DNA of 62,838 nt, counting the filler, from Platydemus manokwari (lineage: Eukaryota): the NCBI GenBank assembly GCA_037951405.1. It is 6 parts of 6 records of this genome, joined end to end, with 100 filler letters (N's around TTAATTAATTAA, not from the genome) between each part and the next. Parts side by side here need not be neighbours in the genome. Positions count along the whole stretch, not along the records: positions 53,032 to 62,838 come from JBBMOY011201988.1; 5 more parts are not named here. One strand, 5' to 3'. Positions 1-62,838 of this stretch are shown here, one piece after another (the stretch's first letter is position 1; each line of letters opens with the position of its first letter). Made by a program: the position numbers and the translations under genes. A model generated the notes under the pieces. That model had not been told where the DNA came from, made no database searches, and worked only from the letters and a program-made list of their open reading frames with translations.

Positions 1-71
1 TTCAGCGTTATAACAATTTGTGTTAATAAAATACCTGCATAAAAACATGAATAACTTTTGACTCAACCTGG
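1..71 (-). mobile_element. Terminal end of a Tc1/mariner-type DNA transposon, cut by the window edge
   Basis: 1-74 is the exact reverse complement of 19280-19353. It reads TA|CCAGGTTGAGTCAAAAGTTATTCATG..., a TA target dinucleotide plus a CCAGG start typical of Tc1/mariner TIRs. Confidence 0.6.
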
Positions 72-3000
72 TATAGTAAACGAACAAGATAATGATTATT
101 ATAATTACGTGGTGATTACGCAATAGTTTTATGTAAACCAAAAAGATCAATAAGATAGTAACCAAAAATAAACCTACACTTAGAAATAAGTCACTTGATA
201 ATTCAACCCTGACAACTAAAATATTCGCATAAAATACTCGCCTTAAAATATCTGAACAACAATAACCCGAATTTAAATTGGCTTGCCGATTAAATTAATT
301 ATCAATAAATTATGAAACCCATTGTTGGAAAATAATGAACACCAATTTCCACACAATGAAAACGTCTATACTAAAATAATAATCTCTCCGGTGAGCGGGA
401 TGTCTATAACATTTTTCAATACCATCACTTTTATTAAGATAATAACAATGATAATATAAAAATTATTTGAAAATTTTCACGATTTTTTCATGAAGGTTGA
501 TTAATTAAATGAAAAATAGACTAAAATCTTATAACAGATTAAATTTAATGTGTGTGTTACTTTCGGGCCTTATTGATTTTATCAATCTTATTTCTATTAG
601 ATATCGTTATTGTCTTAATCGATCCCAATGAGTTCTTGATTAAGGGAGCAGGTGTAATGAACCTTATATATTGTCTGCAATCACACAACTTTATTGTATG
701 AAGATAATAAGAGTGGTAGCGGTGATTTATCAAATCTATCAGTCTCTGTTTATCTTATTTTAATTCCTAAACCCGCTGACACCAGTGACAACGAACAATA
801 ATTTATGATCCCTATCTAATCAATAACAAAGGCTTGTTACTACAAATGGTTATTGCTAAATACAATGGTCCAATTTGATGACTAAATAAAATAATTAAAT
901 AAATATTCCAGGCTGATTTTAATGCTACATTATACATCAAACCTTGCAACGGGCCTGAACAATTCCTGGATAAATCTCACGGTTAATTATTATTATAATA
1001 ATTGTTATAATATTTGTTATAATTATTGTCATTATCACCAAAACTATAATCAGAAATAATACTCAAGAAAAGTAGAGTCATAATTATTAAATTAATAAAC
1101 TCTTCTTATCAAAATGTGCATTGATGGAAAATAGAGCCGAAGTCAACTGCATTGTGATTTTAATAATAAATTAAGGTTGTCATGGCGATCCTTTTTCAAT
1201 TAGTTATCGAGTAGGGATGTTAGTCAGTTTTTATACTAAAATAATATTAATTATCGTAATTGTCGACCACTTCTGAAAATTAGTCCTGACAATATTAAGA
1301 CCTGATACCACATTATAAGAAACCGAACAACCATCCAACCTTATAGGGATTTTGTAATCGCTTATTTACAAAACACTGTCAAGTTTAGTTCGTTTAAATT
1401 ATAATAATTGTGTGGCATTAATGATAATTTACGATAAAGCTGGTGCAGCGTTACCTAGTTGACCTTATATATTAATAATAGCAAGTACTCTTACAGTGTA
1501 CTTTACGTGCTTCTTTTTATTAGTACCTTAAATGTTCATCATTTGTTGATACCCCTTGAGCTATAAAATTCTTGAAGAAGCCATAATTTCATTTTGAAAC
1601 CAACTCATTGACATAGATAACGTTTCAGTCATTCTTCTGGCTATCTCATTAAGTCTTCACTTATACTGGTTAGAGGATGCAAATTGATTGATGACCTTTA
1701 TCTGGTATCTTTTAAAATTATTTTATAACATGGATTTACTAAGAGTTTTCATGAGTTTATATTTACATATTCTTCTTGTAATACCAAGTTAATCAATTAG
1801 TTAAATTGGCCGATTCGGTTAGAAAACGTGACGAAAATCTCAGTAATCAAAGGATTCACATATCTTAACGTGACTATAGCAACGGTAATATCAGTAGACA
1901 AGTCGACGTGTTTCGACTCACAAAACTAGCGGTTATTTATCTCAAAAAGAAGTCTATTGAGCCTTCATTTTATTTAATTTGATAAGATAATTTCAGCTTT
2001 CGCATACACTCAAATTAAAGTGACTGCATTAACGGACGATCACCATTTTTAAATAGTTTCTATCAAATTAATAAAATTTAAATCTCTTAAAAACTTTTAA
2101 AAATTTTAATTTAATAAATCGGTTTTGATGTGGATATTGAAAAATTTATTTATGAAGGGCCTTGAATATTTAAAATGTGGATTTATCTGTTTCGAATAAT
2201 TTTGATGAATATTGTAATTTTGTAACGACATGATTACATAATAACAGTAATAATTATATGCCATGAAATTACATAATAATATTGATCAAAAATACATAAC
2301 AGTCAAATCAACAAGAGTCAAATGATCAAGTTATCATCACAATAATCAAGTTTTTCATAAAATTAATTTATAATTGGGAATTGTCTGGATTCGAAATTCG
2401 CAGATTTTCAGAATGAATTCTCGCCGACATCAGGCCTCCAAATCTATGCTCCAGCTTTGGGTGGCCCATGTTTCCCATTTGGGATTTGGTTTTATGGGCT
2501 TAATAACTATTGATATACTGGATCTTTGTTGCCTGGAGGTGTTTTTGGTTTTTTAAATTTAGGGTTTCTGGGTTCTTTGGGTGAAAGTTTTCGGATTGGC
2601 TGCTGTTGTCTCCATTCGCTATAAGATTTAATGATGTATGGAGTCTTTTCTTCTTCGCTCTCCTCACTGTCTTAGTAGAGCACTGGACGTTTCATATCGT
2701 TTTCCCAACACTGCTATCAGTTATGTCAGTTATCATGATCATAGGATAACAGGAACTATAAAACACATTTCTGCACATAAATGTGTATTGCAGAATATAC
2801 AAAATAACATGAAAGAAGCAACCACACTGGTCTCCTAACAATTATATTTATTCATCAAATTACAGGATTAGTTTTTCAAAATTGATTGTTATTATCATTA
2901 TGCTTGAATTTCATGGAGTTTGATTTTATGATATTTTTATTTTGAAGAACTATTAAACTCCTGATATTTATATATCACACGTGAAATAATTAAATATCCT

Positions 3001-3269
3001 TGCAAGTGTTTCAGTTTTGGTAAACATTTATTTAAAACACTAAAATTCATTTTTTCATTTTCATTCAAAATCAGGTGACGATTTATCACTGTATGTGATG
3101 TTTTAATTAAACAACTCAAATTATATAATACAAATCATAATTAATTAGGATGAATACAAGTTATGAAAAATAAAATTTAAAATCCAAGAGTCAATTAACA
3201 AACGATAATGAAAATTGAAATTAAATTTCATTGGTTAGTTTTGGATCTTTATGAGTAGATTATCTATTC

Positions 3270-3560
3270 AGACCATGGCAGCATATAACCTATTCATCTT
3301 CTATTCATCGACCTCGTCTAAATTAAAATCTTTCATTTTTCTTCTTCCTTTTTATTATTAATATTTTATAATAGAACAAATTAATTTTGATCATAAATTG
3401 AAAATACACCTTTTTCATTTATCATGTCTCCGGTCAACGTGATTGTTTCTATGGTTTGATATTTATTGGATTACCATTTGTTACAATTCTGTGTTTCGTT
3501 AATTTGTACAGCTTATATTCCAATGATCTATCGCGAACACATTCTTGTTATTATTAATAA
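3270..3560 (-). mobile_element. Degenerate Ty3/Gypsy pol fragment (RT N-terminus)
   Basis: Minus strand gives TKHRIVTNGNPINIKP*KQ, resembling the Gypsy HxIxT-xxPIxxxPYR motif; interrupted by stops. Confidence 0.35.
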
Positions 3561-4289
3561 TCTCATATAACAGAGCCTTGATAAAATTTCAGCCATTATT
3601 GAGTTTTCTTAAATCTGTCTTTATCGATTGTATTTCTTTCGAATTTAGCTGTATTCACACAAATTGTCTTTGTTCATTTCTTTGTGGCTATGATTTGTGG
3701 TACCATGTGTCGACAACTATAAATGACTTTCAGAGTTACTATACCAATTACATACCAATTCATAATTCTCTGTGGCATTTTTTCATCCATTTCCGTAGAG
3801 TCACTCTTATTTATTTTATCATTTTTTTTCTTTTCAAGCAAGTCACATTATTTAATTTATTGAAATTATCTTGCTTATTTATGTTATTATTATTATATGT
3901 TTTACTTATATATGGAATACGGTGATGCAGGTGATATTTTGGTAACAGTAGATATGCAGTAGATGTATGGTAACACAATTCCACCAATATCTAACTCGAC
4001 ACAATGCCGAAGCATAGTTCATAAGTTGTAATACTTTAGCAACATGTGACCCATTTTTGTAATTCGGCTTCTTCACAACATCTTTGAATCGTCCTTTGAA
4101 GCTTCCTCCTGTTTCTATTGGGTGCGTTCTTGCTATTTCCTCCTGTTACGTCTATCTATTTTAAAATTGTTGTAACAATGTCACAAATTGGCTAACAAGT
4201 AAAATAATAATTACAAATTGATTTTAATGGATCACTACATCAAACCTTATAACGGACTTCAACAACTCTTGGATTAAGAAACGATTAAT

Positions 4290-5070
4290 AAACTCCATTC
4301 AGCGAAGCAAAGCCAGTTACCTTTCAAGATGATTGAGTTAAACTCGATAATGAGAAATAGACGATGCAATATAGAGTCGTATTTTATAAATTGTATCTTA
4401 CTTTAGGGTCTTCCGGTAAAATTCTAGGCATATAGGGAAATCCTGATCTCCGACTCTAAATGATCTTTTTGTGCTGTTCGTGATTTGAAGAAAGAATCAT
4501 ATCCCCTTATGTAAGATTTGTGATAAGAAAACTTAAATTTCAATGAATAGTATTTGGGTAGTGCCATTTTTAGAAAAAGGCAAACAGTCAAAATTAGATT
4601 CAAGAACAAAGGAGACCAATGGCAAACAATTAAAATACATATCCTAACAAAAACCATTTTATTCACACGTTCACCTTGGATCCACAGTTACATTTCTGAA
4701 TCCAGTTACTGGCTAATTGATGCAGAATGTCATGAAAAGTTATAAATAAATCAAAAATTCAAAATTTTTTGATACGCTTTATTACTTTGAAGACACGAAT
4801 ATAATCCATTATCAAATGTGAATGCAGATAATTTATTAACCCTTCTGAATAAAGTACCATGTTACCCATGTTATGCTCTCCTCAACAAAATGATAACAGA
4901 TTAAATTATTTATTAATACATAATTTACTTGACATCTGTTTGATCAGATAGCTCGTATATCAACATTTCCGCTTATGCTGATTTTATAAGAGAGTAGCAC
5001 ATTCTTTTAGAATAACAGGAATTTAATAGTAAAGAAGACAGCTAGAATTATTTTGGCGGTGTTTCGTTAA
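4290..5070 (-). mobile_element. Possible degenerate piggyBac-like transposase remnant
   Basis: Minus-strand pieces in expected order: VEESI (cf. IDESM), DMYFNCLPLV (cf. DNYFTSLPL), SISHYRV..KGNW (cf. SxYRx..KKW). Heavily frameshifted. Confidence 0.3.
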
Positions 5071-5898
5071 CGGTCTTTAGTTTGTACGCTATTTTTATGC
5101 TAATTATATGATAGTATTTATTCAGTTACAATTTCTAAGTATTGATAAATGCTTATCTCATGGGAGCTCATTAGATATATTTTGCTATATTGTGTTTCTT
5201 TTAAAATCTAATACTCGTTGCAATTCATTCAAATTGAAAATTATGAAGAGTACTTTTAAATCTGAACAGAATATATTAAATTTGACGAGATCTGGTTACA
5301 ATTTGTGAAATAGTTTTTGGAAGGTATATAAAATTGAGAAAATTGGGATATTCATTAGGCATATATCAAGTTAAATGAAAGATAGAAAATTAAATATTAT
5401 TTAATAAGTGAGCGTATTTGTATATATTAATATCCTCAACAAATCATCACGCAAGCAATCAATAATTATCAAATTATTGTTAAAAGGAATTTTATTTCCA
5501 ATGAGAATTCTCAATGATCTGTACAGAATTTAGACTCGTATATGCTTGATATTGATCGGGTAATTGGAATTGAATTTTAAGGTGACAAGTAATTATTTAC
5601 AATTAAGAAAATATTAATTGAAAATGTCCATTAACATTTTAAATCCAATATGATAATGATTAATAAACGTTATTATTTTATTAAAACATGTTTAATTTTA
5701 TGAAAAAATGTTTTCAAATTTAATACTGAACTATTTTCGGTTATTATTTCTATAATTAATTAGGTTTAGATAAAATTTGTTTGAAATTATTACATGTGTA
5801 ATGTTGTTTCAATGATTATTTTAAACTTATGAAACTGAATCGTATTAAATTTTAATTTTGTATTTCATATTTTATTTTATTTGATAAGACAATTAGAA

Positions 5899-8800
5899 AT
5901 GACTTGTAAACTCATTCCATCATTAATTAATTTAACAAATTATGCAATTGGAGCTACTCTAATGACAATACCATACACATTTTCAGAAGTAAATGATTTA
6001 TTTTTGTATTATTTTTCTCTATGATTATATTTGAGTGCGGTATTATGCTTTCATTTATTCTTGTGATTTTCGTATCAATTGTCACAATAATAGCATCCGA
6101 GCTATTATTACAGGCTGGTGTTCATTCGAGACGAACAACTTATGAATCATTATGTATAAATGCTAATGAAATGATTAGAAATAAAAAAAATATTGATTTA
6201 TTTAATAGGTATGACATGTTTTGGAAGTATCGGCAAAGCTGTTTTAGAATTCAAGTATGAATAAGAGCTGATAATGAGAATATTTGGTAATAATAATCAT
6301 TAGTATGATAGGAATGATGTATGGCGCTCTGATAGCTTATGTGATCATTCTCGGTGATCTTGGCAGTGAATTGTTCCATGAAAAGTTGGGAATGAGCGTA
6401 AATATGAATTATTAAAGAGAACAATGACAATATTTAACAGATATCATTGTAGAACACTCAATTTTTGCGTCCACTTGTTCTCATCATTTTCGCTGTCGTT
6501 TTAATTATTCCACTTTGTTTGAAGAAAAATATCGAAAAATTGGCTAATGCCAGTGCTTTATCTTTGTTGTTTTATACGATTCTAACAATCCATGTTGGTT
6601 TTGCATCGATTGTTGTTTGTTATCGATAATGGTATTGTTTTGTAAATTCCAGATCATTTTCATCGATACCAATACCATATCAGCAATACCAGCCAAATTC
6701 TCCGAGCTCAATTGGTGGAGACCGACTGGAATTATGAACGTCATCCCGATAATATCGCTCGGATTTACTATTCAAACGTATGGCATGAATTGAAACTAAG
6801 CAACGGTATTGAAGAATTGATTGATGATTGATTATTGCAGACAAATATTTCCCGTATTCAACTCGATACCGGACTCAAGTATTGCCGATATGAAGCTGGT
6901 CATTCGTGTCTGTACAGGGCTGGTTTGTTTGTGTTATTGCGCTGTAGGGCTGTTGTAACACATTTGGCGAATTATTTCTCGTTTCTAGGTTGGGCTGTTT
7001 GGCTATTGGAGATTCGCTAATTTCCAGCCAAGAATCTCAGCCGATCTGTTATCGATGTATCCCAACTCGGCCACAGCCACTCTCATGAAAATTGGATTCC
7101 TTGCGTCAGTTGCCGTATCGTATCCGTTAACGGTGTTCCCAGTTAGGGCCAGCCTTTACAGTTTATTGTTTATTCGAGTAGGTTTTGGTGATAAATTTGC
7201 CCAGATTATAATTTTAGCGGTAATTGGAATTGATTTGTTGATGATATTGTGTCGATACCGATATCGATACCGGGACAATACTGTTGGGATATTGATATTT
7301 ATACCTGTTGATCCTTGGTAAAATGTGATTCACTTCAATCTGATTTCAAGGATAAGCCTTTATATTTGAATATCGAATGATTTATTGATTGATAATTGAT
7401 ATTCAATCAAATAGATAATCGATATTTACAATAATGCCAATGATTAATAACGAGTACCACAACAACAACAATAAATAAATGAATTATTGATAAACAAATA
7501 ACCAGGATTTTCAATGCATTTCTAATCTTTATATTGGATTCCAGTTCAGCTAAAATCATTGATTATGAGGGTGTTAAAGTCTCTTTTGAAAATATTGGCA
7601 AAAACTCTTGTTTTGCGACAATCGCAGATGCTAGCTAGGCTGTCGCAAGGGCTATCGTGGGAATAAGCAGGGCTAAATTGGACGATTTTTTTCAATTAAT
7701 TCAGGAAAAATTGAATTTTTCATTGGATTACATTCAAGTTTTCAATGAAATGGTAGCCAATAAGAATCTTCAGTTTGTTGATAAACCAGGCTAAATAAAT
7801 TGATTTGGATTGATAAAATATTAAATATGTGGCGTCAGTTTTCGAGGAAAATTGTCCATGAATAAGGTTTGAAATATGATGGACAGTGTGTAATTTTGTC
7901 GTGTTAATCGATAATGAATGTTTCTGTGATGATTAAGATGATGGGTGGAATAATGGGTGAAATAATGAGTGAATGAGTGAGTGGAATAATGAGTGAAATA
8001 ATGAGTGAATGAGTGAAATAATGAGTGGAATAATGAGTGAATGAGTGAGTGGAATAATGAGTGAAATAATGAGTGAATGAGTGAGTGGAATAATGAGTGA
8101 AATAATGAGTGAATGAGTGAATGAGTGAAATAATGAGTGAAATAATGAGTGAATGAGTGAGTGGAATAATGAGTGAGTGGAATAATGGGTGGAATAATGA
8201 GTGAATGAGTGAGTGGAATAATGAGTGGAATAATGAGTGAATGAGTGAGTGGAATAATGAGTGGAATAATGAGTGAATGAGTGAGTGGAATAATGGGTGG
8301 AATAATGAGTGAATGAGTGAGTGGAATAATGGGTGGAATAATGAGTGAATGAGTGGAATAATGGGTGAATGAGTGGAATAATAAGTGAATGAGTGGAATA
8401 ATGAGTGAATGAGTGGAATAATGAGTGAATGAGTGGAATAATGAGTGAAATAATGAGTGAATGAGTGAGTGGAATAATAAGTGAATGAGTGGAATAATGG
8501 GTGAATGAGTGGAATAATAAGTGAATGAGTGGAATAATGGGTGAATGAGTGGAATAATGGGTGAATGAGTGAGTGGAATAATGGGTGGAATAATGAGTGA
8601 ATGAGTGAGTGAAATAATGAGTGGAATAATGAGTGAATGAGTGAAATAATGAGTGAATGAGTGAATGGGTGGAATAATGAGTGAAATGATGAGTGAATAA
8701 GTGAGTGGAATAATGGGTGAATGAGTGGAATAATGGGTGAATGAGTGAATGAGTGAGTGGAATAATGAGTGGAATAATGAGTGAATGAGTGAGTGGAATC

Positions 8801-9378
8801 ATGAGTGGAATAATAAGTGAATGAGTGGAATAATGGGTGAATGAGTGGAATAATGAGTGAATGAGTGAGTGAATGAGTGAGTGAAATAATGAGTGGAATA
8901 ATTAGTGAAATAATTAGTGAATGAGTGAAATAATGAGTGAATGAGTGAAATGATGAGTCAATGAGTGAAATAATTAGTGAATGAGTGAAATAATTAGTGA
9001 ATGAGTGAAATAATCTATGTAACGAATGTTTTTAATAATTTTTTGTTCTCTTTTATTTTTTTCAATTTAGTATTTTTTGATACTATTTTTAGTTCTATTA
9101 TTTATTTTTAGCTATTTAGTGATTATTCTAGTTTTTCTCACGATTCATATTTTATAAATTTTTAATAATAATAATTAATATCATGGTGGAATATGTTATC
9201 AAACAATACCGTTGGAGCAATATTAATTCATTAATATTCATTAATGATATTCATCTTTAGACCACCGTTGTTCCTGATCTGTCCATCGATAGTGATATTA
9301 TCCCCGATAAACCATTTCAAAGAATCACTCTTGGAATCATTGGTTCCTCATTTATTCTTGGATTTATATTGAACAATA
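5899..9378 (+). CDS. SLC38A10: SLC38A10-like sodium-coupled neutral amino acid transporter (Aa_trans family), spliced, 3' exons not found
   Basis: Nine GT-AG exons join in frame: 5899-5988, 6036-6153, 6209-6254, 6304-6397, 6453-6593, 6653-6777, 6841-6943, 6989-7177, 9261-9378. Translation: MTCKLIPSLINLTNYAIGATLMTIPYTFSECGIMLSFIL...RTTYESLCMTCFGSIGKAVLEF...YVIILGDLG...PLCLKKNIEKLANASALSL...WWRPTGIMNVIPIISLGFTIQTQIFPVFNS...VGLFGYWRF...VSYPLTVFPVRASLYSLLF...FQRITLGIIG. This matches the SLC38/AAAP TM pattern; the WRPxG and FPxRxSL blocks are most like SLC38A10. Confidence 0.9.
7941..9014. repeat. Complex tandem satellite (GAGT / GAAT / GGAATAAT / GAAATAAT blocks) in intron 8 of the transporter
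   Basis: Directly visible mosaic of 4-, 8- and 12-nt units; only two C residues on the + strand in about 1.07 kb. Confidence 0.97.
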
Positions 9379-9499
9379 GTGAGTATTTTGATCGATATTT
9401 ATGCTTTATTCTCCCACTCAATATTTATGCATTTATCGTGATATTTTAATTAGCTGGTGATATTTTAGTATTGATTAATAGATATACACTAATATTTAT

Positions 9500-9618
9500 A
9501 AATAAATATATCGTTAGTGCTGATCAATATTAGAGATATTTATTGATCAATATCAGTGATATCTATTAATAAATATCAGTAATATTTATTAATCAATACT
9601 ATCTGTATTTATTGATTT
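9500..9618. repeat. Degenerate ~23-bp minisatellite
   Basis: Consecutive units gatatttattgatcaatatcagt / gatatctattaataaatatcagt / aatatttattaatcaatactatc. Confidence 0.6.
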
Positions 9619-10173
9619 AAAGTAATGATATTCTTCGATATTTATAATCTAATATTGATAAAACATCATAGCTAGATTGATCTAAAATAAATTAGTTTAT
9701 CATCGGTTTTAGCTGCTACCATTTCATAAAATATGATTTGAAATCGAATCTAATAACTTCAATCCTCAAAAGTATATTTAATCAAAATATTCTAAACATT
9801 ATTTATAAAATCTTTATAATTTTTCATAACGAATTTATGTTATTTCTGTAAAAATATTGGAAATTATCGATCAATCTAATCTGCAAATAAAAATTTTAAA
9901 AATTTTTCGAATAGCAAAAGCTAATCACATTCATCCCATAAACAGTTTACAGATATTTTCGCCAATATCTTCTTAATAAAATCATGAAAATATTTAATAA
10001 ATATTACATGACATGATTGATAAATGTTAGTGCTCGGTACAGTCTCTCATTTATTTACCTTTATACATTTATTTGGTAAGCTATAAGTTCTCTGATAACA
10101 TTCAACTTGTTTCACTTCAGTGGCACACCATATTTATGATTTCATTAAAGTTTATTCTCTCATTTACGATTTA

Positions 10174-10415
10174 TTAGGTTGTCCCATATGAAATGTCCGA
10201 TTTTCATGCACATATTTGAAGAAGCATAACTCATAAGAAAATATTNNNNNNNNNNNNNNNNNNNNNNNNNNNNNNNNNNNNNNNNNNNNTTAATTAATTA
10301 ANNNNNNNNNNNNNNNNNNNNNNNNNNNNNNNNNNNNNNNNNNNNGTAGTTTTTAAAAAATTTTGATTTAAAGTTCAATATATAAAAATCGGACATTTCA
10401 TATGGGACAACCTAA
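10174..10415. mobile_element. Mariner element ends: perfect 31-bp TIRs flanking an assembly spacer
   Basis: TTAGGTTGTCCCATATGAAATGTCCGATTTT at 10174-10204 and its exact reverse complement at 10385-10415, with TA at 10172-73 and 10416-17. The TTAGGTTG start resembles cecropia-subfamily mariner TIRs (Hsmar1 type). Confidence 0.85.
10246..10345. other. Artificial contig spacer N44-TTAATTAATTAA-N44 (also at 19354-19453, 32832-32931, 43244-43343, 52932-53031)
   Basis: Identical 100-bp structure five times; the 12-mer places stops in all six frames. Confidence 0.97.
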
Positions 10416-12094
10416 TACAATCGGTGATTAAAAAGTAAGTACTTATTTTTAAATTTTTCTCTCAAAACAAATAAATTGAGTTGAGCTGTTGGGAACCAAA
10501 ATATTATAAAATAAAATATATAAAACACAAAAAAATATAATAGTAATAAATGCAATTAATTAATAGCCTACGTACTACCCACATTACCGAAAAAATAATA
10601 ATAAAATTCATTATACATCATCATGGTGAATTAATACACCACCATGGTAACAATAATAATAATATTTAATAAACACATCACCATGGTGAATTAATGTATC
10701 AACATGGTAAAAGCACATAAAATTATAAAATTTTAAATTTTTCAGAAAAAACTAATAACCAACTCCCACGAACGCCCACAGGAAAAATTACCTGACTTGG
10801 GAGATTCGCCAGAAAAATTTTCTTATAAATTCACCAATCCTGGTCAACATTTCAAATCATTTTCAACTATAGCTAGTCGGAATTTTCAGAAGCGTTTTTC
10901 AATTATAACTGTTCGGATTATTTTAAATCACCAACGCTCTCATCAAGTGGAAATTTCCCAATGCACTCAGTAAATCTTTCGGTCAATTACATGGGCATCG
11001 TACAAAGTCGCAAGAGTTTGTACTGATACTCATTCATAAAATCATATGGCGGTATGAAGGCGAAAACATTTGCACCGGATAATCAGCACGCTGTAAAGCT
11101 CCAAGGACTTGCAGACGTAAAATTTTAATTAATAAGCTAAAATCACATATCCTTTAGTTTATCGTTCGAAGTAAGGCGGCACTTAGTTCCTTACGTCGGT
11201 TTGTTTAAAAACTCTTCAGGGCACAACACTGCTATCTGTCAAATTGTTGGATGACACATTCGTTAATTTTTATTATAATAAACGTATCGTATTAACATTA
11301 TTTTATTGCTCATATCATTAGTATATCTATCAGTCCTATTATACCTGAATAATTACACGCAACCTAATTACTGATTAAAGTCGGGTTGTTGGTGGAATCA
11401 TCATTACTCCGGTTCTAATCATCATTGAATAGTGCATAGATAATTCATCGCGTTCTGCTAGTTGAATTATCTTTTATAACTACTCACCAGATACTACTTA
11501 GCACAGGCTAGTAGGATTCCATCAGAGCTCTATAAGCTTCCACAATCTGATTCAAATTCTAACCGTAAATAAGTCTTTGTATTATTATTATTCTACCAGA
11601 TAAAAACGAAAAAATTACAAAATGATTTCCGTGAATTCGACTTATTTATATTTAGGAATCGTTAAATATAAATTTGTTAAACAGCTAATCAGTCTCTGCG
11701 ATTAACAACTATGTCCTTTTTTCCGAAAGTATGCGATTTAAACAATATTGTTTTAATACTTTCATTTGATCCTCTGGACAGTTACAAAATAACTGCTATA
11801 TAAATTCATCAAAACTCTGAATTCAACCAAATAAAATCTTCCTTCTTCTCTTACTTGGCGGTTACTGGATATTACATTGATCCGAGTAATCTACGCTTCG
11901 GTAGTTGTAAAATATTTGCAATAATGTTCCAGGTAGATTTACAACAATTCATACTAGGTATACTTTATTACTATTGTTGGGGTTCAAAAGAATAGAGGGT
12001 TGTAATCTGTATTTCACTAAACATACTAATTAGTACGTACACAAATGACTCTAAAACCCAACTAAAATTCCATAAATCAATATAAACAGCAACA

Positions 12095-13853
12095 TAAAAC
12101 TTAGCTTACAACTGGCAGTTAGATATCTTTACATTAATATTTATACTTAAAATCTGTGTGCAATGTGTATCCCGTTTTGATTTGATCTTTATTTTCACAA
12201 GTTTGATTTATTGATTTTGTGTACTCGGGAATAGTCAATTCCTATATGTGTGTTACTGTGTGGTTGTGTTCATTTTTCATAGAATTTTCCATTTACGTCT
12301 GCTGCGAATTGTTGGTTGCTATGCCTGTATGGTTATATAGATATTCAAATGCTAAAAATACTAAAATAAGGGTTCCATCGTACGAAGTCTTTTAACTTTC
12401 TTGAGATTTTGTCTCAATTCAAAACTGTCAATTAAACAAAAATCAATAATTTAATTTTACAAACAGTTTTTTTAAACATCGCATCACAGTGAAACACTAA
12501 ATTTATCTCAACATTGTCTTTTTTTCGAAAAATAGGTGGACATAGTTATATGATCTTTATATGATTTTTAAACTATTGCTCAGTATGGAAGCTTCCAAAA
12601 GAAATAAAGGCTCCTGCAACCAGTAGAACACCTATTTTGACTCACTATACACATACATAACTATGCAATTATACAGAAGCAAAGTTATAAAACCGATTAC
12701 AATGGGAAAGAGTTTGGAAATACATTAACAGTAGACAGATAGATATAAACCATGTTCTTTCCAATTTTTGTTGTTAATATGTGAAGGTCGTTAATCTTAA
12801 TTAAGAAAAGTTTCATGATTCATCAGACGTTCCCATTCTTCTTGAAGGAATTCTTATTATCTCTCAAGTCAATGATTTCCTTTGAAGCTTTAAATTGCTT
12901 CTGACCTCAAGAGATACAGCATAGACTTTTATAGTGGCTAGTTATATTTAAAGACTCAAGGATTTTCCACTAAAAATGGAATTTTAAAGGTGATATATTT
13001 ACAAAATATTCATTAGATTGATGACATTGGGTGATCTGAGAGTATTCTTAAGTTTCACTGCTGGCTCCCTAATTATCTTAGAGAAATAGCACAATCAATT
13101 CTAAGTTGCGATATATTGTAGAATAAAATCTGGTCAATTTTCATTTCTTGGGTCAAAACTTTATTTCTTGATTAGAGAAATATTATTTCTTTTATACCAC
13201 AAGATTTTTCGTAACTTGCCACTTGAAAACTCCTTAGTATATGCTTTCCATTAATATTTTTTCTTATAAACATTTTATTAGAAAATGCACCATAAAGTTT
13301 TTAAAATACTGAGATAATTTTTAATCGCTCCATTTAATTAACTTTTTAATTGATTCATTGTACCAATAACAATGAATCTGTACAGTCATCTTGTGGTTGG
13401 GATCTACTTCTGAACGGCTAAATAATTAGTGACTTCAAAAATCGAAGGTTGTGGACTTCATTTCTAATCCGCATACTAAACAGTAGACTCACAAAATAAT
13501 AAAGATAAAATAAAACTTGATTCACAGTTAATACTCGTACTAGTCAAAAAACGTAACAAAAAACCTGGCTTCCAACTAGCAGTTGGTCATGTTTACATTG
13601 GTATTTATACTCGAGATTTGTGTGCGATTTTTGTGTCATGTTTGTATCACAATTTGATTTTGTCTTTATTTTCCCATGTTTCTATTGGGGTTATTATTTT
13701 TGGTATGACTGAAATTTTTCAATTACTATTTATGTGTTGTTGTGAGGTTATGTCCCTTTTCCAACTTCCGTTTACCATCTAACTCCTCTGTGATTGGTTG
13801 ATTACCATGCATGTATGGTTGTGTAGGCAAGTAAATGTTTAAAGGGTTCCAAG
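12095..13853. repeat. Two diverged direct copies of an LTR-like repeat (~12095-12380 and ~13560-13853)
   Basis: Collinear shared blocks: gctt.caact.gcagtt, tttacatt..tatttatact, tttgat...tctttatttt, atgc.tgtatggtt.t.tag, aagggttcca. Confidence 0.55.
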
Positions 13854-14224
13854 ATGCAAATCTGCTTTTCGTTTGCAAACTTTCATCTCAACTATTGCAC
13901 CAAAATAATTCACTTTTATGATATCCAAACCTAATATAAATCCAAACGAGTAAAATTAAAAAACTATTTAAATTTAAAGCATAATTGGAATTTGAAATAA
14001 AAAATTTTCTACAAAAATAATAAGGCTTTTTCATTAAAGCAGTAGTAAGAATTAACAGAGTCTTTGTTAGTTTACAATCCAATAGATTATTCCCAGTAAC
14101 ACCTGTTAGTGTTTTATGTATGACAAATAGAATACAACAGCCTATACCAAAAAGACAATAAATATGTTAGACCCTACTAAGTTTTTCAAAGGCATTATTG
14201 ATTGACAAGGCAAAATTGATTGAT

Positions 14225-14720
14225 CGTATGACCTTTGGTTGAAGATTTGTGTTGAAGTCTCTTGAAGTGACTGACCTATCAACTTTCGAAGGTAAGATCA
14301 AAGCTTATCATGGTTATAAGGAGCAAAGGGGGATCAGTGTTCGATTCCGGAGAGGAACCCTAAGAAACAGCTGCCACATCTACGTAAGGCAGCACACTCG
14401 CAAATTCCCGATATGTGACGAAAAATGTAGTGACAAAAAATAACAATATGATCCCTATGCAATTAGAAATTTTAAATACTTTATCAAGTATCAATTAGAG
14501 AGCAAGTCTAATACCAGCAGCCGCGGTAATTCCAGCTTCAATAGCGTATATAAAGTTGTTGCAATTAAAATCTCGTAGTTGAAATTTAGGATACAATATT
14601 ATTAGAAATCTATGATTCATAATCGTTTTGTCCATCACCATCGAGCATGTTGTCGGGTACCTTTATTGTACCTCGATAATAATCAACAAGTTTACTTTGA
14701 AAAAATTAGAATGCTTAAAA
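14225..14720 (+). pseudogene. Degenerate 18S rRNA fragment (~0.5 kb, 5' third of SSU)
   Basis: Conserved SSU motifs in order: CCTATCAACTTTCG, GTTCGATTCCGGAGAGG, AAGGCAGCA, GTAGTGAC, CCAGCAGCCGCGGTAATTCCAGCT, AAAGTTGTTGC, CTCGTAGTTG, TTTACTTTGAAAAAATTAGA. Many substitutions and deletions at invariant positions; no flanking rDNA. Confidence 0.93.
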
Positions 14721-16559
14721 ATCTAATTTTGAAAAACTTTGTCGATTTTGAATTTAAAAAATATTTTGATGAAACAATTTTTTTATAAAACTTCATTATG
14801 GAGTTTTTCAATGTTGTGCAGATATTGATATATAATAAAAGGTAATTGAATATAAAGCAATATATCGATGCATAAGTTCTTGCGGATTTTTACTGATCAA
14901 GAATAAAAACCGTGCAAAAAATTCCAGATAACAAAATGAATTTATGAAATCATTAGAAAAAACAAATATCTCAGTCTCAATTGGTGAAATATTCTCGGCC
15001 ACAATCAATCACTTCCTTCCACCGTTATGGCAGTTTGTCAATCACACGTTTGAAGAAGCTTTGTGATTTTTGGTCGAAAAGTTTTTCAATCTACGTTGTT
15101 ATTGCTTCTTCGTTTTCAAATGTGAGACCAGAAATATGGTTCGACATGGAGAATAAAACCGAGTCGTTAAGTTAGAGTAGTTCTAAACTTAACATTTACA
15201 TTTATCCAAGGCTTTAATGATTATTATAATGTTTTACATGGTTTACATAGCAACATTATTTCTTAGGTTTCTTTATCAAGTTTCGTATAAATATGGACCC
15301 TAAAATTTATTATAAACAAATAAGGCTTGCATGTCTAAAAAAGTCTCAAAGAAAGTCACTGGATGGGTAATCACTTAAAAATTACCCCAAACCCAAAACA
15401 TCCTTTGTCTCACAGTACAAAGGTTTCATACTTTTAGTTAAAATTTCTGTGATCCATTTTGATAAAGAGATTATTATTTCCTCATCGGATACAATTTTAA
15501 TGGTTTGATTTCATGTTTCTCTAGCATCGGATGAGTATATGAAACTTTTGTTATTGCGATAATTTGTATTATTCAATATGAATACAGTTGTTTGTTGAGT
15601 CTTCAAAATGGTCTAAAATTGGTGAAAAAATTAATATTTGAAGTCAACAATTTTAAAATTTAATGATTAAATAGCTACAGTGTAGAGTTTGAAATTTATT
15701 TTTGAAAACTGACTCAGATGTTGGTTATTTGGCAGGTATTGACTAAGAAGTTTATTAATAATTATCATTAATAATAAACTACTTGAATTTATTATATGAA
15801 TAAGACAAAGAAAATACTTGATTATCGATATACTATTTCAAACAATGATCGATATCATTAATTAAATTCAAAATATTACAATAATTAGATTAAATTAAAT
15901 TAATTAAACTTCAGCTCATTTGGTTGACAATAAATTTTATTGAATGAAATAAATTCCTTCTTTCTACTAAAGGCCATGAAATAATATCGCTGAGTCAGGA
16001 GCAAAGAACACTGTGCAGAATATTAGATTTCGCTCATCGCCGAATTAATATTGTAAATTTCCTATTATAAATGGATAAATGAATTATGAGATAAACTAAA
16101 TAAATTTATTGATATACCAATTGAATATTTGTTATCGTAATATTGATCCTCAAATGTGTGCTACGTTTCGGCGTCTAAAAGAACATAAACTAATTTATTT
16201 TTCGTCACTTGTGGGTGATAGTATGGTAAGGAGTTAATATTTGTCGTTTTAAGATGAGAATAGATTGTTATAAATACTCAATACAACTACTTTTGAGAAA
16301 TTACTTACGAACTATTATAATTGTTACCAACTGAGATATTGATTGTAAATCTGACGTATTCGAATACTAACAGTTTGACATTGTTCCTATGCTTTGCAAT
16401 TAATTAGCATTGGATCGTTGGATTTTACAAATATAGTTATTTTGACCAACAATTCCAAAAATATTTGTGCTTGTCTTATTTTTGGGGATTTTATTTTTGC
16501 TCAATGCATTGTTTAAGATATATAGAATGCCGTTATTTTTTGTCAGTTGACTTCATGCA

Positions 16560-16990
16560 TACTGTGTTTTTTCTATTATAAGCGGTATCCCGAATATAAG
16601 AGGTAGCGTGTTTTTTTGCTTGTAAAAAATGAGCGGCCTTCCGAATATAAACCGAATCTACAAGAAATAGTCAAGCGGGTTAGTAAAGCTTTGAAGGCTG
16701 CTTATCTGAACAAGTCGGCTTCATTCGAAGAAAGTTTCACAGCAAAAAAATGAGAGATTACGAACACTTATCAAAGATAAACTTAATTCACAGAAATTCA
16801 TTGAGTGTTCAAAATCTTGTTTTTTTTTAAGATGCCGCAGAAGAGGACGATTTAACTGTGTTTGATTAAAATGCCTGTATTTTTTTAAACATTTGAAATA
16901 TTATAATATATCATAATATGATATATTATGATTTTTTAAATAATCAGTAAAAAATATAAGCGGTGCCCTACAATTTTCGTCGGAAAATAA
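16560..16990. mobile_element. Possible Tc2/pogo-type non-autonomous element
   Basis: Repeated subterminal (CGAA)TATAAGCGG-like motifs at ~16577, 16590, 16642 and 16953, as seen in Tc2-like ends; termini eroded. Confidence 0.35.
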
Positions 16991-19282
16991 TATTTGTTGA
17001 ATTGGAAATATTCGAAGTTACTTTTGTTAGAAAAATTAAACAAACACGACGTTGAACTGAAAAAGATTACAAATGATTTTTTGATCTGAAATTTAAAACA
17101 TGTTCATTATGGCATTCATTATGGTTAAAATGAACTTGATCTAGCAATTGTAGGGTAAATTATTATGATCAACAAATAAGGTATTGGTGGGTGAAATAGA
17201 AACAATGAAGATACTTTCACTGTGGAATTGTTGTAAACTGGAAGAAAACTTTAAAATTCCCAAAAATTATTAATTTTTACTGATTCGGATATTGCTTGTC
17301 TTGTATCAGACATAGACTATTAACCCTGACCTACTTAAATAATTAATAAATCAATTATTAATATAAATATTTACGTGAAAATAATTTATAAATTATAGAC
17401 AAATTATTGTTTAATTTCGAATGACAAATAGAAAGTACAAAAATAAATGATTCATGGGAATAAATTTCACAGTTTATTTTGAATATTATAAAAAATAGCC
17501 AAGATTAATTATGTTTCAATGATTCAGTAATTATAAATATGCGAATATTTACTATTAAACGATTATAGATCTTGACGACACAAATCCTTCGCTACACCCG
17601 TCGATTCACTTAAGTGAGAAAGGCGAGTTTTTTCAAATATCTTGATTTTGTATATATTTGGCGAGATTAAAAATATAAACAATAAAACACTATAAATATT
17701 TAATTCATCTAATTCAGATAATTACCATTATATACCATTATACATCAAATTTTCAGAACTATAATCATTTGCAACAATCCATAATAGATTAGTTTAAATG
17801 AAGACTATTAAAACTTGAAAAAATTCTAGTTTACTTTCTAAAAATAAAATAGTTTCACTGTCCTGGATTTAAGGTTCAAAAACAATGCTGTTAAAAATAA
17901 CTCATATCAATGTTTATTGTTACATTTATCGATTGGTAAGTTTGTTTTTGAAATGACGCATCAAATCAATGAGTAGTGGTAACGGTTTTAAAATATTATG
18001 AGTCAGCGATATTTTTTTTCATAAACCACATCTTAAATAATTCACTTCAAAACAGCTGAACAGATCGATATATGACTTTTTGTTGTTATGATCAGACTAT
18101 CAAAGAATCACTTATTTTTAGTTTTGTTTTAATATTTTACAAATTTCACATTTCATAACTTGAAAAAAACAATAATATTTTCGTATATTTTCCCCTTATA
18201 ATAACAAAAGTTATTTTAGGCCTTAATTTAACGTTTGATTTCAACTGGAATCGTGAGAGACAGGATAGTATCAGATACTTTGGTTAAATGAAAATATATG
18301 CGGTAATATCCGCTATTTGAAATTCAATGCATTATGATTACTACTCTTTCGTTTACACTCAAGTGTAAAATTTTTCCATTTTGGAAATATTTATAATATC
18401 AACCATTTGCACTAGGATAATTTTCTTGTCAAAGAAATAACTATAAACCGAAATCAATCAAACATAGAATTGCGTGTAGCTGAAATCAAATTGCAATGTA
18501 GTTGTTCTGAACTGCAGTGCAAATGTTTTGAATTGTAAATATCCCAGTGACCAAAAAATCATTTCTATCTATGAATATTTTGAAAACTAAGAATTTTTTT
18601 AAACATTTAGAAACTATCTAATAACTGTGATGAAATTTGTTGATAAAGAAAATATTATATGGGTTAATATAATAAATATAATCGATGTGTGCTTATTTTA
18701 TTATGTATAGGATTGGACAAGTGTTCTAATAATTTTTGTTTTCAAAATAAATGCCAAAATATGATTCTTATGAGATTCCTTTTTAAGACGGTAGCTTTAT
18801 TATCATAAAGACGTTTTCAGATATTGAGATTTTTAATTTTAAAAAAAGTAAAAAAGTTTCAAAGTTGAATATCTGCATAATTTGACCATCTTTCAAAATT
18901 ATCTTTACAGTTATCAAAAAGTATCGATTAAATTACAACGGTGAGAGTTGCGAGGATTTATTTATTGAACTCTTAACAAATCTAACCGGCATGTGTGGAA
19001 CATTCGTTAGTCATGCACAAATGCAAATTACGAATATTAAAATTGAGATTTTAAATAATTACAAAAAACATTCATGAATTGAAAATGTTTTAATTTTAGA
19101 AACAATAAAGAGAGGTCAAATTAATCACTTTTTAATCATACCAAAACAAGAACAAACCCAAAAACATAAATATCGATATTTGTTACCGAAACATGCAGAT
19201 AAAAATTAGTTGTTGATAAATAAAGTTCATAATTGAGACTAAAATGGTAACAAAGATTTCGATTCATGGAAACTTGGACATA

Positions 19283-19353
19283 CCAGGTTGAGTCAAAAGT
19301 TATTCATGTTTTTATGCAGGTATTTTATTAACACAAATTGTTATAACGCTGAA
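19283..19353 (+). mobile_element. Tc1/mariner-type transposon end, cut by spacer
   Basis: TA (19281-82) + CCAGGTTGAGTCAAAAG...; identical to the reverse complement of 1-71. Confidence 0.6.
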
Positions 19354-21249
19354 NNNNNNNNNNNNNNNNNNNNNNNNNNNNNNNNNNNNNNNNNNNNTTA
19401 ATTAATTAANNNNNNNNNNNNNNNNNNNNNNNNNNNNNNNNNNNNNNNNNNNNATATATATTTATATATGCTTGTATATACGTAAAATACTAATACCAGT
19501 TAAACCATCAAGAGAAAATCCGTCGAAATTCCCTAAAATAATAATTTAATTTATAAAATATTAATTTTCATCTATTTTCGCGCATGTAAATTCTATCACA
19601 GAATAAAATAATCACTCCATTAAATCAATCCAGAGATATTTTCTCTGTCTAATAAATATGTTAAAAGAGAATTTATCTCATCAGTGAATAAATTCACTGG
19701 CTTTCGATTTAATCACAGAGAATATCTGTGACTGATTCACGCTGCCTATATAAGGCAGTAATCACAATTAACTGCAATTATTTTTCGCAATCAAAATTTC
19801 ACCCATCACAATTTTATACGCTACATCAATTGGAGAAGAATTTAAATTTCAATTCGACGCACTACAGAACGATGATTACCAACCAAAAGACACCCAAGTG
19901 GTCTTGAAATCCAACTACTCTTATAAGTTTATCGTAGGTGTTCAGAGTTTTGATTTTCATTTGATAAATTCATTTATACATTGATTTGTTTAGCAGTTTC
20001 TCTCGTCAATAACTAATATCAGTGTTTGTTGCCATTAGTAAGTATGCGCTAGTCGATTATTAAATTCCAAATATGGATTGATATTTAGAAGGAATGTGAT
20101 TGTATCAAAATTTTGAAGGTTATTTCCGGGGTTTTCGTGAACATTTTGGTGGTTACCTAATAATAAGAAAAGCACCAATTAGAATTAACTATATTAAATT
20201 ATTATATAAACTTTAAATTTTATAAACATTAATGGAGAAAAAGTAAATATTTTTCGGTTTAATAAATGTTAAATATATCCATTAATAAAAATGCATTAAA
20301 TCACTCCCGCTAAAAAAGATAGCAGATAATATTTTCATTGAACTTTTCGTAAATAATTTGTAGAATGATAGATATATTTCCATGTCCGCATTGTAGGTTT
20401 AATAATTCAAAATACAAAATGTGAGAATTTGAAGAAAATTTCCGATGGAAAAGATTTGTTTCATAATTTGAAATAATATTTAAATTTATAATTTTACTGT
20501 TTTTTTTAGAAAACTAAAAATGGTAAACAAACTGGAAATAATCGCAATTTTTATTCTAAATTTTCTCGATTCAACAAATAATTGTTCGTTCACAACTCGA
20601 TGATACTGCAAAGGGATTAAAGAAAATAATAAAGTTAAAAGAGTGTTTTGTTAATTTGAAACTCAAACGCTACCAAAGAAACTTTCCTCTTAAATTGCAG
20701 TGAAAGAATTTCGAATCCCCCGATGAAACACAGATAATAATGAACAACAGATAAACAGATCTGTTTATCATCCTTTCAGTATTTTATAGTATTAAGATGT
20801 AATGTTGCTCTATTAGTCGATTATTCAAACATTATAAGTCTTAGGTTGATAAATGTGGCTCCAAGAAGTCCATATAGCTCTTTGTTGCTACGATAGCGAC
20901 TCTTATTAAAGTTTAAAGTTTTTGCCCATGGAACGTTTGTACCTCACCTGCGTACATACCGTATTATCGAGAATGAACGTTGAAGGAGGTTCTAGAGAAA
21001 CTATGAATACAGGTCACGTGTGTTATACTCATTTTCACTATGGGTGCAACTTCATGCTGTTGTTGATTTGTACAAAATCTGTGCAGAAGTTTCGACTTTG
21101 TGTTTGATCATGCATGTCAGGATTTCTATAAAAATCAGATTTTTATTAACCTTTTAAAATTGTTTGGACATTAAATTTCAGACTTTGAAATTAAATTTAA
21201 TTAAATATTTTAATAATAATATCTACTTTTCATTTCAATATCATTTAAA

Positions 21250-22690
21250 CTCAGACTTACGAACCGAAAACTTAAATTCCAGCAATCTGGTATTTTTAAA
21301 CAATAACGTAAGAATAACAGAATAAATAAAGCTGGTTTTCTATTAGCTTGTCATAATGCTTGAGTTAAACGAGCATATCAAGAGAGTGAATTCATTAAAA
21401 ATTTAAAAGAAGTTAAAATATTGAATCCAAGTAATACAAAACTGTATGGATAACACAGGTTCCTATGTCAAATAGGACAGTTGAGTGTCGCATTAATGCA
21501 ATCAGTAAAAATACTTCAAATACTTTGATTTATGACTTGCCAAATTGTTCGAAATTTAGCTCAGCCCTTGATGATTGTGCAAATATTCACGATGTTCTAT
21601 AATTGATCATATTTTTTTATTTGCCCTTATTGATCCAACACGTGATAATGAAGTTAGACAGGCATTTGATGAAGTAATGGAAAGATTTGCATTGCCTCGT
21701 AATAAGCCTGTGTTTGTATTGGTGATGAAAATATTAAGTCTCATTGAGGCTTTATCAGGTGTACCGGTATGAAAAGATCTTAAAATTCCACATTTTTGTA
21801 GTTTCATTGCATAATTTACTTTGACCATCTCACCTCGATGTACTTTCAATACCAAGATTTATTAAAGGTTGTTTCGTAAATAGGGCACTTAATCTAGACA
21901 CTCTCAATTCAAAAAATGGTTTTCGATGATTTGCAAGTGAATGATGAAATAGATAAATTGCTCAGTGATTTGTCATTATACTGTGTTGTATGGTAGTTGT
22001 CCACTAATGGCATTTTTAAATGGTTTGTGGAACTAGTAAATTTCATCATAAAATTTACAAAAGAAAAGACAAAAATATTCAGAATTTCAGATTTGGCCTT
22101 CTAACTTAATGTTCCTTATATATGCGTTAGAACGTTCTCAAACACTTAACTTGGCTTTAAAAGGAAAAAGAAAAGCATTACTGATTTATCACCTTGCTGT
22201 GTTCAGTTTTCAAGCAATATTTCGATTATTTACTTAACAACTTAAGAACAAAATATTTAATGGTTTTCCACCAGTAAAAGCTGATGTAATTGATATGACA
22301 AGAAAAAATAGATGAATAAAAAGAATTAAAAGCAAATTTCAAACAAATTCAAAGTTTTGAAATTTCTGGAATCTATATTTGCAAATTTTTGAAACTCGGT
22401 TATCTAGTCTCATTTAGTGCCTTTATTTAGTGATATCTTTGGAGATTTCCGGTTTCTGAAATAATATTTACTGAAAAAGGCAATTATGGAATTGTAGTTA
22501 TTAAGAATGAAATAGTATCAAGCATTATATATGTTAAACAGAGTCTCTTCTAAGATTGAATATTAGAAACTGAGGCCAGAACAAGTTTTGAATCTTTGTA
22601 CTCTATAGAGGTATTCTTCAAGTCGAAACATAGTTCAAACTTGTCCAATCAACATCTTACAGAAGTTTAAACCCAATTTTAAAAATTTGC
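21250..22690 (+). mobile_element. Degenerate hAT transposase (Buster/SPIN, GTF2IRD2-like)
   Basis: Ordered motif remnants: KFSSALDD (cf. FSLALDES), RHSQFK, SDLSLYCVVW*LS (cf. YxxVRWLS), DLAF, LNLALKGK, KSKHSSNLSNQHL (cf. KSKxRSxLTDxHL). Confidence 0.7.
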
Positions 22691-23089
22691 GCTAAAGTTA
22701 AAAGAAGAATCCTAAAATGAAATTTTAAATGTGTGGAGTGTATTGCAAAAATCTATATAGTTATTTAATTAAATTCTTTAAAAACATTTTGAATTTTTTA
22801 TTTAATCACTTAAAAAGAATTTTAGTTGTTAAGAATCAAATATTAAATACACAGGAGTTTTAAGATCTACAAAAAATCAATTATTTCAAAAAGCAATTAA
22901 TTGAAAATTAACGAGAACTACTTTTTTAATATTGTTTTATGAAAAGTGTCTTGAATATCATTGAGGAGTGCCTGGAACTGGGTGCTTGTATTTGTATCTC
23001 AAAATAAGTATATTAATATATATTTAGAAGATTGGATACATGGATCCAAAACTCGTCGATAATATACTAAAACGAAAATTTTATTCAAA

Positions 23090-23560
23090 TCACATAAATA
23101 GTACAGGGGGAGAGGCCATAAATATATCAGGAGTTTGGGAATTTGAACAGGGACTTGGTTCAACAATTCGACCTTGTCCCTTTTCGACATTCTGAATAAG
23201 GTATTTTTGGTGCACGGGACTCGCACAAATTTTATGAGCAAAATGACCTCAATAATCCAACTAACAGTCAACAAATATTGACAATTTTTATTAAAATAAA
23301 ACTAAGAATTTAAAATTTTTTATTAAGGTACAAAATTTGCAGATTTCACATCCATAAATAAATAGCTCGGCAGAGAAAAATAATTGGAAGCCAAAATATT
23401 GTTGTAGAAATTGATGAACCCTATTTTGGAGGAGCCAAATCTAATTTCGGTCGTCGAAGATGCGGTATTCGAGTTGTAAGAAAAATTGCTTCCTATTCTT
23501 AGTCCGCAACCGAAGCGCATAGACTCTAAAACCAATAAATACAAGTTAAATAGACAATAT
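23090..23560 (+). mobile_element. Merlin (IS1016/ISXO2-like) transposase remnant
   Basis: GTWFNNSTLSLFDIL followed by KIIGSQNIVVEIDEPYFGGAKSNFGR, matching the Merlin IGG..VEIDES.F..RKYN.GR motif. Confidence 0.75.
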
Positions 23561-26129
23561 ATATTTATAATGATACTTTTATTTCATTGTATGTTTGTGA
23601 AATCATGATCCATAATATATCAGAATTGTTAGAGTTGTTTTGTCTTTATAATCTAAAATTGAATTTTAAGTAAAAATTTCATTACATTTTGATTAAAAAT
23701 AAACTTTTTATTAAATTATGCTCGAAAATACATTACATTAAAATTGGGTCAAAGGACCCTTTTCTTAACTTAAGTCAAAATTTCACCCAAGATTGTCACC
23801 AGATGTTTATTTTTCATTAATAAATATATTTTTATTATATTTGAGTTTTATTACTGAAATTTTTCATCATTATATTTTTTTATAAATGTTCATATATATG
23901 ACATGTAATAATTACCATAAAATAAAATTTTTTGAATTTATGTACTTACATATGGCTCTTCATAAAAGTAACTAACCAGACTGAGGCTCTCTTCAGTCTC
24001 ATATGCGCTGATAAATGTTATAAGCCGTAAATTTTAAATAAATAAATGTTTCTTTGTAATTTGTTTATCCACATCAATAATAAATAAAAAATCAACACAA
24101 ATGGAGAACACCTCGTTATATATTAATTATCATATATGAATTTTGGCTTTACGATTGAAAATAATATTTTTAAATAAAATTTAATTTGATTATTAAAGTT
24201 TTATGTTTCCAATTTAATTATCAACTTTAATATTCAAAACAGATTGTGTATAATTATTTAATGATAAACTTATTCGATACATTTAATAAAGCGTAAAACA
24301 CATGATAGTTAATGGAATTTTTTTTATAATTTTGAAATGAATGTTTTGAATTTTTATTTTAGTAAATAGTTTTTTGAATATCAATACATAATAATATTAA
24401 AACAATTTATTAAATTTTGATATTCGTATATTATTAATGAATGATGATTAAATTACTGAATTTACTTTCGACTAATCGGTATTGTGCTTGTTCTAGAATT
24501 TAACATCTAATAATTTCTACATTTATTAAATATTATTAGATTGCTCTCAGATTTGATTACCCGAAATTTTTTCTAAAAAAATTCGTTTTATAGTTCGAAT
24601 TGAGAATCCAACTGTAAAATGAGAGTATTTATAATCAAATCAATATTTAATTAAAACAATATATTGATAGACATTTAAAAAAAATCATTTTTAATATTCA
24701 ATAATTTAAATTAATGGCTCTTTTAATATCATTTTTCAATGTTTTGTTTTGGATACTCCCCTATAATCACCTGTATTGAAATAGGTGTATATATCAAGTT
24801 TTGGATAGAAATGATCTTCAACAAACAAAATGAGATGAATTCCATGAAATATTATATTTTTGAGGAACTTATGAACTTCAGAAACACGGAATTTTCATTT
24901 TTAATAGAATGACAGATAGCAATGCGATAATTTTTTCATTGACCGTGGATGATTTAATTTATTAAATAATTCAATTCATTGGGTTAGATTCGTCAAAATG
25001 AAAGGAGACAGCCAGCTCGAATTTGATTATTTTAACAGTATGGTACAAAGTCGTGGAAAATAAGAAAAAAAAATTATATATCTGTTCATAATGTTATTGA
25101 TGGCGTATAATCACGTCCAGTACTGGAAGATAAAGATTTGAACAATATAGATGATAAATTAAAAAAATTTGTCATCCAAATTAGTCCAGGAATTGCATTT
25201 AATGACATCTCCCGTTCAGTTCGATATATTCGAGCTTAAAGAATCATACTTTATGAATGGAAGAAGTGCAAAAACTGATAATTATTAATTTATCTATAAC
25301 CACAAAACTACTTTAGCTGAAACTATAGGAGAAGTAAGAAGGAATTAATAAACGATATCACTTAATTAATCTAATTGATGTATTTTCATAATTTACTAAA
25401 ACCACAGGCCAGTAAAATATTTCTGATGAGTAAAAACATAAATTCCACACGATTTACTCAAATAGGAATATTTTTTTGACAGATAAAATCGGAATAAAGT
25501 CTGGTCTATGTGGAGATTGTAAAAATTTTATAAATAATTATTTATAATTTTCTTAAAATGAATGATAAAAATCACAGTTAAAATTCACATTTCACAAAAT
25601 AGTTGAAACTAACATGTATTGCATCCTATTCTGAGAAGATCAGTTCCAGAAATGTATAGAATATATAGAGAAGATTAGGAAAATAGATGTATATAAATTA
25701 TATAAATTAATAGCACATAAAATGTAGAAAAATAGATAATTTAATGCATGAGATTTGAATAAAATCATATATTTCATTGAAACGAGAATGCGAAGTTTTA
25801 AAGTTCTTGCGAATGAGTTTTAATCATTTTATATAAATAAATGATTACAAATACATTTAAATAATTTGTTTGAGTGATTGACTAAATATACTTTTTTGGT
25901 TGAACTTCTTAAGTTCGTCTAGTGAAACAGTATAAGTTAATATTTTTACCAATTTACTAATTTATCCAATCAATTTAATAAAACTACAATTATAAAAGTA
26001 ACTAAAACCAGAATTTGTTATGTAATCCTTTATCAATACTCGGTAATTTTTCTACAAAACAAAATCGATTATATCCAATAAATTTTTTCAAATTTTCAAC
26101 TTATAAAGTAATGCAACTCGACTTCAATT

Positions 26130-26560
26130 TTGGAATCGCCATGGATCACTTTATATATTCACACTGAAAAACATTCTCGATAGTATTTTGAAATGAAGAA
26201 TACTTAGTAATGTAATTTGAAATTTCGTCATCTTATCGTAATTTTCTCAAATTGTGTATTATAGCGTTATCCTTAAACACATACGGAGGTCTTAATTGCC
26301 TTTTCGACATAATCAGCCTTAGGATTTCTAAAGGGGTCTTGAAAAATATTTTTTAACTCTAAGCACAAAATGTTTCTTCTTCTGGGTGATTTTCCTCTCC
26401 AACCTGTACTGTTTAATACTACGAGTCCGGTTTCTATCATCAAAGTTTTTATCGTCATCACTCGATATTAGATTTCGAAAGCTTGGTACATATAGTTTCC
26501 CGATTTCTAAAGTTGCTTTATAATTCTTTGGCTTAGGTTTCACGGTTATTGATTTAAGGT
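26130..26560 (-). mobile_element. Tc1-like DDE transposase remnant
   Basis: Minus strand DNAIIH...KYSSFQNTIENVF, matching DNAxxH...PYSPxLNPIENxF. Confidence 0.55.
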
Positions 26561-27853
26561 GTAATTAAAATGACACAATAACCTGTTATTAATTTTTAAG
26601 ATATCAACCACTATACTAAACTTTATTGGTAACCAACAAGAAACATGATCTATTCAATTTAGAACACATTTCACCTCGACGATCAATAAACTGTGTCTGA
26701 GAATTTTATTGTTGATAATAGTTTCAATGTAGTTCGACATCATAAAATATGTCTGATAAAAACTTAAATATATTCGAATAAAATTTAGCTTTTAAGATTG
26801 GGTCATCAATACTATATTTGGTGAAAGATAGACAATTCGAATATTTTGCAATTTCTGCTGTCATAATATTAATCATTTTAAAAATCTTATTTGTAAACTT
26901 TTAAAAATCAAAATGTTTTGAAATTTTATTTCTCCCATTGAATTTTAAACGAAAATTTAAATTAGTCGAAATATATTACTAATAACCAGTATTATATCCT
27001 AAATATAAATTCGAATGAGATTGATGTTATATGAGTTTGATTTTATTAACATTAAACAAATGATGGAAAAAATAATTCCTTATATTCTAGTAAAATTTAT
27101 TTGAAGTTTTCATAAATTATTTAAATAATTCTTATGATGAATATAAATATATAAAGACAATAAATTGTTTTTAGATATTTTGTAATTTATAATCATCGAT
27201 AATGATCTTGTATATTAAATGATTATCATCATTAATTAATAATCTCATAGAATTTTAAGCATATTACTAACTATTAAAGCGTCCTTTTATTGCAATATCA
27301 ATAACCTACATTTGTTAAGCTTAATATTACGAAATTCCCTAATTGCTTTTAAAAAAACTGTAGATTATTTGTAGAAATGAATGGGAATATATTTGACTGA
27401 AAACGTACATTTACTGTTCTATTACTATCAATAAAGGAAACCTATTTAAAAATCCTCTTCATTGTATACTATTTCCATTTTCCCATTCTATGGAGCTGTT
27501 TTTTTATTTTTCTCATCAGTTACGTCATTTAATTTAGTAGTTTTGTCTTTTTTCGATTTGCTAGAAAAAGTATCACAATTATCTATGTCACAAATATTTC
27601 TCAATTCGTTTCCTTTATCATTTCCTATTTCTCATTAACAGTGAACAATAACCGTTAAATTATACTTACAAATAAAAAAATGAAATTTCTTCATTGGCTA
27701 TCAGGAAAAACAAATAGAAAACGAAGCATACGATAGAAATTGGTGGAAAAAATTTTCTAACAACTTTTTTTTCTTCAGCTTTCTATTGTCGAAATAAAGA
27801 TCGTAAAACAATCAAAAAAGGAAGAAATTAATTGCCGGGTTTTCTAAAAATTC

Positions 27854-29596
27854 ATGCAGTCTACTAATGAGAAATCAATCATTTGGGGACGGTTTCTTAA
27901 TATTGTCCTTCATTTTTGTCATCGAAGTACTTTTCATGGTTTGAGTCAAATAGCCAGTGCAAGACAGATTCGCCAACGCATCTTTTGGATTGTTATCTGT
28001 GGAGGAGCTTCGATTGGATTTCTGATAAATATTTATTATCTTTTAGATAAATATCTAGAAACACCCATTCTTACAAATGTCATACAAAACCATGAAAGTT
28101 TCATTTTTCCAGATATATCCATATGTTTCACTAATCCAATATATTATCCCCCCAAAGACTCGCAGGCTTTCAAAGATCTTATGGAAAATTACGAAGATTA
28201 TTTGATTTATAAGAAAAATATGACATCTTTTTTCACAAATCAAGTTAATCTCGCAGAGTATTTGTATATGACGAAAAAAGATTTTTATGGACATCACAAT
28301 TGGGGCTCGATTGCATCATGTGCTTATATGGGCTACGATTGCTCTTTTGAACATTTTGAAACTCGTCATATTTATCCTTATGGTATGTGCCATACTTTTA
28401 ATTCGACAAAAATCATCATGAAGGATATCCGGAAAATGAAATCATTTACTGGAATCCAAAGTGTTAAGCCATTCTTTCAAATCACAGTCTATAAAGCCGT
28501 CGACATGGGCGTGAATTTCAATGTAGATCCATTTGACGATGTAACGATGCCTGGTGGTGTACTCGTTATGATTCATGATGAATACACATTTCCATTCGTT
28601 GGGAATAGTTACATACTAGATGCTTATAGCCAAATCGATTTACGTATCACATCAAAACAGCATCTAAACATCAATAATAAATGTAAAAACAGTCAGGAAT
28701 TTTATACATATATGGATTTATTCTCGAATAAAAGCACTACGTATTCAGCAAAAATGGAAGATTGTGTTTATATATCAATTCAGACCAATGTCATGAAAAA
28801 TTGTAACTGCATCTGGCAGCATTATCCTCCAATTTTGGTACCATCTTCTACCCGATACTGCTTAGACGGTACATTCTCGTACGAACATTTAGGTAAATGC
28901 CTAAGAAAAACCCATAAATATCTCAATAAAGACTATCTACCAAAATGCTATCAGGATCTTTGTGATCATAAGGTGTTTGAGACGGTTATTTCTCAAAGTA
29001 AATTTCCAGCAGTTAATGAACGGGGAACTCATGCATCTTGGATGAAAATTTTGGCCAATTTAGAGGAAAATGAAATTAAATTTTATGGTAGTTCAGAATT
29101 ATATCTCAAAGCTCTCAAACATGAAAACCATACCACAACAAAAATGTCCGTCATCGAAGCAATGGAAAAAAAAAGATTGGATTTACTGAATGAAGAGTTT
29201 GTCGATAGAAATTTTATGATGTTACGAGTGGTACCGAATTCTTTCTTCATGGATAAAGTGGAAGAAACAATGGAATATCCCATCAGCAGACTTTTAAGTG
29301 ATGTTGGTGGTTGTGTCGGTCTGTGGGTTGGTGCGAGTTTGATAACGATCTTCGAATTTTTGGATTTGATTTTTGATTTCTTTGATATTACATTCCAACT
29401 GAAAAAAATGCGCATGAATTCCAAAGACCTATCAAAACATAAACCCAATCCCAAGCATTGGACAACATCTGTTAAAGATAATAATACAATATCAAGTTCA
29501 AATCAGAACAATTATTCTCAACCAAACATTTCAAGACATAACAATTTATTCGTTAAAAGTGATGAAACTATTGTCAATATAACCTCTCAGATATAA
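27854..29596 (+). CDS. Intronless DEG/ENaC (amiloride-sensitive sodium channel family) subunit, 580 aa
   Basis: N-terminal STFHGL (HG motif), TM1 (IFWIVICGGASIGFLINIYYL), FPDISIC, YGMCHTFN, Cys-rich thumb (NCNC...RYC...KC...KC...LC), TM2 LLSDVGGCVGLWVGASLITIFEF with GAS filter. Intact ORF. Confidence 0.95.
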   Translation: MQSTNEKSIIWGRFLNIVLHFCHRSTFHGLSQIASARQIRQRIFWIVICGGASIGFLINIYYLLDKYLETPILTNVIQNHESFIFPDISICFTNPIYYPPKDSQAFKDLMENYEDYLIYKKNMTSFFTNQVNLAEYLYMTKKDFYGHHNWGSIASCAYMGYDCSFEHFETRHIYPYGMCHTFNSTKIIMKDIRKMKSFTGIQSVKPFFQITVYKAVDMGVNFNVDPFDDVTMPGGVLVMIHDEYTFPFVGNSYILDAYSQIDLRITSKQHLNINNKCKNSQEFYTYMDLFSNKSTTYSAKMEDCVYISIQTNVMKNCNCIWQHYPPILVPSSTRYCLDGTFSYEHLGKCLRKTHKYLNKDYLPKCYQDLCDHKVFETVISQSKFPAVNERGTHASWMKILANLEENEIKFYGSSELYLKALKHENHTTTKMSVIEAMEKKRLDLLNEEFVDRNFMMLRVVPNSFFMDKVEETMEYPISRLLSDVGGCVGLWVGASLITIFEFLDLIFDFFDITFQLKKMRMNSKDLSKHKPNPKHWTTSVKDNNTISSSNQNNYSQPNISRHNNLFVKSDETIVNITSQI

Positions 29597-32500
29597 TCTC
29601 TATTTAGATCGGTGATGTCTCATCAACATGATGTCAGTTGATATTTTAATAAATGTTTTAAATAGCCCTTTGACATAATGTAAACGAAAATGCTGAACTA
29701 ACACACAGATAGATATAGCAGATTAAAATAATGTTAATTAATGTTTGTATTTACTTGTGGAACCGCTTCTTTAAATAATTTATCAAGCTGTTGAAATTAA
29801 TTCCGAATTTAATGCTTAACCCTCGAGCCCCTTTGATATTACTTTAGTTGAGTTTCTATTAATAAGTTATCATTATAATAAAAACAGGATCTTCCACAGC
29901 CAATCAAAATCTGCAGGAATTCATTGAATATTTAAAACTGACATTTTCTGCATAGCAATACATTTTACTGAATTAAAAAAATTCAAATTTTTTCGATTAT
30001 TGATTTTTTAATTAGTTTGCTTTTATTTAATTTTATTTTAGTCAAACAGTTTAACGTCACACTATTATTGTAAAAAATATAAAACAGGAAACCTGTGGAA
30101 AGTGGTCATATTTTTGAAAATTTTCAAGGTCGACATTCTTTAACTGAGAGATTTGAGTCAATTGGAACTATTGACGACAAAGTACGGAGAAAATATTGTC
30201 ATGATAACATTTGTAGAGTTTTAAATATTAGGAATGAAATTCGTGCTACTTTATCCGTCTAAAAATCTTAGCAATTCTAAATCTTTGGTTCATCGTAATC
30301 TGATCATAAACTCCGGTCTCATAGGCTGTTACTTTACTGTCCTTCATTGATACGATTCTAATTCATTCATGGAAAAATTTATTTGAAAAAATTAGTCGAT
30401 CGCCATGATTTGATGTAATTATTTGATAAAAATGAAATCATTTCCACATACTTCCATGTCAATGAGCTCAATTTCGATAGGATTACTGTCAAAGGTAAAA
30501 TTTATCTTTTAATGCTTTGAAGCGTATTTCCAGTCATTGTAGGACTTATGAGTGTCCGTATAAAGAATGAGAATCTCCACATTTCCCACGAACCTTCATC
30601 AAGTAGTTGTACCTCAACTTCCAAAAACTTTTGATTGATAGTCAAATAATTTTCTGGGAATGATTTCTTGCAGTGAGCTCGAGTAAAATAAGTGATGCCT
30701 TAGAATCATCTTCACAGTTTGAATGAACTTGCAAATGGAATTCACGACTACCGCCTGGTTAATGGTGAAGAACTGTATCTAGACAAATGTTTTCTGGTTG
30801 TTGAGAAGCAAATTTATTTCAGTACGAATAAGAATGGCGGAAATAAAAAGTATGGGTCAAAATCTTTATAAAATGATACTTGGGTGTGTTAGAATAGTTA
30901 CTAACGATGAATGTTCGAAGTTATAATTGTTAAATATTATTGGTAGACTAATTTAAAAAATTGTTTTCTTAAATTGTAAACCAAAGCTACTTAGAAAAAT
31001 ATAATTTTTTAGAGTAAAATGTCAAATCACAATGTGATCAGCACTCGAAAGATAAAAATAATGACATAAATTATCGACATTAAAATACTGACATTCAAGA
31101 TTCAAATTCCTTTATAGAATTTTTGCTTATAACCTTGTATTTTGCAGTTTAACTTCTCATTTGACATATTTATTTCAATTTCTCATGACATTGGTGTATC
31201 TTAATAATCATTGTCTGTTGTTGGTGTGCGTCAATTGATAATTGGACTATATTTATGGGCTCATATTTTGAAGACATCCGATTGGCTGATAGTAGTGAGT
31301 AATATCATCTTGTCTGTGTGTATGGACTGTTAGAGGGTTGTTGGCAAAAATTTTCGTAGGTATTTAATTGTCCTGTTATAACTCTACAGGAGCTTAATTA
31401 AAATATTAATTCAACAACTTTTGCAAATAAAAGTTCAAATCATCGTGATTTTTATAAGCTCACCGGTTAAACTAAATATTACAAATCAATATTTTCTGGG
31501 TATTTACAATTTAAATATACCAAAATGAGAACCTTATTTAAGACATACGTACAAAGGTTTCTTAACTAATTTGAGAAATATCGACATTTGTACTTTGAAA
31601 TACAAAAAAGTAAACTACTTTTAATTAAAACGAACAATTCTCTAGAGATATTCAGAAAATAAACTCGACAAAATTACTGAACTAAACTTAAGTTAGTATG
31701 AGACAATCTAATTAGTGTATTTGCGATAAGTACGATTAAGAAAAATTGATAAAAAAAATACAGAGCAATTCTAGTCACTTAATTCAAGCTAAACTTTCCA
31801 GGATGCTTTGACATTTTGTGATGTCTATGCTGACCAGTTGTACACACAAAATGCATTACCTTTTTAATTTGAGTCTAGAGGGACTAACAAAAATATTTTT
31901 TATACTATCTTAACATACAAATTTCTTGCTTGTCTTATCTTCGATTCCTAGTCTTTCAATTCAATTGAAAATTTGAAAAAATTCTTTGAAGATATTATCT
32001 GAAAATTCGATAATAAAATTAATTTTTATCCATTTTAATAATCATAGTTTTTTTTAATCTAAAATCTACATAAAATAAATAGCGTATTTGATAGGTCAAC
32101 AGATCTCGAGTGAATTCTTCTAGTTTCTTTGAAATCAATTGAATAACACCGGAATTGTATGTTTGCGAAACTATATTTGTACTTAAATTGTGCAGTTTTA
32201 TTACATAGGATTCGTCTGTTTGGATAAAACTTCCACAGAATCTGTGCAGAACATCTTCAAACTCAGTAGAAACTTCGAATAGGAATATATCAAATCAAAT
32301 CTCGATTTTTGTGATGCAAATCGCTAGAGTGAAGGTTAATAGCTGCTTAGTAACAGTTGTAAAGGCAGTGCTCTTTATGTTATCAGTCAACTTATTTTCA
32401 AAATTTTCGTTGATGAGCTGTATGATGTATCCGGACGAAAATACGCACCTTTGTCAAAAGAAGTTTAATCTGAACTGATTCCGGGTTGACAAAGAGAATA

Positions 32501-33604
32501 TTAACTGCTTTTTGAATTTTATGCCGATAATAAAATCTGATCGATTTCAGCACCATCACATCTTAAATTATTTATATCAAGCACAGTGAGAAAATTTATC
32601 TTAATAATATGATTCTGAATATTTGACTTACTTTTATTTAATACCATATGTGAATGAATAGAATTGACTTATCGGGGACATTTGAATTTTTATTTTATAT
32701 TAAACTCATCTATTTTCCACTGTATTGTGCTTTACCGCTGAAATTTTATAAATCTATTGGGTCTATAACTTAAAAACCGGAATTTTTTTAGAACAATTGA
32801 GTGTTTATTAAAGAAAATCTTGTACAATTCTNNNNNNNNNNNNNNNNNNNNNNNNNNNNNNNNNNNNNNNNNNNNTTAATTAATTAANNNNNNNNNNNNN
32901 NNNNNNNNNNNNNNNNNNNNNNNNNNNNNNNCTAGTATTAATTAAAAGCGAAAAACTTATAACAGAAATCGAAACTTCATCACTTATAATTGTAAAATGA
33001 TAATGAAACAATAAATGAATTCAATTCTTATATTATTATTATCAATTAAATCATTATTAATAAACAATTATCAAAAAAAATAGAAAGAGAATAATTCTAT
33101 TCTTCATAAAAGCTAAAAAAGCAAAATCTCATACTTTTAATAAAAACATTTTCATTAGGTTTATCAAATAAAAATGATGATTGATTTATTGATTAAATAT
33201 ATTCAATGAAATACTTAATAAATATTTACGATGAACAACGAATGTGTTAATTTCATCTCGAGCTTGAACAGTTACCTTAACACAACAATAATACAACAAT
33301 TAATTAAATTAGTAGAAACGGTTTTTCGAATTAAATTTACTAAGCCACAGACTAATTCAAAATCCGGTTAAATTTGTAATTAAATTTTCGATTAAATTGA
33401 AAATATTTTTCATTCATTATAATTATCTCGATTTTATTCATATTTGAACATGATTTGAAAATATTCATAATATATAAATTATATTTCGTTTATTAAGCTT
33501 CATATTAAGTTTAATATTCTAACTGCCGTATATTTTAAGCTGAAATATTTTTATTCGTTCAATTTATATTTTAAAATCGTAGAAATAGTAAGTTTAAACA
33601 ACCA

Positions 33605-34369
33605 AATCAACGCCCTGCAAAATGTCTGTGCACACAAATGGAAATCATCAGTGCACAAAAATTTCTTAATGAGAACAAAGTGCTGGCTCAATGTCAAAAA
33701 TTTTGTTTAAATTTTTGATTTGAGAATGGCATTGTTATTTCTTTTGCAACGAACAGTACAATAATTTCAAATGTTATGCTCAAAGAAAATTAAAATCAAA
33801 ATCTGTAAACAGTTTTCTGGAACTTGTGCAACTTGCTTATAAAACTCAAGAATATTCTGATTTGGCAAAGTTGTTGGACATTGCTGGGAAATTTGTTGCA
33901 TCAAGTGCAGACTATGAACAGGGATTTAGTTTAATAAATTCCATTAAAACTAAGTAAAGAAATAGAATGGGTGATGGACACCTGGACATAATTGTTAGAA
34001 TTAAGAACTATATTCAAAGTAATGATGTGGTTGATTTATATTGTATGTCCAAAGTATGGTACAGGCAAAGACAGAAGAGAGAAGAATTAGAATGCTTGCA
34101 CACAATTAACACAAACAAAAAGTAAAATCTAAAATTTATTTGATTTAAGTAATTGTTTTATTGGAGCCTATAGCATTAACATCATCGGTTTATTGTATCC
34201 CTACTATTGGTCTTGTCAAGAAATAAAAAGTCTATAAAATGAATGAATTGTTTTCTTGTCTTATGTTCATTCTTGTGCACCCAGGGCAGGCAATCAATTT
34301 AACTTTGTCATATTTTGCATAGCACCAAATATTGCGCGCAGAGACTTCCAAGAATTAGAGGGAACATTG
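33605..34369 (+). mobile_element. hAT element 3' part: dimerisation domain and right end
   Basis: SDLAKLLDIAGKFVASSADYEQGFSLINSIKTK*RNRMGDGHLDIIVRIK matches hATC (SSAxCERxFSxMxxIKTxxRNRL). Ends in a TIR-like TTAGAGGGAACATTG. Confidence 0.75.
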
Positions 34370-34479
34370 CCCAATATATATGCCAATCTCATAAAAATCT
34401 TATTTCATATAATAGCAGTAGATGAAGAGCAATTTCTGGTTTCGTTGCAATTAAGATGAACTTACTAAAAATGCGATGA

Positions 34480-36270
34480 GAGTTGAAATGAGCTACAAAT
34501 TGTGGAATAGAAGCCAAAAAATGTGCAAATTTGGGAGCGCACCTTTAGTTATGTTTCTAATTAACAATAACCCGAAAGCACCAAAGACATTTTTGACGAT
34601 ACTTCATAAACGTTTTAACGAAAAGTAACAATAAGCTATTTGCTTTAAATGTCTACGGATTGGTCACTATGCAAAAAATACGATAAATCAAATATTAAGT
34701 CGCACCAACTAGATCTTCATTTAATTACTTGTGGAACTAGTCATCTAATAGTGAGTCTCGAACTTTCTTTACCGAAACTGTAGGTCAAGTACTGTAGACA
34801 TTCAAATGCAAGTAAGGTGTGTTTCTAGTTGTAAATATGGACATTTGGCATCTCCTTCAAATGAAAGCAAATTTCACCATTTATCTCTTAAAAATAAAGT
34901 GAAAAAGAATTGAGTAAATACAACAATTTCACAACTTAGAGAGAAATGAAAATTATCTGTTATGAGAAACAATGTAAATTGTTTCATTGACAAATTCAAA
35001 GTAAATGAACATTAGAATTTTATTACAGATCTAAATGAAATATTAAGAATTTAATGAAAGTAAAGAAAGAATTTCAAATAAGATGTTGATTAGGTAAACA
35101 TTGGAATTTGAATGACGTATTTTGAAGAAATTTCCTGACAAGTTTGAAATATTATGAATGAGAGCATTGACAACATGGTTATAAGAAAGAATAATTTAAT
35201 TCATATGTTTTCTGACAATTCTCTCAAATGACATGATATTTTATTATTGTACTCTATTTTATGTATGGTCTATGCATGTGAATTTGTTTATTGACAAAAA
35301 TAAGATCGGAAGGCAGCAGTATCATGAGTCGACAATGATTGGACTAAAAATTATATACAAATTGATCAACATAATAAATAACATCCTAGTACAGTAAATT
35401 GTTAAAATCCACTTTATATAAGCACAAATACCATTCAATATATAAGGATCAACTCAGTTTCTGAGGGTCATAACCAATATTGTTAGAAATACAGATTGAA
35501 GGATAAAGACATGGGCCACAAAAGTCAAAAAGAAATGACCTGTTATGTTAGTAGGCATCTTGATCCTCCAACAAAAAGGAATAATAAAGGAAGTACGGAG
35601 ATCAAAAAAGAGAAAAAAGAAACATATTTTCAGAATTCCGTAGTCACAAATACTTCAATGTGATAATGGCTGCTATCACTATAATGTGAATTGTTATGGA
35701 ATTCAGAGAATATATCCAGGAAGAGTTTTTACTTAAGCTTTCAATAGCATCAGAAGTACTTCCAAATTCGGTATTTATACAATTCGAGATCTATCAATAG
35801 TTATTGTATTTGAGGATTTGGAGAAAAACCAAAAGGAGAATGCAACTTTTATCAGTTGAGGGTAATAATTAAGAGTATATGGGATGTGGAAATCCGGGAA
35901 GACCCTGATTCCGCCTTGAAAGATGCCAAAGCCGTTTTATCAAAATATCTAAAATTAGAATACCTCTGGCTAAATCATGACAATACACAAAAATTGCGGA
36001 AAAGAAAGATATGGCTAGCAAGAGAAGTCTGAGGCATCATACGAAAAACATGCAACTAATGGACAAAGAAAAGAATAACAATAAAAATCGGTGAAACTCA
36101 ACAAGGAAACTTTCCCATATATATATAGACTGATCAAAAAGATCTTCAATTAAATGAAAAAATAAAAATCTTATTAAAAGCGTATGTAGATTTAAAAATT
36201 TGTGAACACAAGAGAATTGAAAAAACCATATGTGGACAAGAACTACTAAGAACACTTGAATAGAGGAAAA
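34480..36270 (+). mobile_element. Highly decayed LTR retrotransposon (gag/pol) debris
   Basis: Zinc-knuckle-like C..CKYGHLAS near 34820 and an RNase H-like HIYID near 36120; many stops. Confidence 0.3.
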
Positions 36271-37733
36271 TTTTAGAGCTAGAAACTAAAATTGAATAGA
36301 ATTGATTAACAATTATCGGACCTTACAAACAGTGTGAAAAGTGATACTTTCTGTGAAGAATAACTTTAAATATATTCAAATTTTTTCAGTAAAGAAAATT
36401 GAAATTATAATGAAACTTTTGTCAATCATTTTTTGTTTTAATTATTTTTTTAATTTTATTATTTGTACAGATTATCTAATCTATAACTGTTTACCCAATC
36501 AATTAATTTGTACAAACGAAAATTACATATCATTTACCAATAATAATTATTAATGCACATGCAACCATTCATTAAAAATATAGCCATTATTAAGTAAGTT
36601 GTTTTTTAATAAATCGTTAACGATTAAAAATCGAAATGCATTGGTGATTATTGAAAATGTCACAATAAAAAAAATTGCTTTTAATCACAAAAAAAGTCAC
36701 GGATATTGAATTAACAATTATTGACTGCTGAAGCTTTGTTAGAATTATTGATGTCAGAATTATTTTGATAATTTCTAATTCTTGTGGTGGAACCCCAACA
36801 TCATATTTCTGTCTAGTATCGATGATGAAACAATAAACAATATTAAATTATCATTTTAAAGACAATTTAAAACTGTTAAATATCTTTCTGTGCAATTTCA
36901 TTTAAATAACTGCAAAAATTTTGCTAATGGAAAATCCAAACAAAATTACTCATATTAAAAAATTAAAGATTTTATTCTGGGTTCAAGAAAAATTCGCATA
37001 ATTTGAGAAATCATTTGAAAATTATTGGGGATATGTTGCTATCATTCGTAAATTATTTCGAACAATTACATTCAATGAAATGAAAACGAAAGCAAAATCA
37101 AAAATGAAAGCGATAAATTAGAATACAAATGATAAGAAATAATAAACTAATTAATTTTCTAATAACGATTATTCAATGAAAAAGTGTAAAAATTTATTTT
37201 AACGAAAATCATATTAAAAATTTACGATTGTCCATGGATAACCAAAACAATTACTAATATTTAATATTGTTCGCACCAAGAAAAATTCAAGCCTTTAAAC
37301 TAATCCCATTTTATTTTGAAAAAGCAATTAATTTTGGTTATTTAAACTAAACAGCTTAATTTTATCGAAAGAATTTCCCTTCAAAGGAATAAGCGGATGA
37401 ATTCGTTAGGCAGAAGAACCATTTTAGGATTTTAAGATAATAATAATAATAATAGATTCCAATCAATTATTATACGTACACATTTGTGGGTGTAATAAAT
37501 ATAATTCTTTTTTGATAAAATTAATCATATATAAAATTTCATGAGTTTGAAATTTAAATTAAAAAAAACATAAAGATATAAAAATATTCAATGATTATAA
37601 TCAAATAATTTAGTCATTAGAGCTATTATATTTTTAAGATAAAATTTATATTCAGACTGAAGATGTAATTCTAATTCAAAGTTTTAAATTTTAAATATTC
37701 GATTACTAATAGAAAAAATTGATAATCAGAAAA

Positions 37734-39445
37734 ATGTCGAATGAATTAATAGATGATGATGAAAAGCAACGTTTATTAGCTTCTTATATTTCCGCTGATG
37801 ATGATAACAGATTTAAACGACTGCTTAAAGACATTGACCCACTTGAAGCTCGAAAGATCACCATACAAGACACTGGTCTTACTCTGCTTCACTGGGCTGC
37901 CTTAAAAGGATCTTTAGTAATTCAAAATTGGTTGCTTGATAAGCTGGAATTTCCACCTGATATTGATAGTAATAATGAAATCTGGAGCCCAGCTCATGTT
38001 GCTGTCATTGGAGGAAAAGACGTCTGTTTGGAAGCTCTGCTATTGAGAAAACCTGAAGTTATCAATCGCCCCGATAAAAAGTTTGTGAAAATTTTAAATG
38101 TATGATTATAAGTTACTATTAGAGGATGTACTCCCTTGCATTTGGCAGCCGCACATGGAAGATATCATTGTATGAAGATTATATTAAAAAATACAAGAGT
38201 GTTGCCAAATGTTGATATGACATGTAAAATTATGAGATGGACTCCGCTCATGTATGCTGCTTGGCATGGCAGAATATCCTGCGTGGAATTACTGATTCGT
38301 CATGGAGCCACAACAGATTTAGTCGACATTGAGGGCAGAAGTCCTCTCCATTTGTGTGCTGCTGAAGGTCATCTTTCTCTGGTGAAATATTTCATGGAGG
38401 ATGGTTGTTATGACGTAAACAAATGTTTAACAGCTACCGATAATCATGGATTAACAGCTTTGTAAGTTCAATGTATAAATTGCTAATCTTAAAATCACGA
38501 ACATGGAATGACTTCAATAATGTGTTAAATGAATTAAAACTAATCTTAATCATTTCTCTTATATTTTAAACTTTCAATATAAGTTATAATTTACCAAACA
38601 ATTATTAACTATAATTAACACATTGACTATCCATATTTTTAAATAGGAAATCATAATAATTCCTATTTAAAATGCTACTCTTCAATAAACAAACAAGTTT
38701 AAGAATATTTCATGAAATTGTAAATAATTTTAATAATGGGTTCTGGAAAACAGATAAATGATCGATATAACTGTATTTTAGTTAACGGCCAATTAGAGGT
38801 CTTTGGAGAAAATATAAATGCTATGCAACAACAAAAACACTGACTTTGTTATACTACATGGAATCATATTTGAATTATTATACCAATTAGTAACACAATG
38901 ACTTATTTCATTATAAAACAATAAAAAGTAATTTTTTATTATTTTCACACATGATAGAATTATTTTATAATTCGTATAATTTTAATTCCGATTCAAATTT
39001 GCATTGAAAGCAAATCTTTTAACTGGTCATGAATTCGTGCAAAGACAGACAGTTATATACAATTCATTTATGTTGAATTTTCTTTAGTAGATGACAAAAA
39101 ACTAATGATCATTAATAACTTTAGACGAATAGCTCAATTGAATAACAAGGACGAGATAGTGGCATTTTTGGTGGAAAAGAAAAACGATCCGAAAACATGG
39201 GAGGCAGACGATGACCTTCAATTTCCTGGCCACATTGCTGCATTGAACAATGATATTTTAAATCTCAAAACTCTTATAGAAAAAGGCAATGTGAGTATTA
39301 ACGATACTGATCATCGGGGATATACTCTATTACATAAAGCATGCATCGGTGGTCATTATGCTATTGTAAAATGGTTAATAAAAAAAGGAGCTTCGATTTG
39401 GGTTAAAACTCTTGGTAAAGAGACCGCACTAGAAATTGCTAAAAG
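37734..39445 (+). CDS. Ankyrin-repeat protein, ANKRD42-like; three exons seen, probably continues
   Basis: Exons 37734-38080, 38123-38461, 39125-39445 join in frame through GT-AG introns. Ankyrin repeats GLTLLHWAA, WSPAHVAV, GCTPLHLAA, WTPLMYAA, GRSPLHLCA, GYTLLHKAC. DLQFPGHIAA...LIEKG.VSIND resembles ANKRD42. Confidence 0.88.
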
Positions 39446-42400
39446 GTACTTGAGTGATTAATTTAAATTATAATTTTAATTAAAAGAAATAATATGATTT
39501 TATATATTAAGTTACAAATGTGTTTAATAGTTATGTTAACATTTCGGTTTAATTTAAAGCCGGCGATTTTCCATGTGATAATAAAGATTTTTTGAAGACA
39601 ATTTTGTTATTAAAATTAATTCAAGGTCAACAATTGTTGGATATGATACATAAATAAACACAAGAATAGGAAATAAAATCAACAATGGCTGTCTGAGAAA
39701 ATATCACAATTCAAAGAACAGTTAAATTGAATGCAAAAAGCAAGATAGTTCAAAAACACGAGAGAATGTTATTCTGAATGAGATAAAATTTGTCATGATA
39801 ATTGTCGGTCAAACTTATCGAAAAAACCTCAATTTTGAACCAGAAACGAAAGCGACATAATAGGATACCAATTCTAGGCGGGAAAGACTATCGTCCTCAA
39901 AGAAATACATTGGTAGAAGACTATTCAGTTTACGCCATGAAATATTAGAACCAAAAAGAAAAAGTGCATATTGGTAATAGTTCTTAGATAAATATTGATA
40001 GTGACACTTTAAAAGATACAGAAATGCTTTATATCAAGAGGAACACGCTTTTACTGATTATGTCTCATTAAGAGAAGGGTGAATAAGAATCAAGATGTTG
40101 AATTATATTGAAAAATTAATGCACACATTTCATCACTGGAATTGAGATAATAAAAATTAAGAAAAATTAAATTGAGTTTAGAGATTATGCGATACTTAAA
40201 AGAAAGAATAAATAAAAGTAAATCATGATGGTGAACGACAATGAAGTAGAGATAAGACAATTATGATTGAATATTATTGCAAATAATACGAATAACATGA
40301 ACTTGAAAAGTTTTTGGTGCTCAATGGCCAGAGTCTTTAATAATTTATGAATGGCTATATTGAGTATAAAACATCAAGTACGTAGTGAAAGTAATTTACC
40401 AACGTAACAGAAATTACTTGAGAGTTAATTACAAAATTGTCGCACATGAGAAAGGAAATAATCTTACCGTTTTGGTCAAGTTTGACATGTGTGATCTTTT
40501 AAAACGTTTTTGTCTATTTAAAAGATATTGTCAATTAGCCATGGATGTTCAGAGTAATTAAATGAGTCTTGAATGCGTGCTTGTTTATCACAAAAATATA
40601 AATCAGATTAGATTAAAAGAAAAACAAATTTAAGTCCGTAAGTTCATTATTTCTAGAATAAATTGTTGCGAATGAACAATGTTCGTTCTACTAAGAATAT
40701 AAAATACTAATTATTGATAAATTTAGTAATTTGTTAAGACTAACAATCTTAGTAAACACATAATGAAAGAGGTAGTTTTCTAGACGATTCTTAATATAAC
40801 TAAGAATTTTGGTGAATAATGGCAAGTTTTATGAAACCAGGATTATCTTTTTATCGATAACAATTATATAAGGTTACAAAGAAAATTATTTTAACATTAC
40901 AGAAACACAAAAAAGCTCTGAGAATTTTAAAATAATAAATAAATCAACTTTTAAATAAGAAATTAATTTATCATAAACATAACAACAACTAATATAATTT
41001 GTCTGAATATTTCTATTAGACATCTTTTGCGGGTTGAACTTCTTAAATTTTTTTCAATTCTAATTTATTGAAATGGTTTAAATTACTAGCAAGGCTCAAC
41101 CTTTTTATCATTGAAACGCAACACAATGAGACAAATTCCTTACCTTTCCAGTGATTTTAGATGGAAAATCACTATTCATATCGAAAATGGAATTGAAAGC
41201 ACATTGTTGCATTATATTTTTACTAGTTCGAGATAAAATTCAGACCTATCTACCTATTGTGGTCTAACAGATGCACAGCTCATATTTTTATTATATCTTT
41301 TACTATAGACCAATCATCTTACATTTAATTTCAAATAATATCATACCACAATCTAAATCATCCACTCAGTTTACTTAACAAAACTGGTTGATGATCTAAT
41401 AATTTTGACCAAACAATAATTAAAGATCGTCAATTTGAAATGAACTGTTTTTGTTGGATTATTCAAATGTTTTATTTAATTTGCCATTTTTATATTGCTT
41501 TATTTTTTTAAATCAGCTTTGATACTTAATTTATTCAGCTTTAAAAATTGGCTGTATGGTAGTTTTTTTTAGTTTAATTTTGTCTCAATTTAATTCTTAA
41601 TAGATGTAAATAATATTAATATTTATTTATTCAAAAGTATTTACTAATACATTCGGATTTAAACAAATACAGGCACACACAGACACACACATATATATAT
41701 ATTCATTAAATAAATACCATTGTATGAAGGGAGAGAAAATTGGTCTACTCAGTACTACAACAAGTCTTGCCAAGAAAGTATTACAAGAGATTACATAATC
41801 TCATTACACTGAAAGATATTTGTTTATAAGAATAATTGATTTATTGATTTATTTTAACAGTGAATTTTGAAATAAACTTAACAATCAATGAAAGTAAGAA
41901 TATTCCTACTAATTGCTTGTCATTAAGCCTAATTGCTTAGTATTTTTTAATAATAATAACCACTGACTTTTTCTTCGAAAAGTAAGAACATCAACATGAA
42001 TTGAGAATTCACTTGCTGTTATTATGATTGGCGTTTCACTTTGTAACTGAAACGTTTTGTTTATTTTCCTATTATCATATCATTTATTTCACCTCATTTC
42101 TAATAATAAATAACAATTCGGAGCGTTTCTTCAATATCTTTTATTGTTTACATTAATTTTTGTCTAACTAACCAACACCAAATATAATAATAAAAGTCAA
42201 GAAACAACATCAAACATTTAAGGTGGAAAAACAAACTCTTATAAAAGGCTGATAAATTTAATCTGAACGAAGACTCGTAAAAATTCGAGTGATTTAAATA
42301 GGATCGACAAGTTGGAATACAATTTCTCAGTTGAATTAGACCCGATGATATTGAATGATCTAAACGGTGAAACGGATTTATTTGAAGGATATTTTTGTTT

Positions 42401-43343
42401 CGTGTATTTTAAAGAATTTTCGTAACAGGGCATACTAAATAATGCTTATAGCTCTCAAACACACCATTTTTAGCGTAGATTAGGTTGAAAACTTTCGTTT
42501 TTTTAAGTGTGTTGATTATTGGTTGATCAAGTAAAATATCTGCCTAATTTAATTACGTTAGTGTTGATCGCTATATTGTGTTGCCGCTTTTTAACCGTGG
42601 AGTGTTATAGATATTTCAAAAATAGACCCTTCGCAACTATTTGAACTTCGTTAAAATCGGTATGTTATATCGTAGTTTCATCCAATTCATTGTTAAGGTT
42701 CTTTATAAATTGATGTATAGTGTAGAATCACAATCCATTTATAATTTTTATTTTATTATTGTTTGTATCGCTGTTAATTGTTAATAAATATTTTTAGCAG
42801 TAAGCCTTAGGAATTATAAATAATAGGAATTATAAATAAAATAGGAATTATAAATCATTGTTCATTTTCATTAGTATCACAGTTCATTGTTTAAATAAGT
42901 CGGGACTAATGGATAAAATATATCACTATTGCCACACATATTATCTTCAAGATTCAACAACATCAAATACATTACACCAGTAGCCTTAATCAAAACCTCA
43001 TAGAAACTTATTAAATCAATAGTGATATTAAATAGAATTATTCTTAGTAAACAATAAAATTAATAAGGCCCGAACATAACATGTTTATCATACCACTATT
43101 TGGTCTGCTTAATTTTGGTTTCTTTATTTTAATTGGTAAATATGATTCCATTGTTTTAGTAAACTGATTTTTTTGTTTGAAGTAATTCATTTTCAAAAAT
43201 AGAAACCTACTTTTATTTTATAATTCTGTATTATAAGCCATTANNNNNNNNNNNNNNNNNNNNNNNNNNNNNNNNNNNNNNNNNNNNTTAATTAATTAAN
43301 NNNNNNNNNNNNNNNNNNNNNNNNNNNNNNNNNNNNNNNNNNN

Positions 43344-44990
43344 ATACCTAATTTCTCGATAGAAATTAGCTCGGTTAAGGTGTGAGCTCACGCTGATGAT
43401 AATGCTTTGATTGCAAATAATATTCTTGATTTTTAAAAATTCATTTTTTAAAGCTCTTGAAATAAATGAATGGGTTGGTTTACAAAACCGCCCAGAAAAA
43501 TGTTCTTTTATAAGTTTACCACACGAAAACAATGATGATGTAATATCTATTAATAACATAAATATTAAAAGATTATTGACTGAAGAATTTTACATGTATC
43601 TCCTTACGAGATTTTGAACAAACTTGTAATCGATATTGGAAAAATTGTTAACCCTGATTTATGGATTTGGCAAAAGACTCGCACATGCTTTCAAAAGTAG
43701 CGAAATAAAAATTTCTTCGCTTAAAGAGAGAAGTAGTAAGATACAAACATATAATAAGCAATTACTTCATTTGCCACATCGGGTGAAACTTGTTATATTT
43801 ATTAGTTTATAATAAATGGTGTTGTTGGACTAACTGGAATAATTGATGAATATCACATACAGTGCATCGTCCAAGCATCTCGTCTTTTGAACTCTGATTG
43901 TTAACTTACAAAAATAATTATCTCTGATTCACTTTACTTTGTTTCTTCTACAAGACTTTGTATTATAAATCCATCAATTGGTGAAAGCCTGGAATGGATC
44001 AATGAAAAAAATCTCTCCAAAACCCTGCCTCTAAAAGAACATGATGGATGCGTGCTATCGACGCAGTGAAATATTAAAATAAGCTTGATCTTTGAATTTG
44101 TTAAAAAACGAAGCTTATTTAAGAATGAAATCTGGATCTTGTGACACTTACAACTTTACCCCTCGTAATCGTAAACATATATCCCTTGATTTGCACCGAT
44201 TGATTCAAGCATCTTATTTGTCAAGGTGGCTTGATAGTAAACGCAGTAACTTTATTGCAGATATAATTAGACTCTCTCCACGTATTAATAAGATGATTTT
44301 TCGAGGTGACATGAAAGCTTTTGAATTTATATTTATTGAAGAAATGAAGAAAGTCAAAAATTATAGACGTTGCAACAATTTTAAAGAAGCCATGTCACAT
44401 GTTCTACAATGTTGTAATCATTTGCAAAGAAAGACAGACGGTTTGTCATGATGCACGTCTAAACAAAATTGTTAAGAGTCTCCGTTCAAAGGACATCATT
44501 GTAGTGGTCAACCAAATATGTTCCCTGTTACCAAATAGCAAAGAAGGTTTTGATAATAACCAATGCCGAGAAGAAAAAGATTTTTATTGTAGACATGAAA
44601 TGTCCAATTCGTACGTTGAAAAACTTTGAGCAATAGGATAAAAATAATATAACTCACTAAACCGATTTTAGAAACGAGCTGGCCAAACGGAAACCTGCAT
44701 TATAGGCTCCTTGATACAGTTCATGCCTCAACTGAAGCAATTTTAGCAAAAATTGGAGTGCCAAACACAAAAATCCAAAGCTTGGTCTAAGAATGCGCAA
44801 ATAAAAAACATTCAGCAAAAATAAGGCATTTCCACTCGATTAGTGTTCCGATAGATTTCATCTTATCTATAAAACATTCAAAACTGTTTCAACTCCAAGA
44901 GAGCCGAAATGAGTGAAAGACGAAAGCAACATTGTAACATTCCATGCCTTTACTGAGCCTATGACGTCACAAATGAAAAGCCTCTAGATC
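43344..44990 (+). mobile_element. RLE-type non-LTR retrotransposon (NeSL/R2-like) 3' half, pseudogenised
   Basis: RT end VGLQNRPEKC..YMYL; CCHC knuckle RRCNNFKEAMSHVLQCC; HDARLNKIV (cf. RHN/RHD); endonuclease DMKCP; IIGSL. Confidence 0.75.
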
Positions 44991-45067
44991 CAAGCAGGTC
45001 AAAATCTATCCTAAAAAATGAACCATACTTGTATTTTAATAAATCTTATGGCACAATAATAATTATA

Positions 45068-45338
45068 NNNNNNNNNNNNNNNNNNNNNNNNNNNNNNNNN
45101 NNNNNNNNNNNNNNNNNNNNNNNNNNNNNNNNNNNNNNNNNNNNNNNNNNNNNNNNNNNNNNNNNNNNNNNNNNNNNNNNNNNNNNNNNNNNNNNNNNNN
45201 NNNNNNNNNNNNNNNNNNNNNNNNNNNNNNNNNNNNNNNNNNNNNNNNNNNNNNNNNNNNNNNNNNNNNNNNNNNNNNNNNNNNNNNNNNNNNNNNNNNN
45301 NNNNNNNNNNNNNNNNNNNNNNNNNNNNNNNNNNNNNN
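45068..45338. other. Assembly gap (271 N)
   Basis: Run of N without the linker 12-mer. Confidence 0.99.
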
Positions 45339-46210
45339 AACATCGCAAGTCTATTAATAACTAAATTTGAAGATTTGATAACACTGTAGGCGGTGCCTGT
45401 TTCTGTTATCAGTTATGAAATTATCAATGTATCAATTGAAAGTGAAGACACTGTTATTTGATAGATAATTTTATCTATTTTATTTTTCGATAATGAGATA
45501 GTTGATCCGATATATTAATATTGTGTTGAGCTCATTATATTAATAAATACAGAACGACATTTTGTGATTGAGTTTTATTCATGGGCTAGTATCTGTTAAT
45601 ACATAATGGTTTTTTGTGGCGAAATGGATAAAATATTATTTATTAGAAAGAGCGAAATGAAACTTACTAAAAAATCGAAAACTGCTGAAAGATAATCGAG
45701 AAATATATGTGAAAATACGATACGGATTCTGACTGACATTGCCTTGTAATATCATTGCGAAATATCGCTGCCTGATGTACAGCTCATTATTCTAACCGTC
45801 CTTTTTTAAACAATATAATGTTGGACATCTCATTGATGCTGTTCTCTTTCAATATGTGTGAGTTGCTCTCGTTTATAATGCAGTTCTTATTTCCATGATA
45901 CTTGTGATGGTTTGTTGAGAAGAATAATTCTAAATTAAATTATGTAGTTGGCCTAGACCACCTGTCACACGTTGGTTTCATATCACCATATTCATTGCAA
46001 CATCATTTTCTCAGGGTGTGTGGGGTTACATGCTTTACTTTCTTAGAATAACCTTCCAAAACCATTAATCTTTCGAATACTATAAATTGAGAGTCAAAAC
46101 TTGATTGTGCTATCATAAATAATTTCGACCGGAATTAAAAAGTTCGTTTAAAACCAATCATTATATTTATGCTACAGATTTTGTTTGATTTGTCATTATT
46201 CTTATTGCAG

Positions 46211-46445
46211 TACAATTACGAAAGAGGACTTCAGCAAACGAATGTCGATCGAAGTATGGGATTGGGACAGGACTTCAAGAAACGATTTCATGGGTTCGTT
46301 GTCTTTTGGTATTAGTGAGTTGGTCAAGCAGCCTGTTGATAGTTGGTTCAAGTTATTATCCATCGAAGAAGGTGAATTCTACTCAATCCCAGTAGCCGAC
46401 GATTTAAATGTAGCCTCGGTTGCAGATTTGAAAGCCAAATTTGAG
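46211..46445 (+). CDS. PKC: Single internal exon of conventional protein kinase C (end of C2 domain)
   Basis: ttgcag|...|gtaaa exon encoding [52 protein letters not shown], the cPKC (alpha/beta/gamma) C2 signature. Confidence 0.92.
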
Positions 46446-47039
46446 GTAAAACATTATTTATTATGCGAGAATGAATATATTAAAATACAAATGGCTTGTT
46501 AGCTGGGTAAAATGCTGTTTGAAAACGAGATAAGACATTCAACACACAAAATACTCGAAACAATTTATGTATCATCATTGAAAATAGAGATTTCCATAGG
46601 ACGTAAAAGGAAAAATGACGAAAAAACAGAACAAATCATGTCGAGAAGCTTTCCCTAACACAGAAATATATGAAAGAACTCAGAAAAAGCTGAAAACCAA
46701 CAAACGTGGAAATTAAATATTAGATAAAAATTAGATAAAAATGCTATGATAAGATTAGTGAATAGATAAACATAGTGAGCAGAAGTATCAATCATAGTCA
46801 CTTGATATATCATAGGTTTCATTGACGTCGTAAATGAATTTTAAACAAATGGATCAGTTTTGTAATGATTTTCTTTTATGAGAATTCACTGATATTTGTT
46901 ATCATTTATTAATCGAAAGTGATAACCTATTGTTACTGCAGTACGGTTCTTTATCACCAAATATCTCTTATATTCTTATTATAAATAATATTTCGAATAA
47001 AACTTATAAGTTGTCTCTGCCATAATGGAAGTGTATATT

Positions 47040-47780
47040 TTTCAAAGAATATGACATACAAAATGCCATCCAATGAAAATCAAGACGACATTTTACTGAC
47101 AGAAGTCTCCAACAACGCGGACAAGACTGAAAAATATAAAATTAAACGACAAACGAAAGATTATTGTTTGCAAATCGTTTATGGAATATCTTATTTGTAT
47201 AGAAATAAACAGTAAAAAAATCGATATTAAAGATAAATCTGTATAAACATTCTGGTACGCCAGTGGTTCTTTTGAAAATCGATGTTTCTAAAATATACAA
47301 AATATCACAAAACCTGATTGATGGAGAAACAAAACCCTGAATTTTGGTGTACATCTGTTAGGAAATAGATTCAGAAAGGTTTGAAAAATTATTTAAAGAA
47401 AGAACGATGATTTTGAAATTGAAATCTCAAATTTTAATGGATTTAACTCTGATAGAAGAGATAAAAGATAAAGACAAAATACAATAAACCTATGATTCAG
47501 TATTGACGAGAGCTATTTCTTTGAAAATTTTTATAAGAAACACAATTCAAACGTAATTTATTTTCAACCCTTCCACCTGTCGAATAAATTTAACCACATA
47601 TTAAAGGATTAAAAAGATTTAGAAAGGTTTAAATAATGAGTCTCGATCGGAACAATCTCAAATCTAAAAGAGAAAATTTTATACTGTCACGTTTTCTAGT
47701 GAATTTCTTTAGATGATCCTCAAATTATTAAATAACCAACTGTTTATTGATGTAGTTTTAATCAGATTTGATCGGTATAC
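47040..47780 (+). mobile_element. MULE (Mutator-like) transposase remnant
   Basis: WYASGSF (cf. WxxDGTF), IDGETKP*ILV (cf. GxxxPxxxxL), QILMD, QPFHL (cf. CxFHL), in order. Confidence 0.4.
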
Positions 47781-48179
47781 TTCAATCTATTATTACTGTA
47801 GCAACATTTTAATTCGAGTTCTTGCAAGGCGCATTTAAGACGTGAGAGGTGAGGGTAATCTAGCAAAGACAAGAAAATACCAGACGAAAAATATTCTGAG
47901 TAGTTATTTTTTCATCGATCAAAACAATTAAATAAACATGAGACACCGCAGCGCCACTTGATACCATGATATGTTCAAATGTATCAACTAAGATAAAGTC
48001 GGTACAAAAGATAATAATTTTCAAACTGAAGCTATTTTTTTTTAAGTTTTTTCAATTTTTTATTATAAAATTTTCAACATGAATGACTTGTAGATGTCGT
48101 TACCGTTTAAAATTATTAAAAAAAAAACGTCTCCCATGCACTGGTTTAAACGATCTTAAATCGATATTTACAATTACAA

Positions 48180-48390
48180 TCTAATAATATAAAAGATGGA
48201 AATATTATTAATAATGATAATAATCATTATTATTGTTATTATTATTAATAATAATAATAGTTATACTAATAGCGAGGTGTGACAAAAGGTATCGATAATG
48301 GTGACAATGATAATAATGATAATAAAGTAATAATAATAATAACCATAATAAAAATATTGATAATTTTAATGATAATTATAGTAATAAAAA
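48180..48390. repeat. Degenerate (AAT)n/(ATT)n low-complexity tract
   Basis: Visible trinucleotide periodicity. Confidence 0.8.
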
Positions 48391-48830
48391 TTACTGGTCA
48401 CGCTTCAATAATTCGACAGGTACAATATGATTGGTTGATTTTTATTCTTTGTTTCTATGACGTCATTAAACATTTAGAGATTATTTCATTGATTAAATGG
48501 AAATATGACCCTAAAAACTGTCTAGGAATTCATCGTGAAAAAAGAAACAGTTGAAAAACCAAAGATGTATCAAATTCCATCCAAAATTAACTCGATATTT
48601 GTTAGTCAAGCATCAGTTATTCCTCTTGATAATTGAAATAATAATATTGAGTCTGAGCTAGGCTGTACCTAAATTTTTCGTTGAACTTGAATCCAATCGT
48701 CTTATCCGGTTGTCGCAGGGAAATAAGTCCAAATCTTTTCATAAAAATCTATATTTATATCACAAATAAGATTACACAAGGGTCAAGTTCTGAAATCGTT
48801 AATGCATTGCATTGTACAAAGAGAAAGTAA

Positions 48831-49346
48831 GTCGCTATTGCTTTAAAAACCACACATTAAAACAAACTGAAAAATCAAGGCACCGAAAATCTATTCCAAT
48901 ACAAATATTTAAACAAATCAATTTAATTTTATATAAAATTATAATTAAATTTGAATAAAAATTTAATTCTTTTAAAATATCTCACATCCCCCTTTCTTTA
49001 AAATCTTTCATTTTGTTAATTGCCTCTGTATCGAATACTCCACATATTTTATTACACGAAAACTCTAATTCTTCTACCTTTTAAAATCTTCTTTTACATG
49101 TCCATTATAACTTCTTTTATTACCCCATTTTTATCTCTTCTACAACTTCTTTATATTTTCTTTACATGTTCTCAATATAGTCTCAGCATCTTTCTCCTTC
49201 TTTTCTATAATTTTCAGTGGTTGATCTTTTCTGAATCGAATCCAGATGTGTGGTCACCATGTCAGCCGCTACTATTTTAAAAAACACATTAAAAACGAAC
49301 TGAAAAATTAAGACACCGAAAATCTATTTCAATACAAAAATTTAAC
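48831..49346. repeat. ~80-bp direct repeat pair (48831-48912, 49265-49346)
   Basis: g.cgcta...tttaaaaa.cacattaaaa..aactgaaaaat.aag.caccgaaaatctatt.caatacaaa.atttaa occurs twice. Confidence 0.8.
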
Positions 49347-49622
49347 GTTTTAGTAATGCCATACAATTGATTGATATTGGTGTGTACAGTATTGGTCATT
49401 GTTAAGTTTGAAAATTGAGAGAATGCTGAATATAAAAGATAACAACTTAAAAGTGACTGGTTCGAGTAGGATATTTGTTTTCACATTATTAAATGAATTT
49501 TTATTGTAAATAATTTATTTATTTTGAAAAATAATAAAAAAAATTCGAAGGCTTCTTGTTATGCATCAATCGATCTGGCATTTGTCTGTTGAATGCAGAT
49601 AACTCTTGTTTGAATCCTGGTT

Positions 49623-50635
49623 ATGATCGTGATATGTATTCCGCTATTACTGGCTGTGATATGTTAATTAGCGAATATATTGACTGGAATTTTACATTTA
49701 TCTGATTGGATTTGGAAGTCCATTTTACGTTCGAAATGGTTTAGAGATAGATAAATATTTGTTGAATGTGGATTCGTTTAGGAACAGCATTGGTTTATGT
49801 AAATATTGTTAAAATCTATCAAAAACATAAATTTTTCCAATGAATATTTCATATCGGTGAAATGTTTTAAATAAAATGACGCGAGTTGTTTTAATGGTTG
49901 TTTTAAATTGTTATAAATATAAAAGATAATTTATAATAATGATTATTATATTAAAATCATTAATAATATAATGTAGTATATGTAGTATATATATAGAAAG
50001 AGAGAGAGGAGGAGGAAGATAAGAAAGTATATAGAAAATTTAAAGAAGTTTTGAAGAAAGTAGTGGCTTAAAACACTGACAGTAATAATAATAAATAAAT
50101 AATTATTTTGCCAAATATTAAAAATAGCACTCAGTCAGCAATTATTTTGCTGTTTTGGAAATCGTTTTCATTCTTTATGAAACCATTCATCTGAGCTTAA
50201 AAATAGCATTGATATTTCCAGTCATTGAACACGTCTCAAACAGTATGTTTCTGTTTAAAATAATATCGCAGACATCAATATGAAATGTAAAGCCGCGTGA
50301 TGATTTTAATCTGTTTTGTAGTTATTTGCTTTTATAAATATCAAAGACGTCGATTTCGACCATATGTGATATCGTCTTCAAGGAGGATGAACCACGATAA
50401 TTTTCCAGATGTGTTTCCCCGTGCTTATTTCAAATATACCAAAACTGAAAGTCGAAATAAAGTAACTGGTATTGTTGCAAAACTGTGTTTTGCATATTTG
50501 GGAATCATGCTGGCATACCCGGATAAAGATTGTATTGTGTCTCCTAGCAATGTGCAAAGCATTCTTCAAGTGTTATGGTTGGAGTCGGGAGGACTGGTAT
50601 TAAACCGAAAGGCTAATAGCGATTGTTTATCCTAA
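49623..50635 (+). CDS. Putative spliced gene of unknown function with a hydrophobic segment followed by basic residues
   Basis: 49623-49662 spliced to 50322 gives MIVICIPLLLAVIFICFYKYQRRRFRPY; GC-richer islands bounded by ag/gt. Downstream structure is ambiguous. Confidence 0.3.
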
Positions 50636-51247
50636 CCTTTTAAATTAATTTCCTTTTTCATCACATTGATACCTTTCTTAAAAACCGGAAGATATCACCT
50701 ATGACATGTCAAAAGATGTCATTGAGATCTGAGTGAGAAAGAAACTCGATATCAATTTAGTACTATTATGAAATTAAAGGTAACCCAATTTATAAAGAAG
50801 TGTAAATTTATTCCTTTACTTTTAAAATTCACATGGAAAACGTCCTCTGTATTGATTCATACTTTTCTAATAACGAAACTCATTTATTCTCTAAGGTGTA
50901 AGATCAACTGATTTATATAATGAAACCAAAATGAAAATAAAAGTAGTAATAATAAATGCTAATATTTATTTTTATATAAAGATGATCTTCACGATGCGAT
51001 GGGATATCCCTCATCTCGGCTTTAAATTGGTAAAATTCAAGTTTTTGTATGGCTAGTTCCTTGTATATGGTCGCTAAGTTGATTTTCGATCTTAGGTTTG
51101 AATAAAATGGTAATGCAACTTGTTTTATTGCGCGTAAAAAATATGGATAATAATAATAATTAATATTATTATTATTAAAGTGATTGTGAAAAAATTTAAA
51201 TTTAAAAGGAAAAAATTAAAATAATTTTAAAAATGTATCATCTAAGA

Positions 51248-51475
51248 CAGGGGTCTCCAAAGTACGGCCCGCCAAGCTTACTATGAAACACATGAACATT
51301 ATGACAAAAATCTTGCTACAGATCACGGTTGTCTGATGAACATTTAAATGACTTATTAATGATTTCAACTACTCATTTTGAACCACAATTTTTGTAAACC
51401 TATCATAGTTTTGGCCCTCCAAATTTTAAAATATCAGCAATGTGGCCCTTTGCTGAAAAAGTTTGGAGACCCCTG
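51248..51475. mobile_element. Non-autonomous hAT (Buster/Charlie-type) MITE, 228 bp
   Basis: Perfect 14-bp TIR CAGGGGTCTCCAAA...TTTGGAGACCCCTG; subterminal GGCCC motifs; 8-bp flanks atcTAaga / gtaTAaat share the central TA of Buster targets. Confidence 0.88.
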
Positions 51476-52838
51476 GTATAAATTGTTGAAAGATATTAGA
51501 TAAAATTACACAAATTTTTTGTTTAAATTCATTAGATAATAAGTATTATGGAAATAATTTTATTTTACATTATGTTTTCATGTTTTAGGATGCCAAAGTG
51601 CGTACGCGTTAGGCTACCCCTTTTAAATAGATTCCGTACTTTAAATTATTTATTTTAATTAAATAAACATTATTATTTCATTTTGTTTTGATTCAATACC
51701 CATTTAGTTATATTCCTCATATATAACATAAACAATAGAAATAAAGTATTCATAATTCACGCTGCTTTAATAATAATATTTTTTGCAAATTGTGCATTTA
51801 CACTATAAAAGTAGAAAACCTACTTTATTGTCCATTTCTTCATAACATTTTGCAAAGAGCTCCTACGAATAAAATTATTTATTTGCTCAACATTGGTGTA
51901 ATATCCATGTAAATAGTTAAGTAAATGTATACATTGGAAGAGAAATAATAATCTGATACTTTTAATTTGTTGCGGTAAATCCTACAATGAGTACAAGCGT
52001 ATATGCTATTTAATTACGAAATCAAAAAATTTAATGCAAGTAACCAGACTCATAAAAGATAAATATAGGATTCTTCATCAAGCCAATTATAATTTGATTA
52101 AAACTAAAATTTATTAAACTAGCTGATGATTCATTGCAAATCGAGATTGCATATTTTAAACAAAAATTGTTAATTACTGTGCAAAGTTATAAAAACCACG
52201 GTAACCTTAACGTTAATTTAATCCTTATATTTTATTTCATTAATATTACGATTATCTCCAATTTGAATATTGATTTTATTGAGCTGTGCCTAAAAATAAT
52301 AATCATTGTCTAATACGTTAATTTAATTTTTTTCAGTTTTAATTGAATAATTATTTATTATATTCAAAATATTTTAAAATGTAGAAAGATTATTCGTCTG
52401 TTTCAAGCATTTACAATTATTAATAAATAAGCGTGGTAATATGTTGACTGAAATATTTTGTTTTCGTTAACAAATTTTAAAAAGTACAAACTTAATTCTT
52501 GCAATAATAATCGAGGAATGATAAATTTTAAAACAGATTAAGTATCTCAGTAGGATATGAAAATCAAATTAGTAATTCGAAGCATTTAAGAAATGTAGGT
52601 CAAGGTCACAACTAAACAAATGTTTCAAATACATTCACAAGTAGCTAACTCAAAACAAAATCCAAAACAAATTTAATATTTTATTAAGACTAAAAATTTA
52701 TAATTATATGAAAAATAAATATTTTGAAGTGACTTTAACAAAAACAAACTTTGGACATCCTATAAAATTTTCAGACGAAAATAAAATAAATTAAACACCA
52801 TAGAACAACTAAATCCAAATTTTATTCTACATCAAAAG

Positions 52839-52931
52839 TTATTTTTTCTTTTGGGCAGCCTTTGTAGTTTTGCCTTCAACAGCTTTCTTTGTAACCTCCT
52901 TGATTACCCCGACGGCTACAGTCTGTTTCAT
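52839..52931 (-). CDS. EEF1A: 3' end of translation elongation factor 1-alpha, cut by spacer
   Basis: Minus strand reads MKQTVAVGVIKEVTKKAVEGKTTKAAQKKK*, the EF1A C-terminus; AATAAA on the minus strand at 52821-52826. Confidence 0.92.
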   Translation of the reverse strand: MKQTVAVGVIKEVTKKAVEGKTTKAAQKKK

Positions 52932-53031
52932 NNNNNNNNNNNNNNNNNNNNNNNNNNNNNNNNNNNNNNNNNNNNTTAATTAATTAANNNNNNNNNNNNN
53001 NNNNNNNNNNNNNNNNNNNNNNNNNNNNNNN

Positions 53032-54140
53032 ATAAATAAATAAAGGGACTCACGCTGTTGAGTTGTGCTCTAACAACTGACAAATTAACATTCAACCACA
53101 ACCCAACAGAAGCATTGGATTGGGTTGATTCACATATTCCATCAAATGAAAGGAGTAAAACATTGTGGTGTAAAATAAGAGAGAGTATTAAATATGCTGT
53201 AAAGAAAACATAAACAACGGTTTCTTTCACTATTATCAACGGTGATATAATGCTTAGAGTTCAACAAAGCTTTACAATCAATGGTTCCTATGACGAAAGT
53301 AGTGCCATAATGGAACCAAAGAAAATCAAAGAAACATCAAAACTGCTGAGACAATGTTTTGTACGATCTCACCAATTGAACTGGACTAATCAAATCAGAA
53401 ATTGACGCTATAGCAGCTACTCAGAAGCCATTAGCCCAATGTGGTCAAAAGTAGTTTTAATGGGTTATGGCTAAATTCAGATTTATTAATAATGCAACAG
53501 AATCATGGACATCCATGCCAAGGAAAGTGTTAACAATACGGATTACAGAGTCTTTATAAAGAAAAAATGTCGATTTACGGAATCCAAATTAAGGGTAGAT
53601 CTTCAACTAATAAATGATCGAAAATTCACGATCGTCCTAGTCGATGTAAAATGCCCCATGAACCAAGCTGCTTTAATGGCTGAAACAGCACAAAGAAATA
53701 TAGAAAAATAGAAACTTCCGAAATGCGATCAAAAAAGAGGCCCGATTAAACTGTGGAACTGTCCACTTTTGTTGTAGGAGTTCTCGAGACTTGGCAAACA
53801 CAGACGAACGATACAGTACTAAAGAAATTGGGAATGAATAAGATAATGATAAATAAGGTAGCTCTTGCCTGCATAAAGCCGAGTATTAATGCGAGCTATC
53901 TGCAATAGAAGTTCCATACGGGAAAAAAGACGGCAACAAAAACAGTCTTAAAAATAAGGGAAGAAGATTTCCAAGACAACATCGACTGGATGACGGAGAC
54001 AGAATTGAATAAGATGTTGAATTGATTGTATGATTAAACTAGCGAACTGTTATTCATGGATCGATCGAAAGAAAGTTCCATGTACATCCCATATTTTAAT
54101 GTATGGGTAAATCGAATATCAATGTTTATGAATAAATATT
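53032..54140 (+). mobile_element. RLE-type non-LTR retrotransposon 3' end (endonuclease and 3' UTR), degenerate
   Basis: SKLRVDLQL...IVLVDVKCP...RNIEK* then FVVGVLETW...VLKKLG, the PD-(D/E)xK RLE motifs of the NeSL/R5/Utopia group; AATAAA near 54132. Confidence 0.75.
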
Positions 54141-54472
54141 AGTATTATATTCACTTGCGAATCTTTATTACTAGTATCACGATTGATATCATTGAAAATT
54201 AAAAAGTTAGTCTGTTGAAATATTTATATTTCAATTTGTTTGGTTGAATTTACAATTTATTGGAAATAGTTAAAATTCATTGGTATTTTCAGTATATCTA
54301 CTCGTTAATTATTACAGAAGCAATCGTATATGTAGTTTTCACAAATTTTTACTTGATTTACGTTTTCAGTAAAATTAATTGATATCATTATTTATTAACC
54401 AGTTAACTGAAATTAACTCTATTTGAAAATTAAATGAGGAAATCATTTTGCTTTAAACGATTCTTTGTGCAG

Positions 54473-56557
54473 GGCTATATTTATGAAAGAATAATAAAAA
54501 GAATTGAACCTCCTAGACGAGCTCCCTTCTTTATTACTGTCCTCACGCAATATAAACTTCAACAAAATCTTCTCGAAGATAAATGCAAGAAAATCTTGTC
54601 GAGGAACAGTATAACAACACCTCCTTTAGTTAAAACCGTAATTCGAAGTCAAGGTGAGATCAAATAATTTTAATGCTAATTAGTATTTTATTAAAATAAG
54701 GATCTGAGAATGATTATATTATATTCTCTACCGTTCGATCAATTAGAAATAAAGATGATATTAATGATTTTCCAACCCCTGGTTGGGAAAAACAACACCT
54801 GGGATTCATAACGGATCCAAATCAAATCAATGTGGCATTAACTAGAGCAAAAAAGGGTCTTATCATCATTGGTGAGAATATAAAGTTTTTATCACATTTA
54901 ATAGACTGCAGGCTATAAAATTTCTTGCATGAATTACTACCAAAGCAACTATCATTAAGTACTTTAATTGCGATTTCCTCACGTGACCGACAATCAACGT
55001 AATTTCTTGGCAACTATTTTCTTGATCCACAACGTAATTATTCTCTCTTTTCTTAAAAGTTTTTGAAGTCTGTGAGCCACATGGAAGATATTTCTATGGT
55101 TTGGTTTATTCTTCCTGATGACACGACTGTATCCTGAGTTAGTGTTTGTCGTAATCAATATAATAAATGTTTATGTTTTGTTAATAATTGTAACAGAGCT
55201 TATGATTGTTGATTGGCTTTCTTTCTAAAGTCACATAGATGATTGGTTAAGAATAGAGCAGACATCTTCTTTGGTGTAGATTTTGTTAGTTGTGGGTATT
55301 ATAAAGATCATTAAAGTCGATCTAAAGAAACTTATCATCGATAAAGGCTTTTACTGTCTTCCAAATTGGTTCTCTGTTTCAGCTTATTCTCGCTTATCCT
55401 TATCCTGAGAATTCCCGATTATTTTTGATAACGAACAGTTCTCGTAATCAGTTTCCCATTTTCTATTGTGTATGTTCGAGCTTAATTGGTTTATGTTAAT
55501 ATATCGTGGATTAATGTTGGCCTCTTATTATTATTTCTCCAATTTAATCTTCTTGTGGTTATTTTCGGGAAATCTACGAGTTTTGTTTTGGTTGGCTGAA
55601 TAAAGATTGTTATTGTTGGTTTCGAACAAGATTGGATACAGTAGAGTTAAAGCCAGAATTCAATCCAGTGTGTGTAGTTATTAATTCCAATAATAATAGC
55701 AATAACTATTTTCCGCAAATTTGTAAATAGCAATATGAACACAACGCAAGAAATAATCAATATTCGTTTAATCTGATTATTCAAAACTTTAAATTCATTT
55801 CTCATGGAAACTGTCGATTTTTTTAAATCACGAGTTATGTTGCGATAAAAGTTATTAAGGTCCATTTCGTAATAGAAATTATAGCAAGCACCAATTTAAC
55901 AGTTATTCGGATCTGAAAATAATAAAGTGTGCTTTTTTTCGATACAGATTATATGAAAAATTGGGGAATATCAATATTAATTTTATTAGAACATGGTACA
56001 TGTAAATTGTAAAAAAAACATACAATTGATTATTTCTGTAATAATTTTGACATGAATAGGATGAAAGTTGACTTAATATTTCAACATTACTTTGATGATT
56101 ATCCGATTAAAAATATTCAAAATACTAATATCTCATTTGAATTTATCACGTGGTTTAATTTATGGATTAAAACATTTGATGTAAATAATATTAGTGAGAC
56201 AGTGTGAAAGTAAATAATATACATTTAATTTGTTGACATGTCCTAACTAGTCATATAAATATACATTCGGGATTAAATGAAGTGAATATTTAATAAAAAA
56301 TTGTTGATTCAATCTCTTATTATTTAGTAAAAAGATTTATTTTAAATCATCTCGGACTTGTTTTGGACGATTTTTTAAAATTGCTTCTTTAGTAAATGAT
56401 AAATGGTGAACAAATCCAGATTTATAATAATAAAAAATAATATATTTTTGTAGGAAACAGTCACCTTCTCAGTGTGAACAAAATATGGAGAAATTTGATA
56501 ATCAATATGAAAAAGCGAGACTGTTTCTTTTATGATTACATGGACTTTATTTTATAA
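54473..56557 (+). CDS. Last three exons of a HELZ2-like UPF1/SF1B RNA helicase
   Basis: Exons 54473-54653, 54701-54871, 56454-56557 join in frame: ITVLTQYKLQ...KTVIRSQGSENDYIIFSTVRS...PTPGWEKQHLGFITDPNQINVALTRAKKGLIIIGNSHLLSVNKIWRNLI...*. These are helicase motifs IV-VI; SQG and PTxGW..LGF..D.NQINV are HELZ2-like. Confidence 0.9.
54960..55900 (-). mobile_element. Possible LTR/env-like retroelement debris in the helicase's last intron
   Basis: LTR-like composition at ~55050-55300 and a short minus ORF with a hydrophobic segment (55647-55865). Confidence 0.25.
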
Positions 56558-58249
56558 CTTTCTCTTAGTTTTACTAGTTTTATGTAATCAGATGTATATA
56601 TTTTTGTTATTAGTAATATCAGGTTTTATAATTTTCACTTAATCTTGAAGTTTTAGAAAATATATTTAGCTTATATTTATTAGTTTCTTATTATTTAATA
56701 TCAAAGTGATATGAATATAAGATGTTAGATAATATTTAATGAAATAACATATTAAATCCTCCAAATTTAGTAAAATTTCGATATTTTTCCAAAATCACAT
56801 CGAATACACTTACAAGATATTTTAACGATAAAAACAAACTTCTATTCACTACAAAACAATAATTATGGTACTTGTCTCAACAAATAAGAATCACAATTTT
56901 CGGGAATTGCGATGTGGTTTCGATATTCCTAGATTTTATTCTATATATTTAAGACCTTACAATGATTCATACGTACTGGTGTAATATTAGGTGTAGAAGC
57001 ACTTTATATGTATTCGCCTGATTTAACATGAAATCCATATACTGCACAACCCCTTGTGTCGTATTCCTATGTGTCAATCTAAAACAATTTTGACTAAAGT
57101 TTGAACAATTTTTCGGAAATGTTTGGGCATTGTAGTGTGGTTTAGTTTTCAGAAGAGCATTGGCTCGTATTGTTTTTTAGCTTATACCTGACTCCAAAGG
57201 CGCATTAAATAAATGATAAAAAGTATTTTAAATATAAATAAATAAATCATCACAAAATATAGAAATATATAATTAGTCTATCAATACCGACTTACGATAA
57301 TATAAAAACAAATACGAATTACAAATAACAAATATCAAATGTGAAGTAACAATTAATAACAAACAACCATTTATAACATATAACCAGGTGGATTATTTAT
57401 AATTGATGATTTAATCCCTATTGCATTGAATTTGTTAGATCCTTGTATAAAGACCTACAAGGTTCCTTATTATTAATTTGGGATAGTTGGAACTTATAAA
57501 AGTTACTAATAGTTAGGTAAAGTCAGGTTTTAGTGACACTGTTATATACAATGGTGAAACTATTTGTCGTTAAAATAAACATGAATGATCGTAAATTTTG
57601 TAAAACAAGAATTAAATTACTACTGTATAGTATTTTCTCCTTTTTAGTTCATGTAGTCCGTTTTCGAAAGAACTATTTTAAATAGAGTCCTTGATGCAGT
57701 CAGTAAATGAGTTTCTCTTAGGCGAAGTGGATTAGCTTATATTTCGCTTGCTTTAGGAAGTCAATAATAAATGTCATCAATAGTATTATGTGGGTCAATC
57801 AATAATCGTGTTTAGACTCCTACGATTCTGTAATTCAATTTTTGTGATCATTAAATAATTACTTCTATTTTTATAATTATTAAATTATATTTGAGTACTT
57901 TCTATTTTTAGTAAGGTTTTAATGTCTAGATTTTTATACTCATTTATTATTATTATTTTAGATTAGTTCAGTATCCAAAATATGTTCCCCGTAAAAAATT
58001 CTCGTACTGAGAACAATTAATTTTTTCTAAATAGTTTTGTTGAGTTTTAATTAGTCCTGGTTATTTGAAAGCATTTATAGTACAATTTTCAGGAGGAAGC
58101 ACATGATAAAGCATGATAAAGATATAATTATTTTTATTATTTCAATTATGCTAATGACAAGCTTTCTAACATGTTCTTGCACCTCCGCTTGGGTTTGATT
58201 CTTTCGGATTAAATAATGCATGCTAGCTAGGTTTTCTCTTATATCATTA

Positions 58250-58512
58250 GATCAGATATTTTGATACAATAAATACAAATGATTTAACATTTCCAACACC
58301 AATTGATGAAATTAAGAAATTTGAAAATAATAATAATTTTAAAATAAATGTTTACAGATTAAATAAACGATCTCAAATAAAAGAATCAAACGGAGAAGAC
58401 ACACGATTATATACTGAAAGAAAAGATTATCAAATATATTCAATTTATATATCTCAAAAAGAAAATTATTCTCAAGATATAAAACTTCTATATTTTAAAA
58501 CTTCAAAATATT
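58250..58512 (+). mobile_element. Polinton/Maverick-type DNA polymerase B N-terminal fragment
   Basis: DTINTNDLTFPTPIDEIKKFENNNNFKINVY...IYSIYIS...IKLLYF matches the Polinton polB motif FPxxxxxIxKFExxN..INVY..IYP..I.LL. Confidence 0.6.
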
Positions 58513-58514
58513 AA

Positions 58515-60268
58515 ATGTGGTTGCGAAAGATGTACTCAAACCTTCAACTGCTCCATATGCCCACTGAAGCTATCAATACCCTACCAACAAATGAACTTCT
58601 GAAGCCAATCCAAACTCCGAATACAATCACAAACGATATCTGCAAAACAACTTCCTACTAGCTGCTAATGATTTTGCACACAAACTCATGCATATTTCTG
58701 TGCTCTTGTTTTGGTCATGCAAAACCTGCAACAAAATGGCCCAAAAAATATCCAACAAATATCTACGAAATGGAAGAAATTCAGCAAATACTTCCACATC
58801 AAAATGACAAATTATAACAACATCCACAACAAGTAACACTCTATCAATCACTCAAAACTCTCTACCAGACAACGAAGAACCCGATCAAACCAATTAGACT
58901 AACCACTCAACCATTACCTGACTTCAAAACAATAGATATTGACATTGATGATGTAATCCTCAAACACGACTGGCTCGATGGACTCTCCATAGACTGAATC
59001 CGACTCAGATGAGGATATACAATCACAATGACTAACCAGCTATGCGATCGAGGTTTTTCTACATAACAAAATCACAGATCAAGCCGCCAACATATTCATA
59101 AAACCACAACCGGCAAATGCTATCCTAAAAAATGACTTCAAAACTTTCTACGAATCATTTCCATTCAGAAAACTTGCCACTAGCGAAACTGTTTACTATC
59201 TAATTCACTAGAACAACAACCACTGGAATCTCTACATCGCAGATCGCCTGAAGTTGTCATCACACTTCATCGACAACTCGAACCTCAAAAAAATCTCGCT
59301 CGCTGAAATTGTAAATACGTTCGAGAAACTTAGAAAATCCTCACCGGGCGATGACGGGATCACATACAAAGATTGGAGACAGCTAGATCCGCAGCACCTA
59401 TACATCCAATCTCTATTAAACAGAATACTAAAAACAAAAACCATCCCAAACCAGTAGAAGGAATGTAATACTAACTTACTAATAAAACCAAGCAAGCAGG
59501 ACCTATCTCATCTCATAACCTCGTGGAGACCAATCGAGATCACGGATACTTCATATCGAATATTCACCACAATCTTCAACCTCAGAATTCTCAAATGGAT
59601 CGATGCCGGCAACTTACTATCTCCAAATCTAAAAGCAATGTTCGCTTCTGACCGATGGGCTGAACACAGCACTTACCTCTTCTCGTTGCAGGAATATGCA
59701 TCACAACATAACAAAGACCTCCATCTGTGCTAGATCGACTTCAAAGAAGCTTTCCCAAGCCTAGCCCACGATGTAATCTGGTACACGCTCAAATCGATGG
59801 GGTGCAACTCTCACTATATCGAAATGATTCAGGCCTTAAACGAAGACAGTGGGATGATCAAGACTTCACCAATACCGATCTATCATCATGTCAAACAAGG
59901 TTGCCCTTGTCAATGGTACTGTTCTACCTCTCAGCCGACTTTATTCTGCACTCATCATCAGATATTCCAGAACAGCTAACTGTCCAAAACAGCGTATTCT
60001 CCACACTGGCATACGCTGCTGACATTGTTATCTTAGCAAACACTGGAGAAAACTTAGAACTCAGGCTCCACCACATAAACGAAATAAACGAAATTCAACT
60101 CATAATCAACGCCAACAAATGTGGTTAACTCACTAAAAACCAGAGAAACCGGATAGATATTCAAATCAACGAGAAACAAATATCAATCACTGATGCAAAT
60201 AATCTATACAGATACTTTGGAGTACTGTTTGAACTCTCGAAGCGTATTCCAGTCAACAACATTTTGTA
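58515..60268 (+). mobile_element. RLE-clade (NeSL/Utopia-like) non-LTR retrotransposon, zinc finger + RT, inactive
   Basis: FNCSICP zinc-finger start; KSSPGDDGITYKDWRQLDP; SWRPIEITDTSYRIF; AEH; *IDFKEAFPSLAH; VKQGCP/LSMVLF; LAYAADIV (dead YADD); INANKC; YRYFGV. Two in-frame stops and a frameshift. Confidence 0.9.
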
Positions 60269-61501
60269 AACAATCATATTTATTGCTTTATTTAATAATA
60301 CCCAAAGCAAGACCATTTTCCGTGGTACTATTTATTAATATAACTCAATATATTTTTCAAAATTATCAATGTTGTGGATTATCATTAAACATTACAGCTC
60401 CATCATTCTTTTGAATTTATACTTCTTATCCATTTCTTAGTGAAATTTGTAAACTTTTAAAGATTTCTTTAAATAACTGATAAATTCTGTCATTTTTTGA
60501 TATCACTACCATTTTCCTTTTAATTATCTCTCAGATTGAGCATTCGGTTTTCTTCATCATCTCTATAAATTCTGCTTCGGGTTTTTCTTCTATGAATTTC
60601 AAATTTTTAAATGTTTCATAAATTTTTTTATTATGATTAATTATTAAAATTATTGATTCAAAGAATCAATAAAGTAAAATGTTAATCAATGTTTTCGTTA
60701 TCTTTATCAATGTTTATTTAATAAGCCCTAATTACTTCAGATCTCGACACTTATTGGTAAAAATAGTCACATTATTAGTAATTTTAATAATTTCATTCAA
60801 CATAACGTTTATTTGTCATTTTTAGTTGTTCTTTCAATTTCTGCTCTATCGTCGTCTGCATATTTTCCATTCAAATATAACTTCTCCTTTCTTGCACTGT
60901 AGCGTATAATATGTATTCAATTTCTGATAATATTTATAAATCTCATTTATCGTTTTAAATTATATTTTGTATTTTGATAATATTTCATTTGTTTCTATTC
61001 TAAACTTTTTGATTCTTTGTGATTTAAAACAATTACAACAATCTACATGTATTGCAATCGATTTTAAATCACTTATCAATTGTTTCTTCAATCGTTACCG
61101 TTTCGCGTTTTTCTTTTTCCATTTTCAATCATTTTTCCTTGTTTATTTTCTATTATTTACTTTTATTTTCTGTTATTATAGTTAGTATTCAATTTTTCTT
61201 TATTTTCATGTTTAGTTTAATATTGTGAATATTTTTCACATGTATTTCTTGAGAGCTTTTCTGCATACCCTGTATAAATATCATTTTTATGTACAAATAA
61301 CTTTAATAATTCAACCACTTAAAATTTAATAATTATTTGATATAAGGGTTTTATATAATCTAGTTTTCAATCATATAACTGATATAATTTAAATCAAGCA
61401 GAAAATAAATATAAAAGTAATAAAAAATCAACTTTATTAAATAATTTGAATAAATCATTTCTATAAAAAATAATATTTTATTTTAAAAAATAACATTTTA
61501 A

Positions 61502-62695
61502 TCAATATTGTTCCAATTTTATGTTTATTGGAAATTCAAGTCGTCTTCTCTTGAATTCATTGACATCTTCAGTGTCAATTAATTTCCTTTTTATATTTTC
61601 TTTTATATTATGATTTATTTCCATTTTATCAATCAATACACTTTCATTTTTAATTAACTTGACAGGCGACGTGAAATATTCAAATTTATTCGAAATCGCT
61701 TGCAATTTAATTCCATCTCTATCCATTTCATTGGATTTCAATTCAATATTATCAGAAATACTTCTTTTCATTTGGCAGATCTCTTTGTTTTCATTGTCAA
61801 TATTTACTAATCTTACTAGTTCTTCCACTGATTTCAGATCACTGCTTTTAGAAGCATTTTCTATTATCTTACTTTTAGTCCTGACCCAATAACGAACCGA
61901 GTTGATTGTTGTATCAAGTTTTCGAGCAATTTCTCGCAATTTAAATCCTTCTTGATACATTACAATAGCTTTCAATTTGGTTTCTGTAGGAACTGTTAGT
62001 TTCTGTTTTATTCTACTAGCATTGAAATTTTCAATAAGTTTTATATTTTCAATTGCATTATTTGATATCAGATCACTGTAATTAGATACTTTTTCTATTA
62101 TCTTATTTTTATTCTTGTACCAATAACGAACAAGGTCGGCTGATGTATCAAATTTTTTCGCTATTTCTTGCAACTTGAATCCTTCATGATACATCACAAT
62201 AGCTTTCAATTTAGTATCTGTAGAAACGTTTCGTTTCTGTTTTAATCTATTCGCATTTAGATCTCCAAAAATGTTTATATTTTCAATTTCATTCTGTGAT
62301 ATCAGATCACCACCGTTAGATACTTTTCCTATTATCTTACTTTTATTATTGACCCAATAATGGATAAGATTGAATGATGTCTGGAATCTATTTGCAATTT
62401 CTTGCAACGTGAATCCTTCTTGATACATTTCAATAGCTTTTAATTTAGTATCTGTAGAATACATTCGTCTTTTCAATTTCAAATCATTTATATATCTATC
62501 TGCATTATTTTTCATTTTTTCAATATATTTTGTTGTTATGTCCTTAATTTCGTCATTCACTTTATTGACTTTATTGATCAAATACATATTTTGCTCAGAG
62601 GACATTTCGAAATTTTTCGGTATTTCATTTAACTGAATTCTTTCATTATCAAAATCATTTGATTCATGAATTTGTACCACTGATTTACTTTGCAT
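61502..62695 (-). CDS. Intronless 397-aa protein with 3 intact + 1 degenerate tandem HTH units (CENP-B N-terminal/psq/Brinker-like), putative DNA-binding protein
   Basis: 78-aa repeat K.KR..STDTKLKAI.MY.EGF.LQEIA..F.TS...V.YW...K.KII; no DDE domain; C-terminal KRKLIDTEDVNEFKRRRL. Intact 1.2-kb ORF in very AT-rich DNA. Confidence 0.85.
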   Translation of the reverse strand: MQSKSVVQIHESNDFDNERIQLNEIPKNFEMSSEQNMYLINKVNKVNDEIKDITTKYIEKMKNNADRYINDLKLKRRMYSTDTKLKAIEMYQEGFTLQEIANRFQTSFNLIHYWVNNKSKIIGKVSNGGDLISQNEIENINIFGDLNANRLKQKRNVSTDTKLKAIVMYHEGFKLQEIAKKFDTSADLVRYWYKNKNKIIEKVSNYSDLISNNAIENIKLIENFNASRIKQKLTVPTETKLKAIVMYQEGFKLREIARKLDTTINSVRYWVRTKSKIIENASKSSDLKSVEELVRLVNIDNENKEICQMKRSISDNIELKSNEMDRDGIKLQAISNKFEYFTSPVKLIKNESVLIDKMEINHNIKENIKRKLIDTEDVNEFKRRRLEFPINIKLEQY

Positions 62696-62838
62696 AATTT
62701 GATTATTTTTAATATAATAAAATTTATTTTTAAAAAAAAACCAAAAATTAAATTAAAATATTTTTATGTGAAATTCTATTTGTCTAAATTAATTTAAAAT
62801 TATATCAAGAAATATAAATATATTAATGAGATAATGAT

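What the first reader, a model, noticed from the sequence alone, without database searches (positions are those of the whole stretch)
61502..62695. Tandem-HTH array protein: transposase-type DNA-binding units multiplied, with variable recognition helices, NLS and SUMO motifs
Seen: an intact intronless ORF made of 78-aa (234-nt) units. The scaffold is conserved (TKLKAI.MY.EGF.L.EIA, YW, K.KII) but the predicted recognition helix differs in each unit: TSFNLIHYW, TSADLVRYW, TTINSVRYW. A fourth unit is decayed. The C-terminus has a bipartite-NLS pattern (KRK-x10-KRRR) and psi-KxE SUMO consensus sites (IKNE, terminal IKLE). Known: this HTH type is the TIR-binding N-terminal domain of pogo/Tigger transposases and CENP-B, normally one copy followed by a second HTH and a DDE domain. 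Domesticated CENP-B homologues silence TEs in fission yeast. Inference: a lineage-specific modular DNA reader, analogous to zinc-finger arrays, that may act as a transposon or satellite repressor. It is intact while every TE ORF in the window is dead.
Basis: partly seen in the sequence, partly recalled or inferred. Interest (0 to 1): 0.72.

Follow-up and report, generated by a model that had tools for sequence, protein, structure and literature searches.

The report
Tandem helix-turn-helix array protein gene
An intact 397-residue gene encodes a protein built from three (plus one decayed) tandem copies of a small transposase-type DNA-binding helix-turn-helix unit; it belongs to a scattered, so far unnamed family of such arrays, and its design is a variation on known multi-HTH DNA readers (Cbp1, Pipsqueak, Myb), not something unprecedented.

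Summary
Window 61502-62695 (minus strand) is an open 397-codon ORF with three in-register 78-aa (234-nt) units, a truly decayed fourth, a basic bipartite-NLS-like cluster and a terminal IKLE. AlphaFold2 models each unit confidently as a basic arm, a tri-helical HTH and a short fourth helix. Long helices flank the array.

The frame has been kept by selection. The 103 substitutions separating the units predict 5.5-7.3 stop codons under neutrality; none is seen, and no indel (P 0.0003-0.0035).

It is not an orphan. An exhaustive search found 52 relatives, nearly all tandem HTH arrays of 2-11 units. All 20 looked up are unnamed and sit mostly on short metagenome contigs. None of the 20 scanned has a DDE domain.

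The unit is closest to Pfam HTH_23. CENP-B_N is borderline for the query, but it is the top family for several AT-rich relatives, and CENP-B is the top structural match (Z 7.5).

Most likely it is a stand-alone nuclear DNA-binding protein whose consecutive HTHs read adjacent sub-sites, as in archaeal Cbp1.

The transposon/satellite-repressor role, diversifying selection on helix 3 and SUMOylation are not shown.

Verdict: a new variant of a known kind, of moderate interest.

The parts
61502..62695 (-). Complete ORF, 397 codons plus stop (TGA at 61502-61504)
   Evidence: open-frame chance about 2e-19
62468..62599 (-). N-terminal long helix, aa 33-76 (pLDDT 87-95); matches only coiled coils, so a possible oligomerisation helix (inferred)
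   Evidence: AlphaFold2 model; VIA-align rows for residues 29-76 are all coiled coils
62252..62485 (-). Unit 1 (aa 71-148): basic arm, HTH core, acidic linker
   Evidence: (unit HMM i-E 3.9e-35)
62018..62251 (-). Unit 2 (aa 149-226)
   Evidence: HTH_23 24.3 bits, CENP-B_N 21.0 bits; single-unit model, core pLDDT 92-95
61784..62017 (-). Unit 3 (aa 227-304)
   Evidence: HTH_23 26.0 bits
62348..62374 (-). Predicted helix 3 (recognition helix) of unit 1, FNLIHYWVN
62114..62140 (-). Predicted helix 3 of unit 2, ADLVRYWYK
61880..61906 (-). Predicted helix 3 of unit 3, INSVRYWVR
61550..61783 (-). Decayed fourth unit (aa 305-382); modelled mainly as long helices, not as an HTH
61538..61591 (-). Bipartite-NLS-like basic cluster, KRK-x10-KRRR (aa 369-386)
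   Evidence: strict pattern in 1.8% of shuffles
61511..61522 (-). Near-terminal IKLE (aa 392-395), a psi-KxE motif that recurs in the C-terminal tails of relatives
   Evidence: 2 of 16 independent relatives against 0.06 expected, P = 0.0016

Best explanation
The ORF is a real protein-coding gene, or was one until very recently. It encodes a stand-alone, probably nuclear, sequence-specific DNA-binding protein. Its DNA-binding region arose by intragenic tandem duplication of a 234-nt segment that encodes one transposase-type tri-helical HTH (HTH_23 / CENP-B_N-like).

Each unit has three parts: a basic N-terminal arm, a basic three-helix core followed by a short fourth helix, and an acidic spacer. 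I infer that the three working units lie side by side along the DNA and that each helix 3 reads its own sub-site. The array would then recognise a long composite or reiterated target, as shown experimentally for the three duplicated HTHs of archaeal Cbp1.

The flanking long helices may mediate oligomerisation. The C-terminal basic cluster may direct nuclear import, and the conserved terminal IKLE may be a modification or docking motif.

Shown: the ORF, the repeat anatomy, the HTH fold prediction, the selection on the reading frame, the existence of an array family, and the absence of a transposase catalytic domain nearby.

Inferred: DNA binding, the mode of reading, nuclear localisation, and any target such as transposon ends or satellites.
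For: - ORF and repeat anatomy.
- Pfam HTH_23 at 1.5e-16 with three stretches; HTH_28, HTH_Tnp_1 and CENP-B_N also above their cutoffs.
- AlphaFold2 gives pLDDT above 90 for each core, with an H1-H2-H3-H4 layout.
- The best structural matches are all DNA-bound HTHs: CENP-B 1hlv (Z 7.3/7.5, 2.5-2.6 A over 61-63 residues), Brinker, IstA, Tc3, Dan.
- Frame selection: 103 substitutions from the unit consensus predict 5.5-7.3 stops; none is seen (P 0.0003-0.0035) and there are no indels.
- dN/dS between units is about 0.45 in the core and at least 1 in the linkers.
- Charge pattern per unit: arm +3/+4, core +2 to +5, linker -1 to -4.
- 52 relatives, nearly all tandem arrays of 2-11 units.
- In P0004/P0003/P0008 the units are conserved position by position between proteins, so arrays are maintained as arrays.
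- No DDE domain in 20 relatives or among the ORFs of the piece.
- The unit profile matches both HTHs of Cbp2 (2lvs, E 1.1e-5).
- The Cbp1 mechanism is documented in PMC10883916 and PMC3597662.
Against:
- Only 143 nt upstream of the ATG are visible, so an upstream exon or transposon end cannot be excluded.
- Overall dN/dS between units is 0.7-1.0, and differences fall equally on all three codon positions. Amino-acid constraint outside the core is therefore weak.
- Structural Z scores are below 8, and Foldseek gave no match at E <= 1e-3.
- The 20 relatives looked up are all anonymous, and 18 of them lie on contigs of about 6 kb or less, so no member of the family has a tested function.
Confidence: 0.6

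Rival explanations
1. The ORF belongs to a mobile element. It could be the DNA-binding first exon or an accessory ORF of a pogo/Tigger-like or other DNA transposon, present in many copies. Its intactness would then reflect recent transposition and not a host function.
For: The HTH type is the one used by transposases: HTH_23, HTH_Tnp_1 and CENP-B_N, with IstA and Tc3 among the structural matches. The neighbourhood holds a decayed retroelement. The upstream side is cut 143 nt from the ATG.
Against: None of the ORFs scanned in the 8.4 kb downstream of the gene shows a DDE or other transposase domain. No terminal inverted repeats were found in the piece. None of the 20 relatives scanned has a catalytic domain. 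The relative L001 is a lone ORF in very AT-rich flanks with no clear inverted repeats. The units have diverged to dS 0.3-0.55 while the frame stayed open; this indicates long-term selection, not a recent burst. No transposase with three or more tandem copies of this HTH is known to me (own knowledge).
Confidence: 0.2
2. It is a relic: a formerly functional or by-chance open ORF that is no longer expressed or selected.
For: Overall dN/dS between units is 0.7-1.0, and differences fall evenly on the codon positions. The fourth unit, and possibly an N-terminal one, have decayed. No protein more than 50% identical to it is present in the 1.8-billion-representative library.
Against: A 416-codon open frame has a chance probability of about 2e-19. 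The absence of stops after 103 substitutions has P <= 0.0035, and there are no indels. Core dN/dS is about 0.45. The cores fold with high confidence.
Confidence: 0.1
3. It is a real protein, but the HTH units serve something other than sequence-specific double-stranded DNA reading, for example RNA binding, protein scaffolding or condensate formation.
For: The spacers are long and acidic, and the flanking helices are coiled-coil-like. Psq-family Dan combines DNA binding with condensate behaviour (PMC11178893). Mitoribosome-associated HTH-like proteins appear among the structural matches.
Against: The top sequence and structure matches are DNA-bound HTHs. The arms and cores are basic. The conserved W, G and hydrophobic pattern is that of DNA-binding transposase HTHs.
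Confidence: 0.07

Closest known systems
Cbp1 / Cbp2, archaeal CRISPR DNA repeat-binding proteins (NCBIfam NF040595; PDB 2LVS)
   Same: These are small proteins made of two or three HTH domains that arose by domain duplication and are joined by linkers, including a basic one. In Cbp1 the HTHs align 5' to 3' along one repeat, each reading a sub-site, and the protein also binds transposon-associated sites (PMC10883916, PMC3597662). Cbp2 is the best sequence-profile match of the unit among solved structures, and both of its HTHs match (E 1.1e-5). Two bacterial relatives of the query pass the Cbp1 model cutoff.
   Different: The query scores 33 bits against a cutoff of 140. Its units are 78 aa with about 30-aa acidic spacers, not the roughly 45-aa units with short linkers of Cbp1. 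It has flanking long helices and an NLS-like cluster. It sits in AT-rich DNA that looks eukaryotic, with no CRISPR.
CENP-B N-terminal domain / pogo-Tigger transposase HTH (Pfam PF04218; PDB 1HLV)
   Same: It is the top structural match for a unit (Z 7.3-7.5, rmsd 2.5-2.6 A, 61-63 residues, 21% identity). The whole protein scores 29.4 bits against a cutoff of 21.2. CENP-B_N is the top Pfam family for the AT-rich relatives P0020, P0042, P0052 and P0035.
   Different: Only unit 2 reaches about the cutoff on its own (21.0-21.4 bits). CENP-B is not found by the sequence profile in the PDB. There is no second HTH_Tnp_Tc5 domain, no DDE_1 and no dimerisation domain of the CENP-B kind. Here the same HTH is repeated, whereas CENP-B pairs two different ones.
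Pipsqueak (Psq) family of Drosophila
   Same: It is a pogo-derived HTH family (Siegmund and Lehmann 2002, as cited in PMC10027918). Pipsqueak itself carries four tandem Psq repeats that bind GAGA repeats (own knowledge: Lehmann et al. 1998). The Psq-type proteins Dan (2elh) and Brinker (2glo) are among the best structural matches.
   Different: Pfam HTH_psq is not among the 25 best families for the query and does not appear for the relatives. There is no BTB domain, and the unit is longer (78 aa against about 50).
Myb R1R2R3 and paired / Tc3 bipartite domains
   Same: These are tandem tri-helical HTH units in one polypeptide that bind adjacent DNA sub-sites. Cbp2's authors name Pax and Myb as its closest structural kin (PMC3597662). 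Tc3 is among the structural matches.
   Different: The query has no significant Pfam match to Myb_DNA-binding or PAX. It has one conserved W per unit, not the Myb tryptophan triad.

Membership tests
Pfam HTH_23 (PF13384, homeodomain-like HTH) | Whole-protein score above the gathering cutoff (24.6 bits) | tested here: met
   60.1 bits, E 1.5e-16, three stretches. Single units score 19.5, 24.3-24.9 and 26.0 bits.
CENP-B_N / pogo-Tigger HTH (PF04218) | Score above the gathering cutoff (21.2 bits) | tested here: inconclusive
   The whole protein scores 29.4 bits with one stretch. Alone, only unit 2 scores 21.0-21.4 bits; units 1 and 3 are not listed. Several AT-rich relatives pass clearly.
CENP-B_N / pogo-Tigger HTH (PF04218) | Fold similar to CENP-B residues 1-65 | tested here: met
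   Top VIA-align match, Z 7.3 and 7.5 at rmsd 2.5-2.6 A; Foldseek probability 0.93 at rmsd 2.0 A. Z below 8 is not decisive.
pogo/Tigger transposase or CENP-B protein architecture | A second HTH (HTH_Tnp_Tc5) and a DDE_1 domain following the first HTH | tested here: not met
   No such families in the protein, in the ORFs of the piece, or in 20 relatives.
Pipsqueak family (Pfam HTH_psq PF05225) | Significant match to the Psq motif model | tested here: not met
   Not among the 25 best of 30 families at E <= 1, so at best E > 0.12. Absent for the relatives.
Cbp1 (NCBIfam NF040595) | Score above the curated cutoff (140 bits) | tested here: not met
   33.3 bits.
Cbp1 (NCBIfam NF040595) | Several HTH domains derived from internal duplication, joined by linkers | tested here: met
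   Three units of 234 nt at 66-76% nt identity. The query's units are closer to each other (65-68% in the core) than to any unit of another protein.
Cbp1 (NCBIfam NF040595) | Binds a reiterated DNA repeat, with the HTHs aligned along it | not testable with these tools
   Needs binding assays.
Myb/SANT repeats (PF00249) | Match to the Myb_DNA-binding model, and three regularly spaced tryptophans per repeat | tested here: not met
   No Myb hit for the query. There is one conserved W per unit.
SUMO-consensus substrate | psi-KxE sites more frequent than chance, or conserved | tested here: inconclusive
   The count is at chance (2 against 1.36, P = 0.39). The terminal IKLE, however, recurs in the C-terminal tails of P0042 and P0004/P0008 (P = 0.0016). 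Modification itself is not testable here.

The most novel reading that the evidence does not exclude
The gene is one member of an evolvable class of modular HTH-array DNA readers. In this class, unit number (2-11 in the relatives) and the exposed residues of helix 3 would change quickly, so that the arrays track long or reiterated targets such as transposon ends or satellites. That would be an HTH-based counterpart of KRAB zinc-finger or TALE arrays, arising independently in AT-rich eukaryotes and in bacteria. In some bacteria the arrays are fused to a signal-peptide-like or ankyrin-like N-terminus, which would suit host-directed effectors.
Probability: 0.12. Interest if true: 0.8.

Novelty: new variant of a known kind. 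Interest (0 to 1): 0.45.

Why it matters
Tandem zinc fingers and TALE repeats are the textbook modular DNA readers. Tandem HTH arrays are known only from a few small cases: Cbp1/Cbp2, Pipsqueak and Myb.

This locus, together with the 52 array-type relatives it recovered (up to 11 units; the 20 looked up are all unnamed), suggests that multiplying a transposase-type HTH is a recurrent and largely unannotated way of building long-site DNA-binding proteins.

If binding assays showed one sub-site per unit, the family would offer a simple system for studying how DNA-binding specificity grows by internal duplication. It might also reveal how hosts, or symbionts, target repeated DNA.

As it stands, it is a well-supported gene of predicted DNA-binding function with no known target.

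Tried and rejected
- Word-index homologue searches found nothing with the query. With the subgroup profile they returned only P0036.
- The ESM Atlas gave only sub-threshold leads (0.82 and 0.80).
- Foldseek gave no match at E <= 1e-3, for the whole model or for the single unit.
- Phage and plasmid tblastn: no match.
- Viral contig scans with the query and with P0001: none.
- Metagenome scan with the query: none. With P0053 it recovered only that protein's own 2.1-kb contig, L001.
- Genome (bacteria/archaea) scans with P0006 and P0002: none, so the bacterial carriers remain unnamed.
- Rfam on the piece: nothing.
- No terminal inverted repeats around the ORF.
- PDB phmmer with the whole protein gave only weak RcsB-type hits.
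- Literature search for tandem-HTH or HTH_23 arrays found no description of this family.
- Rejected: a chance ORF (probability about 2e-19); a neutral pseudogene (P <= 0.0035); bacterial or viral contamination (the composition matches the flanks and there are no phage, plasmid or viral hits).

Full report
**Observation.** The piece 53032-62838 contains, on the minus strand at 61502-62695, an ATG-to-TGA ORF of 397 codons. The open frame extends 19 codons further upstream to an in-frame stop. At the local composition (stop probability 0.099 per codon), a 416-codon open frame has a chance probability of about 2e-19.

Tandem Repeats Finder reports a 234-nt period over 61829-62459, with 2.7 copies, 80% matches and no indels. 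The repeat finder reports three copies at exactly 234-nt spacing.

A fourth unit (aa 305-382) is a genuine decayed copy in register. It has 43.7% nt identity to the other units, against 31.6 +/- 1.6% for shuffles and 32.6% on average out of register. A unit HMM hits it at i-E 3.8e-4. A further remnant in the N-terminal 70 residues is not significant (i-E 0.23).

**Anatomy and fold.** Pfam assigns three stretches to HTH_23 (E 1.5e-16). HTH_28, HTH_Tnp_1, Sigma70_r4_2 and CENP-B_N also score above their cutoffs.

AlphaFold2 on an alignment with 22 relatives gives mean pLDDT 76.9, with values above 90 in each core. A single-unit model gives 81.3, with 92-95 in the core. Each unit is modelled as H1, H2 and H3 (the helix-turn-helix) plus a short H4, followed by a less confident spacer helix.

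Each unit carries a basic arm ahead of H1 (net +3/+4), a basic core (+2 to +5) and an acidic spacer (-1 to -4). The array is flanked by a confident long helix at aa 33-76, which matches only coiled coils, and by long helices covering the decayed fourth unit and the C-terminus.

**Is it a maintained gene?** Expression could not be examined, so I tested the reading frame itself. The three units differ from their consensus by 42, 14 and 47 substitutions. Placing the same numbers of substitutions at random yields a mean of 5.5 stop codons with the observed spectrum (itself already censored for stops) and 7.3 with the flank composition. All three units stay open in only 0.35% and 0.03% of trials respectively. 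There are also no indels.

Synonymous divergence between units is 0.31-0.55, so the duplications are not recent. Amino-acid constraint is uneven. dN/dS is about 0.41-0.49 in the HTH core and 1.1-2.2 in the spacers, which gives 0.7-1.0 overall, and the three codon positions are hit about equally. So there is selection for an open frame and for the HTH scaffold, and little or none on the spacers.

**Relatives.** The word-index search found nothing. The exhaustive phmmer search of 1.84 billion representatives found 52 proteins at E <= 1e-3, 10 at <= 1e-10 and one at 8e-45 (P0001, 38% identity). Nothing above 50% identity exists in that library.

Nearly all hits are themselves tandem arrays. The initial unit HMM finds 2-11 units per protein at periods of 42-110 aa, and an iterated version finds 295 units in all.

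About 17 of the hits are N/K/I-rich, like the query. The 20 proteins looked up are all unnamed; 18 are singletons and the other two have one further member each. Eighteen of them come from ENA, JGI or Logan contigs of about 6 kb or less; P0002 and P0006 sit on longer contigs. The one such contig I could fetch (L001, 2110 nt) has 15-26% GC and holds a lone 505-codon ORF between very AT-rich flanks. This looks eukaryotic, but the organism is unknown.

The remaining hits are compositionally bacterial arrays of 48-59-aa units.

The query's three units resemble each other more (65-68% in the core) than they resemble any unit elsewhere (49-58%). The three-unit expansion therefore happened within this lineage. 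In P0004/P0003/P0008, by contrast, unit i of one protein matches unit i of the other (56-71%) better than it matches its own neighbours (35-58%). Arrays are thus inherited and kept as arrays.

- For: CENP-B(1-65) is the top VIA-align match for both models (Z 7.3 and 7.5, 2.5-2.6 A, 61-63 residues, 21% identity). Brinker, IstA, Tc3 and Drosophila Dan come next. CENP-B_N is the best Pfam family for the AT-rich relatives P0020, P0042, P0052 and P0035, and second best for P0001 and P0010.
- Against: taken one at a time, the query's units score best with HTH_23, and only unit 2 reaches the CENP-B_N cutoff. A nine-unit profile searched against PDB sequences finds Cbp2 (2lvs, both HTHs, E 1.1e-5), a designed 'CAP repeat', RcsB and the IS21-family IstA, but not CENP-B. 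All Z scores are below 8, and Foldseek finds nothing at E <= 1e-3.
- HTH_psq and Myb models do not match.

**Transposon or host gene?** Pfam scans of 18 of the ORFs of at least 45 codons in the piece showed no DDE or other transposase domain. None of the 20 relatives scanned has one either. No terminal inverted repeats flank the ORF within the piece, nor in L001.

The only neighbours are a helicase fragment (AAA_12, 54700-54915, E 7.9e-15) and a GC-richer, frame-broken RT-like stretch at about 58.2-60.1 kb. However, only 143 nt upstream of the ATG are available, and copy number is unknown. I leave a mobile-element origin at 0.2.

**Short motifs.** The KRK-x10-KRRR cluster satisfies a strict bipartite pattern that occurs in 1.8% of shuffles. 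This makes a nuclear localisation signal plausible but not proven.

The number of psi-KxE sites is at chance (P = 0.39). The specific near-terminal IKLE is a different matter. It recurs in the C-terminal tails of P0042 (which ends ...KKIKLE) and of P0004/P0008, and nowhere else among the 53 proteins. That is 2 of 16 independent relatives against 0.06 expected (P = 0.0016). It is probably a conserved short linear motif; whether it is SUMOylated is untested.

**Helix 3.** Within the query, 7 of the 9 helix-3 positions vary among the three units, against 16 of 38 in the rest of the core (one-sided Fisher P = 0.059). This is suggestive only.

Across 59 units of the AT-rich subgroup, the most variable core columns are helix-3 positions 1, 2 and 5 (3.7, 3.3 and 3.1 bits), together with two exposed positions in the turn and in helix 2. 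K5, A8, G15, I21, A22 and W35 are nearly fixed. This is the pattern expected of any HTH family with diverse targets. It is compatible with different sub-site specificities, but it is not evidence of diversifying selection.

**Mechanism.** The best experimentally grounded template is Cbp1. Its three HTH domains arose by duplication and are joined by linkers. They align 5' to 3' along one CRISPR repeat, each reading a sub-site, with additional binding at transposon-associated sites (PMC10883916). In Cbp2, a basic linker tethers two HTHs (PMC3597662).

By analogy, the three units here, each with its own basic arm, would read three adjacent or spaced sub-sites. The spacers of about 30 aa would allow wider or flexible spacing. 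The N-terminal coiled-coil-like helix could double the array by dimerisation. All of this is inferred.

**Comparison and novelty.** Tandem HTH readers are a known kind: Cbp1/Cbp2, Pipsqueak's four Psq repeats (own knowledge; the family's pogo origin is cited in PMC10027918), Myb, and paired/Tc3.

This protein fails the model cutoffs of Cbp1 (33 against 140 bits), Psq and Myb. It lacks the CENP-B/pogo architecture. It belongs to an unnamed array family that I could not find described. I therefore file it as a new variant of a known kind, of moderate interest.

**Limits.**
- No N stretch lies inside the piece, and none was filled.

Noticed in passing
window 54700-54915 (+), with a weak second piece at 54434-54664 (+): This is the C-terminal end of an SF1 (UPF1-like) helicase: Pfam AAA_12 at E 7.9e-15, and E 0.038 for the upstream piece. 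It is either an exon of a neighbouring gene or a fragment.
   Followed up: partly
window about 58200-60130 (+): A GC-richer island (38-44% against 23-29% around it) carries reverse-transcriptase-like pieces in two frames, interrupted by a stop. RVT_1 scores only E 0.056. It looks like a decayed non-LTR-like retroelement.
   Followed up: partly
relatives P0002, P0006, P0011, P0012, P0039, P0051 (no loci fetched): Bacterial-type proteins hold 8-11 near-identical HTH units. P0002 starts with a signal-peptide-like segment and P0006 with an ankyrin-like region (both read by eye). P0011 and P0006 pass the NCBIfam Cbp1 cutoff. They could be secreted or host-directed DNA binders. Two genome scans could not name the carriers.
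   Followed up: partly
relatives P0009, P0010, P0052, P0023, P0047 (C-termini): A subgroup of the AT-rich array proteins shares a different conserved C-terminal module (roughly SDYF..I..RY.YL), which the query lacks.
   Followed up: no
L001:1923-2036: A 57-nt tandem duplication (89% identity) lies directly after the stop codon of the 505-aa array gene on JGI contig Ga0307474_10105372. The whole contig is 15-26% GC.
   Followed up: no
PDB 8vd6 (against unit profile A3): A solved 'CAP repeat' protein of five 33-aa units is the second-best sequence-profile match of the unit (E 2.5e-5). Each of its repeats matches the turn-helix 2-helix 3 stretch.
   Followed up: no
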